From Deltaproteobacteria bacterium (GTDB taxonomy: Bacteria; Myxococcota_A; Polyangia; Polyangiales; Houyiibacteriaceae): a stretch of DNA of 64,000 bases. The stretch is taken from positions 1 through 64,000 of the forward strand of contig JAXMNT010000016.1 in NCBI GenBank assembly GCA_034670305.1, in the 5' to 3' direction. The notes beneath the pieces were generated by a model. It saw only the letters and a program-made list of their open reading frames with translations. It was not told where the DNA came from and made no database searches. Position 1 is the stretch's first letter. The number at the start of each line of letters is the position of its first letter. The translations under genes and the position numbers were made by a program. Positions 1-64,000 of this stretch are shown here, piece after piece.

Positions 1-1
1 A

Positions 2-70
2 CGGGCTCTCGCCCACCTCGAGCAGGTCGTCGCGATGCTCGTCGCGCTGATCAAGCGATCTGACCGCTGA
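2..70 (+). CDS. 3' end of a gene truncated by the window edge, possibly a four-helix-bundle (TIGR02436/IVP-like) protein
   Basis: Frame 2 reads RALAHLEQVVAMLVALIKRSDR-stop, resembling the 'IVAMLxxL' C-terminus of four-helix-bundle proteins; followed by a GGCAAG-type hexamer run. Only 22 codons visible. Confidence 0.4.
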   Translation, partial: RALAHLEQVVAMLVALIKRSDR

Positions 71-75
71 TCCGC

Positions 76-113
76 GGGCAAGGGCAAAGGCAAGGGCAGG
101 GGCAAGGGGCAGG
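76..113. repeat. Degenerate GGGCAA/GGGCAG hexamer run between convergent genes
   Basis: gggcaagggcaaaggcaagggcaggggcaaggggcagg seen directly. Confidence 0.7.
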
Positions 114-138
114 CTGCGAGAACGCCGAACCGCTCCGT

Positions 139-1554
139 TCAGAGAATGAACTTGGCGAGCTCTTCGTTGCCGAGGATCGGCTCGAGTTTCGCTTCCACGT
201 ACGCGCGGTCGACGGTGATCGTCTGTCCGCCCATCTCGCTGGCTTGAAACGAGAGTTCCTCGAGCAGCGCTTCCATGACGGTGTGCAGACGGCGCGCACC
301 GATGTTCTCCGCCATGTCGTTTGCGCGCGCGGCGTAGGAAGCGAGCGCGTCGAGCGCGTCTTCTTTCAGCTCCAGCGTCACCCCTTCGGTCTTCATCAGC
401 GAGATGTACTGACGGGTCAGGGAGTTGCGGGGCTCCTTGAGGATGCGCGCGAACTCGGCTTCGCCGAGCGTCTCGAGTTCCACCCGGATCGGGAACCGGC
501 CCTGAAGCTCCGGAATGAGATCGGACACGCTCGACACGTGGAACGCGCCCGCCGCGATGAAGAGGATGTGATCGGTCTTCACGGGGCCGTACTTCGTCGA
601 GACGGTGGACCCCTCCACGATGGGCAAGAGATCCCGCTGGACCCCTTCTCGAGAGACGTCGGGCCCACCCGAGGCGCCTTGCCGCGATGCAACCTTGTCG
701 ATCTCGTCGAGGAACACGATGCCGTGTTGTTCTGTCTTCTGGAGCGCGCGGCGTTGCACAGAGTCGAGATCGATCAGCTTCTTGGCTTCCTCGTCTTCGA
801 TGAGTTTGCGCGCGTCGGGCACCTTCACCTTCCGGCGTTTGGTCTTGCCCTGAAATCCGGGCACCTGGCTGAGCATGTCTTTGAGGTTGAACTCCTCCAT
901 GCCCTGCGCGCCGAAGATGGTCATGAACGGGTTGCCGGTGTCCGCGACGTCGAGTTCGAGCGTCTCATCGTCCATCTCTCCTGCCCGAAGTCGATCCCGG
1001 ATCGCGTCGAGCCGATCGCTCGGGTGCTGTGGACGGGGCTGGCCCTGGGGCTGTTGAATGACGAACGGACCGAACATCTGGCCGGGCTTCGGCCCCTGCT
1101 GCATCGGGGGCGGCTGCTGCGGCAGGGGTTCGAACTTGTCGACGAGCAGCTTCACGAGCCGCTCCTCGGCGTGTTCGGTGGCCCTCGCTTTGACCCGATC
1201 CATCTCTTCCCGCTGGACGAGCTGGAGCGCGCCTTCCACCAGATCCCGGATCATCGATTCGACGTCGCGCCCGACGTAGCCGACCTCGGTGAACTTGCTG
1301 GCCTCCACCTTCACGAACGGCGCTTTGGCGAGCTTGGCCAGGCGGCGCGCAATCTCGGTTTTGCCGCAGCCGGTGGGCCCGATCATGATGATGTTCTTTG
1401 GTGCGATCTCGTCCCGCAGCTCGGGCGGCACCTGCTGTCGGCGCCACCGGTTGCGAAGCGCGATGGCGACCGCGCGTTTGGCGGCGTCTTGGCCGATGAT
1501 GTAGCGGTCGAGCTCGCTGACGATTTCGCGGGGCGTAAACGCGGTTTCAGTCAC
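139..1554 (-). CDS. hslU: ATP-dependent protease ATPase subunit HslU
   Basis: [17 protein letters not shown]-terminus, Walker [49 protein letters not shown]; overlaps the hslV stop. Confidence 0.98.
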
Positions 1555-2090
1555 AGCTCCTCCAGGACGACCGAGTTGTTGGTGTAGACGCAGATCTCCG
1601 CGGCGATGAGCAGCGACTCGCGGGCGATGTCCGCAGCCGGCTTGTCGGTGTGCCGGGCGAGCGCCCGCGCAGCCGCGAGCGCAAACGGGCCGCCCGAACC
1701 GATGGCCACCACGCCTTCGTCGGGTTCGACGACGTCCCCGGTGCCGCTCAGCAAGAGCGTCATCTCCGCGTCCATGACGATCATCATCGCTTCGAGCCGG
1801 CGCAGGTACCGATCGGTGCGCCAGTCCTTCGCGAGTTCCACTGCGGACCGGAGCAGGGTGCCGCGTTGCTCCTTGAGCTTGGACTCGAACCGCTCGAGCA
1901 GGGTGAAGGCATCCGCGGTGGCGCCGGCAAACCCCACGAGGACCTTGCCGTCGTGGATGCGGCGGACCTTGCGCGCGCCACTCTTCAGCACCGTCTGTCC
2001 GAAGGAGACCTGGCCATCTCCCGCCATGGCGGCTTGGCCATCCCGACGCACCGCAACCACGGTCGTCGACCGAAACGCACGTTTGCTCAT
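1551..2090 (-). CDS. hslV: ATP-dependent protease subunit HslV
   Basis: TTVVAVRR (catalytic Thr), [41 protein letters not shown] at 2090 chosen over the longer ORF. Confidence 0.97.
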
Positions 2091-2239
2091 GCGCGGCGGT
2101 GTAGCACCTGCTGCCGGGAACGCCGAGAACCGATCGGGCATCCGGGAGTCCGCGCGCTTCGGCGAACCTCCGGATGCCGTCTGTTCAGAAGGTTCCGCTC
2201 AACGCGAGACCGCCTGGGTTCACTCCCAAACGCAGCTGT

Positions 2240-3196
2240 CTAGTCGTCGTCGGGTGCGCCGGCGAGCGGGTGCGACTTGTCGTAGACCTCGAGCAGTCGA
2301 TCGACGCTGACGTGCGTATACCGTTGCGTGGTCGTCAAACTGACGTGACCCAGCAGCTCTTGGATCATCCGCAAGTCCGCGCCCGCGTCGAGCAGGTGCG
2401 TGGCGCAGGTGTGCCGCAACGCGTGCGGGTGCAGATCGCTTCGCCCGGCACCGAGCCCACCGTAGCGGCGCACGATGTGTTGCACCTGGCGTGTCGTGAG
2501 CGGCTTGCCTCGGCGGCCGAGAAACAGCCTCGACGGATCCGGCGGGTCCTTCTTGGTCCTCAAGCGCGGACGAACCACGAGGTAGGCGGCGAGCGCTTCG
2601 AAAGCTTCGCCCCCGATGGGGATGCGGCGCTCCTTGTTGCCTTTGCCCACCACCCGCGCCGTGCCGTCGACCAGGTCCAGTTGATCGAGCCGCAGCGAGA
2701 CCAACTCCGACACGCGCAGCCCCGCGCCGTAGAGCAGCTCCAACATCGCCCGATCTCGGAGCTGGAGCGGTTCGGGCCGAGCCGTGTCCGCGCTCGGCGC
2801 TTCCACGACGTCGTTGGCTTCACCCACCCCGAGGAAACGCGGGAGCTTCGTCGGCTTCTTCGGCCCGACGAGCAACGCCGCCGGGTTCTTCTTCACCAGG
2901 CCGCGTCGACGAAGGAACTTGTAGAAGCTGCGGAGCGACGAGAGCCGGCGACCGATGCTGGCGGGTTCGAGGACGCCGAAGAGAGAGGCGATGTACGAAC
3001 GAAGCGCGTGCAGCTCGAGGCGGCCGGCGTCGAGCGGCCACCCCTTGGCCTCCAGGAACGCGCTCAGCGCCTCCAGATCGCGCCGGTACGCATCGAGGGT
3101 ATGGACCGACGCCCGCTTCTCCCCCTCGAGGTACGCGAGGAACGCATCCCGTTGCCGATCGAACGGCGAGGTCGTGTGCTGAGGTTCCGCACCCAC
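2240..3196 (-). CDS. xerC: Tyrosine recombinase XerC
   Basis: HTLDAYRRDL, RDRAMLELLYGAGLRVSEL, GKGNKER, HPHALRHTCATHLL, IQELLGH, TTQRYTH; adjacent to hslVU as is typical. Confidence 0.93.
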   Translation of the reverse strand: MGAEPQHTTSPFDRQRDAFLAYLEGEKRASVHTLDAYRRDLEALSAFLEAKGWPLDAGRLELHALRSYIASLFGVLEPASIGRRLSSLRSFYKFLRRRGLVKKNPAALLVGPKKPTKLPRFLGVGEANDVVEAPSADTARPEPLQLRDRAMLELLYGAGLRVSELVSLRLDQLDLVDGTARVVGKGNKERRIPIGGEAFEALAAYLVVRPRLRTKKDPPDPSRLFLGRRGKPLTTRQVQHIVRRYGGLGAGRSDLHPHALRHTCATHLLDAGADLRMIQELLGHVSLTTTQRYTHVSVDRLLEVYDKSHPLAGAPDDD

Positions 3197-3240
3197 GGGA
3201 CCACCCTACCCGCTCGGTCGGGCCAGGCGAAGAGAGTGCG

Positions 3241-5544
3241 CTACTTGAGGCGTTCGCCGGGATCCAAGAACGCGATCGGCGCGGCGAGGCATTCGTCCGG
3301 GATGCCGAACGCTTCGCAGAACCCGAGCGCGTTCGAACCCACTTCGTCGATCAGCTCGTCGACCTCGTCGCGGATGGCGGTCGCTTTGGCGCTCTCGAAG
3401 ATGTCGTTCTCGAGGAACCAACCCACGTCCGCTTCGATCCGCCACAGGCCAAACAGATCCAACGCCTGATCGAGTGCCGCGCGGACCTGCGTGTCCTCGG
3501 CCGCGGAAACGCCATCGGCGAACGCGTCGAAGACCAGCCGCTCCATCGTGGCCCGCGCCATCGCGAGCACGTGGTTCTGCACTCCGAGGAACGCGTCCGC
3601 TACGTTCATGCCCGACTTGGTGCGCGACTGAATGCGGCGCGCGACCGACTCCACCAGCGACGACTCGCGCAGCTCGAGGGCGCCGCGCACGAACTCGCGG
3701 CTGCGAAGGTGTTCTTCGCTTCGAAGCCGCCGCGCGATCGGGTTGCTCTGGTTCCAGTGGCGCCCGGCTTTGTCCGTGATGAAACGAAGCACGCCAAGGA
3801 CCTGGGAATCGCGGAACTGACGCTTGAAGTCGCTGAGGCGTGCCTTGGCGACGAGCTGCAGGAGCACTGTGTTGTCGCCCTCGAAGGTGGTGAACACGTC
3901 GCTGTCGCTCTTGAGCGGACCGATGCGGTTGGCGGCCAGGTACCCCTGCCCGCCGCACGCCTCGCGACATGCTTGAAGCGACATGGTGGCGTGGTCGGTG
4001 CCGAACACCTTGGCCGCCGCCGCGAACATCTCGACCTCGCGGGAGTCGCCGCCCGGTTCTTGGTCGAGGAACATGCGCCGCGCCTTGGCCACCGCGAAGT
4101 GGGCGGCCAGGCCCTGCGCCAACATCGGCACCAGCCGCCGACGATGCGCTGGGTACTGCCACAGCCGCATCTCCGGCTTGCCGGGTTCGCCGAACTGCCG
4201 GCGCGACGCGCCGTACCGGAGCGCGATGGCGAGCCCGACCTTCGACGCACTGACGCTGCCCGAAGCGACGCACACCCGGCCCGCGACGAGTGTGCCGAGC
4301 ATGGTGAAGAAACGGCGGGACTGGCTCGGGATCGGACTGGCGTAGGCGCCCTCGTCGGTGATGCTCCCGTACCGGTCGAGCAGGTTGTCGCGCGGGACGC
4401 GCACGTGGTCGAACCAGATCCGGCCGTTGTCCACGCCGTTGAGCCCGAGCTTGTAACCGCAGTCCCCGAGTCGAACCCCTTCGGTCGGGTTGCCTTCGTC
4501 GTCGCGGATGCGAACCAGGATCGCGTGCACGCCGTGGGTCTCGCCATTCACGACCAGCTGCGCGAACACGGTCGCCATCTTGGCGTGGAGCGCTGCGTTT
4601 CCGATCCACTCCTTGCGGGCCGACTCGCTCGGCGTGTGCACGACGATCTCGTCGGTCTCGGGATCGTAGGTGGCGGTGGTCTCGAGCCCCATCACGTTCG
4701 AGCCGTGGCCGAGCTCGGTCATGGCGAAGCAACCCGGCAACTTCAACGAAGCGATGTCCCGCACGTAGGCGTCGTGGTGCTTCTTCGTGCCGAGGAAAAA
4801 CACACTCCCGCCGAACAGACCGAAGTGCACCCCCATCTTGACCAAGAGATCGAGGTCCCCATATCCGAGCGTCTCGAACGCGGCCATGAACGGGCCCATG
4901 TTCTCGTCCTCGCTGGTGATCCCAGGGTACGCCATCGCGCCGATGCCGCGGTCGGTGAGGATCTGGAGGAGTTCGAGCACGCGCTCGCGCCGTTCTCCGT
5001 AGGGCCGGGTCCGGTCGAGCCGGTGCGCGGGGTCCGCCAGAAATGTGCGCGCGATGGTCCGGGCTTCCATCCACTCGGGTTCGAGCGCGGCGCGCATCGC
5101 GTCTGGATCGAACCGCGCGTCGAACGCGGGCGCCGGCGGTCCCGACTCCGCGCCATCGGACGCGCCGGCCGCACTGAACAGGGCCGCTACCGACAACCCC
5201 TCGAGCCCGAGCGCTTCGACGACCGATGCGAAGGCGGCCGCGTCTTGCGTCGAGAGCGCACCGGCCATCGCGGCGATCGAATGCCGTTCCGACTCCGCGA
5301 GCGTCGCGGCCGAGGTGCGCGTCGCCGCAAGCCATGATTGAAGTTGCTGCGGAGAGGGCGGGGCATCCACGTCCAGCCACGCCGCGAGCTGCGTCCGCGC
5401 CTTCGCATCGAGCCACGGGCTCTCGACGATGCGCTGTTGCAACGCGCCGACTTCTTCCCGCGTCAGATCACCATCCGCCCACGCGAGGTAAAGGATGGGG
5501 AGAAACGGTCGGAGCTGCGGATCCTGCAATGCGGCGTCGGTCAT
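3241..5544 (-). CDS. Acyl-CoA dehydrogenase/oxidase with an extra N-terminal domain
   Basis: GCFAMTELGHGSNV, KEWIGNA, GLNGVDNGRIWF, REACGGQGY, TTFEGDNTVL are acyl-CoA oxidase/dehydrogenase motifs. Start uncertain (5544/5556). Confidence 0.88.
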   Translation of the reverse strand: MTDAALQDPQLRPFLPILYLAWADGDLTREEVGALQQRIVESPWLDAKARTQLAAWLDVDAPPSPQQLQSWLAATRTSAATLAESERHSIAAMAGALSTQDAAAFASVVEALGLEGLSVAALFSAAGASDGAESGPPAPAFDARFDPDAMRAALEPEWMEARTIARTFLADPAHRLDRTRPYGERRERVLELLQILTDRGIGAMAYPGITSEDENMGPFMAAFETLGYGDLDLLVKMGVHFGLFGGSVFFLGTKKHHDAYVRDIASLKLPGCFAMTELGHGSNVMGLETTATYDPETDEIVVHTPSESARKEWIGNAALHAKMATVFAQLVVNGETHGVHAILVRIRDDEGNPTEGVRLGDCGYKLGLNGVDNGRIWFDHVRVPRDNLLDRYGSITDEGAYASPIPSQSRRFFTMLGTLVAGRVCVASGSVSASKVGLAIALRYGASRRQFGEPGKPEMRLWQYPAHRRRLVPMLAQGLAAHFAVAKARRMFLDQEPGGDSREVEMFAAAAKVFGTDHATMSLQACREACGGQGYLAANRIGPLKSDSDVFTTFEGDNTVLLQLVAKARLSDFKRQFRDSQVLGVLRFITDKAGRHWNQSNPIARRLRSEEHLRSREFVRGALELRESSLVESVARRIQSRTKSGMNVADAFLGVQNHVLAMARATMERLVFDAFADGVSAAEDTQVRAALDQALDLFGLWRIEADVGWFLENDIFESAKATAIRDEVDELIDEVGSNALGFCEAFGIPDECLAAPIAFLDPGERLK

Positions 5545-5607
5545 GGGCGAGAGCATACCCAAACCCCTGCCCAGCCCGAAGCACGGCGGAACGACTCCGC
5601 GTCGGCA

Positions 5608-6522
5608 CTACCGCCTGCGCACGTACGCCCCTTCCCGCGCTTCGATCCACCCGAGCACGACCAACTCCAGCAGCGCGCTCTGCACCTCGCGCACCGGCAT
5701 TCCGACCGCCGCACACAATGCGTCGCAGGTGCGCGGGGTGGAGGAGAGTTGCTCGAGCACCCGGCGCAGAGGCGGTGACAGTTCCTGCCCATGATCTCGG
5801 GCCCCGCTGGCCAGCGTGGGTTCGCTGGCAGGCGCGGGTCCGGCGGAAGTCGCGCGGGCTCCTCGGGCCTTTGGCTTCGACGGGACCGCCAGCCCGAGGA
5901 CCCGTCTCACGTCGTCCGCGTCACGGCAGAGCACCGCCCCGCCGGCCAGCAGATCCAGGTTGCCCGCGCCCCGGAGATCCCAGGGCGCAGCCGGCAGGGC
6001 GAGCACCGTGCGTCCGAGCGCGCGGGCATGGCGCGCGGTGTTCAAAGCGCCGGAGCGCCGCGGCGCCTGCACGACGACCACCACCTCAGCGAGCGCCGCG
6101 ATGATCCGATTGCGGCGGAGAAAACGCCCACGGTGGGGCGGCACGTCGCGGTATTCGCTGACGAGGGCCCCACTCGAAGCGACCTCCGCGAACAGGTCCG
6201 CGTGGCACGTCGGGTACGCCCGCTCCACGCCGTTCGCGAGCACCGCCACCGTCGGCAAGCCCACCTCCAGCGCGGCCTGGTGGGCGGCTGCGTCGACCCC
6301 CAACGCACCGCCGCTCACCACCGCCAGACCGAGGTCGCGAACCAAGCGCGCGGTGAATCGAAGCGCCTCCGGGTCGGCCCGGCGCGTGCCGACGATCGAG
6401 ACCCGCGGCCCTGGAGGGAGCACACCCACCACGAACAGTTCCGCAACTCGGGTCTTCAATCCGTCGAGGCCCGGGTCCCAGCCGACTTCTCCTGGTGCCA
6501 GACGAACGACGGAGAGGTCCAT
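5608..6522 (-). CDS. dprA: DNA-processing protein DprA (Smf)
   Basis: SIVGTR, VVSGGALGVDAAAH, FLRRNRIIAAL, SGALNTA and a C-terminal winged helix. Start 6522 or 6540. Confidence 0.92.
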   Translation of the reverse strand: MDLSVVRLAPGEVGWDPGLDGLKTRVAELFVVGVLPPGPRVSIVGTRRADPEALRFTARLVRDLGLAVVSGGALGVDAAAHQAALEVGLPTVAVLANGVERAYPTCHADLFAEVASSGALVSEYRDVPPHRGRFLRRNRIIAALAEVVVVVQAPRRSGALNTARHARALGRTVLALPAAPWDLRGAGNLDLLAGGAVLCRDADDVRRVLGLAVPSKPKARGARATSAGPAPASEPTLASGARDHGQELSPPLRRVLEQLSSTPRTCDALCAAVGMPVREVQSALLELVVLGWIEAREGAYVRRR

Positions 6523-6621
6523 GGGGATGCGCGGCAGCATGGGTCGTTGTCGCCCGCGCTTGGCGAGAGTTGTGCGGCGTCGCGGCTCGACCGGGGCCAG
6601 CCGCCAAGCCATGGTTTTGCC

Positions 6622-8049
6622 ATGTCGAACCTCGAATCGAGTGCGGTGGTGACGGTGGTCGGTGCCGGCCTCGCGGGCAGCGAGTGCGCCTGGCAGCTCG
6701 CTGAGCGCGGGGTGAACGTTCGGTTGCTCGAGCAGAAACCGAAGCGGCGGACGCCTGCGCAGCAGTCCGACTTCTTCGCCGAGCTCGTCTGCTCGAACTC
6801 GTTTCGCGGGGCGGGGCTGGCGAACGCGGTCGGACTGCTCAAGATGGAGATGCTGCGGGCGGGTTCGCTGATCATGCAGGTGGGGCTGGAAACGCGCGTG
6901 CCTGCGGGCGGGGCATTCGCCGTCGATCGCGAACGCTTCGGCCCAGAGGTGACGCGGCGGCTTCACGAACATCCGCGCATCGAGGTCGTCTGCGAGGAGG
7001 TCGATGCCCTGCCGAAGGCGCCCGAGGCGCACACGCCCTGGGTGATCGCCACCGGTCCCCTCACCACCGACGCACTCGCAGCCGATCTGGCCGCGACCGT
7101 GGGTCAGCAGCACTTGGCGTACTACGACGCGATCGCACCGGTGGTGGTCGCGGAGTCGATCCGCTGGGACGAAGTGTTCGAGAAGTCACGCTACGACAAG
7201 GGCGGCACATCCGACTACATCAACTGCCCGATGGACGAAGCGACGTACGATGCGTTCATCGCCGCCCTGCTCGCCGCCGATGTCGCAGGCGAGAAAGAGT
7301 TCGAGAAACTGAAGTACTTCGAAGGCTGCCTGCCGATCGAAGTCATGGCGTCGCGTGGAAGACTCACCCTCGCGTACGGACCGATGAAACCGGTTGGGCT
7401 CGAGGACCCGGAGACCGGCATCCGCCCATTCGCGGTGGTTCAGCTCCGGGCGGAAAACCGGGCGCGCACGTCGTTCAACCTCGTCGGCTTCCAGACCCGG
7501 ATGAAGTGGCCGGAGCAGAAGAAGGTGCTGCGCATGATTCCCGGCCTGCAAGACGCGGAGTTCGAGCGGCTGGGTTCGGTCCACCGCAACACGTTCGTGA
7601 ACGCGCCCGAAGTGCTCGACCCAGAGACACTCGCGCTCAAGGCGCGGCCGAACGTGTACCTCGCCGGCCAGGTGAGTGGGGTCGAGGGGTACATCGAGAG
7701 CGCGGGGTGTGGCTTGGTGATCGGCGCGATGCTCGGCGCCCGGCTTCATGGCGAGACGTGGGCCGAGCCGCCCGTCGAATGTGCGCTGGGCGCCCTGCTC
7801 ACCCACCTGCGCACGCCGCGGCCGGACTTTCAGCCGTCGAACGTGGTGTGGAGCCTGGTGCCTCCGCTCAAGGGGCGGCGGATCCGGAAGCGGCGCGAGC
7901 GGAGAGAGAAGCTTGGGCACCGGGCGCTCGAAGCGCTCGAGCCATGGCTGGACGCATCGGGCGCACGCGAGGTGCAGGCACGCTTCGAACCGGTGCCGGA
8001 CGCGGCCCTGTTCGAGTCCGAATCCGAAGCCGCGGCCAAGCAGCTGTAA
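6622..8049 (+). CDS. trmFO: Methylenetetrahydrofolate--tRNA-(uracil-5-)-methyltransferase TrmFO (Gid)
   Basis: VVGAGLAGSECAWQLA, ELVCSNSF, YYDAIAP, YFEGCLPIE, GPMKPVGL, LVGFQT, GSVHRNTF, AGQVSGVEGY. Confidence 0.97.
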   Translation: MSNLESSAVVTVVGAGLAGSECAWQLAERGVNVRLLEQKPKRRTPAQQSDFFAELVCSNSFRGAGLANAVGLLKMEMLRAGSLIMQVGLETRVPAGGAFAVDRERFGPEVTRRLHEHPRIEVVCEEVDALPKAPEAHTPWVIATGPLTTDALAADLAATVGQQHLAYYDAIAPVVVAESIRWDEVFEKSRYDKGGTSDYINCPMDEATYDAFIAALLAADVAGEKEFEKLKYFEGCLPIEVMASRGRLTLAYGPMKPVGLEDPETGIRPFAVVQLRAENRARTSFNLVGFQTRMKWPEQKKVLRMIPGLQDAEFERLGSVHRNTFVNAPEVLDPETLALKARPNVYLAGQVSGVEGYIESAGCGLVIGAMLGARLHGETWAEPPVECALGALLTHLRTPRPDFQPSNVVWSLVPPLKGRRIRKRRERREKLGHRALEALEPWLDASGAREVQARFEPVPDAALFESESEAAAKQL

Positions 8050-8086
8050 GCGCGAAGCAGCCGAAGCCGAAGCCGAAGCCTCGGGC

Positions 8087-10372
8087 TCAGTCGGTGGCGC
8101 GCGGGACGATGATGACGACCTGTTTCTCGTCGAGCACGGTGATGCCGTCGCCGATGACCTGGAGGGTCACGGTGAAGACCTGGTCCTCGTCGAGTTCGGC
8201 CACGGTGTCGTTGAACGCGATGATCGTGAAGCTCACGATCGTGCCTGGCGTGAGATCGACGAACGAGTCGAAGATGCTGTCGCCGTCGAGGTCGGCGACC
8301 GAGGGGGAAGGGGCACCCGGCGGCGGGGTCGCCGAACGAGGAATGGTCGCCTTGATGAAGTTGTTCGGATCTCCGACCACTCGGATGGAGACCGTGTCGA
8401 GACTGATCGAGGTGACGAGATCGTTGACCGCGTCCACCAATGTGTCTGCGAGACCGGAGCCGTTCTCGCGCGCGTCGAACACGAGCGGGCAGACTTCCGT
8501 CCCGTCGGCCAACATGTCCGGCGGCCGCGCCGAACCGGAGATCCCGGTGAAGCAGTCACCGCCGGTGGGCGGGATGTAGGTCTCGGTGTCGAGCGCGAGT
8601 TGCACGAGCTGCGCGCGCGCTTCGCTCCGACTCGCGACACCAATGAACCGCGCCGACAGAGCCCCGAACGCAGTCACGACGTCGTCGTGGTCGTGGGTCC
8701 CGGTGATGCCCATCGCTGCGTAATCCGCCGGGATGTGGCTCGTCGCGTCGGTGACGTGGATGACCATGGGGAACGCGTCGTCGCGGAATCCGACGCCGCC
8801 GCGCGTGCCCTCCGCGCCTGGCGTCGGGGTGAAGGGAGGTACGGCACCGCCGCGGAACGTGATGCCCTCCCCCGTCGCGATTTGGTAGAGCGCTTCGTAA
8901 CCGGATTCGGGAAGATCGGCGCCGCAGCCGAGCGGCATGTCGAGCACCCGGATGGCGCTGTCGACCCGACCGACCACCGTCGTGATGGGCTGAAGCAACT
9001 TGAACGGCTGGTCGGGATCGCCCGCCGCACCGCCGCAGTTCAGGTTGCCGAACGGGTTGATTGGGAAGTCTTCGTATTCGCTCACGCCGAACGCGGTGTC
9101 CGGAATGAACGCGCGGATGCCCGGAATCACCGAGGTCCGGATCGACGACTGGAGGTTGTTGATCTCGCCACTCATCGAGCCGGTGGTGTCCACGCTCACG
9201 TGGACATCCGCGCGCCGGATGTTGGTGTCGAAGGTGAGCGTGGCGGCCTTCTCGCCGCTGGGGTCGTCTTCCGGAAGGATGAAGAAGAACTCGGGGATCA
9301 TCGACGACGGGTCGCAGGGGTCGGTGCCCGCCGTGACCTCAGCCAGGTCCGTCTGGCCATCGCCATCGGTGTCCGGGTCGGTGGGATCCATACATCCCGA
9401 CTCGCCTTCGTCACGGTCGCTGACGCCATCCGCATCGGAGTCGAGGTCGCGGAAGTCCGGGATGCCGTCGCGGTCGGAGTCGACCGGCTGGGTGCCGGGG
9501 TCGCGGTCGCCCGCTTCGATGCGATCAGGGATGCCGTCGTCGTCGGAGTCGTTGTCGCGGAAGTCCGGGCGGCCGTCGCCGTCGGTGTCGATCCCCGACT
9601 CCGCGCCTTCGTCGATGTCCGCGATCGTGTCTCCGTCGGTGTCGGTGAGATCACGGATCGGAATGCAGCGCGACGTCCGGCAGACGCTGTCGCTCGGACA
9701 ACGCACCCCGCAGCCGCCGCAGTTGTCGTCGTTCATCTCGGTGTTGACGCAGGAGCTCGCGCAGTCGGTCGTGCCGCTCGGGCACTCGAGCACGCAGTCG
9801 CCCATCGAACAGCTTTCGTCGAGGCCGCAGAACCGCCCGCAGGATCCGCAGTTGCGGGGATCGACCGCGGTGTCCACGCAACTCTCGTCGCATCGATCGA
9901 GCGGCACGGGACAGGTGTCGGTGCAGCTGCCAGCGGAGCAGAATCCGGTGTCGCCGCAGGAGCGACCGCACGCACCGCAGTGAGACGGGCTCACGTCGAG
10001 GTCGACGCACACGTCGCCGCATACCTCGAGGGGGCAGGTGTCGGAGCAGCCGCCCGACGCACAGAACTGGCCAGGTCCACACGCGATGCCACAGCCCCCG
10101 CAGTGGTTGAGGTCCACGTCGAAGTCGACGCACTCGTCGCCGCACAACCCGAGCACGCCGGGGCACATCGGACCACCGTCGATCGGGCCGACGTCCGGTC
10201 GAGGCATCCCGGTATCCAAGCCCGGACCCACATCGATCCCAGGACCCGCGTCGAACCCACCACCATCGACCCCAGGACCGGTGTCGTCGCGTGAAAAGTC
10301 GTCGAGCCACCCCCGGCTGCCGCAGCCCACGGAGAGAAAAGTCAAAGCTGCCAACAAGAGGGAGACGCGCAT
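8087..10372 (-). CDS. Secreted/lipoprotein with Cys-rich repeats, DxDxDG Ca-binding repeats and a VWA-like domain (CglD-like architecture)
   Basis: Lipobox-like LSVGC; repeats CVDxxxxxxHCGxCGxxC; DTDGD/DSDDDG/DSDRDG repeats; VDTTGSMSGE (MIDAS-like) and PESGYEALYQ. Confidence 0.8.
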   Translation of the reverse strand: MRVSLLLAALTFLSVGCGSRGWLDDFSRDDTGPGVDGGGFDAGPGIDVGPGLDTGMPRPDVGPIDGGPMCPGVLGLCGDECVDFDVDLNHCGGCGIACGPGQFCASGGCSDTCPLEVCGDVCVDLDVSPSHCGACGRSCGDTGFCSAGSCTDTCPVPLDRCDESCVDTAVDPRNCGSCGRFCGLDESCSMGDCVLECPSGTTDCASSCVNTEMNDDNCGGCGVRCPSDSVCRTSRCIPIRDLTDTDGDTIADIDEGAESGIDTDGDGRPDFRDNDSDDDGIPDRIEAGDRDPGTQPVDSDRDGIPDFRDLDSDADGVSDRDEGESGCMDPTDPDTDGDGQTDLAEVTAGTDPCDPSSMIPEFFFILPEDDPSGEKAATLTFDTNIRRADVHVSVDTTGSMSGEINNLQSSIRTSVIPGIRAFIPDTAFGVSEYEDFPINPFGNLNCGGAAGDPDQPFKLLQPITTVVGRVDSAIRVLDMPLGCGADLPESGYEALYQIATGEGITFRGGAVPPFTPTPGAEGTRGGVGFRDDAFPMVIHVTDATSHIPADYAAMGITGTHDHDDVVTAFGALSARFIGVASRSEARAQLVQLALDTETYIPPTGGDCFTGISGSARPPDMLADGTEVCPLVFDARENGSGLADTLVDAVNDLVTSISLDTVSIRVVGDPNNFIKATIPRSATPPPGAPSPSVADLDGDSIFDSFVDLTPGTIVSFTIIAFNDTVAELDEDQVFTVTLQVIGDGITVLDEKQVVIIVPRATD

Positions 10373-10491
10373 GCCCGCAAAGTACGCCACTCCGCAGCCA
10401 GGGACCAGTCGGGTCCCCATGAATCCGGCACGTTCTGACCCGGCGGGGCACCGAACTCGACCGCACACTCACCATCCGGCCGAGCCAAGTT

Positions 10492-10527
10492 AAAAACAAA
10501 ACGCCTCGAGCAAGCTCGAGGCGTTTT
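10492..10527 (-). terminator. Rho-independent terminator ending a minus-strand transcript
   Basis: Minus strand reads CGCCUCGAG-CUUG-CUCGAGGCG followed by UUUUGUUUUU; perfect inverted repeat at 10498-10527. Confidence 0.88.
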
Positions 10528-13280
10528 GGAAGGTCGACTTTCATCACCGAATCTCGGTCTCCGAAGAGCCTCGATTCCTTCGCGGTCGTTTCGAACACTG
10601 GCCTAGCGTTCCCGACTCCCACGAACCGCCGATGGGCGGGCGACGACGTGGTCTCGCTCATGACACGAGACCCACACACGTCTTTGGGTAGGTTTGAACC
10701 GCCTCGGGCACTCCGAAGAGTGCTTCGAGGGCCCGACGACTCCGAAGAGCTGCCGGGTCATGGGTGGCGTAATTGCCTCCCATGCAACGTTCCATCGCGA
10801 TTCATCCGAGGATGAATTCACGAGCTTCGACCGACGTGTGTGATGCACCCGTCTGGCGACGGGCCGTGCGCTGTTGCGCACTGTGCTGACATACCGTGTT
10901 CCTTCTCGGGTTCCGAAGAATCCGCGAGTCGAGCGGGCACTCGAACCCTTGGTGCGAACCAAAAGTCGAATGTCGCTCGGTATGCCCGTATCCGCTTTCG
11001 CGGTTCCGCGTCATTGGGAGCCACCCTCTGCGTGCTGAACGGCCTGTTTTAGGTTCCGCGCGATGCCCTTGCCTCGTTGGTCCGAAGACCGCCGTTGACT
11101 CGTGCACCCCGTCCCTCTCGGGATTCTCACTGGGAGAGCTTGTGTCACTCACATATCGATGTCTGATGTCTTGGTCGTCGAACTGGCACCTGCACGTTGG
11201 TTCCACGGCCGGTTTCGACTCTCGTCGCCCTCGACCCCTCCGTACCTGTCTCGTCTTCTTCACCCGACCCTTTGCTCCGAGGAGCACTGGACTCGAGGAG
11301 TGGAAGCACCCGCTCGACCAAGAACCACCCGTTCGCCACCGAAGTGACGTGCCGTTTGGTCCCGACATCTCTCGTCGTCTTCTGGTCCGCGCGAAGCCAA
11401 GCTCCGCCCACACTCGATGTTCACCGAACCATCGCGCGATGCGCGCGGTTCGAGTGCCCTCTTCGGTTCACGCTGGGTAACCAGTCGCTCTCCGAGGAGT
11501 TGTCCCACCGCACGAATGCTGGGGACTGCACGCGATGTTCCTGAGCCCAAGTTGGACAAGCCAACTCGAGCGAGAAACTGCTGAATCATCGCCACACCCA
11601 TTTCACTTCGAAATGCCTGGTCCTTGCGCTGCCCGAAGACTGCGCCCGGTTTTCTCCATTCATTTCGCCCCTCCTCTCAAACCCGTTGCCGGGTCTGGAC
11701 GAACTTCCGAAGAAGCACGTTCCCATTGCTGGCCAAGTGACTTCCGGAGAAGTCCCATGGTGGCGCAGGGTTGGCGTTCCATTCGAGCTCGGCGAACCGA
11801 GGAACGAACTTCTTGCCTGGGGCACCGACTCCATCGCGCCGCGGTCTCTCGACCGGCAGCCCAGACGCAGAACGTCTGGTCGAGCGCTGGCGAACCAGCA
11901 CTGCTGTTCTCTCTCGAGAGCGATGGGCACTCGCTTTCACGAACACCTCTGAGTCGACTTGTTCTCTCGTGACGCCGTGTGATTCCCCGTCCGTCGCGAA
12001 TGTCCAAAGACGTTCGCGGCCGAACCCGAAACCTGCACGACCTTCGTTGGCCTTCCCCCGATCGGCTCCTCGCCGGACCGTGTTTCCACGTTCCCGCGCA
12101 AGCTTCTCGCTGCGCACGCGAGACCCGAAGATCTCCGTGCTCCCTCCCTTCGACTCTCTCGAGCCGTCTTTCGAAACGGAAGAGGGTTGGTCCTGAACCC
12201 GCCCGAGCTCGGTCTTGCGACCGGTTCGTTCGTTGGTGCGAAGCACCTGGTTCAACCGAAGTCACACGCGTTGCCGCGTGTCCTGTCCAATCCACGTTGG
12301 CTCTCGCCAAACCTCACCGACGAATCGGCGTGGCTGCCCGAGGGTGCTCCCCCCGGTTGCCCAAACACGTTGCCGCGCTTGGGTCGTGGCTCTCGAAACG
12401 GTGCACGAATGCACCGCCTCGACGAGATCTGGATGCGTCGAATCGACGATTTGCAACCTACCTATTTGTTTTTCAAAGACGCACACCCGCGTTTCGATGC
12501 GGTGTTCTTTCTCGCCGTCCTGCGCGAACGCCGAGGAGCCGAAGCGCGACACCTCGCGCTGACCCGTGTTGGTCGTCCGTTCGCTCGTCCAGCCCGTTGT
12601 CGGGGCCTCGTGAGCGGGGAGACCAACCTTCTTCGTCATTCGCGGTCTCGTGAGCTGGATTTCTCAGCTCGGACACCGGCGAATCGAGATGTTCGGTGCG
12701 TGCGACACGTCCCGGACCGAAGTCGCGAGAGGGTGTGTGCCGACACGTCGTTTCACCCGAAGAAGTCTCTCTTCGAAGTCTTGCACGCGGCCTTTTGAAC
12801 CGGTGAAGCCTCGATTTCGATGTGCAAAGAACACTGCCGCGAGCATTTTCGCGAACTCAGCCCCGACTTGCGTCGGTGGGTGCGAACCCAGCCGAACCAC
12901 CTTCCCCGAGGAGCTTCCTCCCACCCTGGGTTGCCCCATGGTGCGTCCGTCCAACGAGTTGAACGAAGCGGACGCTGCCCCCGAATCCGAATGATTCGCC
13001 ATCCAGTGCTCCCTCCCGAAGAAGGGCTCCCTTCCGAAGAAGCGAGGTCGTCTCGTGGACATCGCTCGACTGGCGCCGATCGACCTCCGCGAAACCAAGG
13101 ATTGGCAAGCCAATCCGCTGAATGGTTCCAGCAAGACCCGTGTCCCCCTCCTTGCGGAGCGGACCACTGGCGGTGACGCGAACGTCATCGCACTCGACCT
13201 TCCTCGACCGAAGTCTCGGTTGGCCGTGCCCCCTGCCTTCTGCGGCTCAGAAACTCGCGGTGTGTGTCCCGCGACCTTCG
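10492..13280 (-). ncRNA. Candidate very large (~2.8 kb) structured non-coding RNA of unknown class
   Basis: No credible CDS; dense minus-strand hairpins with UUCG/GNRA/CUUG loops (e.g. 10708-10723, 11079-11090, 11681-11694, 11788-11801, 11842-11855, 12210-12223, 12265-12280, 12399-12416, 12863-12876, 13148-13159); long-range complementarity between 13194-13203 and 10528-10537; promoter at one end, terminator at the other. 5' boundary is estimated. Confidence 0.75.
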
Positions 13281-13286
13281 AGAGTG

Positions 13287-13345
13287 TTTCTATCCGATGG
13301 CCCAACTCATTGCAAGAAGAAAAGGCAGGTCAATGCACTTTTTTT
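13287..13345 (-). promoter_or_regulatory. Sigma70-like promoter region driving the candidate RNA
   Basis: Minus strand: A-tract (AAAAAAAGTGCA), then TTGACC (13333-13328); alternatively TTGCAA (13315-13310)-17 bp-TAGAAA (13292-13287). AT-rich island in a GC-rich genome. Confidence 0.55.
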
Positions 13346-13390
13346 ATCCACAACACGCCGCGGAGCCATTCCCAAGTTTTCCACAACACG
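13344..13390. promoter_or_regulatory. Two DnaA boxes within a 14-bp direct repeat
   Basis: TTATCCACA (13344-13352, perfect) and TTTTCCACA (13377-13385, one mismatch), each followed by ACACG; 33-bp period. Confidence 0.65.
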
Positions 13391-13567
13391 TCGCGCAACG
13401 CTGTTTTTACGGGGCTTTTGGGATCGCCCCTCCCGACCGACCCGCCATTCAAACGTTTGATTACCGGAAAGAATCTTGTTTGTATCTACGCAATCTATGC
13501 GCACTGATAACTTCCGGCACCGCACACCCGTTTCTTGACCACGGGCTCGAAACCGTTGAGAAATCTG

Positions 13568-14125
13568 GTGGTGCCCCAAGCGCTTCAAACCTGGTTCCCG
13601 TGGGCCCTGGCCGGGACCTTGCTCGCCCTCCTACTGGGCCAGGTGGGCCGGCTCAGACGTCTCCGGAGCCAGCCGAAGCGCCGGATGGAACGGGCCAGGA
13701 TCCAAGGCGCGGCCGGGGAGGCCCGCGCACCTCAAATCCTTCGAGAAGCGGGGTACCGGGTGATCGCCCACCAACCCGAGGCCATGCACCCGCTGCGCAT
13801 CGACGGCTCCACAGTGACGTTCCCCGTACGCGCGGACTTTCTCGTGGCCCGCGGCGGGCAGCGTTTTGTCGCGGACGCAAAGACCGGCGCCTCGGCGCGC
13901 CTGAGCCACCGCGGCACCCGCCGGCAGCTGCTGGAGTACGCGCTCGCGTACGAGGTCCATGGCGTACTCCTCGTCGACGCCGACGCCGGGACCGTGTCAC
14001 GCCTCGAGCTTCCGCCCCGCCGCGTGCACTGGCCAGTCCTGGTCGCCGCGCTGCTGGTCGGCGCCGCGCTCGGCGGCTGGGTCCACGCCCGATGGATCAC
14101 CCCACCCAGCGCCCAAGCCGACTGA
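13568..14125 (+). CDS. Membrane-anchored PD-(D/E)XK nuclease-like protein
   Basis: Hydrophobic N- and C-terminal segments; core GEARA..L...GY, RADFLV, ADAKTG, RRQLLEY fits a restriction-endonuclease-like fold. Confidence 0.65.
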   Translation: MVPQALQTWFPWALAGTLLALLLGQVGRLRRLRSQPKRRMERARIQGAAGEARAPQILREAGYRVIAHQPEAMHPLRIDGSTVTFPVRADFLVARGGQRFVADAKTGASARLSHRGTRRQLLEYALAYEVHGVLLVDADAGTVSRLELPPRRVHWPVLVAALLVGAALGGWVHARWITPPSAQAD

Positions 14126-14163
14126 AGTCGCCAGCGGCTTCGGCTTCGGCGTCGGCGAGGCCG

Positions 14164-15534
14164 CTAACCGAACACGGTGAGCAGCGTCGGCACCACGATG
14201 CCGATGACCAGAAACGCGATGGCGGTGTATCCCACGATGTCCTTCGCCTCGAGCCGCATGATGCCGAGCAATGGGAGGGCCCAGAACGGCTGGAGCATGT
14301 TCGTCCAGGCGTCTCCGTAGCTGAACGCCATCACCGCGGTCGCGGGGTCGACGCCCAGATCGTGGGCGGCGGTCATGAGCACCTCGCCCTGCACCGCCCA
14401 CTGGCCCCCACCGGAGGGCACGAAGAGGTTCACGACACCGGCCGAGAGAAACGCGAGCGCGGGGAACGAGGTCTGAGTCGCGATGGAGACCAGGCCGTCG
14501 CTGAGCCACGCGATCATGCCGGCGGCTTTCATCACGCCAAGGATCCCAAAGTAGAACGGGAACTGCAGCACGATGCCGCCCGCGCCCTTGGCGCCGTCCG
14601 TGACCGCCTTGGCGTACGCGACGACCGACCCCTGCAGGCTCAAGCCGATGAAGAGAAACAGGAGGTTCACCAGATCGAGGTCGAGGCTCAGCGGTCCGAA
14701 CATCCATGCGTCGAAGACGAACAGGAACCCGGTGAGCCCGAAGACGCCGCCGACCCACTTCGAGTGCTGGAGCCAACCAACGACGCCGGAACCCTGCGCG
14801 CGGTCAGGCGCAACCTCCTTCGGGACATCGACGGGTTCTTCGGAGAGTGGAATCAGCTGCGCTGGGTCGCTCGGGGTCAGCACATAGAACAGCACCGGCA
14901 ACAGCAGGACGAGCGTGCCGGTCACGATGAGGTTGAGTGGAGAGAACAGCGTCTCCGAGACGGGCAAGACGCCCGTCAGCGCCTCGACGAAGTGACCCTG
15001 CTCCGCGACCTTCAAAGGCGCCGATCCACTGAACCCGCCGTGCCAGACCGCGAAGCCCGAGTACGCGGCGGCTCCGAGCAGCGGGTAGTGCACCGGCCTG
15101 CCGACCCGCTTCGCGTACCGTCCCATCTCCCGGGCCAGAAACGCGCCAACGATCGCCCCGAGCCCCCAGTGCGCGACGGCACTCAAACAGGAGACGAAGG
15201 CCACCAGCGCCGAGGCACTGGCGGCGGTCGGTGCGCGGCGCGAGAACCAGACGACAACACGCTGCACGGGCGGAGACGTGGCGAGCGCGTGTCCCGTGAC
15301 CAGCACGAGACACATCTGGAGCGCGAACGCCAAGAGCGGTCGACTGGAGAAACCCTCGACCCAGCCCGGCACCAACACCGCCGGGCTCCCGCCCGTCGCC
15401 AGAAGTCGCCAGGCACCCAGCGCGAACACGACAACCGTCAGCAAGAGCGCGAGCAGAAACGGCTCCGGAACCCAGCGTCGTGCACCTCGGGCGAACCGAT
15501 CCCCGAGTCGCGTGACGAGGCTGGTCCCGCTCAC
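14164..15534 (-). CDS. atoE: Short-chain fatty acid transporter (AtoE/TIGR00366 family)
   Basis: LAFALQMCLVLVTGHALA, YPLLGAAAYSG, QFPFYFGI, NLFVPSGGGQWAVQG, GDAWTNMLQPFWALPLL. Confidence 0.88.
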   Translation of the reverse strand: MSGTSLVTRLGDRFARGARRWVPEPFLLALLLTVVVFALGAWRLLATGGSPAVLVPGWVEGFSSRPLLAFALQMCLVLVTGHALATSPPVQRVVVWFSRRAPTAASASALVAFVSCLSAVAHWGLGAIVGAFLAREMGRYAKRVGRPVHYPLLGAAAYSGFAVWHGGFSGSAPLKVAEQGHFVEALTGVLPVSETLFSPLNLIVTGTLVLLLPVLFYVLTPSDPAQLIPLSEEPVDVPKEVAPDRAQGSGVVGWLQHSKWVGGVFGLTGFLFVFDAWMFGPLSLDLDLVNLLFLFIGLSLQGSVVAYAKAVTDGAKGAGGIVLQFPFYFGILGVMKAAGMIAWLSDGLVSIATQTSFPALAFLSAGVVNLFVPSGGGQWAVQGEVLMTAAHDLGVDPATAVMAFSYGDAWTNMLQPFWALPLLGIMRLEAKDIVGYTAIAFLVIGIVVPTLLTVFG

Positions 15535-15535
15535 G

Positions 15536-16903
15536 TCAGTGCCCGCGCTTGTCGAGCGCCCGATGGATCTCACCGAGCACCGTGTCCGGGTCGCTCCCCA
15601 TCTCGAATGGCACGTTCGCGTAGGTCGAGTCGAACTCGAGCGCCTGTCGGTGGTAGGCCGACTTGAACTCGGTGAACTTCAACCCGTGGGCGGTCGAGAC
15701 GACCACCACCCGCTCGTGGCGCTGGATGGTCTTGGCTGCGACGAGCTTCTCGAGGCACGCGAGCGCGACGCCGGTGTGGGGACAGTTGAACATGCCGGTG
15801 CGGTCGGCGCGGGCGACCGCGTCGGCGAGCTCGGGCTCGGTGGCCTGTTCGACGATGCCGCGGCACGCGACGAGGGCCCGCACCGCTTTGGGGAGCGACA
15901 CCGGGTTGCCGATGCGGATGGCCGACGCGAGGGTCTCGCCCGCTTCCATCGGCTCGAAGTCAGCTTCGGTGAGATCGCGGTTCTCCGCTTCGGCGCGCTT
16001 GTACGCGAGGTAGAGCGGGTTGGCCTTGGCGGCCTGGCAGCAGACCAGGCGCGGGAGTTTGGCGATGATGCCGAGCTCCTTCATCTCGAGGAAGCCTTTG
16101 GCGATCGCGGACACGTTGCCGAGGTTGCCGCCGGGCACGAGCACCCAGTCGGGCACCTCCCAGTCGAACTGCTGCACCATCTCGAGCGAGATGGTCTTCT
16201 GACCTTCGACCCGCAGCGAGTTCATGGAGTTGGCCAGGTAGATCGACCGGTCTTCGGTGAGCCGCTGCACCACCCGCATGCATCCGTCGAAGTCGGTGTC
16301 GAGCGCGCACACGAGCGCGCCATTGGCCATCGGCTGGACGAGCTGGGCGGCGGTGATCTTGCCCTTTGGAAGCAACACGACCACCGGGATGTTCGCCGCC
16401 GCACCATAGGCGGCGAGCGCCGCGCTCGTGTCTCCGGTCGACGCGCACGCGACCGCGCGGATGGGTTGGCCCTCCGAGATCATCTGCTTCACCGACGAGA
16501 CGAGCACCGTCATGCCGAGGTCCTTGAAGCTGCCGGTGTGGCTCGTGCCACACTGCTTGACCCACAGGTCGTCGAGACCGACGTGTTCCTTGCCGTAGCG
16601 CTCCGCCCAGAAGAGGTTGGTGTTGCCCTCGTAGAGGGAGACCACGTTCTCGGGCGCGACGTGCGGCTGGACCCACTCGTGTTTGCTCCAGACCCCACTG
16701 CCGTAGGGCCAGCGGGTGCGGCCGTAGCGTTCGTCGAAGACCCGCATCCACCCGGCGGCGCTCCGCTGCTTGAGCGCGTCGAGATCGTGCACGACCTCGA
16801 GCAACGAGCCCGTGGTGGGGCATCGGTAGATGACTTCGTTGAGCGGATGCCGGGCGTCGCCCGCGTCCGCCGACACACTCTGGAACCAGGCACGCGGCTG
16901 CAT
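15536..16903 (-). CDS. thrC: Threonine synthase
   Basis: [17 protein letters not shown] (PLP Lys), [42 protein letters not shown]. Confidence 0.95.
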
Positions 16904-16985
16904 GCGGCTGCTTACCGCAAAGCCGCCAGCGAGTCTCCCCGGGACTCTGTCTCCCAATGCACCGCGGTTGTGATACGCCACGGCG

Positions 16986-18257
16986 GTGTCGCGGGTGGCC
17001 AAGGCGCTGGGGTTGGAGGGGGTGGCGCTCGGGCCGGTCGTCCGGCTCTCCGTTGTCTTCGCCGCCGTCGGCGCCTCCACGGCGGTGGCCGACACGCTGG
17101 TGCAGGCAGCCTTCATGGCGCGGGCGGGCGCCGACGCCCTCCCCTGGGTGTTGATCGTCCGGTCGGTGCTCAGCCCGATCCTGGCCTTCCTCTACACCCG
17201 CTACGCACGGGCGCGGCCGAGCGCCTCGGTGCTCGCCACCGTCGCGGTGCTGAACGCGTGCGTGGCCCTCTTCGCCCGGTTCGCGATCGAGACCGGCGCC
17301 GGTGGCGCCATCGCCGCGTATGCCGCCCACGAGGTGGCGAGCAGTGTGCTGACCATGCACTGGGGCATCTACCTGCTCGACCACCTCGGCGGTGCTCAAG
17401 CGCGCCGCTCGGTGGCGGTCATCTACGCCGCGTCTCGGGGAGGCGCCGCGCTCGCGGGCATCGGACTCGGACTCTCGAGTGCGTACGTGGACGCGGAGTC
17501 CGGGCTCTTCGTCGCTTCCGGGCTCTTTCTGCTCATCGCGCCGCTCTCGTTCTACCCCGCACGCCGGAAGCACCACGACCCGCTCGAGCTCGATCCGACC
17601 GAGCCGGAAGAGGGCACGGCCGACGCCGACGAACGCAAGCGCGGTTGGCAGCTGCTGCGCCGGTCTCCCCTGCTCGTGTGGTTGTGCGCGGCCACCCTGG
17701 TGATGGTCGTCGTTCGGATCACGCTCCGATATGGCCAGCAGTCCATTCTCCAGGCCTACGACGAAGCCACCCTCGCCGGTCTGCTCGGCTGGTACACGGC
17801 CGCGGCCAACGGCCTCGGCATCGCGCTGCAACTCTTGCTGACGTCCCGGCTCTTGCGCAGCTTTGGCGTCGGCACGACCAACTTGCTGTACGCCGTGTCG
17901 ACGTTGGTCGCGCACCTCGCCTTTGCGGTGCTGCCCGGATCGGTAGGGGTCGCTCTGGCCGCACGCTTCACCGAGACCGAACTCAAACACGCCCTCAAAA
18001 CGCCCGTCTCACCGCTGTTCTACGGTGGCTTCTGGGGCCCCGACCGGGTGCGCGCGCGAGCGTTCGTGCTCGGGGTGGTCAGCCCCGCGTCTCAGCTCCT
18101 GGGCGCGCTCGTCCTCGGCGCGCTGGTCCTCGGGGACACCGCGCTGCACACGTTTGGCATCGTCAGCGCCGTGCTCTACGTCGGTGCCTGCTGGGCCCAG
18201 GGCAAGGCGTACGAGCGAGCGATGGCCCGTGGTAGCCTGCGCGCGACCAAGGGGTAG
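16986..18257 (+). CDS. MFS-like membrane transporter (Npt/TLC-like)
   Basis: Roughly a dozen hydrophobic segments; '[12 protein letters not shown]' and '[13 protein letters not shown]' resemble the Npt1/TLC-like membrane domain. Confidence 0.6.
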
Positions 18258-18345
18258 ACAGATCGCCAGAGGGCACAGCGGCACCGGGCCACACCCGGAC
18301 CAATCGAGCGGCGCACCAGATGCGCCGGGCGCGCGGCGAAAGCTG

Positions 18346-18897
18346 GTGACCTTCCACGTGGGGGGCCAGCGCTTCGGCACGCCGATCGAACAGGTGCGCG
18401 AAACGATCGAGATGCGGCCCATCACCCCAGTCTTCCGGATGCCTGCCATGGTGGCGGGCCTGACGAACCTTCGGGGCGAGATTCTCGCAGTGCTCGATCT
18501 GGCCATACCACTCGGGTTCGAGCCGTGCCGACGAGATCCGACCGCACGCATCGTGGTGGTCGACATCCCACTCGACGACGCGCCGGACGAAGGACGCCGC
18601 GAGCGTGGGGGCCGAAGCGCAGGCCTGCTCGTCGATGGACTCGGGCCCATCCGAAGCATCCAACCTGGCGACATCGGTCCGGTGCCTGCGACCCTGCCAG
18701 CCGCCGAAGCGGCGTTCTTGCGAGGGGTCGTCTCGCTCGCGGACCACCCGCTGCCGATCCTCGATCTGTCGAAAGTGCTGGGGGCACCCGCGCTTCGAGC
18801 GTACGTGTCCGACCCGACCCATTCCGAGGGGACGGCCCCCTCCCGAACCAGGCAAAGCCTGGACGGTCCCTCCCAGGGCCCACCGGAGTCTCGATGA
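18346..18897 (+). CDS. cheW: Chemotaxis coupling protein CheW
   Basis: TFHVGGQRFG, ITPVFRMPAMVAGLTNLRGEILAVLDL, GLLVD. Start uncertain. Confidence 0.88.
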   Translation: MTFHVGGQRFGTPIEQVRETIEMRPITPVFRMPAMVAGLTNLRGEILAVLDLAIPLGFEPCRRDPTARIVVVDIPLDDAPDEGRRERGGRSAGLLVDGLGPIRSIQPGDIGPVPATLPAAEAAFLRGVVSLADHPLPILDLSKVLGAPALRAYVSDPTHSEGTAPSRTRQSLDGPSQGPPESR

Positions 18898-20951
18898 GCG
18901 AACAGAGAAGCAGAAGAAGAAGCCGCAACGTCTTCGTTCGAATGTGGCAATGGCTGAACAGCCTCCGCGGGCGCGTCGTGATCACGATCTTCCTGGTCGC
19001 GATCGTAGAAGCCTCGATCGGGGTGGCGCTCGTCTACGACGCGCACCGGGAGGCCGCGCGCGGCAACTTCCTGGTCAAACACTACAACCGGTTTCAGGAG
19101 TACCGACACGGCCTCGGGGAAGCGATGGCGGCCAACGCCGCGCTCGTGGCGCAAGGGTTCAACCTCGGTCCCGCGTTCCGGGACGGGACCGCCGACGAAG
19201 CCGGTCCAGCGATCAGCAACGCGCTCGCGCAGACCTCGGAGCCGGATCTGGTGCTCCTGGTCGATCGCGGAGGCGAGCCGGTCGAAGCCGAGGGACTCAC
19301 CACACTTCCGCCGGCCGCCATCGCGCAATCCCGGCTGGTCTCGGACGTGCTCGGCGGCATGACCGTCGCGCAGGAGATCGCGGTCATCAACCACCACGCC
19401 TACCAGATCGCCGCGGTCCCCGTCCGCGCACCGAACCGGCCCACGGTCGGCGCCGATGGTGTGTCGGTCGCACCGACCGGGCATGCGCCCATCGTCGGGG
19501 CGGTGATCCTCGGCGTGCGGCTCGAGCGCTACATGTCCGACTACCAGCGCCAGTCGGATCCGAACGAAGCCAAGCAGCACCGACTGACGCTCGTGTCGAA
19601 GACCGGACCGGTGATCGCGAGCGTGTTCGGAGACGAACACCTCGGTGACCTCGGCAGCGCGCTGCAGGAAGATCATTGGGAGTCCGCGCGGGAAGGCGAA
19701 GGCACGGTCGAGGTGATCGCGCTGACGCCCCACATCTACGACTTTCACCGAGACGAAGACGTGCGGGGCTACGACGGCAACGACTACGGCCAGCTCGGCA
19801 GCTTCTTCTTGATGCGGCAGCGCGACTTCAAGGCGGACCTCTACGACCAACGCGTGAACAAATCACTCATCTGGCTCGGTGGGTTCGCGGCGCTGACGCT
19901 GCTCGTCGGGTTCCTGCTGGCGTGGTTCATCACCCGCCGGATCCTGGTGTTCGTCGACGCAACCGCAGACCTGGCGCAGGGGCGCGGCGACCTCACCAAA
20001 CGATTGGAGGTGGGGCGGCGAGACGAACTCGGTTTGTTGGCGGAGAACCTCAATGCGGTCTTTGCGCACATCCACGACCTGGCGACGAAAGTGCAGCAAG
20101 CCGCCTTCCAAGTCGGGGCGTCGAGCGCGCAGATCAGCGCGGCCTCCCGGCAGATGCTGGACGGCGCGCAGGAGCAGGCGGTCAAAACCGAAGGCTCCAC
20201 CGCGGCGGTCACCGAACTCAGCGCCTCCATTCAGCAGGTCGCGGAGAACGCGACGGAGGCGACGCGGGTCGCCCGCAAGAGCGGGGAAGCGGTGTCCATG
20301 GCGATCGAACGCATGCAGGAGATCCGAACCACGGTCGACGAGGCTGCGGCCCGCATCCACGACCTCGGGGAGAGCGGCAAGCGCATCGGGAACATCGTCG
20401 AAGTGATTCGACAGATCAGCGATCAGACCACCTTGCTCGCGCTCAACGCCGCCATCGAAGCTGCCCACGCCGGCGAACACGGCAAGGGGTTCGCTGTCGT
20501 CGCGGACGAAGTCAGTGGGCTGGCCAATCGGGTCGGTCAGAGCGCCCGCGACATCGAAGACTTGATCGCGACGATCAAGGAACAGACGATCGAAGCGGTG
20601 CGGGCCATGGAGGCGGGCACGGGCGAAGTCGAGGAAGGCACCCGACTCGTCACCCACACGCTCGCGGACCTGCAGATGCTGGTCCAAGTGGTCGAGGACA
20701 CAGCGCACGCGGTTCAAGAGCAGGCGGTGGCGTCCGACGAGATCGCGCGCAACATGGACACGGTGCAACGCATCGCCCAGGAGGTCCTTTCGTCCAGCGA
20801 AGAGGCCGTGGACCAGGGCGAACATCTGCACCGATTGGCGCACGGACTCGAAGAGAGTGTGAAGGGCTTCCGCATCGCGGAAGCTCGGGACGCGGACGCA
20901 GAGCCCCGGGTGTCCGAGCCCAAGGCCAAGGCGCTGCCGCGAGGCAAGTGA
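18894..20951 (+). CDS. Methyl-accepting chemotaxis protein (2 TM, HAMP, MA domain)
   Basis: GDLTKRL..GRRDELG (HAMP); ISDQTTLLALNAAIEAAHAGEHGKGFAVVADEV signalling hairpin. Confidence 0.95.
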   Translation: MSEQRSRRRSRNVFVRMWQWLNSLRGRVVITIFLVAIVEASIGVALVYDAHREAARGNFLVKHYNRFQEYRHGLGEAMAANAALVAQGFNLGPAFRDGTADEAGPAISNALAQTSEPDLVLLVDRGGEPVEAEGLTTLPPAAIAQSRLVSDVLGGMTVAQEIAVINHHAYQIAAVPVRAPNRPTVGADGVSVAPTGHAPIVGAVILGVRLERYMSDYQRQSDPNEAKQHRLTLVSKTGPVIASVFGDEHLGDLGSALQEDHWESAREGEGTVEVIALTPHIYDFHRDEDVRGYDGNDYGQLGSFFLMRQRDFKADLYDQRVNKSLIWLGGFAALTLLVGFLLAWFITRRILVFVDATADLAQGRGDLTKRLEVGRRDELGLLAENLNAVFAHIHDLATKVQQAAFQVGASSAQISAASRQMLDGAQEQAVKTEGSTAAVTELSASIQQVAENATEATRVARKSGEAVSMAIERMQEIRTTVDEAAARIHDLGESGKRIGNIVEVIRQISDQTTLLALNAAIEAAHAGEHGKGFAVVADEVSGLANRVGQSARDIEDLIATIKEQTIEAVRAMEAGTGEVEEGTRLVTHTLADLQMLVQVVEDTAHAVQEQAVASDEIARNMDTVQRIAQEVLSSSEEAVDQGEHLHRLAHGLEESVKGFRIAEARDADAEPRVSEPKAKALPRGK

Positions 20952-21039
20952 GACCCGGCGACCAATGCGTGCAGCTGGGGCCCACACCACGACGGGAACG
21001 ACACACCGACGCGCGCACCCGTTCGCGTCGGACCGCCAC

Positions 21040-21075
21040 GCGTCGGATGGCGCGTCGGATGGCGCGTCGGCTGGG
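21040..21075. repeat. Short 12-nt direct repeat (GCGTCGGATGGC, about 3 copies) upstream of cheR
   Basis: gcgtcggatggc-gcgtcggatggc-gcgtcggctggg seen directly. Confidence 0.6.
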
Positions 21076-21083
21076 GCGTGCGG

Positions 21084-22364
21084 ATGAGCATTCCAGAAGC
21101 ACTCTACGAACCGCTTGTTCGGCGGATCGCCGAACACGCCGGGATGCGCATCGGTCCGCGCAACCGCTGGCTGCTCGATGCGCGGGTCGAGGTGGCGCGC
21201 GGTTCCATGGCGACCTCCCGATTCGTCGAGACGATCTTGCAGGGCGACGAGGACGCGCTCGATCGGTTGCTCGAGCTGCTGCGGGTGGGCGAGTCTCGGT
21301 TCTGGCGGCATCCGCGCCAGCTCCGCGCGATCCGCCGGATCGCGTTGCCCCAGCTGGTCGCCCACGCAGAGTCGGAGATGCGGCCGCTGCGCATCTGGAG
21401 CGCCGGGTGTGCGAGCGGCGAGGAGGCCTACACCCTGGTGCTGCTGATCCAACAGGCGTTCCCCGACGTCCGGTTCGAAGTGCTGGCGACCGATCTCTCG
21501 GACGAGGCGCTCGAGCGGGCACGCGCGGGTGTCTACGCCGAAGAGCGGGTGCGTGATGTGCCGCCCGCCATCGCCCGCACCGCCTTCATCGCGCGCGGCG
21601 ATCGATTCGAAGTCCGTCCGGAGGTGCGCCGGTTCGTCCGCTTCGCGAAAGCGAACCTGCTGGGCGACGACTACCCGGAAGCGCAGGACTTGGTCCTGTG
21701 TCGCAACGTGTTGATCTACTTCGACGGACCGACCCGCGCGCAGGTGCTCGAGCGGCTGTTTCACAGCGTGAGCCTCGAGGGCTACGTGGCGCTCGGGTAC
21801 GCGGACCGGGTCGGACAGACCCGCGGCGTCGAGCCCATCCGCACCGAAGAAGGCACGTTGTACAAACGCGTCGAACGCCGCCCGTCCGTGCTGCCCCCGC
21901 CGCCTCGAACGCGATCCTCGGAGACGCCCGCGGCGCGGGAGAGGCGCCCCGAGCCCGTAGAACGAACGAGCCCATCGGCACCGGCGGCGACGCCCATCTC
22001 GAAGCGGCCGCGCACGCCGAAGCCCGCGGCCGTCCCGAGCCGCGGTGGCGAGCGCGCTGCGCGACCTGGTGTCGAGCCGGCGACTTCCGTCCGCTTCTCG
22101 CTGGAGGGAGAGCTCACCGGCGAAGAGGGCCGACGCCGTGCCCACGAAGTCTCCAGCGCGATGTTGAGCGCAGGCACCCACGAACTCGACCTGCGCGGTT
22201 TGCGGTTCGCCGACGAGCCGGTCGCCCAGGAGCTCCGCCGCGTCGCCGCCGCCCTCGCGTCCGAAGGGCGCACACTGACGCTCTACGTGGACGGTCCCGG
22301 CATGGAGCGGTTTCTGCGGCGGCACCGGGTCGTCCCGCCCGCGAAGACCCGGTCGTCGACGTGA
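21084..22364 (+). CDS. cheR: CheR methyltransferase with Pro-rich linker and STAS-like C-terminal domain
   Basis: GESRFWR, IWSAGCASGEEAYT, ATDLS, DLVLCRNVLIYFD; C-terminal LEGEL...LDLRGLRFAD. Confidence 0.9.
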   Translation: MSIPEALYEPLVRRIAEHAGMRIGPRNRWLLDARVEVARGSMATSRFVETILQGDEDALDRLLELLRVGESRFWRHPRQLRAIRRIALPQLVAHAESEMRPLRIWSAGCASGEEAYTLVLLIQQAFPDVRFEVLATDLSDEALERARAGVYAEERVRDVPPAIARTAFIARGDRFEVRPEVRRFVRFAKANLLGDDYPEAQDLVLCRNVLIYFDGPTRAQVLERLFHSVSLEGYVALGYADRVGQTRGVEPIRTEEGTLYKRVERRPSVLPPPPRTRSSETPAARERRPEPVERTSPSAPAATPISKRPRTPKPAAVPSRGGERAARPGVEPATSVRFSLEGELTGEEGRRRAHEVSSAMLSAGTHELDLRGLRFADEPVAQELRRVAAALASEGRTLTLYVDGPGMERFLRRHRVVPPAKTRSST

Positions 22365-24937
22365 GGGAGTGGGAGACATTCCTGGAGGAAGCCTCGACGC
22401 TTCTGACGCTGGACCACGAGGCGGCCTCGGATGCGGCTGCGTCTGCGCTCGCTGCCTTCGCGCTCGATGCGGCCGTGCTCGACATGCCCGAGGTGAGCAA
22501 GCTCTCGATGCGGCTCGTGCACGTGCTCGAGGGGGCCAGCCCGGAAGCACACAACGACGACTTCCACGCCGCGCTCGCCGTCTTGCACGCGACCCTGGCG
22601 CAGCTCCGAGAGAGCGACCCGTCGGGACCACAGTACGACCTGGTGGCCGTTCAGGACGCGGCGGGCGGGCCGCTGGCGGGCATCCCGACGCCGTCGAGCA
22701 TTCGACCCCCTCCCCCACCACCCACGAAGAAGGACGAGACCACCTGGCAGCCGACGGTCGACGACGACATGGTCGACCCCTTCCTCGAGGAGTGCCACGA
22801 CCGGCTCGAGTCTCTGTCCGCCCGACTCATCGAGCTCGAAGCGCGGCCCGGCGACAGCGAAGGCATCCGCGCCATCTTCCGCGACCTGCACACACTCAAG
22901 GGCTCCGCCGGTTTTGTCGGCCTGACCAAGATGGCGCGGCTCGCACACGCGGCGGAAGACCTCGTGGGTCACTTGCGCGACGGCAAACGAACCGCCGACC
23001 GCCCGGTGGTCGATGCGCTGCTCGCCAGCCTCGACGTCTTGCAAGCCATCGTGCAGCGGGCCGCCGATCGAGCCCCCATCGACGTGGACATCGAGCCAGT
23101 GATCGAACGACTTCGCGCCCCCGGCGCACAGCCCGCGCCCACCGCCGATGTCCCCAAGGCGGACCCACGCGAGCCAGCGATCGACATCCCCGTGGCCCGC
23201 GCCTCGCAGACGTTGCGGATCGACTTCTCCAAACTCGACGAGCTCATGAACCTCGTCGGCGAGCTGGTGCTCAGCAAGGGCCGGGTGCGGATCGGTCTCG
23301 ACGACCTGGAGAGTCTCGGTCGGGAGCTCGAGCAACAGCGCCGGGGCGCCGGACGTTCGAGTTCGGGTCGAAGTGCGCGGAGTGGCCCGGTGCAGCTCCA
23401 GGATCTCGCAACCGAACTCAGCCGGGTGCAGCGCGCGTTCGACAGCCTGAGCCAAGACCTCGGCTCGGCCCATCAGCAACTCGAGTTCGTCTCCGGTCAG
23501 CTGCGCGATCAGGTCATGAAGCTGCGCATGGTGCCGGTCGGCAAGGGCTGGACGAAGTACCACCGCACGGTCCGCCAGATCGCGGGGTCGCTTGGCAAAG
23601 AGGTGCAGCTCGAACTCACCGGCGAAGACACCGAGCTCGACAAGGTCCTCGTCGAACAGCTCGACGACCCGCTGCTGCACATCGTGCGCAACGCCGTCGA
23701 CCACGGCGTCGAGCAGCCGGAGGAGCGGGAGGCCGCCGGCAAACCGCGGGTCGGGTCTCTGTCGCTCAGCGCCGCCCACCGAGGCAACCAGATCGTCATC
23801 CGAATCGCGGACGACGGCCGCGGCATCGACGTCGAGAAGGTGCGGGCCAAAGCCGTCGAGCGCGGCCTCTTGTCGGCGGCGGCGGCGGCCGAACTCGAGG
23901 ACCAGCAGGTCTTTGATCTCATCTTCCACGCGGGCTTCTCGACCGCGGAGACCGTGAGCGATCTGTCCGGCCGCGGGGTCGGGATGGACGTGGTGCGTGA
24001 GGCCATCGCTCGACTCAAAGGTACCGTCCATGTCGAGTCGACGCTGGGCCAGGGCACCACGCTCGAACTCCGACTGCCGCTGACCCTCGCGATCGTGCAG
24101 GTGCTCCTCGTCCGAGCGGCCGGCCAGACGTTCGCGATCCCACTCGACCTCGTCCGCCGCACCCTGTCCGCGCCGGCGGACTCGCTCCGCACCCTCGGCC
24201 ACCAGGAGACCCTGCTCGAGAATGGCGAGGAGATCTCGCTGCTCCGGCTGCGCCATGTGCTCGGCTTGCGGGGTGCGACCGGCGACGTGCCGACGGATCT
24301 TCCGGTGGTGCTCGTCGAGCTCGGCGCGACCACGATCGGCATCGGGTGCGACGCGTTCCTCGGCCGACAAGAGATCGTCCTGAAGTCCCTCGGGACGTTG
24401 CTGCAGCGGGTGCCCGGTGCGGCCGGGGCGACGCTCCTTGGAGACCGCCCGGCGCTCATCCTCGACCTGCCGGAGATCGTACGCATGGCGGTGACCAGCC
24501 CGACCGGCCCCCGTGCCCCTTCCCACTTCCCGAGCGCACCCGACGACGACGAACAGAGCGTCCGCGCCCGCATCCTGGTCGTCGAGGACTCGGACGTGAT
24601 CCGCGAGTCGATCCGCCGCACCCTGGTCGGCGCGGGCTTCGAGGTCGTGGTCGCGGAGGATGGCGCGGCCGGGCTCCGAATCGCGGAGGCCGAGACCTTC
24701 GATCTGGTCTCGACCGACGTCGTGATGCCGACGATGGACGGGTACGAACTCACCCGCCGCCTGCGCGCCCTGCCGGCCTACCGAGACGTGCCCATCGTGA
24801 TGGTCACCTCCAAAGACGAGCGGATCGACCGCATCCGCGGATTCGACGCGGGGGTGGATGCGTACCTCACCAAACCCACCGACGCGGCGGAGCTGCGCCG
24901 GGTCATCGAACGCCACCTGCGAGCTGGCCGAACCTGA
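22361..24937 (+). CDS. cheA: Hybrid CheA histidine kinase with C-terminal receiver domain
   Basis: Hpt IFRDLHTLKGSA, LDELMNLVGELV, HIVRNAVDHG, DDGRGID, GFST, GRGVGMDVV, CheW domain, REC (VVEDS, TDVVMP, YLTKP). Confidence 0.95.
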   Translation: MREWETFLEEASTLLTLDHEAASDAAASALAAFALDAAVLDMPEVSKLSMRLVHVLEGASPEAHNDDFHAALAVLHATLAQLRESDPSGPQYDLVAVQDAAGGPLAGIPTPSSIRPPPPPPTKKDETTWQPTVDDDMVDPFLEECHDRLESLSARLIELEARPGDSEGIRAIFRDLHTLKGSAGFVGLTKMARLAHAAEDLVGHLRDGKRTADRPVVDALLASLDVLQAIVQRAADRAPIDVDIEPVIERLRAPGAQPAPTADVPKADPREPAIDIPVARASQTLRIDFSKLDELMNLVGELVLSKGRVRIGLDDLESLGRELEQQRRGAGRSSSGRSARSGPVQLQDLATELSRVQRAFDSLSQDLGSAHQQLEFVSGQLRDQVMKLRMVPVGKGWTKYHRTVRQIAGSLGKEVQLELTGEDTELDKVLVEQLDDPLLHIVRNAVDHGVEQPEEREAAGKPRVGSLSLSAAHRGNQIVIRIADDGRGIDVEKVRAKAVERGLLSAAAAAELEDQQVFDLIFHAGFSTAETVSDLSGRGVGMDVVREAIARLKGTVHVESTLGQGTTLELRLPLTLAIVQVLLVRAAGQTFAIPLDLVRRTLSAPADSLRTLGHQETLLENGEEISLLRLRHVLGLRGATGDVPTDLPVVLVELGATTIGIGCDAFLGRQEIVLKSLGTLLQRVPGAAGATLLGDRPALILDLPEIVRMAVTSPTGPRAPSHFPSAPDDDEQSVRARILVVEDSDVIRESIRRTLVGAGFEVVVAEDGAAGLRIAEAETFDLVSTDVVMPTMDGYELTRRLRALPAYRDVPIVMVTSKDERIDRIRGFDAGVDAYLTKPTDAAELRRVIERHLRAGRT

Positions 24938-24978
24938 CCACGCGCACTCGGCCCCACAGTGTGGCAAGATTGAGTGAT

Positions 24979-26886
24979 ATGCCGCTTCGTCACTGCCTTC
25001 GGATGCTGAGTGTGGGGGTGTTCGCCACGTTGGGGTTGGTGGGGTGTGGCGGAGACGACTCCACTGGGGTCGAGTGTATGTCCCCCTCGGACTGCGACGT
25101 CGGGGAGCGCTGCGTGAATGCGTTCTGCGTGCCTGGAGACGATGTGCCGGACGTCGGTGCCCAAGACACCGGGTGCGCCGACGACGCACCGTGCGACACC
25201 GGCAACGCCTGCGAGGTCGGCCGCACGGACTGCAGCTCCGGGACCCCGGTGTGTGTGAGCGCCGGCGCGGTCGACGCGGACACGGTCTGTCGCCCGGCCA
25301 ACGGCGACTGCGACGTCGCCGAGGTGTGCGATGGCATCGCGACGAGCTGCCCGGCGGACGAACTCGAACCGGTGGGCACGGAGTGCGCGGGCGGGTTCTG
25401 CAACGCCGGCGTGTGTGGGGCGTGTGAAGAAGGGGCGGTCTGTGAGACCGGCAACGCCTGCGAGACCGGACACGTGGTCTGCAACGCGGCCGGCGCGCCG
25501 GAGTGCGTGGGCGACACGCTCTTGGATGCCGGAACCGTTTGCCGTGAAGCGGCCGGCGACTGCGACCTGCCGGAGATCTGCGACGGCACCTCGCCCGCGT
25601 GCCCGACCAATGAACTGATGGCGGACGGCAGTGTGTGTCGCGCCGCGGTCGGTCCGTGCGACAGCGTGGAGGCATGCGATGGCGTCAGCCCTTCGTGCCC
25701 CGCCGACGCGGTCGAAAGCGCCGACACGGAGTGCCGCGCGGCCATGGGCGACTGCGACTTCCCGGAGATGTGCACCGGCTCGGGCGCGACGTGCCCGCCC
25801 GACCGCCGGATGTTGAGCGACACCGTCTGCCGTGCCGCGAGCGGCGCATGCGACGAAGCCGAAGTCTGCGACGGCACCGGCCTCGCCTGCCCCGACGATT
25901 CGTTCCGAGCCGCGGGCCTCGACTGCGGTGGCGGCAACGTTTGCGACGGGGCCGGCAACTGCGCGGACCTCGGATGCGGCGATCCCTGCGACACGGGCAA
26001 CGCGTGCGAAGTCGGGATCATCGACTGCGCCGGCGGGTCGCCGATGTGTGTCCGCGACCGGTTCCGGGACAGCGGCTTCACGTGCCGTGCGGCGGCGGGG
26101 CCCTGCGACGAAGCCGAGACCTGCACCGGGTCGAGTGCCGCCTGTCCGAGCAACGATTTCGTGCGGAGCGGCACGGTGTGCCGAATGGCGACCGACGCCT
26201 GCGACCGCAACGAGACGTGCGATGGCGTCAGCGCCAACTGCCCGAGCGACACCGTTCAGCCAGGCGGCACCACCTGTCGCGCCGCGGTCGGCGACTGTGG
26301 CCGCGCCGAGTTCTGCAACGGATCCTCGAAGGTATGCCCCTCGGACACCCACGCCTCGGGCACCGTGTGTCGCGCGTCGGTGGGTGGATGCGACATCTCC
26401 GAGACCTGCACTGGGTCGACATCCAGTTGCCCCTCGGACCAGATGCGCGGTGCGGGCTTCACGTGTCGCGCCTCGGCCGGGCCCTGCGACGTCGCCGAGA
26501 CGTGTTCGGGCAGCAGCGCGACTTGCCCGAGCGACCAAGTGGTCCGAAGCGGCACCACCTGCCGCGCCTCGGCTGGGACCTGCGACGTGGCCGAGACCTG
26601 CGACGGGTCGTCCGCGGCGTGTCCAACGGATCAGTACCAGCCCGACACCTTCGTGTGCCGACCTGGCGGCAACTGCGACCCCGCCGAGCGATGTACCGGC
26701 AGCTCCTCGAGCTGCCCCGCCAACGTCTACAGCCCCTCTGGCATGGCGTGCTTGGGCGAGGACTCGCCGTGTCTCAACCACGTCTGCAACGGCTCTGGCA
26801 CCTGCAACTCGCTGAGCACGTGCAGCGGGGGCCGCACCTGCTGTCCGAACGGGTGCGAGTTCCTGCCGTGCAGCGACCCGTTCTGA
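24979..26886 (+). CDS. Lipoprotein with about 12 disintegrin-like Cys-rich repeats
   Basis: Lipobox LVGC; repeated CRxxxGxCDxxExCxGxxxxCPxD matching the C-terminal half of ADAM-type disintegrin domains. Confidence 0.85.
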   Translation: MPLRHCLRMLSVGVFATLGLVGCGGDDSTGVECMSPSDCDVGERCVNAFCVPGDDVPDVGAQDTGCADDAPCDTGNACEVGRTDCSSGTPVCVSAGAVDADTVCRPANGDCDVAEVCDGIATSCPADELEPVGTECAGGFCNAGVCGACEEGAVCETGNACETGHVVCNAAGAPECVGDTLLDAGTVCREAAGDCDLPEICDGTSPACPTNELMADGSVCRAAVGPCDSVEACDGVSPSCPADAVESADTECRAAMGDCDFPEMCTGSGATCPPDRRMLSDTVCRAASGACDEAEVCDGTGLACPDDSFRAAGLDCGGGNVCDGAGNCADLGCGDPCDTGNACEVGIIDCAGGSPMCVRDRFRDSGFTCRAAAGPCDEAETCTGSSAACPSNDFVRSGTVCRMATDACDRNETCDGVSANCPSDTVQPGGTTCRAAVGDCGRAEFCNGSSKVCPSDTHASGTVCRASVGGCDISETCTGSTSSCPSDQMRGAGFTCRASAGPCDVAETCSGSSATCPSDQVVRSGTTCRASAGTCDVAETCDGSSAACPTDQYQPDTFVCRPGGNCDPAERCTGSSSSCPANVYSPSGMACLGEDSPCLNHVCNGSGTCNSLSTCSGGRTCCPNGCEFLPCSDPF

Positions 26887-26927
26887 GGCAGCGAAGCCGA
26901 GCGAACCGAGCAAGCCGTGTCACGGAC

Positions 26928-26951
26928 GGGGTTTGGGGGCCGTGCCCCCAA
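26928..26951. repeat. REP-like GC-rich palindrome
   Basis: TTGGGGGC-CGT-GCCCCCAA hairpin preceded by GGGGT in an intergenic gap; single copy in the window. Confidence 0.4.
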
Positions 26952-27032
26952 GAATATGCCCCGCCCGAACCGCGACGCGGGTGAAAGGCGCCACAGATTC
27001 GGACCCTCGGGTTGTGCGCTAGCCTTCCGGCC

Positions 27033-28148
27033 ATGGGCACACGGTGGATCATCGGCGCGATCGTGGTGGGGCTGCTTGGCTGCGCGGCGGAGTCTGGACG
27101 GAGTCCCGCGCGCGACGGTGGAGGCGGCGCGGATGGTGGTGGCGACGGCACGGACGCAGGCGAAGGTGTCGACACCGGCACTTCCTCTCGGGATGCGATG
27201 TTCGCCGACATCCCGACGCCCCCGCCGCCGGACGCGGGCTGCGAGATCACCGAACCGATCGAGACGACCATCATCGGCGATCCGCCGGACATGATGCTGG
27301 TTGTCGACATCTCGGGATCGATGTGCACGCCGCTCGGTCTCTCCCCGATGGGACGCAGCAAACTTTCGATCATGAAAGAAGCGCTCATCACCCAGGTCGA
27401 TGACAAAGAGGGGCGGATCAACTTCGGTCTGATGCTCTTCCCGCACTCGAGTGGAGAGTGCGCCGCCGGACGAGTGGAGACCCCGATCGCCCCCCGCAAC
27501 GCAGACCCGATCCGCGCCCGGCTCTCCAGCCTCGAGGACGACCTCTTCTCCTGCGCGTTTTCGAACTCCGGCGCCACCCCGACCGGGCCCTCGATCGATG
27601 CCACCCGCGACTACTACGGCACCATCCCCGTGAACATGGTCGGCCGTTACGCGCTGCTCGCCACCGATGGCCTCCCCAACTGCGGGCCACCAACGGAAGA
27701 CGGCACCGAAGAGACCGTGGACGAGACCGTCGCCGCGATCGAAGCGCTGCGGCTGGCCGGCGTGAACACCTACGTCGTCGGGTTCGGCAGCGGCTTCGGC
27801 AGCGACCCCGACGCGCTGAGCCGGATGGCCGTCGCCGGCGGAACCGGCACACCGTACAACGCGGACTCAGCGGCGTCGCTGGACGCCGCGCTCGATGCGA
27901 TCGCCGCGGAGATCGTCCCCGCGAGCTGCGTGGTGGAGCTCGGCGGCCCGGTGCGGGACCCGCGGCTCTTCCAGGTGCGCTTCGACGGCGGCCCCCTCAT
28001 CCCGCGGGACGAGAGCCACGCACGCGGCTGGGACTACGATCCGGCGACCAACACCATCACGTTCTACGGCACCGAGTGCACCGCGATCGAATCCGGCAGC
28101 ATCGCGAGCGTCGATGTCGACTTCGGCTGCCCGGGCCCGCTCATCTGA
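27033..28148 (+). CDS. VWA-domain lipoprotein (CglB-like family)
   Basis: Lipobox LLGC; MIDAS DISGSM, GATPT, LATDGLPNC, TYVVGF; C-terminal GWDYD...ITFYG..C typical of myxobacterial VWA proteins. Confidence 0.85.
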   Translation: MGTRWIIGAIVVGLLGCAAESGRSPARDGGGGADGGGDGTDAGEGVDTGTSSRDAMFADIPTPPPPDAGCEITEPIETTIIGDPPDMMLVVDISGSMCTPLGLSPMGRSKLSIMKEALITQVDDKEGRINFGLMLFPHSSGECAAGRVETPIAPRNADPIRARLSSLEDDLFSCAFSNSGATPTGPSIDATRDYYGTIPVNMVGRYALLATDGLPNCGPPTEDGTEETVDETVAAIEALRLAGVNTYVVGFGSGFGSDPDALSRMAVAGGTGTPYNADSAASLDAALDAIAAEIVPASCVVELGGPVRDPRLFQVRFDGGPLIPRDESHARGWDYDPATNTITFYGTECTAIESGSIASVDVDFGCPGPLI

Positions 28149-28284
28149 ACGTTCGGCGCAGCCCCGTTCGGGACGCCGAACGATCGACTTGTGGGTCAGT
28201 CGTAGACCCGTTCGAGCAGCCACGCGATCGACTCGTTGGTGCGGAGTTCGTTCGAGGCCACGAAGCCGAACGCGACGGTTGGTG

Positions 28285-30519
28285 TCACCGCGCGCCGGCG
28301 CGGCGGCGGACCCACCACTCGAGGGAGAAGATCGCGGCCACGAGCGGAAGCATCCAGGGCGAGGCGAAGGGTGCCCGGCTGACCGTGCCGAGGTGTTCGG
28401 TGCGGGTGGCGTCGAACGAGTCGAGGCTCGGCGCATCGGAGGCGCGGTGCGAGGACCCGCCGGTCGCTTCCGACCAGGCCTGAAGTCGGTCGGGGCGGGC
28501 CCGTGGATCGGCGAGCTCTTCGCCGCCGGACTCCACCACGAACCACTGTTCGGCGATGTGCTGTTCCTGGGCCGCGCTGGGCGAGAGATCGAGCGCGACG
28601 GCCCGGTACGCGCCGGCCGCGGTGGGGCCAAGCAGTTCCACCTCCGCTTGGCCCTCCGCGTCGAGGACCACGTCCGCACCGCTCGTCTCGGCGCCTGCGG
28701 CATCGAGGAGTGCCAACCGCACCGAGCGCAGCGAGAGCGGCTGGTAGCGCGCGTCCCTCAGGTGCGCCCGCACCCGGACCGTCGCCTCGGGTCCGTAGCG
28801 CTCCCGATCGGTGGTGACGTGGGCCGGCTCGAGCGAGGGATCTCGGGAGAGCCATCGAAGGCTCCGGTCCCAGAACCGCTCATGCGCAGTCGCGTCGCCG
28901 GACACGCCGCCGCTCGGCAGGCCCCAGCGCCAGCTCGTGTCGGTGGTGAGCGCGAGCACCCGGCCTTGACCGAAGGTGCCGGTGACCAGCAGCGGAAGTT
29001 TGCCGCCGCGGCGGGCGCGCGCGCGCGGATGGGACAGGAGCACCTGCGCACCAGCGCGCACGCCGTCGACGAGGTTGGCCCCCTCGAGCGGCGCGAGCCG
29101 GGCCCACGCGGAGGCGGTGGCGGTGGGATCGGCGCCGAGCGCGACGAGTGGGTGCCGGATGCGCTCGGCATCGACCTCAGGCGCGTAGCTCCCCAGGGTG
29201 ACGAGCCGCTCGTCGAGGCCCGGTTGCGGATCGTCGATGCGCGGCAAGTCGACCGGCAGGATGTCGGCGATCGGCGTGTCCGCGTAGCCGCCGGAAGCGA
29301 AGCTCTTCTCGCCGCCGACCATCGCGAACGAACCGCCCCGCTCGACGTACGCCCGGATGCGCGGGAGGTAGCTCGCCATCTGGTAGGGGCCGTAGTCGAA
29401 GTCCTGGAACACGACGACGTCGAACGAGCCGAGGTGCTCGCGGAAGAGTTCGTCGGTCGGAAACGGAATGAGCGCCAGCTCGTCGGGCGGCGCCATCGTC
29501 AGGTCGCTCGTCGTACGCAGGATGAAGAACGAGATGAGATCGATGCCCGGGTCGCGCTCGAGAAACGACCGGAGGAACCGAACGTCCCAGGTGGGGTGGC
29601 CAGCCACGAGAAGCACCCGGAGTTTGTCGCGCTGCACGTGGATCAAGAACGCGCGCTCGTTGTTGGCGGGCACGTCGTCGTCGGCTTCTACCGGAATCGC
29701 GACCCGATACACCCCGCGCCCGAGCCGGCGTGGAACGAACGGCAGCACCACCGTGGTGGTCTCCCCCTCCGCGACGTGCGCGACCTGTTCGGCGACCACT
29801 TCGTTCCCCTCGTACAACGTCACGGGGATGTTGCGGTCGCCGCCGCCCGAGACCCGAAGCCCCACGCGCACCTGCGCGGGCCGGCGCAGGAATCCGACCC
29901 GGTCGCCTTCGAGCGAGACGAGCGCGTCGTCGCGCAGCTGTTCGTCCGCGCCCACGCTCACGGTGTGCACGCGCACTCCCCGCAACGACTCGGCGGCCAC
30001 GAACGCCGGGTCGATCTCATCGGACTCGGCGCCGTCGGACACCACGACCACCGCACCGAGCCGTTCGCCGACGTCCGCTTCGACGAGCGACTCGAGCGCA
30101 GCCGCCAAGCGGGTCTCGTCGTCCCGTGGCCTCACCGCAGCGTCGAGGTCCTGCCAGCTCGCCGGCTCGAGCAAACTCCCGAACCGCTGCAGCGTCGCTT
30201 CGTCGCTGTCGCCTTCCCACCGATCGAGCAGCGCTCGAACCGTCTGCGCGCGGTCGCCGACTTCCATGCTGCGCGAACCGTCGACCAAGACCGTCACGCG
30301 CCCTTCCCGTTCGTCGATGCGCTCCACCACCCAGCGCGGCTGCACACAGAGCAGCCAGCCCGCCATGGCGGTTGCGATGCGGAGCCCCAGCAACCACCCA
30401 CGGGTCCCGCGGTGCACCTCGAAGGCGACGAGCGCGGCGAACGCCAGACCGGCCACGAGCGCGACGACCCACCCCCCAGGCACGGCGAGTTCCGGCATCG
30501 GATCGAAGGTCTCGGTCAC
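28285..30519 (-). CDS. Membrane protein with VWA-like and glutamine-amidotransferase-like domains
   Basis: LVDGSRSM, VVVSDG, LVAGHPTWDVRFLR, DLISFFILRT, LIPFPTDELF, GGSFAMVGG, EWWVRRR C-terminus. Confidence 0.8.
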   Translation of the reverse strand: MTETFDPMPELAVPGGWVVALVAGLAFAALVAFEVHRGTRGWLLGLRIATAMAGWLLCVQPRWVVERIDEREGRVTVLVDGSRSMEVGDRAQTVRALLDRWEGDSDEATLQRFGSLLEPASWQDLDAAVRPRDDETRLAAALESLVEADVGERLGAVVVVSDGAESDEIDPAFVAAESLRGVRVHTVSVGADEQLRDDALVSLEGDRVGFLRRPAQVRVGLRVSGGGDRNIPVTLYEGNEVVAEQVAHVAEGETTTVVLPFVPRRLGRGVYRVAIPVEADDDVPANNERAFLIHVQRDKLRVLLVAGHPTWDVRFLRSFLERDPGIDLISFFILRTTSDLTMAPPDELALIPFPTDELFREHLGSFDVVVFQDFDYGPYQMASYLPRIRAYVERGGSFAMVGGEKSFASGGYADTPIADILPVDLPRIDDPQPGLDERLVTLGSYAPEVDAERIRHPLVALGADPTATASAWARLAPLEGANLVDGVRAGAQVLLSHPRARARRGGKLPLLVTGTFGQGRVLALTTDTSWRWGLPSGGVSGDATAHERFWDRSLRWLSRDPSLEPAHVTTDRERYGPEATVRVRAHLRDARYQPLSLRSVRLALLDAAGAETSGADVVLDAEGQAEVELLGPTAAGAYRAVALDLSPSAAQEQHIAEQWFVVESGGEELADPRARPDRLQAWSEATGGSSHRASDAPSLDSFDATRTEHLGTVSRAPFASPWMLPLVAAIFSLEWWVRRRAGAR

Positions 30520-30557
30520 CCGCGACTGGAGCAAGACGGACGTCAGGGACGCAAAGG

Positions 30558-31307
30558 TCAGGGTCCCCCTCCACCACGGCGGCGCATGATGAACGGCGCG
30601 TGCACCTGGTCGTCCTTGTAGTCGAGGCAGAGCGCATACATCACGAGGTTCACGCCGAGCCGGATCGCCACCTCGCGCTGCGCTTCGCCACCCGGTGTCA
30701 CCGGGTGCACCCAGCTGCCGAGGTTGTCGCGCGCCCACGCGCCGCCGAGATCATGCCGGCTGTACACCACCGCCAGACGTCCGCCCCGTTCGATGCCTTC
30801 GAGATGCGTTGGACCACGGACGCGCCCGACCGGCCGGTCGAGCAGGTAGAAGCTCCGGAAGACCGTGTGATCCGCTGGGAGGGGGGCGAGCGGTTGCCCG
30901 GGGAACGCGCGGGTCAGCGCGCGGCGCAGCGAACGATCGAACCCGCCGTTCGCTGGACCGTTGTCGTCCACGAGCACGAACCCGCCGAACTCCACGAACC
31001 GGCGCAGCCCGACGATCTCGGCCTCTGAGAGCGGCTCGAACGCCTCCGAACCCGGCCAGTACAGAAACGGGGATTCGAACAACCGAGGATCCGCGAGTCG
31101 CACTCGGCCCGGCCGGAGCACCGTCTCGATGCTGGTGCGTTTTCGGATCTCCCACGCCAAACGGCGCGGGGCGGTGGGCCGCGGTTCGGCCTGGCCGACA
31201 TCGACCGCGCGGATCTCGACGCGGGAGGGTTCCCCGAGCGCGTGCGCGACGGACGCGGAGAGAGCGGCCGAGACGAAGAGCGCGAGGAGCAGGAAACGAA
31301 GGTTCAC
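30558..31307 (-). CDS. DUF4159 domain protein
   Basis: LFESPFLYW, LRRFVEFGGFVLVDD, HTVFRSFYLL, DLGGAW, RLGVNLVMYALCLDYKDDQVH. Confidence 0.85.
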   Translation of the reverse strand: MNLRFLLLALFVSAALSASVAHALGEPSRVEIRAVDVGQAEPRPTAPRRLAWEIRKRTSIETVLRPGRVRLADPRLFESPFLYWPGSEAFEPLSEAEIVGLRRFVEFGGFVLVDDNGPANGGFDRSLRRALTRAFPGQPLAPLPADHTVFRSFYLLDRPVGRVRGPTHLEGIERGGRLAVVYSRHDLGGAWARDNLGSWVHPVTPGGEAQREVAIRLGVNLVMYALCLDYKDDQVHAPFIMRRRGGGGP

Positions 31308-32167
31308 GGGAAACGTACTTGTAGCCCGCCCTGAACCTCCGGCAAGAGCGTGAACCCGCGCAGGAATCGAACGATGACCCCGCCGGTCATGTAGAACGCC
31401 AGCCACCGGATGACGTCGACCTGCAGGCCGACTTCGCCGCGCAGCCCGACGTCCACGTCGGACCATTGATCGACGTCGCTCTGGGTCCAATCGAGAATCA
31501 CCCGCGCACCGAAGAGCCCTTTCACGATGGCGTCCTCGCTGGTGTACCCGCGCACGCCGATGCCGAAGATGCGGCCCGCGTTGCCCGCGATGCGATCGGC
31601 GTCGAGCTGCAGCATCGTCGAGACGGTGATCGCGAAGTTGTTGGCGACGGAATAGGAGAGTTCCAGGTCCAGAAAGGGCTCGCCCATCCGGTGGCAGAAC
31701 TCGTCCACTTCGACCGCCGGGTCGGTGGAGTCACAGCGCGGCCCGTCGCCGTACTTGATGCCGAAGTAGTAGTGAAAGCCGATGCCGAACCGGAGCGCGA
31801 ACGTGTGGATGTGGCGGCGATCTTCGAGCGACCGGGGGGCCGGTCCCGCCGAGTCGTCTTCCACCGTCTCCAGGACCCGTTCGCGTTCGACCGGCGGGTT
31901 CTGCGCTGCGTCGGCGGCCGTCGTGTCCGTGGTGGCCGTCGCGTCGGGCACTGCGTCGTCTTCGGGCCCAGTTTCGTTCGGGTCGGCATCGTCGAGCGCG
32001 CCTTCCCGTTCGCCCGAAACTGCCCCGTCTGGCGGCTCCGCCGCGTCTCGGGATTCCGCGGGAGCGGCCACCGGTTCGGTCGTGCCGACGGGCGTCGCGC
32101 GCCTCGGCGCTTGGGCCGCGGCGGACGTGGCCCAGAGAAGAAGAATCGCGACGAAGCAACAGCGCAT
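31304..32167 (-). CDS. Secreted protein, probable outer-membrane beta-barrel
   Basis: Signal peptide (SAAAQA), acidic linker, alternating beta-strand pattern ending GGLQVRFP. Confidence 0.65.
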   Translation of the reverse strand: MRCCFVAILLLWATSAAAQAPRRATPVGTTEPVAAPAESRDAAEPPDGAVSGEREGALDDADPNETGPEDDAVPDATATTDTTAADAAQNPPVERERVLETVEDDSAGPAPRSLEDRRHIHTFALRFGIGFHYYFGIKYGDGPRCDSTDPAVEVDEFCHRMGEPFLDLELSYSVANNFAITVSTMLQLDADRIAGNAGRIFGIGVRGYTSEDAIVKGLFGARVILDWTQSDVDQWSDVDVGLRGEVGLQVDVIRWLAFYMTGGVIVRFLRGFTLLPEVQGGLQVRFP

Positions 32168-32214
32168 CTGCCCAGTCAGCCAAATCGGCCGACGCACGTC
32201 AACGTCGCAGGCGG

Positions 32215-33318
32215 TCAGTGACAACCGGGAAGCACGCCGCCCTCGAGTTCGATGCGGTAGCGGAGCCGGCCCGTCGCCGCCTCCGTGCCGAAGAGGCGGC
32301 AGTCGTCATCGAGCATCACGACCTGCGCCTCGAGTTCGATGCGTTCGAGCATCTCGAGCGCGCGCCGCGGTCCGAGCACGAACGCGGCGGTCGAGAGCGC
32401 ATCGGCATAGAGGCCCTCGGGCGCGATCAGGGTGACGCTCACGGTCTGGTCGACCGGCAGGCCGGTCCGAGGGTTCAGGATGTGGTGCCAGCGTTTTCCC
32501 TGGGGATCGATGAACACGTGTTCGTAATCTCCGCTGGTGCTGACCGAACCACCGTCGATCTCGAAGAACGCAAAGTGATCTTCCCGCCGGGGGTGCTGGA
32601 TGCCGACGCGCCAGGGACGCCCCCCACCCGGCGCATCTGGGTCGGGCCTCAGTCCATGCACCTGCACCTGCCCACCGCCGAAGAGCATGTAGCTCTCGAT
32701 GCCCGCGCCTCGAAGAATCGCCCCCGCGCGATCGAGCGCGTAGCCCTTGGCGATGCCCCCGGTGCCGATCGCCATGCCGACGTTCTTGAGAAAGACCGTG
32801 CGCGCTTCTTCATCGATCTCGATCGCCGTCCAGTCGATCAACCGCAGGCGCGGTCGCACTTCGCGTCGGTCGGGGATGCGCTGTCTTCCAGGACGAAAGT
32901 CGTAGAGCCCGCGGAGGGCCGCCCACGACAGATCGAACGCGCCGTCGCTCCATCGCGAGACATCGACCCCGGCTTTCACCACCCGGAACACGTCTTCGGA
33001 CACCCGCACCGGCGCAATGCCCGCCTGCTGATTGATGCGGCTGATCTCGCTGTCCTCCCGCCACTCGCTCAGCACCGTTTCGAGCCGGCCGATCTCTTCG
33101 AATGCCCGGCGGATGGCCGGACCGCCGACGTCGGCGGTCGCGTTCACCGAGATTCGAAACACCGTACCCATGTACGGTCGGCTGCGGGTCAGGAGCTCGC
33201 GCTCCGGCTCTGGGACGTCCTCACGGGGGGCCGGCGGATCCAACCGAACTTCTTCGACCTGCTCTGGCGCACTGGGGCCGCAGGCGAGCGCAAGAAGAAG
33301 TGCGAACCGGAGATTCAT
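32215..33318 (-). CDS. apbE: FAD:protein FMN transferase ApbE (lipoprotein)
   Basis: MGTVFRI, SEISRIN, GGIAKGYALD, WRVGIQHPR, STSGDYE, HHILNPRTG, ADALSTA. Confidence 0.95.
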   Translation of the reverse strand: MNLRFALLLALACGPSAPEQVEEVRLDPPAPREDVPEPERELLTRSRPYMGTVFRISVNATADVGGPAIRRAFEEIGRLETVLSEWREDSEISRINQQAGIAPVRVSEDVFRVVKAGVDVSRWSDGAFDLSWAALRGLYDFRPGRQRIPDRREVRPRLRLIDWTAIEIDEEARTVFLKNVGMAIGTGGIAKGYALDRAGAILRGAGIESYMLFGGGQVQVHGLRPDPDAPGGGRPWRVGIQHPRREDHFAFFEIDGGSVSTSGDYEHVFIDPQGKRWHHILNPRTGLPVDQTVSVTLIAPEGLYADALSTAAFVLGPRRALEMLERIELEAQVVMLDDDCRLFGTEAATGRLRYRIELEGGVLPGCH

Positions 33319-33369
33319 CCAGGCAGAAGTCTAGGGCTACGGGTCCGAACTGTCTGAACGTTCTTCGAA

Positions 33370-34512
33370 TCAGCGCTCGGTGATCGGGGTCAGCGTGCGG
33401 TCGGCTTCGCCCATCCAGATCTGGGAGGGCCGGAAGATGCGGTTGTCTTGGAGCTGCTCGAGCAGGTGGGCGAGCCAGCCAGCGACGCGCGAGATCGCGA
33501 ACACGGGCGTGAAGAGATCGGTGGGGATGCCCATCTTCTCGTAGACGATGCCCGAGTAGAAATCGACGTTCGGGTAGATGCCCTTGTGGCCGACGAGTTC
33601 TTCCATCTGGGTCTCGAGCCGGGTCGCGACATCGTAGATCGGGGTGCGGCCGTAGCGCTCGAAGAGGTCGGTGGCGAGATCCTGCAGGATGGTCGCGCGC
33701 GGGTCTTTGACCTTGTACACGCGGTGGCCGAAGCCCGTGACCTTCTCCTTGCGGGCGAGCCGATCCTCGGCCCAGCGACGCACACCTTCTTTCGACGGAT
33801 CGTCGATGAGTCGCAGCATCTCGAGCACCCGCTCGTTCGCGCCGCCATGGAGCGGACCGGCGAGCGAGCCAATGGCCGAGGTCACCGCAGCGTACGGGTC
33901 TGCGAGCGTCGAACCGGTCACGCGCGCGGTGAACGTCGACGCGTTCATCGAGTGTTCGGCGTGGAGCGTGAGCGCCACGTCCATCACCTTCACCATCAGC
34001 TCGTTCGGCTCTTCCCCTTCAAGCATGTAGAGAAAGTTCGCCGCGTGGCTGAGGTCGGTGCGGGGTTCGATCGGATGATCGCCCCGGCGGATGCGGTGCC
34101 AGGCCGCGACCACGGTCGGAAGTTTGGCCACGAGCCGGACCGCGCTGAGGCGTCGGAACTCGAGGTCGGCGACGTGGTCGCCCGGGTAGAACATGCCCAT
34201 GCAGGCGACGGCCGCGGTCAACGCGTCCATCGGGTGTCCGCGCTCCGGCAGGTTCTTCAGCACGTCGACGATGCGGAACTTGAGTCCGCGCTCCGAGGCG
34301 AGCTCCGCGGAGAACGCGTCGAGCTCGGCCTGGGTCGGGAGGGTGCCGACGTGAAGAAGGTAGACCACTTCTTCGTAGGTGCAGTGCTCCGCGAGCTGCT
34401 CGATCGGGAAGCCGCGGTATTGGAGTTTGCCCACCGTTCCGTCGATGAGGCACACACTCGATTGCGCACAGGGCACTCCGGCGAGGCCGGGCACGAAGGT
34501 CTTCTCGGTCAT
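33370..34512 (-). CDS. gltA: Citrate synthase (or 2-methylcitrate synthase)
   Basis: PGLAGV, LQYRGF, LHAEHSMNASTF, GPLHGGANE, GFGHRVYK, YPNVDFYSG, RIFRP. Confidence 0.92.
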   Translation of the reverse strand: MTEKTFVPGLAGVPCAQSSVCLIDGTVGKLQYRGFPIEQLAEHCTYEEVVYLLHVGTLPTQAELDAFSAELASERGLKFRIVDVLKNLPERGHPMDALTAAVACMGMFYPGDHVADLEFRRLSAVRLVAKLPTVVAAWHRIRRGDHPIEPRTDLSHAANFLYMLEGEEPNELMVKVMDVALTLHAEHSMNASTFTARVTGSTLADPYAAVTSAIGSLAGPLHGGANERVLEMLRLIDDPSKEGVRRWAEDRLARKEKVTGFGHRVYKVKDPRATILQDLATDLFERYGRTPIYDVATRLETQMEELVGHKGIYPNVDFYSGIVYEKMGIPTDLFTPVFAISRVAGWLAHLLEQLQDNRIFRPSQIWMGEADRTLTPITER

Positions 34513-34625
34513 GGAGAGGCCGACTCCTACTTGGGGACAAAAATGGGGGTTGGGGGCGCGAGACCGTAGCACGAGCGTTCCCGAGAGCGGGTTGGGAGCG
34601 TCGGTCTACGGGAAATGCTGGGGTG

Positions 34626-34928
34626 CTATTGAACGATCCAACCCGCCAGCGCCAGTGCAAGCTCGGGCCGGGGTTCGGCGAGTTCGAGATCCGCTTGTAC
34701 GGCCCGAGCGCTGGGGCGCCACCCCGCACGGTGCACCCCACCCGTGAGGAGGATCGTCAATCCGGCCCGTGGGAAATGCTCGAGGCCGAGCGCCAACTGG
34801 TCGGAATCGAAGCTGGGGTCGAGGTCCTTCGCGGCGGCGAGCAGGTGCACCCGAAACGAGTGGGCGGCGGAGTCGTCCAGCGCACCGGCCAACGCGCATC
34901 GGCAGGCGTTGGCGCTTGCCGAAGGCAC
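34626..34928 (-). CDS. Small hypothetical protein
   Basis: Protein-like stretch (ALAGALDDSAAHSFRVHLLAAAKDLDPSFD...) fills the gap between co-oriented genes; start uncertain. Confidence 0.35.
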   Translation of the reverse strand: MPSASANACRCALAGALDDSAAHSFRVHLLAAAKDLDPSFDSDQLALGLEHFPRAGLTILLTGGVHRAGWRPSARAVQADLELAEPRPELALALAGWIVQ

Positions 34929-34981
34929 GATCGAGGGCTCGGAGGCGCGCGTTTCACCCGCGATGGGAAGTCGGCGTTTGC

Positions 34982-35635
34982 TCAACGCGGACCCTTCTCG
35001 ACTTCCAGGTCCGCGACTTCCCACGCCAGAAACCCGCCCTCGAGGTATTTCACCAGGATGCCTTCCGAAACCAGCTGGGTGGCCACCGTCTTGGCTTCGT
35101 CGGAACGACCGTAGAGAACGGGGAGTTTGCCGTCCTCGAAGTCGAGCTCGTCCTTGCGTTCGGGCAGGTCGTCCGTTGGCAGGTTGATCGCGCCGGGCAG
35201 CCGGTAGCGTGCGTAGGCGGCGGGATCCCGCACGTCGACCGGGCGGGCACCGCCACCGACGATCATCGCCGCGAGCGCTTCGGGGTCGAGGGCGAGGTCG
35301 TCCTTGCCGAGCAGCGGCTCCACCAGCTTCTCGAGCGCGGACTTGGGCACCGCGCCGAGCTGATGCCCGACGACCTTGCCGCCCTTGAGCGCCACGAACA
35401 TCGGGATGGAGCTCGCCCGAAACATCTGGGCACACATCGGGTTGTGGTCGATGTCGATCGAGACGACCTTGAGACGCCCCGCCAGCTCCTGGGCGAGCTT
35501 CGCCACGACGGGCGCCATCTGTTTGCAGGGCCCGCACCACGCCGCGTGGAGATCGACGAGCACCCCGAGCGGTTCGTTCATGACCTCCTGCTCGAAGCTC
35601 GCGTCGGTGACGACGACCACGTTGCCAGACATCAT
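34982..35635 (-). CDS. Thioredoxin fused to a rhodanese-like domain
   Basis: WCGPC active site and SIPM cis-Pro motif; C-terminal VDVR...RLPGAINLP...YLEGGFLAW. Confidence 0.88.
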   Translation of the reverse strand: MMSGNVVVVTDASFEQEVMNEPLGVLVDLHAAWCGPCKQMAPVVAKLAQELAGRLKVVSIDIDHNPMCAQMFRASSIPMFVALKGGKVVGHQLGAVPKSALEKLVEPLLGKDDLALDPEALAAMIVGGGARPVDVRDPAAYARYRLPGAINLPTDDLPERKDELDFEDGKLPVLYGRSDEAKTVATQLVSEGILVKYLEGGFLAWEVADLEVEKGPR

Positions 35636-36318
35636 CAGTATCCCTTTCCTGCGGCGCCACCGGACACGATGGCGACGCCTGCGCTGCACCCAAGCCGGTT
35701 CGCGCCGGCCTTCACCATGGCGTCGGCGGTGGCGGCGTCGCGAATGCCGCCGCTGGCTTTGACGCCCACCGCAGGACCCACTTCGTCCCGCATCCACCGC
35801 ACGGCGTCGAGGGTCGCCCCACCCGAACCGAAGCCCGTGGAGGTCTTCACGAACGCGGCGCCGGCAGCCACCGACACGGCCGAGGCACGGCGCACGAACG
35901 CCTCGGGTCGGCCAAACGTCTCGAGGATGACCTTCACGGCCCGCTCCTCCGCAGCGTCCACCACCGCGGCCAAGTCCGCCTGGATCTCCGACCAGTCCTC
36001 GAGCCCCTGATGCATCACCACGTCGATCTCGCCCGCCCCGGCTGCCACCGCAGCGCGCGTCTCGGCGACCTTGGCGGCGGTCGTGGCGTTTCCATGCGGA
36101 AAGCCGACCACCGAACACACCTTCACGGATGCAAGCGTGGGTGATTCTCGAAGCCGACGCAGCGTCGCAGACGCCTGCGCCACCCACGAGGACGCCACGC
36201 AGACGGTGCAAAACCCGTGCGTGAGGGCCTCTTCGCACGCTGCGTCGATGTCCTGCGCATGGGCGCCCGGAGCGAGGACGGTGTGGTCGATCAAGCCGGC
36301 GAGGTCGGACCGCTGCAT
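35635..36318 (-). CDS. deoC: Deoxyribose-phosphate aldolase
   Basis: IDHTVL, SVVGFPHG, EIDVV, VKVILET, FVKTSTGF, GVKASGGIR. Confidence 0.95.
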   Translation of the reverse strand: MQRSDLAGLIDHTVLAPGAHAQDIDAACEEALTHGFCTVCVASSWVAQASATLRRLRESPTLASVKVCSVVGFPHGNATTAAKVAETRAAVAAGAGEIDVVMHQGLEDWSEIQADLAAVVDAAEERAVKVILETFGRPEAFVRRASAVSVAAGAAFVKTSTGFGSGGATLDAVRWMRDEVGPAVGVKASGGIRDAATADAMVKAGANRLGCSAGVAIVSGGAAGKGY

Positions 36319-36443
36319 CGCTGGCCACCATACGAGGCGCGGGCCGACGCGCCAACCGATGCGGGCGGTTGCGGGGACCATCCGTCGGTGCGCGCGTTTC
36401 TCGGTGTGCGTAACAGCCGCGATGGGCTACGGTCCGGCCGTTC

Positions 36444-38735
36444 ATGGACGTCACCTGCGAGCGGTGCGGTACCGAGTACGAGTTTGACGAAACGCTCGTC
36501 TCCGACCGCGGAACGACCGTGAAATGCACCAACTGCGGTCACCTCTTCAAGGTGTACCCGCCTGGTGCCGAACCCGGCAGCAGCGACCGTGCGTGGATCG
36601 TGCGAAAGAAGTCCGGCGGCACCGAGAAGCTCGGCAGCTTGCGGGAGCTTCAACAGCGGATCACCGAGGGCAAGGTCGACGAAGACGACGAGCTGTCCCG
36701 CTCCGGTGCGGCGTGGAAGCGGCTCGGGGACATCGCCGAGCTGCAGACCTTCTTCCTGGCCGCCAAAGCCGCCGCGACGGTGCCGGACAGCGGACAGGGG
36801 CCTCCCAAGAAGCAGACGCTCTTCGGCGTGGGCGCCGCCCCGTCGGTCCCAGCGCCGCCCTCGCCTCCCCACACGAGTCCTCCGAGCGCGCCGCCGCCAC
36901 GGCCTCAGCCCACCCCCCCGCGACCTCAGTCGGTGCGGCCTGCGCCGCCACCCCCACGCCCGTCCTCGAGGCCGACGCCTCCGCCCGCGCGCCCGGTTCG
37001 GCAAGAGATGCCCCGCGCTCCGATGATGTCCGAGGCGCCCCCGGACACCGCCGCGGGTCGCGCCCGCGCGCCCACCCTCGACGACCCGGCCGCCACCGCG
37101 CCGGCCAAACAGCAGCGTGCGCCCAAGACCAGCGAACCGCCGGCGTCGGCGCGCCCCCGCAAGAAGGCGCTCTACCTCGACGAAGAGGAGGCCCCTGCCC
37201 TGCCCACCAAACGCAGTGGCGGCGCCGGACTGTGGGTGTTGCTGCTCGTGCTCGTCGGAGGCGGCGTCGCCGCCGCGCTGAACTGGGACTCGATCGCACC
37301 GATGATCGGCCTCGGCGAAGCGGCGGAAGAGGATCCGATCGCGTCGTTCCTCGCGGCTGGCGAAGCGGCGTTGGCGCTCGACACCGAAGCTGGCTACCGA
37401 GACGCCATTCGAGAGTTCACCCGCGCGAGCGCGCTCGCGGAGCGCGACGAGCGGGTGCTGGTCGCCCTCTCGCGAACCCACGCGGCGATGGCGCAAGCGT
37501 TGACCTTTCACGCGTCCGACTTGCGCGCGCGCTCGGCCCAGGACCCGGCCGCCGCGGGGGGTGCGGAGCGGGTGGAACGCGACGCGGCATCGCACGCCGA
37601 ACAAGCCAAGAACTACGGCGAAGAGACCCTGCGCTACCACCCGGCGAGCGCCGAAGGCGAGCTGGTCCTGGCCGACGCATTGCGGCTCACCGGCGAGCTG
37701 TCCGATGCCCGCCACCACATGGACCGAAGCGGCTCGATGCGGGACGAACCGACCGCGATGCTGCACCTCGGTCGAGGGCTCCTGATCGTGGCCGAACGCG
37801 AGGCCGAGCAACCGAGCGCGCCCGCGGATCCGCCCGAAGGCGAGGCTCCGAGCCCTGCCGGTCCGCCGAGCATCCTCGCCGGTCGCGAGGGCTTCGAAGC
37901 CGCGGTGCGGCTCGATGGCTCGTTGCTCCGCGCACGGCTCGCGCTGGCCCGCATGCACCTCGCCGCGAACGACGTGGAGACCGCCCGGTCGGAACTCGCA
38001 GCAGTTCGCGCGGTGGTCTCCAACCATGCCGCGGCGCAGGCCCTGTCGGAAGCGATCGACCAGGGCCTCGCGCCTGCGCCCGCCGTCGTCGAGCTGGGGG
38101 CGGACGCGGGGGTTGGCGAGACCACCGAGACCACCGAGACCACGGCGCCCTCGGAGACCGCGATGACCACCGTCATGGGTGGTGGAGGCGGAGGCGGCGG
38201 CGACGATCGGGTCACGCCGGGCCGCCGCGACTACAGCTGGTTCATCCGCGAAGGCGGTCGCCTGCTGCAAGCCGGCAACACGTCCGAAGCCAACCAGATG
38301 TACCAGTCGGCGCTCGAGCTCCGGCCTGGGAGTTCGGAAGCGAACAGCGGGTTGGGGTACGTCGCGCTCGCCCAGGGCCGCGCGTCGCAAGCCGCGTCTC
38401 TCTTCCGGGCCGCGGCGCTGAACGACTACGGCGATGCCTACATCGGCCTGGCCGACGCGTACCGGCGCATGGGCCGCACCGAAGACGCCGTCACGACCTA
38501 CCGCCGCTACCTGAGCAGCCGCCCGAGCGGACCCCACGCCGGACTCGCCCGCCGGCAAATCGAAGCGCTCGCTCCGGAGGTCGCCACGATGGACACGACC
38601 ATGGACGAGGCCATGGAGGCGACGCCCATGGAAGAGACCCCGATGACCGAGACGATGGAGCAGGCGCCGACGGAACAAGTTCCGATGGAAGCGGCGCCAA
38701 CCGAGATGGCGCCGCCAGTCGAAGACGACTTCTAA
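36444..38735 (+). CDS. MJ0042-type zinc-ribbon / Pro-rich / TM / TPR protein
   Basis: MDVTCERCGTEY...TVKCTNCGHLF; LQQRI...DELSRSG..WKRLGDIAEL; Pro-rich linker; one TM; TPR-like helices. Confidence 0.85.
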   Translation: MDVTCERCGTEYEFDETLVSDRGTTVKCTNCGHLFKVYPPGAEPGSSDRAWIVRKKSGGTEKLGSLRELQQRITEGKVDEDDELSRSGAAWKRLGDIAELQTFFLAAKAAATVPDSGQGPPKKQTLFGVGAAPSVPAPPSPPHTSPPSAPPPRPQPTPPRPQSVRPAPPPPRPSSRPTPPPARPVRQEMPRAPMMSEAPPDTAAGRARAPTLDDPAATAPAKQQRAPKTSEPPASARPRKKALYLDEEEAPALPTKRSGGAGLWVLLLVLVGGGVAAALNWDSIAPMIGLGEAAEEDPIASFLAAGEAALALDTEAGYRDAIREFTRASALAERDERVLVALSRTHAAMAQALTFHASDLRARSAQDPAAAGGAERVERDAASHAEQAKNYGEETLRYHPASAEGELVLADALRLTGELSDARHHMDRSGSMRDEPTAMLHLGRGLLIVAEREAEQPSAPADPPEGEAPSPAGPPSILAGREGFEAAVRLDGSLLRARLALARMHLAANDVETARSELAAVRAVVSNHAAAQALSEAIDQGLAPAPAVVELGADAGVGETTETTETTAPSETAMTTVMGGGGGGGGDDRVTPGRRDYSWFIREGGRLLQAGNTSEANQMYQSALELRPGSSEANSGLGYVALAQGRASQAASLFRAAALNDYGDAYIGLADAYRRMGRTEDAVTTYRRYLSSRPSGPHAGLARRQIEALAPEVATMDTTMDEAMEATPMEETPMTETMEQAPTEQVPMEAAPTEMAPPVEDDF

Positions 38736-38761
38736 GAGGGCCCTTGCCCTGTTGATCGGGA

Positions 38762-38926
38762 GCAAAAGCCGCAGACTCGGCAACAGCCGCAGCAACAGCC
38801 GCAGACTCGGCAACAGCCGCAGACTCAGCAACAGCCGCAGACTCAGCAACAGCCGCACTCAGCAACAGCCGCAGACCTCTGCAACAGCCGCAGACTCAGC
38901 AACAGCGCAGACTCAGCAACAGCGCA
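38762..38926. repeat. Intergenic imperfect 18-nt tandem repeat (GCAACAGCCGCAGACTCR, about 9 units)
   Basis: Seen directly; units abut with small indels and there are no unique spacers. Confidence 0.9.
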
Positions 38927-38988
38927 GCGACCACCGTCCTCCGGCCGGCCGCATGGACGTTGCCGCGGTTGTGCCCCATGGAAAGTGG

Positions 38989-40770
38989 ATGAGAACCGCC
39001 GTTCGAGTCTGTCTCGTGTCCCTCGCCTGCCTCGCGCTCTCGTGCGACGACGCGGTGGAGCCCGATCTCTCCGGATCGACCGGTGAGGTCGAGTTGCGGG
39101 AGCTGCGGCTCGATCGGCCGCCGCGGGACTCGACCGACGCGGACCTGTTCGGCGCGAGCCGGCCCACGGTGCGGTTCGTCTTGCAGCAGCTCGATCTCAT
39201 CGCGGAGACCGACAGCGCCAAAGGCCTGTTCCTTCGAGTCGGACCGTTCGGTGGGGCGTGGGCGCGGGTGCAGGATCTGCAATCGGGGCTCGCCAAGATC
39301 CGCGCCGCCAACAAGCCGGTGCACTGCCACTTCGAGACGGCGGACAACGCGAGCTACGCGCTGATGGCCGCCAGCTGCGATCGCATCAGCATGACCCCGG
39401 CGGGCACGCTCAACCTCGTCGGTCTCTCGATGCAGGCCTTCTACGCGCGCCAGTTGCTCGAGCGCATCGGTGGCCACGCGGACATTCTCCACGTCGGTCG
39501 CTACAAGGGCGCGGGCGATACGCTTACCCGGGACGAGATGCCCGAGGCGGCGCGCGAGTCGCTCGGCGCGTTGCTCGACGACCTGCAGAGTCAGCTCCTC
39601 GCGTCCGTACTCGCCCGCAACGACATCGCCGACATCGCGGAACCGCTCTCGGCCGCCGTGTTCCAGCATGGGCCGTACACCGCAGAGGCGGCGCGCGTCG
39701 TGGGGCTCGTGGACGACGTCGGATTCGACGACGAAGCGCGGGAACACGCGCGGGTCGCCGCCGGGGTCGAAGTCGACCAGGTGCGCACCCTGACGCTGCG
39801 CAAACCCCAGAAGGATCTCGGCTTGAGCGACATCGTCTCCGCCTTTGCGGGCGACCAGGAGAGCACCACCGTCACCGGGGAACGCATCGCACTCGTCTAC
39901 TTGTCGGGATCGATCGTCGACGGCACCACGCCCAAACCCGGCAACGCGGTGAGCGGTCCGTTCGTGGACGCGATGCGCGGCTTCGCCCGCGACGAAGACG
40001 TCAAAGCGATCGTGCTGCGCATCAACTCGCCGGGCGGTTCGGCGCTCGCCAGCGATCGAATGTGGCATGCGGTGCGACGCGCTGCCGCGCACAAGCCGGT
40101 CATCGCCAGCATCGGAGACGTGGCTGCCAGCGGGGGCTACTACATCGCGTGCGGTGCCACGGTGATCTACGCGCACGAGACCAGCGTGGTCGGTTCCATC
40201 GGCGTCGTCGGCGGCAAGGTGAGCTTCGGAGGTTTGGCGGAGGAGATCGGTGTCAACGCGGTCACCCTGCGGCACGGGCCCTACTCCGACTGGACCAATG
40301 GGTTCGCGCCCTTCGACGAGGCCCAGCGCGCATCGATCCAAGGGCTGTTGAACTCGACCTACTGGCGGTTCCTCCGGCGCGTCGCGGTGGGCCGCGGCAT
40401 GGAGCAGCGGGAGGTGCACGAGATCGGACAGGGCCGGGTCTGGAGCGGCGTGGCCGGTCACCGCTTGAACCTGATCGATGAGCTCGGCGGTCTGGACGAC
40501 GCCATCGCACGGGCCACCGCGGATGCAGAACTCGAGGACCCGGAGGTCGAAGTCTGGCCGCGTCCGCGCTCGGTGCTCGAGTCGATCAGCGCCGCCATGG
40601 GTGGCGACCAGGAGGCGCGGGCGCAGCTGGAGTCCGCCCAGGGTGCACTCCGGTGGAACGCACTGCTGCAGGAGCTCGGGCCGGTCGGCGACGCGGCCAA
40701 CCAGCTTCCTTCGCTGCTGGAACACGAGCACATCGCCGTCGCGATGCCCTACGTGCTCGTGGTCGAGTAA
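38989..40770 (+). CDS. sppA: Signal peptide peptidase SppA (two S49 domains)
   Basis: Lipobox-like LALSC; GRYKGA, VLRINSPGGSALAS, VAASGGYYIA, VGSIGV, GRVWSG. Confidence 0.9.
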   Translation: MRTAVRVCLVSLACLALSCDDAVEPDLSGSTGEVELRELRLDRPPRDSTDADLFGASRPTVRFVLQQLDLIAETDSAKGLFLRVGPFGGAWARVQDLQSGLAKIRAANKPVHCHFETADNASYALMAASCDRISMTPAGTLNLVGLSMQAFYARQLLERIGGHADILHVGRYKGAGDTLTRDEMPEAARESLGALLDDLQSQLLASVLARNDIADIAEPLSAAVFQHGPYTAEAARVVGLVDDVGFDDEAREHARVAAGVEVDQVRTLTLRKPQKDLGLSDIVSAFAGDQESTTVTGERIALVYLSGSIVDGTTPKPGNAVSGPFVDAMRGFARDEDVKAIVLRINSPGGSALASDRMWHAVRRAAAHKPVIASIGDVAASGGYYIACGATVIYAHETSVVGSIGVVGGKVSFGGLAEEIGVNAVTLRHGPYSDWTNGFAPFDEAQRASIQGLLNSTYWRFLRRVAVGRGMEQREVHEIGQGRVWSGVAGHRLNLIDELGGLDDAIARATADAELEDPEVEVWPRPRSVLESISAAMGGDQEARAQLESAQGALRWNALLQELGPVGDAANQLPSLLEHEHIAVAMPYVLVVE

Positions 40771-40866
40771 CGAAGCACTTCCATAAGTGCTTCTGCACCC
40801 GGCCCAGCTGCTTTCCCCCACACCGGAGCCACCTGATTCTTCCTCCGCAGGCGGCGCGCTGGTAGT

Positions 40867-43800
40867 GTGCTTCGCGTGGAGCTGGTCCCGAGCCCGATCG
40901 CGAGGCGATTGCTCGAACTGCGAGCGCGTCGAGCGGACGGGGAGATCGAGATCGGCGGACGCCGCGTTCGGTTCTCGGAAGGCGGCATCGCGGCGATCAC
41001 ACCCGCGACCGAAGACGGATCCCTGGTCGAGTTTCTCGTCCGCAGTGGCCACCTGACCGCGAAGGACGCGCACCGCTACCTCGGCGACGACGTGCGTGCG
41101 CTCTCGGACAGCGGCATCTCCGATGCGGCGCTCTCCAAAGCGCGGCGCGCGGCGTGGATCGATCGATTGGTCGGCGGCTTGCGCACCATCGATCAGGGCG
41201 CGGCCCCAGGCGCGTTCCGCGCGGTTCCGTCGAAGGTGAGCGGCGCCACCGAGCCATTGGTCCCCCTCCTCCTCGATGCGCTCACTTCGCGGGCGGGCGA
41301 ACACGAGGCGGGCGTCGTCGGCAGTCGGGCGAATGGGTTCCTCCGCTTCTTCGACACCGAGGACTGGTACGAAGAAGCGTTCGCATGGAGCGGGCTCACG
41401 GCGGAAGAAATCGAGCGTCCGCTGGGCGCTCTGTTGGTGCGCAAGCCTGGCTCTGCCGCACGCATCGCCGCCTTGATTCGGGCCGGATGCGCCAACCTGG
41501 TCTCGTCCCCAGACGCGGCTCCGAAACCACCTGGTTCCACGCTTCAGCTGCCCGTCGCCCGCACCTCGCTGGTGCCGCGGGCATCGCTTCCGCCGAACCG
41601 CGCGCCGATGCGTGAACTCGCGCCCGGGGGAAAGGTGGCGATCGAGTCGACGCCTCTGGCGGTGACGCTGCGCCCTCTCGCTTCCGTAAAAACAGAGCTG
41701 ACCGACCCGCTCCTCGCGGTGGAAGCCAAAGTCCGCCAACTCGAGCAGATGGGCGCGCCGGGTCCCGACCGGGCCGGCGCCTGGTCGGAAGCCGCGCAGT
41801 TGTGGGCGGAACGATTCTTCTCGGTCGAAGAAGCGGTTCGGGCGTACCGGGAAGCCGCCGCGGCCGACCCAACCGACGTGGAGGTGCTGCTGGCGTGCGC
41901 GCGGCAGTGCGCCCGCATCGGTGCGCTGGAGCTGGCGCGGGCGTACGCCGCCGCCGCGACCAGCGTGGCGGGACGCGCGCGCAAAGGGGACGCGCAGGCG
42001 CTCGAAGCGCGTTTGGCGCGCCGCGCCAACGATCCCGAAGAAGCGATCCGGCACGCGACCGCCGCGCTGCACGCCGACATCGACCCCGACACCCGTCTGG
42101 CGCTCCTTCCGCTTCACGACGCCGCCTCCGGTGGCAGCGCCCGCGAAGACGGCCTCCGACAGGCCGCCGCAGGGCTCTGGCGCACCCACCCCGACCGCGC
42201 GATCGCGCTCGTCGCGCGGCCCGCACGCGCGGGTTCGATCGATGCGCTCCACGCGTGGTGCGATGGTTTGGCCGCGTCGGGCCGCTCCGAGGCCGCCGTG
42301 GTGCAGCTCGACCGCGCCGCGATGACGACCTCCGCCGTCGACGAGCGGCGCTCCTTGCGCATGCGCGCGGCGGAGCTCGCCGAAGAAGGCGAACGTCCGG
42401 ACCTCGCGTTCGAGTTGCTCACCCGTGCCTACGTCGAAGAGCCGTACCTCGACGTGCTGCGCGAGCCGCTGGTCGCGGACGCGAATGCTGCGGGTTGGCC
42501 CGCCACGGCCGGCGTCTGGCTGGAGCGGATCGCGACGCAGGCCGACCAGGAAGAGCGCGGCATGTGGCTGCTTCGCGCGGCGAGGGCGTTCCGCGATGTG
42601 CCGGGCGGTCGCTCGTGGGCGCTGGAGTTGATGGTGCGCGCGCTCGTCGCGGATCTGCACGACGAAGGACTGGCCGAGCTCCGAGACGCGGCCGAACAGG
42701 CCCGGGATGTGGCCTTCCTCGCCGACGCACTCGAACGCATCGCCGCGCGCCAGGGCAAGGAGATCATCCCGTGTCTCGAAGAACTCGCTGAGGTCTCTGA
42801 GAAGCGCCTGGGCTCTGCCCAACGTGCGCTCTGGGCCTGGACCCAGATCGAACAACTCGACCCTTCTCACGCGCGTGCCCAAGAAGAAGCGGCGCGGCTG
42901 CGCACGAAAGTCCGGGTGAAAGAAGGACTGGTCGCGCTTGCGGAGGAGGACCACGAGCGAGAGAAGTCTCCGACATCCGCCCGCAAACTCGCGGCGCTCC
43001 TTCGGGACCGGCCAGACTCGCGCAGTCGCGCGATCGATCTCTATCAGGTGGCGCTCGTGGACTCCCCGGACGACCCCACGCTGGCTCACGCGCTGGAACG
43101 GCTGCTGCGTCTTCAAGAAGACGACGAGGCCCTCACCGCGCTGCTCCGAGACCGGGCGGAGGACTCCGGCACCACCCGTTCGGAGCGCATTCGCGCCTAC
43201 GCGCACCTCGCCGGCACCCTGTGCCTTGCGGACGATCTCAGCGGCGCCATCGACGCGTGCCGCGGCTGGATCGAACTGACGCCACAGAGCGTCGATGCGG
43301 TCGCACGCATCGAGATGCTCTCGCACTTCGAACCTTCGGCGCGACCGCTTGCGGACGATGCCCGGCTCGCGATGCCGACGGACCGGCGCCACGCCCGCAT
43401 CCAGGCACGCCGCGCCGCCGCCGCGACCAGCGAGAAAGACGCACGCAGCGCCACCCGCACCGCCCTCGACGCAGACAACCACGCCGCGGACGCGTGTTTC
43501 GCGCTGGCCGAGCGGGCCACCGAGCCCGAGTCCATCGATCTGTTGCGGCGTGCGCTCGAAGTCTGCGGGCCCGACGAGCGCCTGCTAGAGGTCGCCTGCG
43601 CGCTGGCCGTCGAACGCGACGCCGAAGCCGAGTTCTGCGCGATCCGTGCGAACGTTCTCCCGCACGACGCGCACCTCGCGATGGCCTGGCTGCACGCAGC
43701 AAAACAACCGGATGCCCAGGTAGAAGCGTTGACCCACGCGGTCGGCGCGCCCCTCGAGACCGCGGGCGGCGCCGAAGAGGGACGCGCGCTCGTCGAGGCC

Positions 43801-46800
43801 ATCCTGACGCTCTCGCAGACCACCAAACGCGTACGTCCCGAAGAGACGGCCGCGTGCCTCATCCAGGCCGCCGACACCGTCGGCGACCCCCGCCTCCTCG
43901 AGCTCGCGGCCGAGACGGCCACATCGGTGCAGACACAGATCACGGTCTCCGAACGGCTCCTGGCTCGTTTGGCCGAAGAACACCGCATCGAGCCGCTCCG
44001 TTCGCTCGCTGCGCTCCATCAAGCGGCGCACGACCCGGCCGCGGAATGCCGCGCCTGGTTGCGTCTGCTGGCCGAGGATCCGGTCGACGCGGAGGCCCTC
44101 ACCCGGCTCGAGACGCTCTACGCGCAGACCGGCCAAACCGACCGGCTGTTGGCCATCCTGGCGCTGCAGCTCGAAGCGGCCGACGACGACCCGCTCGAAC
44201 GGATCCGCGCGCTCCGGGATCTCGCGGCGGTCAGCGCGTCTCGTTTGCAAGACCCTGTGCGCACCGAAGCCTTCCTGGCGCAGATCCGCGAAGAGCACCC
44301 CGACCCGGCAGCGGGCGTGCGCGAAGCGGCCGGCGTGCTCGTCGCGCTTGGCATGCCGGACCGCGCGGTGGAGTGGTTGGTGGCCGAGTCCACCCATGAG
44401 GACGAAGCACATCCGGCGGTGCTCATCGAGCGGGCCGCCACGATCCTGGAGCAAAAGCTCGGACAACCGGAACGCGCACGCGAGGTGGTGCGCGACGCGC
44501 TCGAGGCGGGCCATCGTTCGCCCGAGTTGATGCTGACCTTCGAACGGCTGGCCCTCGAAGCGGGCGTGATCGAAGAAGCGGTCGCCACCTACGACGCACT
44601 GGTCGCGCTGGCCATGGGCCGGCACGGGCGCAGTGGAACGCTCTACCGGAAAGCACGTTGGCTCGAGCGCGCGGGCGAAGCGTCCCTCGCACTGGACGCG
44701 TATGCGGCCTCCTTTCACGCGTACCCCGGCGCGGGTGTCGTCTACGGATCCATCGAGCGACTCGCCGCCGAGACAGAGCGGTGGGAGGTCTGGATCGGCG
44801 CGGCCGGCGAGCTCGCGGACCGGCAGACCAACGCCGAACACCGGGTGGATCTCGAGTTCGCCATCGCAGACGTCATGCACGGCAAACTCGGCGACGCGCA
44901 GCGCACCTTCGACCGGCTCGCGCGTGCCTGGAAGGCGACCGAACGGATCGCGTTCGTCGGACGCCTGCGCCCCCTCGCCCGCGAGCTTCGAGACGCCCAG
45001 GCCGAGGGCGCGGCCGCCGCCATCGCCACGCTGCACGAGGGACTGCGCCGACGCATCGAGATGACCTGGGACGCAGAAGACCAGGTCAAGACCCTCGGCG
45101 TCATCGCGGCGGTCCACGCCGAAGACGAACTCGATCTGGAAGCGGCCCGCGTGGTCGTGGACGAAGAACTCGTCCCGCAGGCGGTGAGCGACGACGACGT
45201 GCCCGTCGATTTGGCCGCCGGCACCCTCGTGACGCTGGCGCACTGGATGAAGGATGCCGGCCGAGACGACGACGCGCTGACCGCGGTCACGACGGCGCTG
45301 GAGATCGTGCCTGGACACGAGGACGCCACCCGGCTGTGGACGGAGCTCGGGGGCGCGGAGTCAGAGGCAGAGGCGGTAGCGGAGGCGGAGGCTGCTGAGG
45401 CTGAGGCTGAGGCTGAGGCTGTCGCTGAGGCTGAGGCTGCTGCTCTCGCTGAGGCTGAGGCTGCTGCTGTCGCTGAGGCCGAGGCTGCTGCTGTCGCTGA
45501 GGCCGAGGCTGCTGCTGTCGCTGAGGCCGAGGCTGCTGCTGTCGCTGAGGCCGAGGCTGCTGCTGTCGCTGAAGCTGAAGCTGCTGCTGTCGCTGAAGCT
45601 GAGGCTGAGGCTGCTGCTGTCGCTGAAGCTGAGGCTGCGGCTGAGGCTGCTGCTGTCGCTGAGGCCGAGGCTGAGGCTGAAGCTGAGGCTGCTGCTGTCG
45701 CTGCCGCCGAGAAGGCCAAAGCCGAAGCCGATGCCGAAGCCGAAGCCAAAGCCGAAGCCGAAGCCGATGCCGATGCCGATGCCGATGCCGATGCCGATGC
45801 CGAAGCCGATGCCGATGCCGACGACGACGCGCGGGCGGAGTCTTCTGGGGATGCGGCGGGATACATGCCCTCGGACGATGCGGCGCTGCATCCGGCCGAA
45901 CTGAAGCAGAGTGTGCGGCCGGAGGAGGCGGGGGATGCGCTCCTGTCGCGGTGGCGTTCGAGCGCCGCGCCGACTGCAGAGGATCCGCAAGAGCGGGCGC
46001 TTCGGGATGCGGCGAACCTGGGCGACCTCGAGGCGGCGGAGACGCTGGGCATGCGCTTGGCCGAGGACGAGGGACGGACGCGTGAGGGCGTGCAGGTGTT
46101 GCTGCGCGTGCTCCGATCCGGACGGATTCGGGTCGCGACCATCGCCGCCCTACACGACGCCGCCACCCGCAGCGGGGCCGAAGCGATCGCCGAAGTCTGC
46201 GCCGATTTGCGTGGCGTGTTCGACCCGGCGGCGCCGGCCGTGGACTGCGGCCGACTCGACCGCTGGCACCTCTTGCTCGACGTTCCGGAGCGCGCACTCG
46301 GCGCACCGACCGCAGTGCAGCGGGCACTCGAGCTGGTGTTCGACGGCGCGATGCCGCTGTTCCGCCACAGCCTCCGAGACCTCGGGGTGCTCGGCACCGA
46401 TCGGGTCACCGCGGTGTCCACCCGTCCCCTCGGTGCGGCGGTGGCGCATGCGGAGACCGTGCTCGGGCTTCAGGTCACCACTTACCACTCCGCGACGGGC
46501 GCCCCGATTCGCTGGGTGGCCTCTCGCCCGCCCGCGCTGATCTTGAACGAGCAGCTCGAGGAGCAGCCGAGAAGCATGGGCTTCCGGGTGGCGCGCGCGT
46601 TCGAGCTCGCGCGGCCGTCCCACGTGCTGCTCGTATCGCGGCCGGTCGACGAAGCACGCACGTTGCTGCGTGCGGTGTGGGCCGCGTTTGGCCCGATGGG
46701 ATCGGACGTCGATCGCGAAGCCGCCGACCTCGCGTCGGACCTTTGGCGTACCATCCCCGCCCGCAGCCAGAACGAGATCCGGACCCAGCTCGAGGAGAGC

Positions 46801-47061
46801 ATGGAACCGTCGATCGAAGAGGCGCTGTCGAACGCACACGCCCGCGCCGCGCGCGCCGGCCTCTTGGCCACCGGCTACGTCGCGGATTCGTTGCGCGCCC
46901 TGCTGCACGACGAACCGACGTTGCGCGAACATGCGTTCGACACCCCCGAGCGGTTCGAGCTCGCGGTGGCCGCGTCCTCGCCGTTGCGGAGCGTCGTCGC
47001 GCTCGCGTTCGAAGACAGCTACCTCGCCGCCCGCGGCCGCATCCGTCACGCGCGTCGATAG
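40867..47061 (+). CDS. Giant (2064 aa) TPR/alpha-solenoid protein of myxobacterial type
   Basis: Long open frame with repeated TPR-like helices (e.g. DPVDAEALTRLETLY); C-terminal ARAGLLATG motif; internal Ala/Glu repeat. Confidence 0.85.
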   Translation: MLRVELVPSPIARRLLELRARRADGEIEIGGRRVRFSEGGIAAITPATEDGSLVEFLVRSGHLTAKDAHRYLGDDVRALSDSGISDAALSKARRAAWIDRLVGGLRTIDQGAAPGAFRAVPSKVSGATEPLVPLLLDALTSRAGEHEAGVVGSRANGFLRFFDTEDWYEEAFAWSGLTAEEIERPLGALLVRKPGSAARIAALIRAGCANLVSSPDAAPKPPGSTLQLPVARTSLVPRASLPPNRAPMRELAPGGKVAIESTPLAVTLRPLASVKTELTDPLLAVEAKVRQLEQMGAPGPDRAGAWSEAAQLWAERFFSVEEAVRAYREAAAADPTDVEVLLACARQCARIGALELARAYAAAATSVAGRARKGDAQALEARLARRANDPEEAIRHATAALHADIDPDTRLALLPLHDAASGGSAREDGLRQAAAGLWRTHPDRAIALVARPARAGSIDALHAWCDGLAASGRSEAAVVQLDRAAMTTSAVDERRSLRMRAAELAEEGERPDLAFELLTRAYVEEPYLDVLREPLVADANAAGWPATAGVWLERIATQADQEERGMWLLRAARAFRDVPGGRSWALELMVRALVADLHDEGLAELRDAAEQARDVAFLADALERIAARQGKEIIPCLEELAEVSEKRLGSAQRALWAWTQIEQLDPSHARAQEEAARLRTKVRVKEGLVALAEEDHEREKSPTSARKLAALLRDRPDSRSRAIDLYQVALVDSPDDPTLAHALERLLRLQEDDEALTALLRDRAEDSGTTRSERIRAYAHLAGTLCLADDLSGAIDACRGWIELTPQSVDAVARIEMLSHFEPSARPLADDARLAMPTDRRHARIQARRAAAATSEKDARSATRTALDADNHAADACFALAERATEPESIDLLRRALEVCGPDERLLEVACALAVERDAEAEFCAIRANVLPHDAHLAMAWLHAAKQPDAQVEALTHAVGAPLETAGGAEEGRALVEAILTLSQTTKRVRPEETAACLIQAADTVGDPRLLELAAETATSVQTQITVSERLLARLAEEHRIEPLRSLAALHQAAHDPAAECRAWLRLLAEDPVDAEALTRLETLYAQTGQTDRLLAILALQLEAADDDPLERIRALRDLAAVSASRLQDPVRTEAFLAQIREEHPDPAAGVREAAGVLVALGMPDRAVEWLVAESTHEDEAHPAVLIERAATILEQKLGQPERAREVVRDALEAGHRSPELMLTFERLALEAGVIEEAVATYDALVALAMGRHGRSGTLYRKARWLERAGEASLALDAYAASFHAYPGAGVVYGSIERLAAETERWEVWIGAAGELADRQTNAEHRVDLEFAIADVMHGKLGDAQRTFDRLARAWKATERIAFVGRLRPLARELRDAQAEGAAAAIATLHEGLRRRIEMTWDAEDQVKTLGVIAAVHAEDELDLEAARVVVDEELVPQAVSDDDVPVDLAAGTLVTLAHWMKDAGRDDDALTAVTTALEIVPGHEDATRLWTELGGAESEAEAVAEAEAAEAEAEAEAVAEAEAAALAEAEAAAVAEAEAAAVAEAEAAAVAEAEAAAVAEAEAAAVAEAEAAAVAEAEAEAAAVAEAEAAAEAAAVAEAEAEAEAEAAAVAAAEKAKAEADAEAEAKAEAEADADADADADADAEADADADDDARAESSGDAAGYMPSDDAALHPAELKQSVRPEEAGDALLSRWRSSAAPTAEDPQERALRDAANLGDLEAAETLGMRLAEDEGRTREGVQVLLRVLRSGRIRVATIAALHDAATRSGAEAIAEVCADLRGVFDPAAPAVDCGRLDRWHLLLDVPERALGAPTAVQRALELVFDGAMPLFRHSLRDLGVLGTDRVTAVSTRPLGAAVAHAETVLGLQVTTYHSATGAPIRWVASRPPALILNEQLEEQPRSMGFRVARAFELARPSHVLLVSRPVDEARTLLRAVWAAFGPMGSDVDREAADLASDLWRTIPARSQNEIRTQLEESMEPSIEEALSNAHARAARAGLLATGYVADSLRALLHDEPTLREHAFDTPERFELAVAASSPLRSVVALAFEDSYLAARGRIRHARR
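45361..45822 (+). repeat. In-frame low-complexity repeat encoding (AEAEAAAV)n then (AD/AE)n
   Basis: 24-nt GCTGAGGCCGAGGCTGCTGCTGTC units followed by GCCGAA/GCCGAT hexamers. Confidence 0.92.
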
Positions 47062-47065
47062 GCGC

Positions 47066-47126
47066 CCGCCGAAACAAAGAGGCCCGGCCGCCAAAACAAA
47101 GAGGCCCGGCCGCCAAGAAAAGAGGG
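47066..47126. repeat. 22-nt direct repeat (two full copies plus a partial) between convergent genes
   Basis: ccgccgaaacaaagaggcccgg / ccgccaaaacaaagaggcccgg / ccgccaagaaaagaggg. Confidence 0.8.
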
Positions 47127-47174
47127 CGAAGCCGCATCGCTGCTGCTTCGCCCCATTCCAGGTTCGAACGATCG

Positions 47175-48413
47175 TCAGTGCATCGTGGACGGGGAACGAC
47201 GTCGCGTCCCCGTCACACCCGGCGTGCCCGGCGGGTTCGCGGCGCGCGCACGCTGCCGCTCTTCGATCGGGAACGGGCTGACCCGTCGCGCCGGACCGGC
47301 CATGGCGCGGCGGAACATGCTGTACCGCGCACCCGGATGCCACATCAAGAAGCCGTCCGCGCCGCCTCGTTTGGCGCCGATGATCTGCCGCGCGATGAAC
47401 CGCGGCGAGAACCCTTCGTGTCCGGCGCCACGCGCGAAGGCTTGAAGGTACGGGCGGATGATCGGGCGTGCACCGACGCGCTCGCGCAGCCGGGCGACCC
47501 CGGTCTCGACCAGATATCGGGAACGGTCTTCGCGCTCCGTCTGCCACTCGCGCATCGAGTTGATGTAGAGCATCGGGCAGAAGATCTCGACGTGCTCGAC
47601 CCAGGCTTCGAGGTCCTGGCCGAGTCCGCTTGGGTCGCCTTCGCGGTACGCGCTCAGCCCGAACACGTCGACCGCCAGCGGCACGTGAATCGCTTCGTCG
47701 ATGCGGCGAAGCAGTTCGATCAACAGCTGCGGTCGCGGGGTGCCGTCCTCGGCCGGGTACCGCGCGTAGCGCGTGCCGTCGTCGACGGGAAACCGAACGT
47801 AGTCGAGCTGCACTTCGTCGAAGCCAAGCTGCTCCGCTTCCCGCGCGAGCTCGACGATCATGGTGTGGTTGTCTCGGTCGTAAGGATCGAGCCAGGTGCC
47901 ACCAGTGCCCCAGGACACCCAAGGCTCCTCGCGTCGGCTGTGGAGGATGGCGCGCTCCGGGTGACGGGCCGGCAGCTGCGGGTCCGCGAAACAGACGATG
48001 CGGGCGATGGTGTAGACACCCGCCGCTTTGAGCCCCGCGATCAACGCGGGCGCGTCACCCAAGTAGTTGACCTCTTGGTCCTCGAGGATCTCGATCTGCG
48101 TGTCGTACGTGACGCGTCCGGCGCCGTCTTTCAGATCGATCACCACCGCATCGGTGTGGGTGCGCTCCGTGAGCGTGATGATGTCCTGCAACCCGTGTCG
48201 GCGGACGTAGACGCCTGGCAGGTAGACCCCGGTCGCAGTCTGGCCGCGGGCCGTCACGACATCGAGGTACGGGTCTGCGCGCTGTCGTTGAACCTGGCCC
48301 TCATCCTGCGCCCGAGCGGAGTTGCTGCCGTTCGGCGGTGTGTCCGCACGCATGGGGCTCCCCTCCGCCCACGACGCCACGACCAACACCAAGAAGAGCC
48401 CACGACGCGTCAT
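47175..48413 (-). CDS. Putative glycoside hydrolase (DUF4015 family), secreted
   Basis: AVVIDLKD..G, YTIARIVCFAD, WLDP, GFDEVQLDYVRFP, DVFG, PMLY, RPYLQAF. Confidence 0.85.
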   Translation of the reverse strand: MTRRGLFLVLVVASWAEGSPMRADTPPNGSNSARAQDEGQVQRQRADPYLDVVTARGQTATGVYLPGVYVRRHGLQDIITLTERTHTDAVVIDLKDGAGRVTYDTQIEILEDQEVNYLGDAPALIAGLKAAGVYTIARIVCFADPQLPARHPERAILHSRREEPWVSWGTGGTWLDPYDRDNHTMIVELAREAEQLGFDEVQLDYVRFPVDDGTRYARYPAEDGTPRPQLLIELLRRIDEAIHVPLAVDVFGLSAYREGDPSGLGQDLEAWVEHVEIFCPMLYINSMREWQTEREDRSRYLVETGVARLRERVGARPIIRPYLQAFARGAGHEGFSPRFIARQIIGAKRGGADGFLMWHPGARYSMFRRAMAGPARRVSPFPIEERQRARAANPPGTPGVTGTRRRSPSTMH

Positions 48414-48602
48414 TCCACCACCCTTTGTTTCTGCCCCCACCTACCCGGCGTGGACGTGTTCCTGGCACCGCGATTCATTCGAAGTGTCACAGGTGGGACA
48501 TTGTCATTCATCAACCTACATAGGTCACATTTTCTTCACACAACTCGACTCTGCCTCGAACGACAACCCTGCGTTCCTTCAACCACTGCCCCTGGAGCCC
48601 CG

Positions 48603-48959
48603 ATGTCAGACCCTGTTGGACCCCTCTTGATGAGACTCGAACCGACTCCCAGTCCGGCCTCCGCTTCTCGGCCGAGCAGCGACTTTGCGGAGCAGCTGGC
48701 CCGTCCCGAGACCACGCCGGACGAACCCGCCGCCCCTGGCTTTCTGGACATGCTCGGTCGGATGGCCCGCGGTCTGAGCGCGGACGATCGGCGCAGCGCG
48801 CGCGCGATGCACCGGGCCCGGCGCGGCGGTCTGGACCCGTCCCAGCTGCTGGCGCTGCAATCGGACGTCTACCGCTACACCCAGCAGATGGAGCTCACGT
48901 CCAAGGTGGTCGACAAGGCCGCTCAGGCGGTGAAAACGACGCTGCAGTCCCAGCAGTAG
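48603..48959 (+). CDS. T3SS inner-rod/needle-like small protein (SctI/HrpB2-like)
   Basis: C-terminus DPSQLLALQSDVYRYTQQMELTSKVVDKAAQAVKTTLQSQQ resembles the rod/needle C-terminal helix. Confidence 0.7.
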   Translation: MSDPVGPLLMRLEPTPSPASASRPSSDFAEQLARPETTPDEPAAPGFLDMLGRMARGLSADDRRSARAMHRARRGGLDPSQLLALQSDVYRYTQQMELTSKVVDKAAQAVKTTLQSQQ

Positions 48960-48961
48960 CG

Positions 48962-49822
48962 TCAGCGGTCGCACAACGCAGCCCGAACGGCGCCCTCGCA
49001 CTCCGTACGGATCGGGTCGACGGCGCGGGTGAGGATCTGGAGGGCCGCGACGTTGCGCCGCGCGTCCGCCGCGGACTCTTCGGTCACATCCGAGCCGCGT
49101 TCCGCGAGTCGGAGAAGGGCGCGATACGACGCGAGCGCTTCGGACCAGGCGCCACGGCTTCGGGCGAGTTCCGCCCGCAACGCGTGGGCCGCCGCGGAGT
49201 CCGGTTCGCGTTGCACGAGGTGCCGCAAGACCTGCGCCGCGTCCGCGTCTCGATCCAGTTGTCGCAACACGCGCACGTAGACCAGGGACAGCGCTTCGTT
49301 CTCTTGGTGCCGACGCCGCCCGACCTCGACCACCTCGAGCGCGCGGAGCGCCCCACCCTCTCGGGCCAGGTAGACGTTGGCGAGCTCCACGTAGGCCGGC
49401 ACGAACGAGGGATCGACCTGGATCGCCCGCCGGAAGAACGAGACTGCGCTGAGCGGATTGCCCGCCAAGACCAGTGCTTGCCCAGTCCGCTGAAGCCGCT
49501 GCGCCCGGCCGCTGCGACCGCCCGCCATCCCTTCAGCGAGCGTCGACCCCTGGGCCGAGGCCGAGGGACCCCACGATCCCCAAGCGACGAGCCCGGCGAG
49601 CAAGACAACGATCCGCAGTGCTGGCCTCTCCGAACGCAGTGCTGGCCTCCCCAATCGCAGTGCTGGCCTCCCCAATCGCAGTGCTGGCCTCCCCAAACGC
49701 AGTGCTGGCCTCTCCAAACGCAGTGCTGGCCTCTCCAAACGCAGTGCTGCCCTCTCCAAACGCAGCGCGTCCCGGCGAAACCGAGGGGTCGACTCATCGA
49801 AACGCGGGCGAAAGAGAATCAT
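48962..49822 (-). CDS. Secreted TPR protein; the 5' part of the ORF is a 21-nt tandem repeat
   Basis: Signal-like IVVLLAGLVAWG...ASAQ; TPR motifs (FRRAIQVDPSFVPAYVELA, EPDSAAAHALRA). True start uncertain. Confidence 0.7.
   Translation of the reverse strand: MILFRPRFDESTPRFRRDALRLERAALRLERPALRLERPALRLGRPALRLGRPALRLGRPALRSERPALRIVVLLAGLVAWGSWGPSASAQGSTLAEGMAGGRSGRAQRLQRTGQALVLAGNPLSAVSFFRRAIQVDPSFVPAYVELANVYLAREGGALRALEVVEVGRRRHQENEALSLVYVRVLRQLDRDADAAQVLRHLVQREPDSAAAHALRAELARSRGAWSEALASYRALLRLAERGSDVTEESAADARRNVAALQILTRAVDPIRTECEGAVRAALCDR
49614..49760. repeat. 21-nt tandem repeat, 7 copies (CGCAGTGCTGGCCTCYCCAAW)
   Basis: Units start at 49614, 49635, 49656, 49677, 49698, 49719 and 49740. 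Confidence 0.95.
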
Positions 49823-49913
49823 GCGGAGGGGTGAAGGCGTTGCGCCGGACAGTCACCCAGTGTAGTCGAGCCCGGGGCGTGGCTCGGCAATTCCACCGCT
49901 CCGCCCAATTCCC

Positions 49914-52900
49914 ATGCGCACAGCAGCCTTCCTCGCGTTCTTCCTCTCCGGCGCCTCGAGCCTGATCTTTCAATCGATCTGGTCGCGGATGCTCCACAAA
50001 GTGTTCGGGGCCAGCAGCGTCGCGATCAGCACCACCGTCGCGGTCTTCATGGCCGGTCTCGGGCTGGGCGCGTTCATCGCCGGCAAGTACGCCGACCGGA
50101 TCAAACACCCGCTCATCACCTACGGCATCATCGAGGCGGTCGTCGGCGCCTGGGCGCTCCTCGTGCCCTACCTCGTGGATCCCGAGGGGTGGCTCGCGGG
50201 CGTGAACTCGTACCTGCGCAACGAGTACGGCGCCGAGTCCATGGGCTTCATGCTCGCGCGGTTCGCGTGTGTGGTTCCGGTGCTCCTGGTGCCGACCACG
50301 ATGATGGGCGCGAGCCTGCCGCTGCTCTCGCGGCACTTCGTCCAGCGCGAGAGCGACTCGGGCAAGGTCGGGTCCTGGGTCGGCGCGCTCTACTCCGTGA
50401 ACACATTCGGAGCCTGCGCCGGCGTCGGGCTCGGGGCATTCATCCTCATGCCCTCGATCGGCGTGAAGCTGACCAACAGCGTCGCCGCGGGCATGAACTT
50501 CGCCCTGTTTCTGATGATCTTCGGGTTCCGCCGCTTCCTGCTCGGCAACACCTGGAAACCCGGTGAGAAGCTCTCGTTCCTCCCGACCAAGAAGGTCGCG
50601 GAGACGAAGTCCGCGGACCCCGAATCGGAGGACGCGGAAGCGGACGGGGAGCCCGCCGAAGACGAAGTCGAGGCCCAAGAGAGCGAGGACGGCAAGTCTT
50701 CGAAACGGAAGAAGAAGGACAAACGCGCCAAGCGCGCGGAGGTGCCTGCGCCGACGCCCGAGCCCGACCCCGACGACGAGAACCTGCCCGCGATGCCGAT
50801 CCCGGCCATCGCCCGCAGCATGGCGCTCTTCGCGTTCGCGGCCTCCGGGTTTGCGTCCCTCTGCTACGAGGTCGTCTGGTCCCGCTCGCTCGCGATGACG
50901 ATCGGTTCGTCCTTCCACGCGTTCTCGCTAATCCTGCTCACGTTCCTGATCGGCATCGGCGGCGGCAGCGCGGTCGCGTCTGGCGTGCTCGCGGGCAAAC
51001 GCATGCTCGGCAGCGTCGCGATCACCTGCGTGGTGCTGACGTTCTTCGCCAACACGAGCTGGGCGGTCGAGAGCGACGTCGCGACCTACCTGATGGTGAG
51101 CACCGTCTTCGCGCTCCCCATCGTGATCATCTGGGGCGCGGTGACCCAGAGACGCAAAGCGCTCGCCGAGGCGGGACCGCTCCGTTTGCCGGTCCTCCCC
51201 ACCCTCCTCGTCCTCTGCGTGCCGGCCGTCGCCGCGCTCATCAACCTCGTCTCCCACGCTGGACGCCTCAGCTCCATCGTCGCGGCGGTCACGCTCTGCA
51301 TCTCGGCGTTCCTTGCGCTGCTCGTGTCGCTGCGCCGGTACCCGGTGATGCAGCTCGCGATGATGACCCTGTTCATCGCCGCGGCTGCGTTCGTGAACTA
51401 CATCTTCCAAGACGAAGTGCCGTGCGCCTTCGCCGCGCTCGTCTCGACGATCGAGACGCTCTACGAGAGCGTCGGCGTCGTCCAGTTCTTCATGTTCTTG
51501 ACCGTGGTGCTCTGCACCCTGCCGGCCACGCTCGGCATGGGCGCGATGTTCCCGCTCGTGCTCCGGGTGTGGACCCGCGGCGGCGACAACGTCGGCCGCG
51601 ACGTGGGCAACGTCTACGCCGGCAACACGCTCGGCTCGATCCTCGGCGCATGGCTTCCCGGCTTCGTGTTGATGCAGTCGCTCGGCATGGAGCGAACCAT
51701 CATCGTCGGCATGTTCGTATACCTCGGCGCCACGCTGCTCCTGCTCGTCGCCGCCGCGGCCGATCGGCCGGCGTCGGTCGGACTCGAGACGCTCGACGAA
51801 AAGAAGAAGACCAAAGCCGCGAAGAAGAAGGCCAAGGCCGAGAAGAAGAAGGCCGAAGAAGACGACGAGCTGTTCGGTGAAGGGCGGGATCCGAACGCCC
51901 CACCGGCCTGGTACGCCGTCACCATCTACGTGCTCGCGCCGCTGGTGCCGCCGATGGTCGTCCTGCTCTTCCTGCTGGGCTGGAAGCCCGGTTTCTTCGA
52001 GACGCTCGAAGACATGCGCTGGAACCTCTCGCAGATGACGCTCGGCGTGTTCCGCGTATCGCTCGCGGAAGATGCGTGCAGCGACGGCTGGGGCGAACCC
52101 GATCTCGTCTACTACCACGACGGACTGAGCACGACCGTCTCCGTCGAGCGGTGGGGCCGGCACTACGCGCTGAAGAACAACGGCAAGGTCGACGCCTCGA
52201 ACGGCGACGACATGCCGACGCAGATCATGGTCGCCGCGTACCCGCTCTTGATGCACGACGCGGGCGCCGAAGATCTGGACGTCGCCATCATCGGTTTCGG
52301 CTCAGGCGTGACCGTCGGCTCGACCCTGAAGTTCCCGGTACGGTCCGTCGACGTCATCGAACTCGAACGCTCCATTCCGGAAGCGAGCAAGTTCTTCGCC
52401 GAGGTGAACCACCTCGAATACGTGCACACGGACTTTCCCTACGTGGAGATGGATCGGCTCACGGTCATCAACGACGACGGTCGCAACTACTTGGCCAGCA
52501 CGGACAAAGAGTACGACCTCATCATCAGCGAGCCGAGCAACCCCTGGATCACGGGCGTCTCGGATCTGTTCACGACGGACCACTTCCGGATCACCAAGCA
52601 GCGGCTGCGGCCCGGCGGCATCTACTGCCAGTGGGTGCAGCTCTACGAGCTCAGTCCGGAGAACATCAAGACCATCTACCGGACGTTCGCCTCTCAGTTC
52701 GAACACGTGGTCGTGTTCTCCGCCGAGGACCTGTCGAGCGACACCGTGCTGCTGGGTTCGGACTCACCGCTGCCGCTGGACATCAACCGCATCCGGCAGA
52801 CCTACCAGCTGCCCGGCGTCGCGGAGGAACTCGAGCGCGCGTACATCCACTCGCCCTACGACGTCTTCGCACGCGTGTTGCTCGCAACCCGCGACGAGGT

Positions 52901-53858
52901 GCAGCAGTTCACTCAGATCGAGAGCCGTCTGCGCGGCGGCGTCTGGACCGAACACCCGGACTCCAACAACGATCCAGACCACGGCTGTCCGCCCGCGAGC
53001 TGCCGGCGCGATCCAGTGATCTTGAACACCGACGACAACGCCCACATCGAGTTCCAAGCGCCACGGGATCTCATCGGCTTCCAACGCTACGACGGCTACC
53101 TCGCGAACATCTATGCGATCGACTGGCCCTTCGGACGGCTCGCCGCGAACATCGAAGGCTTCGGCGATGGGCCCGATTCCGCGGAGGCGCTGGCCGAGAT
53201 GGCGATGTCCCTCATCGCGCACAACAAGAAGGCGGAAGCGGCCAGCTTCATCACGCGTTCTCAGGACGCGGGTGGCAGCCGCACCACGATCATCGCCGCG
53301 GAGATCCTCACCCGCTTGATGACGGGGGAAGGCGAACCCGCCTTGCGCGTGGAGCCGCCGGTGCCCGGTCCGCAGCTCGCTGCCCGCGAAGCCCGCACCT
53401 TGATGGAGGGGTTCGAAGCCGTCCGTCAGGCGGTCGACATCGGCTCCTACGGAACCGCGCTGGCCGCGATGGAAGAGATCCCCGTGCCGCTTCGGCTGCA
53501 CAGCGGCCCGGGCCTGCGCATGCTCTACGGTTACCTGCTCTACAAGACCGCGGGCACCTACCAGTCCCGCTACCGCGAGGCGATCGAGCAGTTCGAAGAC
53601 CTCATTCGGAGCGAAGAGACGTACATCCTTCGCCACCCGGAGATCTTCTACTTCCTCGGCCGTGCCCACGACGCGGAGCTCAACTTCGACAAAGCCCTGC
53701 GCAACATGCGCATCTTCGTCGAAGCCCGACTCCAAGCGATGGAGGAGGCCGAGCTTGCCCCCGACGTCGCACCGACCACCGACGACCCGGATGCCGAGGA
53801 CCCGCCGGACGGAAGCCAGAAAGCCGACCGCCAGGACGACGCACCCGCGCCCGAGTGA
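49914..53858 (+). CDS. Fused multi-TM / spermidine-synthase-like (SAM-binding) protein
   Basis: FFLSGASSLIFQ, FMAGLGLG, LYSVNTFGA membrane repeats; LKNNGKVDAS, IIGFGSGVT, DGRNYL, DLIISEPSNPW, CQWVQLYE. Confidence 0.88.
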   Translation: MRTAAFLAFFLSGASSLIFQSIWSRMLHKVFGASSVAISTTVAVFMAGLGLGAFIAGKYADRIKHPLITYGIIEAVVGAWALLVPYLVDPEGWLAGVNSYLRNEYGAESMGFMLARFACVVPVLLVPTTMMGASLPLLSRHFVQRESDSGKVGSWVGALYSVNTFGACAGVGLGAFILMPSIGVKLTNSVAAGMNFALFLMIFGFRRFLLGNTWKPGEKLSFLPTKKVAETKSADPESEDAEADGEPAEDEVEAQESEDGKSSKRKKKDKRAKRAEVPAPTPEPDPDDENLPAMPIPAIARSMALFAFAASGFASLCYEVVWSRSLAMTIGSSFHAFSLILLTFLIGIGGGSAVASGVLAGKRMLGSVAITCVVLTFFANTSWAVESDVATYLMVSTVFALPIVIIWGAVTQRRKALAEAGPLRLPVLPTLLVLCVPAVAALINLVSHAGRLSSIVAAVTLCISAFLALLVSLRRYPVMQLAMMTLFIAAAAFVNYIFQDEVPCAFAALVSTIETLYESVGVVQFFMFLTVVLCTLPATLGMGAMFPLVLRVWTRGGDNVGRDVGNVYAGNTLGSILGAWLPGFVLMQSLGMERTIIVGMFVYLGATLLLLVAAAADRPASVGLETLDEKKKTKAAKKKAKAEKKKAEEDDELFGEGRDPNAPPAWYAVTIYVLAPLVPPMVVLLFLLGWKPGFFETLEDMRWNLSQMTLGVFRVSLAEDACSDGWGEPDLVYYHDGLSTTVSVERWGRHYALKNNGKVDASNGDDMPTQIMVAAYPLLMHDAGAEDLDVAIIGFGSGVTVGSTLKFPVRSVDVIELERSIPEASKFFAEVNHLEYVHTDFPYVEMDRLTVINDDGRNYLASTDKEYDLIISEPSNPWITGVSDLFTTDHFRITKQRLRPGGIYCQWVQLYELSPENIKTIYRTFASQFEHVVVFSAEDLSSDTVLLGSDSPLPLDINRIRQTYQLPGVAEELERAYIHSPYDVFARVLLATRDEVQQFTQIESRLRGGVWTEHPDSNNDPDHGCPPASCRRDPVILNTDDNAHIEFQAPRDLIGFQRYDGYLANIYAIDWPFGRLAANIEGFGDGPDSAEALAEMAMSLIAHNKKAEAASFITRSQDAGGSRTTIIAAEILTRLMTGEGEPALRVEPPVPGPQLAAREARTLMEGFEAVRQAVDIGSYGTALAAMEEIPVPLRLHSGPGLRMLYGYLLYKTAGTYQSRYREAIEQFEDLIRSEETYILRHPEIFYFLGRAHDAELNFDKALRNMRIFVEARLQAMEEAELAPDVAPTTDDPDAEDPPDGSQKADRQDDAPAPE

Positions 53859-54074
53859 GGTTCGGGGCTTCGGCACTTCGCCAGCGCGGTCTGCCAGCCG
53901 CTGGATGTCACCTGTACTACGCACCACGACCCCCAAGTGCGTAGACTGCTTCGCGCGATCGCCTGCCTACCTTCACCCACAAATCCCGACCGGTCGGTCG
54001 GTTTGTAGGCCAAGCCCTGGACATCACGAGCGAAACCCAGACGAGTCACCCTCGATACCCGCGCGGCTCCAAAG

Positions 54075-54091
54075 TTGGCACACCGCATGCT
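54075..54091 (+). promoter_or_regulatory. Sigma54 (-24/-12) promoter
   Basis: TTGGCAC-ACCGC-ATGCT with exact GG-N10-GC spacing, upstream of a small gene. Confidence 0.65.
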
Positions 54092-54166
54092 CTAGGCACA
54101 CCCGAGATGTCACGGGGCTCCACAGCAAATCTCGGCGAAGTCGCCGAACCCAAAGACAAACCAACG

Positions 54167-54391
54167 ATGAAGACCGGGGAGAACGACGTGCAAGCAGCAG
54201 CAGCGACCAGTGAAGCGGCAGATCATGGCCGCATCAGCAGTCCCGCCGGAGACGCGCGCGCGCTTCGAATCCTCGCCAAGTCCGTCTACCGCGAGCTTCG
54301 TGCCAGCGGTCACAGCCGCTCCGACATCGTGGGCTTCACGAACGCGCTGCTCGAGCTGGTGACGACGGACCTGAAGTCCGGCGACCAGTAG
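54167..54391 (+). CDS. Small hypothetical protein
   Basis: RALRILAKSVYRELRASGHSRSDIVGFTNALLELVT; GC-rich third codon positions; own promoter and terminator-like hairpin. Confidence 0.7.
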   Translation: MKTGENDVQAAAATSEAADHGRISSPAGDARALRILAKSVYRELRASGHSRSDIVGFTNALLELVTTDLKSGDQ

Positions 54392-54414
54392 CCCTCTTCG
54401 TGGCTTGAGTGCCG

Positions 54415-54440
54415 AGCCCGTCGATTCGTCGGCGGGCTTT
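54415..54440 (+). terminator. Terminator-like hairpin
   Basis: AGCCCGTCGA-TTCG-TCGGCGGGCT followed by a short T run. Confidence 0.55.
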
Positions 54441-54638
54441 CGCAATTCTCATGGGGCTGGCAAGTGGCCCGAGGAGCCCAGCACAGGTCTAGTTGTCGCC
54501 GACTGGGTGGAGCACAGTGCGATCCTTTGTGCGTGTGGTCCCGGGCATCCTTGACCTTTGGGGGCGCAAGACTAAGTGTCGTGCCGCGAGCGGCGCGACG
54601 CGACGAACTCGCATTCCCGAAGACTGAGGAGCGAAGGC

Positions 54639-55652
54639 GTGAGCACGAAGATCGGCATCAATGGTTTCGGACGCATCGGACGCTGTGTGGCGCGGGCCAT
54701 CCTGGCGGACCCCAAAAGCGACCTCGAGATCGTCGGCATCAACGACCTCACCGACGACGCGACCCTCGCGCACCTGCTGGAGTTCGACTCGGTGCATCGC
54801 CGATTCGAACACGAGGTGTCGGCGGTGGACGGTGGCCTCCAGATCGGCGATCGCACCATCGCGACGAGTGCCGAACGCGACCCGTCGAAGCTCAAGTGGA
54901 AGGACCTCGGCGCCGAGGTCGTGCTCGAATGCACGGGCGTGTTCCGCAACAGCGACACGGCCAAGCCGCATCTCGCCGCGGGCGCCAAGAAGGTCATCGT
55001 CAGCGCGCCCGCCAAGGGCCCGATCGACGCCACGTTCTGCGTGGGCATCAACACCGACTCGTACGACGCGTCGAAGCACCACATCGTGAGCAACGCGTCC
55101 TGCACGACGAACTGCCTCGCGCCGGTCGCCAAGGTCGTCGACGAGACCTTCGGCATCGTGAAGGGCCACATGGTCACGGTCCACAGCTACACGAACGACC
55201 AGCGCATCCTCGATCTGCCGCACTCGGACCTGCGCCGCGCGCGCGCCGCGGGCCTCTCGATGATCCCGACCAGCACCGGCGCCGCCAAGGCCGTCGCGCT
55301 CGTCCTCCCGCAGCTCGCCGGCAAGTTCGAAGGCTGCGCCATCCGCGTGCCGACCCCGGACGTCTCGCTCGTCTGCCTCACGGTCGTCGTCGGCAAACAG
55401 ACCACGGTCGAAGAAGTGAACGGCGCGCTCCAAGCCGCGGCCGAAGGTCCACTCAAGGGCATCCTCTACTTCGAGACCAAGCCGCTCGTCTCCAACGACT
55501 TCATCGGCAACCCGCACTCGTCCATCGTGGACGCGGCCCAGACCCAGGTGGTCGGCGGCGACATGGTGGAGATCCAGGCCTGGTACGACAACGAGTGGGG
55601 TTTCAGCAACCGCATGATCGACCTGACCCGCGTGCTCGTCGGAAAGGGCTGA
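54639..55652 (+). CDS. gap: Glyceraldehyde-3-phosphate dehydrogenase
   Basis: GINGFGRIGR, SNASCTTNCLAP, HSYTNDQ, IPTSTGAAKA, WYDNEWGFS. Confidence 0.98.
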   Translation: MSTKIGINGFGRIGRCVARAILADPKSDLEIVGINDLTDDATLAHLLEFDSVHRRFEHEVSAVDGGLQIGDRTIATSAERDPSKLKWKDLGAEVVLECTGVFRNSDTAKPHLAAGAKKVIVSAPAKGPIDATFCVGINTDSYDASKHHIVSNASCTTNCLAPVAKVVDETFGIVKGHMVTVHSYTNDQRILDLPHSDLRRARAAGLSMIPTSTGAAKAVALVLPQLAGKFEGCAIRVPTPDVSLVCLTVVVGKQTTVEEVNGALQAAAEGPLKGILYFETKPLVSNDFIGNPHSSIVDAAQTQVVGGDMVEIQAWYDNEWGFSNRMIDLTRVLVGKG

Positions 55653-55653
55653 G

Positions 55654-56856
55654 ATGTTCGAGTCGCTCGAGGATCTTCCGCTCGCGGGCCGGCGGGTGTT
55701 CATCCGCGTCGACTTCAACGTCCCGCTGGAAGAAGGCCCCAAAGGTGGGCGGGTGGTCGGCGACGACACCCGCATCACCGCCGCGCTCAAGACCATCCTG
55801 TACGTGATCGAAGCGGGCGGACGCGTGGTCCTCGCGTCGCACCTCGGTCGACCGAAGGGCAAGCGGGTCGACGCGTTCGGTATGGAGCCGGTCGCGCAGC
55901 ACCTCGCCTCACTGCTGCCCGAAGGCGAAGTCATCCTTGCGGACGACTGCATCGGGGACGGTGCGCGCAAGGTCGTCGGTGACCTGCGCGATGGCCAGGT
56001 CGCGCTCCTCGAGAACCTCCGGTTTCACGAAGGCGAAGAGAACAACGACGAAGCCTTTGCGCGGGAGCTCGCGAAGCTCGCCGACGTGTTCATCAACGAC
56101 GCGTTCGGTGCCGCCCACCGGGCCCACGCCTCGGTCGCCGCGCTGCCCGCCCTCATCAAGGACAAGGGCGCCGGGTACCTGATGCGCTCGGAGTTGGTCG
56201 CCCTCGACAAACTCCGAGGCGAGGTGAAACGCCCTTACGTCGCCATTCTTGGCGGCGCCAAGGTCAGCGACAAACTCGGCGTCATCGAGTCCCTTCTCGA
56301 GCGCGTCCAGACGTTGATCATCGGTGGCGCCATGGCGAACACCTTCCTCGCGTCCCAGGGACTGCTCATGGGTGCGAGCCTCGTCGAAGAAGACAAACTC
56401 GCCCTCGCCCGCAACCTGCTCGAGAAGGCGCAGCGCCGAAACGTCAACGTGCTGCTGCCCGTCGACCTGCGCATCGGGAAGAGCCTCGACGACCCGATGG
56501 GCCAGGTCGCCGAACTCGAAGTCCCCGACGGCCAGATGGCGCTCGACATCGGGCCAGCCACCGAAGTCGAATACGCCGCCGCGATCGCAGAGGCGGGCAC
56601 CGTGTTCTGGAACGGTCCAATGGGCCTCTTCGAGAACAAGGCGTTCGCCTCGGGCACCTTGGCGGTCGCGCGGGCCCTCGCGTCCTGCCGCGGGTTCACG
56701 GTGGTCGGCGGCGGAGACAGCGTCGCCGCCGTTCAGGATGCCGGCACGGCCGACCAGTACGACCACGTCTCGACCGGTGGGGGCGCGAGCCTGCAGTACT
56801 TGCAGGGCGAGCGGCTGCCGGGCGTCGAAGCCCTCCGCACGAAAGTCATCGGATGA
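55654..56856 (+). CDS. pgk: Phosphoglycerate kinase
   Basis: RVDFNVP, SHLGRP, LLENLRF, NDAFGAAHRAHAS, GGAKVSDK, WNGPMG, STGGGASL. Confidence 0.98.
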   Translation: MFESLEDLPLAGRRVFIRVDFNVPLEEGPKGGRVVGDDTRITAALKTILYVIEAGGRVVLASHLGRPKGKRVDAFGMEPVAQHLASLLPEGEVILADDCIGDGARKVVGDLRDGQVALLENLRFHEGEENNDEAFARELAKLADVFINDAFGAAHRAHASVAALPALIKDKGAGYLMRSELVALDKLRGEVKRPYVAILGGAKVSDKLGVIESLLERVQTLIIGGAMANTFLASQGLLMGASLVEEDKLALARNLLEKAQRRNVNVLLPVDLRIGKSLDDPMGQVAELEVPDGQMALDIGPATEVEYAAAIAEAGTVFWNGPMGLFENKAFASGTLAVARALASCRGFTVVGGGDSVAAVQDAGTADQYDHVSTGGGASLQYLQGERLPGVEALRTKVIG

Positions 56857-57599
56857 GTCGAACACCCCTCATCGCGGGCAACTGGAAGTTGCACAAGACC
56901 ATCGCCGAGGCGCGCGCGCTCGCAGCCGGCCTGAAGGACGCACCGTCCAAGCACGTGGAGGTGCTCGTCGCGCCGGTCGCGACCGCCCTGCACGCCGTCG
57001 TCGAGACGCTGGCGGGCTCCGGTGTGTTCGTCGCCGGCCAGAACTGCCACTCCGAGAACCAAGGCGCATTCACCGGCGAACTGAGCCCGCTGCTGCTCGC
57101 CGATGCCGGCTGCACCCATTGCATCGTCGGCCACTCGGAGCGCCGCCAGATCTTCGGCGAAACCGACGCGGGCGTGAACCGGAAGGCCCACACGCTCCTC
57201 GAGGTCGGGCTGACGCCGATTGTCTGTGTGGGCGAGACCCTCGCCCAGCGCGAGGCTGGGGAGACGCTCGCGGTGGTGAAGTCCCAGGTGGACGGCGCCC
57301 TCGCAGGCCTCGACGTGGCCAAGCTGATTCTGGCCTACGAACCGGTCTGGGCCATCGGCACCGGCAAAACCGCTTCTCCCGCCGATGCGCAGGCCGTGCA
57401 CGCCGCCATCCGCGGCTGGCTGGCGGACGCCCATGGGGAGGTGGCACAATCGGTACGGATCCTCTATGGAGGATCGGTCAAACCGGCCAATGCCGCCGAT
57501 CTCCTCGCGGAGACCGACATCGATGGAGCGCTCGTCGGCGGCGCTTCCCTCGACCCAGACACCTTCCTGCCGATCGTGCACGCCGCACACAAGAGCTAG
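56853..57599 (+). CDS. tpiA: Triosephosphate isomerase
   Basis: AGNWK, GAFTGE, GHSERR, AYEPVWAIGTG, LYGGSV, LVGGASL. Confidence 0.98.
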   Translation: MSRTPLIAGNWKLHKTIAEARALAAGLKDAPSKHVEVLVAPVATALHAVVETLAGSGVFVAGQNCHSENQGAFTGELSPLLLADAGCTHCIVGHSERRQIFGETDAGVNRKAHTLLEVGLTPIVCVGETLAQREAGETLAVVKSQVDGALAGLDVAKLILAYEPVWAIGTGKTASPADAQAVHAAIRGWLADAHGEVAQSVRILYGGSVKPANAADLLAETDIDGALVGGASLDPDTFLPIVHAAHKS

Positions 57600-57608
57600 A
57601 GCCCCACC

Positions 57609-58118
57609 GTGTTCACCTTCCTCAGCATCGTCTACGTATTCGTCTGCCTGTTCCTCATCCTCGTCGTGCTGCTTCAGTCCGGCAAAGGTGGCGGCATGGG
57701 TTCGGCCTTCGGTGGTCCCGGTGGAGCAGGCACGGCCGTGTTCGGCGGCGCGGGCGCGGGCAACGTGCTCACCAAGATCACCGCGGTGTGCGCCGCGCTC
57801 TTCATGATCCTGAGCGCCACCCTCGCCTACCTCTCGTCGCCCGGCGACCAGGCCCTCGAGAACGCCGCCGCCGCCGTGAGCGGCATCGGCGGCGAAGGCG
57901 ACGACGACGAAGAAGCCACCTCGCCGGAAGAGGCCGCCACCGAGCAGGAAGCGACCGAAGAGGAAGCGACCGAAGAGGAAGCGACCGAAGAGGAAGCGAC
58001 CGATGAGGAAGCGACCGATGAGGCAGCCGATGAGCCCGAGCTGGAGCTCGACGAAGAGGCCGCGGCCGACCTCGCCGAGGACATCGAGGAAGCGCTCGAG
58101 CCCGAAGGCGCCGAGTAG
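57609..58118 (+). CDS. secG: Preprotein translocase subunit SecG with acidic repetitive tail
   Basis: LILVVLLQSGKGGGMGSAFGG...NVLTKIT; located after tpiA; (EEATE)n tail. Confidence 0.92.
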   Translation: MFTFLSIVYVFVCLFLILVVLLQSGKGGGMGSAFGGPGGAGTAVFGGAGAGNVLTKITAVCAALFMILSATLAYLSSPGDQALENAAAAVSGIGGEGDDDEEATSPEEAATEQEATEEEATEEEATEEEATDEEATDEAADEPELELDEEAAADLAEDIEEALEPEGAE

Positions 58119-58197
58119 GCACCTACGCAGCGCCCACGTACGAGCCGAGCCCCACACCCGTGGCGCTCGGCTTCTCTGTGTCTGGCTGGACGCCGGC

Positions 58198-58446
58198 GGA
58201 TTCGGCATCGGCTTCGGCTTCGGGCGTCGGCTTCGGCTTCGGCTTCGGCTTCGGCGTCGGCGTCGGCTTCGGCGTCGGCTTCGGCGTCCGGCTTCGGCTT
58301 CGGCGTCGGCGTCGGCGTCGGCGTCGGCTTCGGCTTCGGGCGTCGGCGTCCGGCTTCGGCTTCGGCTTCGGCTTCGGCTTCGGCGTCGGCGTCGGCTTCG
58401 GCGTCGGCTTCGGAGTCGGCTTCGGCTTCGGCTTCGGCTCCGGCTT
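58198..58446. repeat. About 250-bp TTCGGC/GTCGGC hexamer array between convergent genes
   Basis: Seen directly; occasional 1-nt slips break any reading frame. Confidence 0.95.
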
Positions 58447-58482
58447 GAAACCGCAAGGACGGGGCGGGGCCCCGACTCGAGC

Positions 58483-62448
<3,966 letters not shown>

Positions 62449-62544
62449 CCCGTCAACTACGGGACGTCCCCACAACCACTGTACACTGTGCGATTCATTT
62501 TTGCCCGCTTCGCCGCGCCTTGTGGGGGCCGCAGATGCGTTAGC

Positions 62545-63654
62545 TCACGGCACGCAGAGCAACCCGAAGTCGACCAAGCGCTGGATCGCATCGTCGTCGA
62601 GCTCGACACCACGGGTCGCCGCCTGCTCGGGGACCGCGTCGACCGGAAGGGTGGCGAAGAGCTCGAGCACACCGAGCAGGTCGGTGGAGACCTCGATCTG
62701 GTCGTACGGGCTGTAGGTGCGGAGCACGCGCTTGCCCTCCGACATGGACACCAGCGTGAGCGGGGCTGGCTCGAGCCTATCCGGGATCTCCGCCAGGGTT
62801 GCGGCGTGGGCGCGGCGGAGGGCGTGGCGTGCGCGCTCCAAGGCGGACCCGCCGATCGCCTGCACTTCTTCCCAGCTGAGCGCCTCGACCCGCGCCGCGC
62901 ACTGCGCGAACCAGCGGTGCTCCGCGAAGCGGTGCGATCCCCACATCGCTTCGTAGCGCGCGGGATCGATGCCCTCGTCGATCGCGTGCCGGTCGACCGC
63001 TTCCCGGCCCCGGGCGTACGCGTCGATCGCTTCGATGGCGGGGTCGCCGAGGTCCGACTCCAGCACACACCACCAGGCGAGCGCGGCGTCGGCGGCGTGG
63101 ATGAAGTCGCGAAGCGCGACCCAGAACGTGCGTCCGGTCAGGCCGCGCTCGTGTTTGCAGAACCAAGTGGCGCAGGTCGCTTCCCGCGCCTCCCAGATGC
63201 TGCACCCGAGGCTCGAGTCGGCGTCGTGGTACGGGCAGCGAAGCCCCTTTGCCCGCCCGAACGTGTCCTTGCCACTCCGGAAGAGCAGCGCGTAGGCCGG
63301 CGGGGCGTCGATCCCGAGTGGGGTCACACCGACCCGTTTGTGGAGCTTGGCCTCGAGCCGCGATCTGCCGACCTGACGAGAAACGTGATGATCCCGAAAA
63401 TAGATCCCGACCCGGTGGGCCGGAAGCCTCGGGTGGTAGGTACAGCACCGAAGCACCGGGTCGAACGCCTCCGCCGCCCCTTCGGCCGTTGTCATCGGGC
63501 AATCGCTGCAGTCGGCGCGCGATTCAGGAGGGGCCTCGAGGGTCAGCGCATCCTGGAGCCAGCGGGCGTAGAGGGCGGGCAGCACCCAACCACGATAACG
63601 CGGCCCCACTCGGCTGGTCGCCCTTTGATTCGGGGATGCTAAGAGACGTGTCAT
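62545..63654 (-). CDS. Hypothetical cysteine-cluster protein (YkgJ/CxxCxxCC-like)
   Basis: CSDC, RCCTY, CPY, CSIWEAR, CATWFC. Start uncertain. Confidence 0.65.
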   Translation of the reverse strand: MTRLLASPNQRATSRVGPRYRGWVLPALYARWLQDALTLEAPPESRADCSDCPMTTAEGAAEAFDPVLRCCTYHPRLPAHRVGIYFRDHHVSRQVGRSRLEAKLHKRVGVTPLGIDAPPAYALLFRSGKDTFGRAKGLRCPYHDADSSLGCSIWEAREATCATWFCKHERGLTGRTFWVALRDFIHAADAALAWWCVLESDLGDPAIEAIDAYARGREAVDRHAIDEGIDPARYEAMWGSHRFAEHRWFAQCAARVEALSWEEVQAIGGSALERARHALRRAHAATLAEIPDRLEPAPLTLVSMSEGKRVLRTYSPYDQIEVSTDLLGVLELFATLPVDAVPEQAATRGVELDDDAIQRLVDFGLLCVP

Positions 63655-63656
63655 CC

Positions 63657-64000
63657 ATGACGACTGAATTCGCCCCCAACCTTGCCGTGTTCTGCGACTA
63701 CGAGAACGTGGCCATCGGCGTCCGCGACGCGCGCTACGACCGCTTCGACATCGACCTCGTGCTCGAGCGCATCCTCGACAAGGGCAAGGTCGTCGTGAAG
63801 AAGGCCTACGCCGACTGGGACCGCTACAAGTCGGCCAAGCGCCCGATGCACGAAGCCGCCTTCGAACTCATCGAGATCCCGCACGTGTCGTACAGCGGGA
63901 AGAACTCCGCGGACATCCGAATGGTCGTCGACGCGCTGGACCTTTGCTACACGAAGAAACACGTCGATGTGTTCGTCATCGTCAGTGGCGACAGCGACTT
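63657..64000 (+). CDS. NYN (LabA/DUF88, PIN-like) domain protein, truncated by the window edge
   Basis: My translation: LAVFCDYENV...KKAYADW...GKNSADIRMVVDALD...VIVSGDSD. Confidence 0.9.
   Translation, partial: MTTEFAPNLAVFCDYENVAIGVRDARYDRFDIDLVLERILDKGKVVVKKAYADWDRYKSAKRPMHEAAFELIEIPHVSYSGKNSADIRMVVDALDLCYTKKHVDVFVIVSGDSD

Follow-up and report, generated by a model that had tools for sequence, protein, structure and literature searches.

A 2.8-kb stretch in the genome of a marine myxobacterium encodes no protein, and its minus strand reads as one large folded RNA gene. We hold with high confidence that the block is a genuine giant structured non-coding RNA of a new family, which, as far as our homologue searches tell, is restricted to a clade of Polyangiales (Myxococcota) and was previously uncatalogued; no sign of an earlier description was found in Rfam 15 or in the literature searched, which took in neither subscription journals nor supplementary files. 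The initial annotation of this DNA had proposed an rRNA-sized ncRNA of an undescribed class, and that proposal is now supported by the lack of any Rfam match or coding signal, by end-to-end contigs and by heavy covariation. We know of no described folded bacterial RNA, rRNA aside, that is longer than this one. Large structured bacterial ncRNAs are not known to exceed ~0.8 kb, in keeping with PMC12286853, and a 2.8-kb member of a family whose homologues range from 1.1 to about 3.1 kb or more would extend the known size range several-fold. Its rRNA-like domain closure, expansion segments and dense covariation would make it a natural system for asking how very large RNAs reach their fold and gain length by expansion, and which RNP or RNA-only particles are still to be found. 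All coordinates below refer to the window, by which we mean the whole 64,000-nucleotide stretch of DNA that was analysed.

The clearest mark of the locus is its wealth of stable hairpins. Counting as a capped hairpin any UNCG, GNRA or CUUG loop on a stem of at least 4 bp, with G-U pairs allowed, the minus strand of 10492-13280 holds 37, against 4.58±2.11 in 1000 dinucleotide shuffles, none of which reaches that number. The plus strand over the same interval holds 5, against 3.41±1.87, and 251 of its 1000 shuffles reach as many; the strand-by-strand comparison suggested at the outset thus finds enrichment on the minus strand and none on the plus strand. The motif CTTCGG follows the same pattern (16 occurrences on the minus strand versus 1 on the plus strand), and the asymmetry of 37 to 5 points to the minus strand as the one transcribed. 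All 20 hairpins named in the initial annotation are found there with correct coordinates and loop class and with fully paired stems of 3-7 bp, while its remark that several stems extend only via G-U pairs needs correcting, G-U being rare (a single such pair across the 20 stems). When the entire 7.9-Mb assembly was scanned on both strands, the locus came out as the maximum among 21,928 windows of 2.8 kb (37, with a mean of 3.5 and an sd of 2.0). A stretch directly upstream of the 23S gene, probably the 16S region, is the second-best separate locus, with 18 capped hairpins. Expressed per kb, the density is 13.3 in the block and 2.3 in the 23S rRNA of the same genome; the sequence preceding the 23S gene has 6.6. 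Folding z-scores are negative in 13 of 15 200-nt windows on the minus strand of the block.

The block is non-coding. In line with the earlier observation that its open reading frames lack the GC third-position pattern of real genes, codon-position GC periodicity is 0.3-0.5 in both flanking genes versus 0.01-0.24 over 10200-13350, and none of the six ORFs inside the block has a Pfam match above cut-off. A search of Rfam had been expected to give no full-length match, and indeed the covariance models of all families in Rfam 15 give none at gathering score in the locus region or in 10 homologous loci. Even at E<=10 the locus yields only two chance-level matches (E 6.2 and 9.8), far under the gathering score and neither of them to rRNA. 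Several specific candidates were rejected on these and related grounds. An rRNA or a degenerate copy of one is matched by neither the LSU nor the SSU model, the former of which finds the true 23S on another contig at 2852 bits; the models of GOLLD, ROOL, OLE, HEARO and raiA find nothing at gathering score at the locus or at the 10 homologous loci; a hyper-expanded RNase P RNA, 6S RNA, tmRNA or SRP RNA is set aside, the four canonical genes being present above cut-offs elsewhere in the assembly; and a group II intron or retroelement RNA is countered by the lack of any Rfam match, by six internal ORFs with no Pfam family above cut-off and by the single copy in the genome.

Relatives of the RNA, a search for which the initial annotation had proposed, were recovered both by BLAST and by a covariance model of a conserved island. 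This model finds homologues in 56 of the 88 genomes of the same family, with one copy in each of the 56, and homologues also occur in three sister families of Polyangiales. It has no match in 12 of the family's 18 genera, where the RNA is either dispensable or too diverged for detection. BLAST across relatives reaches no further than the 5'-terminal 160 nt and a single island, so that it badly under-counts the carriers (10 of 401 in the order, as against 56 of 88 in the family by the covariance model). Pattern scans for the island needed curation: 31 of 39 matches in genomes were set aside, many being chance matches in AT-rich genomes, as were 43 among 80 of the 94 metagenomic loci, true loci being told from chance ones by eye on the flanking motif, GC content and strand-specific tetraloops. 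The homologous loci bear tetraloop-rich stretches that are likewise strand-specific. The named carrier records are all metagenome-assembled genomes, and the family recurs in environmental assemblies, so that Polyangiales of the sea and of sediments may produce the RNA as a major transcript that annotation has missed.

Covariation among homologues had been put forward as a test, and compensatory change proved abundant. In the 5' 1 kb of 13 sequences from one subgroup, the structure comprises 294 pairs with 96.2% of cells paired, and 75 pairs have changed on both sides, compared with 22.2±3.6 in shuffles (none of 500 reaching 75) and 10-22 in slid controls; these shuffle statistics overstate the support, since the structures were derived from the same alignments used for counting and the sequences are related. 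The 1.09-kb form, represented by 20 sequences, has 299 pairs, of which 80 show compensatory change. Consensus folding of 10 sequences in 240-column windows gives energies, summed over 10 windows, of -720 for the sense strand, -571 for the antisense strand and -475 for column-shuffled alignments. In a comparison with a 96.7% identical contig, pairing survives 34 of the 40 substitutions that fall at paired sites (null 18.8±1.7). A global MAFFT alignment of 12 genomic RNAs did not align even the conserved island, and alignments were made within subgroups and with anchors. Judged from these alignments, the related RNAs share a conserved secondary structure that is specific to the sense strand.

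Two long-range helices organise this structure. The first, a terminal helix (P1), pairs transcript nt 1-8 with the 8 nt preceding the terminator and so closes the whole molecule: its 5' strand, GAAGGTCG (13272-13279, minus strand), pairs 8/8 with 10536-10529, the 3' strand being CGACCTTC (10529-10536, minus strand), followed by CAAAA and the terminator. It is kept in every lineage whatever the length of the RNA, one lineage carrying a matched A/T insertion. A conserved 5' hairpin with a 6-bp stem and an 8-nt loop (13255-13274, minus strand), predicted from a span-limited MFE fold together with conservation, overlaps P1 by 3 nt. The second, a core helix, spans 1.8 kb, with the island ~800 nt from the 5' end and its partner ~190 nt from the 3' end. 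Island strand a, CGTCTTTG (12474-12481, minus strand), is near-invariant in 34 aligned homologues and pairs 8/8 with 10686-10679; strand b, GGTAGGTT (12455-12462, minus strand), which is followed by an invariant GCA, pairs 8/8 with 10694-10687, the two partners b' and a' together occupying 10679-10694 of the minus strand. Between strands a and b lies an A-rich internal loop (12463-12473, minus strand), to which the partner strand opposes no nucleotides and whose leading AAAA is invariant in all 34 sequences. Among the 54 sequences examined, 32 pair 8/8 plus at least 7/8, in a scoring of partners that picked the wrong site in some sequences, two of which were resolved with a separate pattern; across the family, more than 15 different complementary strand combinations occur.

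What the core helix encloses is the most variable part of the molecule. The majority of the tetraloop hairpins, and the bulk of the difference in length between lineages, fall in the middle domain (10695-12454, minus strand). Island and partner lie ~480 nt apart in the smallest relatives and 1795 nt apart in the present RNA, and in the longest the distance reaches 2412 nt, while the partner stays roughly constant at ~100-190 nt from the 3' end in all lineages. The anchors are separated and surrounded by expansion segments that evolve fast and consist of short helices with UNCG and GNRA caps; it is these segments that take the family from ~1.1 kb through 2.8 kb here to ~3.1 kb or more. Four minus-strand segments (11949-12140, 10706-10816, 11033-11097 and 11437-11580) are hypervariable, being unlike in sequence and similar in length in a ~90% identical relative, whose contigs skip 190, 109, 63 and 142 nt and carry 192, 116, 65 and 122 other letters instead. 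A tandem-repeat origin of the expansions was considered and rejected, internal repeats of only 16-23 nt being found, and neither half of the canonical 11-nt tetraloop receptor is present in the RNA.

In this overall layout the RNA resembles 16S and 23S rRNA, with which it shares a similar size, long-range helices that organise domains, a conserved core with lineage-specific expansions and frequent UNCG and GNRA loops. In rRNA primary transcripts the two ends are brought together by a terminal (processing) stem, to which the terminal helix described here may be compared. It differs from rRNA in matching neither the LSU nor the SSU model, in a genome whose genuine 23S gene lies elsewhere, in a tetraloop density 2-6 times that of the rRNA regions of its own genome, in far faster sequence evolution and in its confinement to a portion of a single bacterial order. 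Yeast telomerase RNA and other flexible-scaffold RNAs, which are eukaryotic and have known protein partners, also combine kilobase size with rapid evolution of sequence and length. By analogy, and with no homology implied, the new RNA may be likened to yeast telomerase RNA in keeping a few short conserved elements between variable helical arms.

The predicted primary transcript is ~2.79 kb long (10492-13279, minus strand), from a putative start at 13279 through the last T of the terminator. The initial annotation had placed a promoter at one end and an intrinsic terminator at the other. For the promoter the outcome is divided: a strict sigma-70 scan finds none, whereas a promoter-like block (13287-13315, minus strand), composed of TTGCAA at 13315-13310, a 17-nt spacer and TAGAAA at 13292-13287, is kept in position and spacing in all seven aligned homologous loci and presumably acts as a non-canonical promoter. 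Transcription would start near 13279 from this conserved element, with an A tract and two DnaA-box-like 9-mers upstream, and would stop at the intrinsic terminator. The latter bears out the earlier claim, consisting of a 14-bp stem (10528-10497) with a CTTG loop and a T run (10491-10528 in all, minus strand) in the terminator scan, and comparably strong terminators are present at 11 of 12 homologous genomic loci.

Evidence for the transcript itself comes from assembled contigs of relatives, a kind of evidence that does not give strand, level or exact ends and that comes from RNA libraries, which can contain DNA. In a ~90% identical relative, a single contig of 2726 nt from run X11 covers 10533-13270 and a single contig of 2667 nt from run X10, which belongs to a different study, covers 10635-13270. 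The X11 contig enters sequencing-adapter letters at both ends. These contigs start ~9 nt downstream of the start predicted by the promoter-like block, and four public contigs of a sister lineage begin at the corresponding homologous site, give or take 1 nt. Six further RNA runs with 7-10% of words were left out of the transcript evidence. Contig depth figures of 188 and 36 were recorded in the RNA libraries, and the flanks (8000-10400 and 13340-16000) are covered there by only a few short pieces of unrelated contigs; we draw no inference from either observation.

The two upstream 9-mers were scored against the DnaA-box consensus. Box 1 (13377-13385, plus strand) has one mismatch to it, and box 2 (13344-13352, plus strand), after which an A7 tract comes when the RNA strand is read, matches it perfectly; both are kept in homologues. 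They are the only two matches with at most one mismatch in the 64-kb window, lie 33 bp apart, and form one of only two same-strand DnaA-like pairs within 60 nt genome-wide. A reading of the boxes as oriC was rejected because dnaA is located elsewhere, on another contig here and 4.8 Mb away in a complete relative. No similar boxes are seen in the sequence available upstream of the rRNA genes, a comparison made uninformative by a nearby contig end.

What such a molecule might do can be approached from its architecture. We tentatively propose, at somewhat less than an even chance, that it works as an architectural RNA of high stability, which would either scaffold an RNP or assemble itself into an RNA particle, with a conserved core and dispensable expansions. 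The invariant single-stranded elements (the A-rich loop, the GCA and the 5' motif) would serve as binding or docking sites, and the tetraloop hairpins would provide fast, nuclease-resistant folding and tertiary contacts. Identity and mechanism taken together, that is, a single-copy giant structural RNA with a stable architectural role, seem to us slightly favoured by the evidence as a whole. A bolder version would add to the two large rRNAs of bacteria a third RNA machine on their scale, 1-3 kb long, in which the A-rich loop, held in place by the long-range helix, forms an invariant core for catalysis or docking that performs chemistry or self-assembles into an RNA-only particle, the expansion segments form an outer shell and the DnaA-type sites tie expression to replication or growth state; we regard this as speculative and unlikely to hold in full.

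The most serious alternative, possible if unlikely, keeps the same giant ncRNA and makes it a regulator or a catalyst, either a decoy that titrates a protein or a large ribozyme with the invariant island as its active site. RNAs that titrate proteins are known, as with 6S RNA on RNA polymerase and CsrB on CsrA. The invariant A-rich loop and its flanking helices could form a specific binding or active site, assembly at full length from community RNA libraries would suit a stoichiometric titrator, and the DnaA-box-like sites upstream would fit regulated expression. However, the GGA motif of CsrA sponges occurs in none of the 72 predicted hairpin loops, on which ground a CsrB/RsmZ-type sponge was rejected, no repeated binding motif was seen in the RNA besides the tetraloops, and a bona fide 6S RNA is encoded elsewhere in the genome.

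Improbable in our estimation is the idea that the primary transcript is processed into a number of smaller stable RNAs with no functional 2.8-kb molecule, a polycistronic set of structured RNAs such as the initial annotation had offered as its second choice. Many hairpins in the MFE fold are locally autonomous, the ends of the RNA-library contigs fall at the inner edge of the terminal helix in a manner resembling end-processing of rRNA precursors, and internal cuts would be compatible with the contig data. Yet single contigs cover the full length in two RNA libraries, no conserved internal promoter or terminator is present, and the terminal and core helices covary across lineages, a pattern intelligible only if distant parts stay together, at least during folding. 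A terminal helix and a covarying core helix of 1.8 kb thus make one unit more plausible than an array of small RNAs.

More doubtful still is an origin in a mobile element or defective prophage, as for GOLLD and ROOL, in place of a chromosomal housekeeping gene. One relative has two copies of the RNA, the second of them outside the conserved neighbourhood, and sequence turnover is fast, both of which would agree with mobility. Against this, each of the 56 positive genomes of the family has one copy, the flanking genes are shared by 8 of 12 loci from different families, the block itself shows neither repeats nor integrase-like ORFs, and tRNA genes number zero in 1-30000, with none within 30 kb of the RNA. 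GOLLD and ROOL are large ornate bacterial ncRNAs that form RNA-only nanocages, and PMC12286853 places their genes in phages and prophages, often close to tRNA islands. By comparison, the new RNA differs in being single-copy and chromosomal, in its conserved neighbourhood and in its distance from tRNA genes, and it matches neither Rfam model, at a length of 1.1-3.1 kb in the family and 2.8 kb here. It is like them in being large, highly structured and non-coding, with many helices and what may be loop-mediated contacts, and by this analogy it becomes a candidate for RNA-only assembly.

The neighbouring genes bear on the weakest reading and on possible partners. Downstream on the same strand, 120 nt past the terminator, lies an MXAN_6577-like cysteine-rich lipoprotein gene with TSP3/Stig1 repeats (8087-10372, minus strand), which holds this place in 8 of 12 loci across families; that the RNA serves this gene as a cis-regulator or as a structured 5' leader of great length is nonetheless scarcely credible, as a 14-bp GC-rich terminator separates the two, the gene is not adjacent in one RNA-carrying genus (3 of 3 loci), and the RNA-library contigs end before the terminator and never enter it. 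On the other side, a divergent gene for a small membrane protein with a PD-(D/E)XK-like fold (13535-14125, plus strand) is syntenic. It was rejected as an obligate partner because gene and RNA are distributed differently: none of the 55 genomes of the genus most consistently carrying the RNA has the gene, which is present in genera with no match to the RNA model. In a genus where the island model draws a blank, diverged candidates for the RNA lie beside this gene.

Returning to the architectural reading, OLE offers a further comparison, being a ~600-nt membrane-associated RNP RNA of Bacillota. The new RNA belongs to another phylum, is 2-5 times longer, lacks a match to the OLE model and has no co-located partner genes, the syntenic small membrane protein not co-occurring with it; OLE is also highly conserved in sequence, whereas the new family keeps short islands only. 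Both are chromosomal, conserved ncRNAs of complex fold, and since OLE is reported to work within an RNP, it may serve by analogy as a model for the scaffold reading.

The stretch read on the minus strand from 13279 to 10492 very probably harbours a genuine RNA gene of a new class. The initial annotation had listed 20 hairpins within it, and all 20 are found on the minus strand with the loops it stated and fully paired stems. Counting every hairpin with a stem of at least 4 bp and a UNCG, GNRA or CUUG cap over 10492-13280, we obtain 37 on the minus strand against 4.58±2.11 in dinucleotide-preserving shuffles (0 of 1000 reach 37), and 5 on the plus strand against 3.41±1.87 (251 of 1000 reach 5), which bears out the description of a minus strand packed with such stems. 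The motif CTTCGG alone is found at 16 sites of the minus strand and at a single site of the plus strand. A scan of both strands of the entire 7.9-Mb assembly (21,928 windows of 2.8 kb; mean 3.5, sd 2.0) has its maximum at this locus, and the runner-up separate locus, with 18 capped hairpins, lies immediately upstream of the 23S gene. Per kilobase, the RNA locus carries 13.3 capped hairpins, the 23S rRNA of the same genome 2.3, and the stretch upstream of 23S, presumably 16S plus spacers, 6.6. Across 10400-13399 of the minus strand, 13 of 15 windows of 200 nt fold better than their own shuffles (best z-score -6.4), and flanking coding windows of this size have slightly positive z-scores on average. 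A span-limited minimum free energy (MFE) fold of the RNA contains 72 hairpins, 35 of them with a UNCG, GNRA or CUUG cap, and pairs 68% of the bases.

The short ORFs inside the block had been regarded as noise, and our results agree: codon-position GC periodicity, 0.3-0.5 in both flanking genes, drops to 0.01-0.24 across 10200-13350, and none of the six longest internal ORFs contains a Pfam family above its cut-off, one showing a sub-threshold match of 17 bits vs a cut-off of 27. As had been anticipated for a full-length match, Rfam 15 yields none in the RNA locus at gathering score (two chance-level matches appear at E<=10) and none in ten homologous loci either; the RNA fails the covariance-model test that defines every family of that release. 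Ordinary copies of the 23S, RNase P, 6S, tmRNA and SRP RNA genes sit elsewhere in the genome, so the locus cannot be an enlarged form of one of these. Since its internal direct repeats measure only 16-23 nt, it is not a tandem array of a single unit. Full-text searches of the literature outside subscription journals and supplementary files found no description of this RNA.

A BLAST search among relatives, of the kind proposed when the block was first described, does recover homologues, though, self aside, matches are confined to two parts of the 2.9-kb region, the first ~160 nt and an island of ~55 nt; they occur in 7 of 40 near relatives and in 9 of 400 Polyangiales genomes. In every homologous locus examined, tetraloop hairpins crowd the sequence 3' of the 5' match, and they do so on the matching strand alone. 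With the 5' motif and a strong intrinsic terminator taken as end points, the homologous RNAs span about 1.76-1.86 kb (five loci), about 2.30-2.33 kb (three loci), 2.77 kb (one locus), 2.78 kb (the window) and about 3.13 kb (one locus); in one further locus no terminator can be recognised within 3.6 kb. The RNA of the best-sampled genus is just ~1.09 kb and very uniform in length.

Secondary structure is conserved among these RNAs. For the first ~1 kb of the 2.3-kb subgroup (13 sequences, sharing 54-98% identity in a related alignment of full length), the structure predicted by RNAalifold has 41 helices with 294 pairs, and 96.2% of cells are paired. The covariation looked for in homologues is present there: 75 of the 294 pairs are altered on both sides vs 22.2±3.6 in shuffles (0 of 500 reach 75) and 10-22 when the structure is slid by 1-3 columns, with covariation scores of 0.183, 0.115 and 0.034-0.055, respectively, and the 20 sequences of the 1.09-kb form give 299 predicted pairs, 80 of them compensatory, figures that come from kin sequences and from structures derived from the same alignments used for scoring. 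Summed over ten 240-column windows of seven sequences, the consensus energy is -720 kcal/mol for the sense strand, -571 for the antisense and -475 after column shuffling, the sense being better than the antisense in 9 of the 10 windows. Closer at hand, the RNA differs from a 96.7% identical contig by 65 substitutions, of which 40 fall at sites paired in the span-limited MFE fold; 34 of these retain the pair, where 18.8±1.7 would be expected for the same substitutions at random paired sites.

Two long-range helices define the architecture. In the consensus fold of the 1.09-kb form, the first joins the extreme 5' end to the segment immediately before the terminator; in the window RNA, 13279-13272 pairs 8/8 with 10536-10529, and an equivalent terminal helix occurs in the other lineages, reaching 11 bp in the 2.3-kb subgroup and, in one lineage, matching an extra A in the 5' strand with an extra T in the 3' strand. 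The conserved island at 12481-12455 (-) has an 11-nt A-rich loop between two strands of 8 nt each, 12481-12474 and 12462-12455, and both strands pair 8/8 with a single unbroken 16-nt stretch at 10694-10679, which lies 1795 nt downstream. This core helix recurs with 8/8 and at least 7/8 pairs in 32 of 54 sequences and in two more via a separate pattern, the remainder being contigs cut short, two loci in which no island can be recognised, and sequences for which our simple script picked another site. Its second strand pair exists in more than 15 different complementary versions, with up to 4 of 8 pairs altered on both sides between the window RNA and the 1.09-kb form. The partner always lies ~100-190 nt from the 3' end and the island-to-partner distance ranges from ~480 to 2412 nt; most of the length difference therefore falls within the middle domain that the core helix encloses. 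The block folds as a single unit, a conserved core with expansion segments. Of the two readings first offered, an rRNA-sized RNA is supported, and the terminal and core helices argue against a polycistronic set of independent small RNAs.

Ten RNA libraries were listed as containing 7-10% of the sampled words, and the evidence for a transcript comes from four of them, compared with window positions 8000-16000. Single contigs from two separate studies cover 10533-13270 (run X11, 2726 nt, reaching sequencing-adapter letters at both ends) and 10635-13270 (run X10, 2667 nt), and contigs of runs X17 and X18 end at 13270 and 13268. These contigs derive from a relative (~90% identity), with four segments (10706-10816, 11033-11097, 11437-11580 and 11949-12140) swapped for unlike sequence of similar length, and they indicate no strand, level or exact ends; RNA libraries may also contain DNA. 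A scan of a metagenome collection with the island pattern gave 94 stretches, and among the 80 listed loci we judged at least 37 to be homologues. Many are contigs measuring 1.6-1.9 kb or 2.2-2.5 kb, approximately the RNA length in the nearest genomes. Four start within 1 nt of each other, 8-9 nt past the first G of the conserved GAAGG, corresponding to window 13270-13271. Library preparation commonly drops the first ~10 nt of a transcript; such loss and trimming at the terminal helix both fit these starts. Separately, 36-44 nt pieces of unrelated RNA-library contigs match the lipoprotein repeat region at 9335-9601 at <90% identity; they probably stem from TSP3-type repeats in other organisms and do not demonstrate expression of the lipoprotein gene.

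Upstream of the RNA, seven aligned loci share the same order of two or three TGTGGAWAA-type 9-mers, an A7 tract, a T-rich stretch and a promoter-like block, consisting of TTGCA(A), a 17-nt spacer and a TA-rich hexamer (TAGAAA at 13292-13287 (-) in the window), followed after 7-8 nt by the invariant RNA start. A strict sigma-70 scan does not report this block, and the promoter first claimed here is therefore an inference. Scored against the DnaA-box consensus, the two upstream 9-mers are the only matches with at most one mismatch in the 64-kb window; genome-wide, just one other pair of such 9-mers lies within 60 nt on the same strand, on contig C46 of this genome, near 18064 (+). The locus is not the replication origin, as dnaA lies on another contig; in a complete relative with a 9.07-Mb chromosome, 4.8 Mb separate dnaA from the RNA gene. 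A divergent upstream gene, encoding a small membrane protein whose fold is PD-(D/E)XK-like, and a downstream, same-strand gene for an MXAN_6577-like cysteine-rich lipoprotein are each in place in 8 of 12 loci. The PD-(D/E)XK protein does not track the RNA in its distribution: this query finds it in none of the 55 genomes from the genus most consistently carrying the RNA, and it occurs in several genera without an RNA-model match. Convergent with its gene is one for a short-chain fatty acid transporter (14164-15573 (-); PF02667, E 2e-114).

What might such an RNA do? It combines a closed, domain-organised and conserved fold, fast turnover with pairing kept, a single copy, a few invariant and partly single-stranded elements, and full-length contigs from community RNA libraries. 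A conserved core with expansions is the pattern of architectural RNAs such as rRNA, RNase P RNA and telomerase RNA, and this likeness leads us to favour, tentatively, a stable scaffold, which could be an RNP component or an RNA-only assembly. The RNA resembles rRNA in scale and design principles but is not rRNA. For ROOL and GOLLD, RNA-only assembly and a phage and tRNA-island context are described (PMC12286853), a context that the window RNA, with no tRNA gene in window positions 1-30000, lacks. In a scaffold, the A-rich loop that the core helix holds in place may be the key docking site, UNCG loops could act as folding nuclei and protect against nucleases, and GNRA loops might make tertiary contacts. 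The main functional rival, a decoy or regulator or else a ribozyme, seems unlikely to us; its CsrA-type sponge version is excluded, as GGA occurs in none of the 72 loops. A precursor of several small RNAs is considerably less plausible and the RNA of a mobile element more doubtful still, each conflicting with specific results. A leader of the lipoprotein gene, the least credible proposal, meets the same objection.

Returning from the scaffold reading to distribution, a covariance model built on the island detects the RNA in 56 of the 88 genomes of the family, always as a single copy (47/55, 3/3, 2/3, 2/2 and 1/1 in five genera, plus the window's own genome), none in 27 genomes of 12 other genera in the family and, under strict filters, none in 144 genomes from other families of the class; BLAST matches place it in three further families of Polyangiales. 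Among island-pattern hits in named genome records, 8 of 39 are Polyangiales, Sandaracinus, 'Myxococcales' or 'Deltaproteobacteria' MAGs, and the remaining 31 were set aside as chance matches in AT-rich genomes. Three loci of a genus without an island-model match (L194, L195 and L196, ~1300-2600, oriented) have the PD-(D/E)XK orthologue, then a pair of TGTGGA boxes, the GGAAGGTCGCG start motif and a lower-GC stretch of ~1 kb, and they lack the CTTTGAAA island; they may represent a diverged, shorter homologue, making the RNA family wider than the genomes counted. One relative (G036) has two copies on different contigs (loci L015 and L014, first and second copy), one in the conserved neighbourhood and the other without both flanking genes and with a shortened island missing its second strand. 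Two species of one genus (L012 and L013) are collinear through the RNA gene at 89.6% identity over 3.2 kb, and in one of them an additional ~1.97 kb follows immediately on the terminator (L012 ~4700; L013 ~4280-6246, oriented). RNA length also seems to follow genome size, a trend confounded by phylogeny, with the 1.09-kb form in genomes of ~3-5 Mb and the 1.8-3.1 kb forms in those of 6-9.5 Mb.

Follow-up and report, generated by a model that had tools for sequence, protein, structure and literature searches.

To our knowledge, bacterial non-coding RNAs that exceed about 0.5 kb are few, and each of them opened new biology or a new RNA architecture. The closest described examples, OLE, GOLLD and ROOL, are several times shorter than the 0.6-3.7 kb Polyangiales RNA considered here. 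A second point of reference is the rRNA operon, whose leader and trailer pair into a processing stem; the cut of RNase III has an offset of 2 nt. In the window (the whole 64 kb stretch of DNA that was analyzed), a gene-free stretch of 2.8 kb very likely corresponds to a single large and extensively folded non-coding RNA, a member of an undescribed family from the order Polyangiales (Myxococcota). Its primary transcript is placed on the minus strand at 10490-13279, a span that runs from the predicted start to the terminator U-tract. Codon periodicity is absent over about 10200-13500, and likewise in the matching stretch of 21 related loci. None of the six longest open reading frames reaches the curated cut-off of a Pfam family (five without any match, one with a sub-cut-off match of 17.1 bits against 27), and a protein-coding gene was rejected on these two grounds. 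The minus strand carries 16 copies of CUUCGG compared with one on the plus strand, GNRA words are two- to three-fold commoner on it, and fold z-scores for the RNA strand are -3.7, -5.3 and -3.8.

At the gathering score, the Rfam 15 families covered (among them RNase P, 6S, tmRNA, OLE, GOLLD, ROOL, HEARO, group I and II introns and rRNA) gave no match in the window or in five homologous loci, and in E-value mode the sole match was NEAT1_2, with E=5. An expanded RNase P RNA or 6S RNA was also considered and rejected, both being encoded elsewhere in the genome. No description of such an RNA was found in the accessible parts of the full-text literature and of one 2026 preprint. A plain DNA search of 41 relatives returned short matches only, and finding homologues required a model built on the promoter and leader. 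Matches to this model occur in 21 of the 88 genomes of the family and in 34 of the 151 genomes of the order, with one copy per genome save for a single genome with two; outside the order, one of about 126 genomes in a phylum sample was matched. The non-coding RNA is single-copy and confined to one bacterial order. Since the model used to collect homologues itself includes the promoter boxes and the leader, how often these features recur is in part a circular measure. RNA length varies by genus from 0.6 to 3.7 kb, and most of the 3' 1.9 kb has no sequence similarity to other genera.

A conserved sigma-70-like promoter, with two DnaA-box-like motifs ahead of it, is proposed to drive minus-strand transcription. 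The putative core promoter (13287-13315) combines a -35 element TTGCAA (13315-13310), a 17-nt spacer and a -10 element TAGAAA (13292-13287), which fall in conserved columns of alignments A2 and A3, and a start near 13279-13281 is predicted from it; a generic sigma-70 promoter scan of the locus made no call. Motif 1 (TGTGGAAAA on the RNA strand, 13377-13385) includes a TGTGGA core that is invariant in the five-genome alignment A2 and present in nearly all of 43 loci. Motif 2 (13344-13352), a perfect TGTGGATAA followed by an A-tract, is conserved in position in alignments A2, A3 and A5 and is the sole perfect TTATCCACA in the 7.9 Mb assembly. DnaA-box-like motifs within one mismatch were found at 40 of the 43 loci, and expression may be tied to DnaA, judging from these motifs. 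Transcription starting at about 13279 would stop at an intrinsic terminator at 10528-10497, detected by a terminator search, where a G+C-rich hairpin (14-bp stem, 4-nt loop) is followed by a U-tract; a relative of 95.7% identity keeps the stem through a compensatory change, C10521>G together with G10504>C. Analogous terminators are present in homologues, and the locus has one conserved promoter and one terminator only.

It was proposed in the initial annotation that nested long-range helices close the whole RNA into one domain, the outermost being formed by 13194-13203 with 10528-10537, and all four of the complementarities on which this proposal was built are present. The terminal stem survives in part: its 3' arm (10528-10537), directly before the terminator and carrying the motif GYGACYUUC conserved across genera, is real and co-varies, but its partner in relatives is the leader (13279-13272), about 75 nt upstream of 13203-13194. 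Position 10528, with which the terminator stem begins, also belongs to this arm. In the resulting terminal helix, P1, the start of the invariant leader (GAAGGUCG, 13272-13279) would pair with the 8-10 nt that lead up to the terminator, across about 2.75 kb; in this genome P1 has 8 bp and its 3' side is 10529-10536. Homologous arms co-vary in other genera, giving the compensatory forms GAAGGUCGC/GUGACCUUC, GAAGCUCGC/GCGAGCUUC and GAAGUUCGCG/CGUGAACUUC as well as GAAAGGUCGC/GCGACCUUUC, a matched insertion, and the pair that precedes GAAG varies between C-G, G-C and U-A. A leader match of at least 9 bp adjoins the terminator in 13 of 41 loci, compared with 12 of 410 shuffled arms, and one of at least 7 bp in 23 of 41 compared with 70 of 410. 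The automatic rule missed P1 in the other 18 loci, at least four of which are cut by contig ends, while G012 and G047 form P1 only with an internal defect. Single-sequence minimum free energy (MFE) folding forms P1 in 10 of 15 homologues and pairs the 3' arm elsewhere in the remaining five, and P1 also appears in the consensus fold of three short forms of 0.6-0.7 kb.

A rather unlikely alternative, though one with evidence of its own, is that the true terminal helix in this genome is 13203-13194 with 10528-10537, either through a shift of about 75 nt or as a second, alternating conformation. The 5' arm in question (GGAAGGUCGA, 13194-13203) is the exact reverse complement of 10528-10537, so that it offers a perfect 10 bp compared with the 8 bp of the leader helix. 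The 10 nt before the terminator found a perfect complement within the first 320 nt in none of 300 dinucleotide shuffles, and anywhere upstream in two of 300. The whole-length partition function places the 3' arm on this site with a probability of about 0.97, leaving 0.02 for P1, and the same helix is in the MFE structure; three homologues have MFE structures in which the partner of the 3' arm lies 32-48 nt from the 5' end. However, the four other genomes of alignment A1 do not conserve 13194-13203. The leader arm, by contrast, is invariant and shows covariation with the 3' arm across the family; the leader is also the partner in the 10 of 15 homologues mentioned above, each folded singly, and in every case of covariation. 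Energy models are also unreliable for RNAs of 2.8 kb, and the 8+8 helix described below, proven by covariation, was scored at about 0. The 95.7% identical relative does not include the 5' region that holds 13194-13203. On the folding models, the 13203-13194 helix may be a lineage-specific alternative to P1.

Among the inner helices, the nested 8+8 helix (12455-12481 with 10679-10694) was borne out by compensatory changes across genera. Inside P1, its 5' side, formed by CGUCUUUG, an 11-nt A-rich bulge and GGUAGGUU (12455-12481), is the most conserved block of the RNA and would pair with a contiguous 16-mer 1.8 kb downstream (AACCUACC-CAAAGACG, 10679-10694), which makes 8+8 bp with 12474-12481 and 12455-12462 around the bulge. 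The real RNA has a single 8+8 Watson-Crick bipartite helix, and 6 of 120 shuffles contain one or more. Compensatory variants of the 3' side occur in other genera, where the helix recurs with at least six sets of compensatory changes; right-arm pairs include GGUAGGUU/AACCUACC, GGUAGGCU/AGCCUACC, GAUAGGUCG/UGACCUAUC, UCUGGAUU/AAUCCAGA, UGUGGGCU/AGCCCACA, UGCGGGUU/AACCCGCA and UCGUGGGUU/AACCCACGA. An automated search gave false matches outside the RNA in several loci, and bipartite helices were counted only where they lay 50-210 nt before the 3' arm. When 12 sequences from a single related genus were folded with RNAalifold, the helix was recovered in part only, because the arms are invariant within that genus and many rows lack ends. 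Another nested helix, 13266-13260 with 10673-10679, is a candidate: short forms show a compensatory change in it, but two contigs from another genus carry a G>A without compensation. From covariation across genera, P1 and the bipartite helix are real, and together they are proposed as the core common to all members of the family, around which lineage-specific, hairpin-rich expansions (UUCG and GNRA loops) would lengthen the RNA from about 0.6 kb to 3.7 kb.

The two other inner helices did not hold. The first, 10579-10585 with 13087-13093, has 7 bp, and the second, 10593-10601 with 13003-13011, has 9 bp including one G-U. With at most one G-U allowed, 15 helices of at least 7 bp connect the first 320 nt of the real sequence with its last 173 nt, compared with 12.3 +/- 3.7 in shuffled ones (n=300), of which 28% reach 15, and these two are therefore what chance would be expected to give. 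They are out-competed by local hairpins, and each of the four arms is placed in a local helix with a probability of about 1: the 5' arms 13087-13093 and 13003-13011 pair with 13052-13058 and 13162-13170, and the 3' arms (10579-10601) lie inside a self-contained 3' domain in which 10579-10585 pairs with 10619-10625 and 10593-10599 with 10605-10611. In the 95.7% identical relative, G10583>A improves the local pair. The same substitution would break the 7-bp helix unless its 5' arm, unseen in that relative, had changed as well. Of the helices first proposed, the partition function of this genome retained only the one at 13203-13194 and gave about 0 to the 7-bp, 9-bp and 8+8 helices, while compensatory changes in homologues favor the leader/3'-end and 8+8 helices, and the 13194-13203 site is not conserved. 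The broader idea that this is one folded molecule rather than scattered hairpins fared well, supported by covariation in two helices and by single RNA contigs that span the whole region.

These metatranscriptome contigs, of 2667 and 2726 nt, come from two RNA runs and cover 10635-13270 and 10533-13270, except for 11955-12071 and replaced segments of the window, with bare flanks; one of them has adapter sequence at both ends. Cover of 10533-13270 comes from a roughly 90% identical relative, and the RNA evidence as a whole consists of assembled contigs of relatives (about 90% identical or of another genus), from which neither level nor strand can be read. Bins 10200-10433 have no RNA contig cover, and runs X17 and X18 hold short fragments only. 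The contigs lack the terminator, and the one that ends at 10533 does so inside the 3' arm. The ends at 13270 and 10533 have matching places in ten contigs of a related genus, with library end loss possible: in a g14-type relative from a metagenome collection, six contigs begin at (G)CGGAAC just after GAAGGUC and four finish at ...GUGAC, and DNA contigs continue beyond both points. Ends had been anticipated near 13203 and 10528; the contigs move the 5' end to about 13270-13279, and a 3' end at about 10533 agrees with 10528. Relative to P1, RNA contigs begin 8-9 nt inside the 5' arm and break off 5 nt inside the 3' arm; trimming after a staggered cut through both strands would give such ends, and so would the loss of terminal nucleotides in the library where P1 is intact. 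Leader/trailer complementarity of the kind seen in rRNA processing stems is kept here by compensatory change and exceeds the shuffled-arm control, and P1, stacked on the terminator hairpin, would most likely serve as a leader/trailer processing stem.

Other readings of the locus are far less probable. It is highly unlikely that the cysteine-rich protein gene at 8087-10468 has the stretch as its attenuator or as a 5' untranslated leader of very great length: this gene lies on the same strand, with about 30 nt between the terminator and the open reading frame, and follows the RNA in four other genomes, but downstream genes vary in most loci (dprA, topA, trmFO and others), at odds with a cis-regulatory leader, a strong terminator with a compensatory change stands between the two, and RNA contigs end at 10533 with the 10200-10433 bins uncovered. 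Its product is MXAN_6577-like; another flanking protein has 196 aa and weakly resembles a PD-(D/E)XK nuclease, and the upstream one is conserved, of 650-770 aa and without a family. The flanking proteins examined give no hint of RNA function. Very little also speaks for a DNA element, either a replication origin or a DnaA-titrating site with a spacer that is hairpin-rich by chance. The pair of DnaA-box-like motifs, which includes the assembly's sole perfect box, and their conservation among loci would suit it, but there are only two or three boxes, all at one end of the locus, and no cluster of at least three per 600 bp exists anywhere in the assembly. The dnaA gene is on another contig, and in three genomes it lies 4.8 Mb (of 9.07 Mb), 715 kb and 18 kb from the locus; oriC was rejected on box number, the lack of clusters and this variable distance. 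The G-U pairs, tetraloop bias and covariation are moreover specific to one strand, and the stretch is found as RNA in RNA-run contigs. Finally, several unrelated short RNAs or stand-alone hairpins with coincidental long-range matches are scarcely plausible, for although matches of 7-9 bp occur at chance frequency and the 3' 1.9 kb is mostly dissimilar to other genera, two co-varying helices span 1.3-2.7 kb, single RNA-run contigs bridge the whole region, and promoter and terminator are each single.

The preferred reading, one large folded RNA, suggests a stable and abundant molecule that probably acts as a scaffold or ribonucleoprotein core, in which the A-rich bulge of the bipartite helix is a candidate functional site. 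A more specific and still tentative proposal, to which we give somewhat less than an even chance, is a new class of giant structured RNA that is made as a precursor and matured via an rRNA-like leader/trailer stem, has a small universal core of terminal and bipartite helix that bears kilobases of helices specific to each lineage, and is wired to DnaA. If so, Polyangiales, an order of myxobacteria with large genomes and complex behavior, could have an RNA scaffold or RNA-protein machine of their own that is linked to growth state, and the promoter motif suggests an unexpected link to DnaA. We know of no larger structured non-coding RNA in bacteria outside the ribosome. Clear covariation and discrete ends in environmental RNA data suit the family for follow-up, the roughly six-fold size range around a common core offers natural minimal versions (about 0.6 kb) for structure work, and the long-range architecture is directly testable now that real and unreal helices have been named.

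Compared with known systems, the locus resembles the rRNA operon in that the flanks of a kilobase-sized structured RNA pair together, the ends of RNA contigs lie within the stem on each strand and leave a 3' overhang, and the RNA lacks the terminator that follows. Unlike rRNA, it is single-copy and without an Rfam match, its stem is of 8-12 bp, though adjoining a terminator hairpin, and the offset in contigs of relatives is 3-4 nt compared with the 2 nt of RNase III. With RNase P RNA, 6S RNA and tmRNA it shares paired ends and a 3' terminator that appears to be trimmed off, but size and sequence are unrelated. Two or three matches to the DnaA-box consensus, taken here in its commonly known form, lie upstream of the core promoter as in DnaA-regulated promoters, in one orientation and conserved across families; the putative product differs, being a giant RNA and not a replication or nucleotide-metabolism gene. 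Like OLE, GOLLD and ROOL, the RNA is large, intricately folded, strand-specific, abundant in RNA data and tied to one taxon. It is set apart from them by the absence of a covariance-model match, by its host order, Polyangiales, by a length of 0.6-3.7 kb with big lineage-specific expansions around a small conserved core, and by a promoter that carries DnaA-box-like motifs.

The large structured non-coding RNA belongs to a new family from Polyangiales, in which two long-range helices, one of them joining both RNA ends, are shown by covariation between homologous sequences; its role is putatively that of a scaffold or ribonucleoprotein component. In the window, the RNA stretch is bordered by a minus-strand gene for a cysteine-rich protein (8087-10468) and by a plus-strand ORF of 196 aa (13535-14125) that diverges from the RNA promoter. 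Codon periodicity is absent from about 10200 to 13500, and five of the six longest ORFs of the stretch had no Pfam match, the sixth falling far below the cut-off. G+C content is 61% versus 68% for the window, the word CUUCGG occurs 16 times on the minus strand and once on the plus strand, and GNRA words are 2-3 fold more frequent on the minus strand. A 14-bp terminator hairpin followed by a U-tract (10528-10497, minus strand) forms the 3' end, and fold energy of the RNA strand in three 699-nt windows was 3.7-5.3 sd under that of shuffles. RNase P RNA and 6S RNA are both located elsewhere in the genome and are thus out, as is a dedicated leader of the downstream gene, since downstream genes vary among loci. 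Searches of the window and of five homologous loci against Rfam gave no match at gathering score, and one chance-level match (E=5) at permissive thresholds. Full-text literature searches, judged by titles and abstract openings, and a term search of one 2026 preprint turned up no account of such an RNA.

Plain DNA searches among relatives gave short hits only, but these were collinear, and in other genomes they head 0.65-3.9 kb stretches devoid of periodicity. The conserved blocks comprise the promoter and leader (13393-13225), 12926-12810 and 12595-12418; similarity of the 3' 1.9 kb to sequences of other genera was not found. A sequence model of the promoter and leader block, used to search for homologues, had matches in 21 of 88 genomes at family level and in 34 of 151 at order level (23 of 77 genera), and in 10 of 151 in a phylum-wide sample, where just one match, a weak one, lay outside the order. 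All genomes with a match carry a single copy except G036, which has two (C23:13746-13912 and C8:321992-322154), the C8 copy with its own terminal helix and terminator. One relative is a complete 9.07 Mb chromosome of Polyangiales. Counted from 5' arm to 3' arm, RNA length at homologous loci ranges from 596 to 3655 nt.

The initial annotation had proposed four nested helices closing the RNA into one domain, the outermost pairing 13194-13203 with 10528-10537, and all four complementarities are present in the window sequence. In relatives, a strong terminator is immediately preceded by 10-12 nt that can pair with the invariant leader, and the position equivalent to 13203-13194 is neither conserved nor the partner of the 3' arm. 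In these relatives the 3' arm pairs near the 5' end as proposed, but with the leader; the counterpart in the window is 13279-13272 with 10529-10536 (minus strand, 8 bp). Examples of the 5' and 3' arms are UCGAAGGUCGC/GUGACCUUCGA, UCGAAAGGUCGC/GCGACCUUUCGA (an additional A being answered by an additional U), UGGAAGGUCGC/GUGACUUUCCA, UUCGGAAGCU/AGCUUCCGAA, GAAGCUCGC/GCGAGCUUC, GAAGUUCGCG/CGUGAACUUC and UGAAGUU/GACUUCA. Terminator-adjacent matches of at least 9 bp were obtained at 13 of 41 loci with real leader arms versus 12 of 410 with shuffled arms, and of at least 7 bp at 23 of 41 versus 70 of 410; at least four of the loci without a match are cut by contig ends. The helix belongs to the single-sequence MFE structure of 10 of 15 homologues and is seen only with an internal defect in two genomes (G012 and G047). 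Covariation with the 3' arm requires that the leader arm be part of the transcript. The leader also has an alternative local hairpin (13250-13279, pairing with 13250-13260; ensemble p 0.7-1.0); the downstream strand of the hairpin, CUUUCG/UCUUCG, shows conservation and tracks the extra A of the leader in genome G004, which points to a conserved alternative pairing, perhaps a folding intermediate.

The bipartite 8+8 helix (12455-12481 with 10679-10694) is borne out by other genera, in which both arms change jointly, with the bulge remaining A-rich and the 3' strand contiguous. Right-arm variants are GGUAGGCU/AGCCUACC, GAUAGGUCG/UGACCUAUC, UCUGGAUU/AAUCCAGA, UGUGGGCU/AGCCCACA, UGCGGGUU/AACCCGCA and UCGUGGGUU/AACCCACGA; left-arm variants include CGUCUUUG/CGAAGACG, AUCUUUG/CGAAGAU and UCGUCUUUG/CAGAGGCGA. 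No block of the RNA is more conserved than the 5' side of this helix, whose 3' strand always lies 50-210 nt ahead of the terminal 3' arm. Singly and as a consensus, three naturally short members of the family (about 0.6-0.7 kb) adopt a fully closed fold that combines this bulged bipartite helix with the terminal helix and additional nested ones; compensatory change is seen in 49 of 221 consensus pairs. Given this covariation and these folds, nested long-range closure of one domain is right for the RNA family.

The two remaining helices of the initial annotation (13087-13093 with 10579-10585, 7 bp; 13003-13011 with 10593-10601, 9 bp) did not hold. The first 320 nt can form 15 helices of at least 7 bp with the last 173 nt, versus 12.3 +/- 3.7 in shuffles, 28% of 300 shuffles attaining 15, so both are unremarkable. 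The terminal 10-mer found a perfect complement inside the first 320 nt in 0 of 300 shuffles, and the 8+8 helix is the sole Watson-Crick bipartite helix of its kind in the RNA, 6 of 120 shuffles holding one. Whole-length partition-function folding of the window RNA placed the annotated terminal helix in the MFE structure with a probability of ~0.97, but gave ~0 for the 7-bp, 9-bp and 8+8 helices. Each arm of the 7-bp helix and of the 9-bp helix lies in a local minus-strand helix with p ~1 (13093-13087 with 13052-13058, 13011-13003 with 13162-13170, 10585-10579 with 10619-10625, and 10599-10593 with 10605-10611). In nine homologues, the 3' domains between bipartite helix and terminal arm are self-contained local folds, each closed by a stem preceding the terminal arm. 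In L096, a 95.7% identical relative lacking the 5' 600 nt, G10583>A turns the local G-U pair 10583-10621 into A-U and, barring a parallel change in the 5' arm outside this sequence, would disrupt the 7-bp helix; a compensatory pair is found in its terminator at 10521/10504. Altogether, the initial interpretation was correct in its general idea, with some of the details wrong.

Upstream of the leader, a conserved TTGCAA lies 17 nt before a conserved TAGAAA, and transcription would start ~7 nt past the latter, which fits the leader arm being transcribed. Two DnaA-box-like motifs (13344-13385), which match the DnaA-box consensus, lie upstream of this promoter; one of them, TTATCCACA, is a perfect box found nowhere else in the 7.9 Mb assembly. 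Among the 43 homologous loci, where the motifs all share one orientation, 24 have a perfect box, 40 at least one box within one mismatch and 31 at least two boxes, counts that are partly circular as the search model contains the boxes. From these motifs, the large RNA may have a link to DnaA. A replication origin was rejected by the tests run: the assembly contains no cluster of at least three boxes (one mismatch allowed) per 600 bp, and box clustering therefore fails to reveal the origin of this genome; its dnaA is on a different contig; and in three other genomes the distance from the locus to dnaA is 4.8 Mb, 715 kb and 18 kb.

Among the flanking genes, 8087-10468 encodes a 793-aa secreted-type, MXAN_6577-like protein with a Stig1 domain, which also follows the RNA in four other genera, with unusually high identity (63-78%). 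The 196-aa ORF keeps its position in nine related loci and has a weak, under-cut-off match to PD-(D/E)XK nucleases. In 14 of 22 related loci (e.g. L009:1203-3503 and L048:67-2016), the RNA is preceded by a same-strand gene for a conserved protein of ~650-770 aa that matches no Pfam or NCBIfam family; the gene ends ~30 nt before the boxes in a small-genome genus and up to ~1.7 kb away elsewhere. The window lacks it at this position; an ordinary short-chain fatty acid transporter gene occupies 14164-15573 (minus strand; Pfam SCFA_trans, E 2e-114).

Ten salt-marsh RNA runs contained 7-10% of sampled words, and four of them were mapped onto the window, with zero cover of 10200-10433 and 13359-13700. 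Two runs yielded contigs, 2667 nt (word depth 36) and 2726 nt (word depth 188) long, covering 10635-13270 and 10533-13270, from a relative with ~9% of letters differing and four segments (10706-10816, 11033-11097, 11437-11580 and 11949-12140) replaced by unrelated sequence of similar length; these segments are hot spots of helix turnover inside expansions. Adapter-like letters, presumably sequencing adapter, stand immediately outside both ends of the 2726-nt contig, and a second and a third run likewise stop at 13270 and 13268. As independent support, scanning a metagenome collection with the pattern of a conserved block (block C) retrieved 15 contigs, of which six begin at (G)CGGAAC, 8-9 nt inside the leader arm, and four finish at ...GUGAC, 5 nt inside the 3' arm; the DNA contigs L092 and L096 run on into the flanks. 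In L102, a metagenome contig of a related genus, the last ~230 nt are unlike other copies, perhaps because the assembly is chimeric or the 3' domain is a variant one. Transcript ends had been expected near 13203 and 10528; the 3' end at 10533 agrees, inside the 3' arm, but the 5' ends fall at 13268-13270. The contig ends from RNA runs and metagenomes argue for a discrete terminator-less species with both ends within the terminal helix. These ends could come from end loss in the libraries, with the terminal helix intact, or from a staggered cut in the terminal helix, which adjoins the terminator hairpin, so that the duplex would be longer; the model for such a cut is the staggered cleavage of rRNA processing stems.
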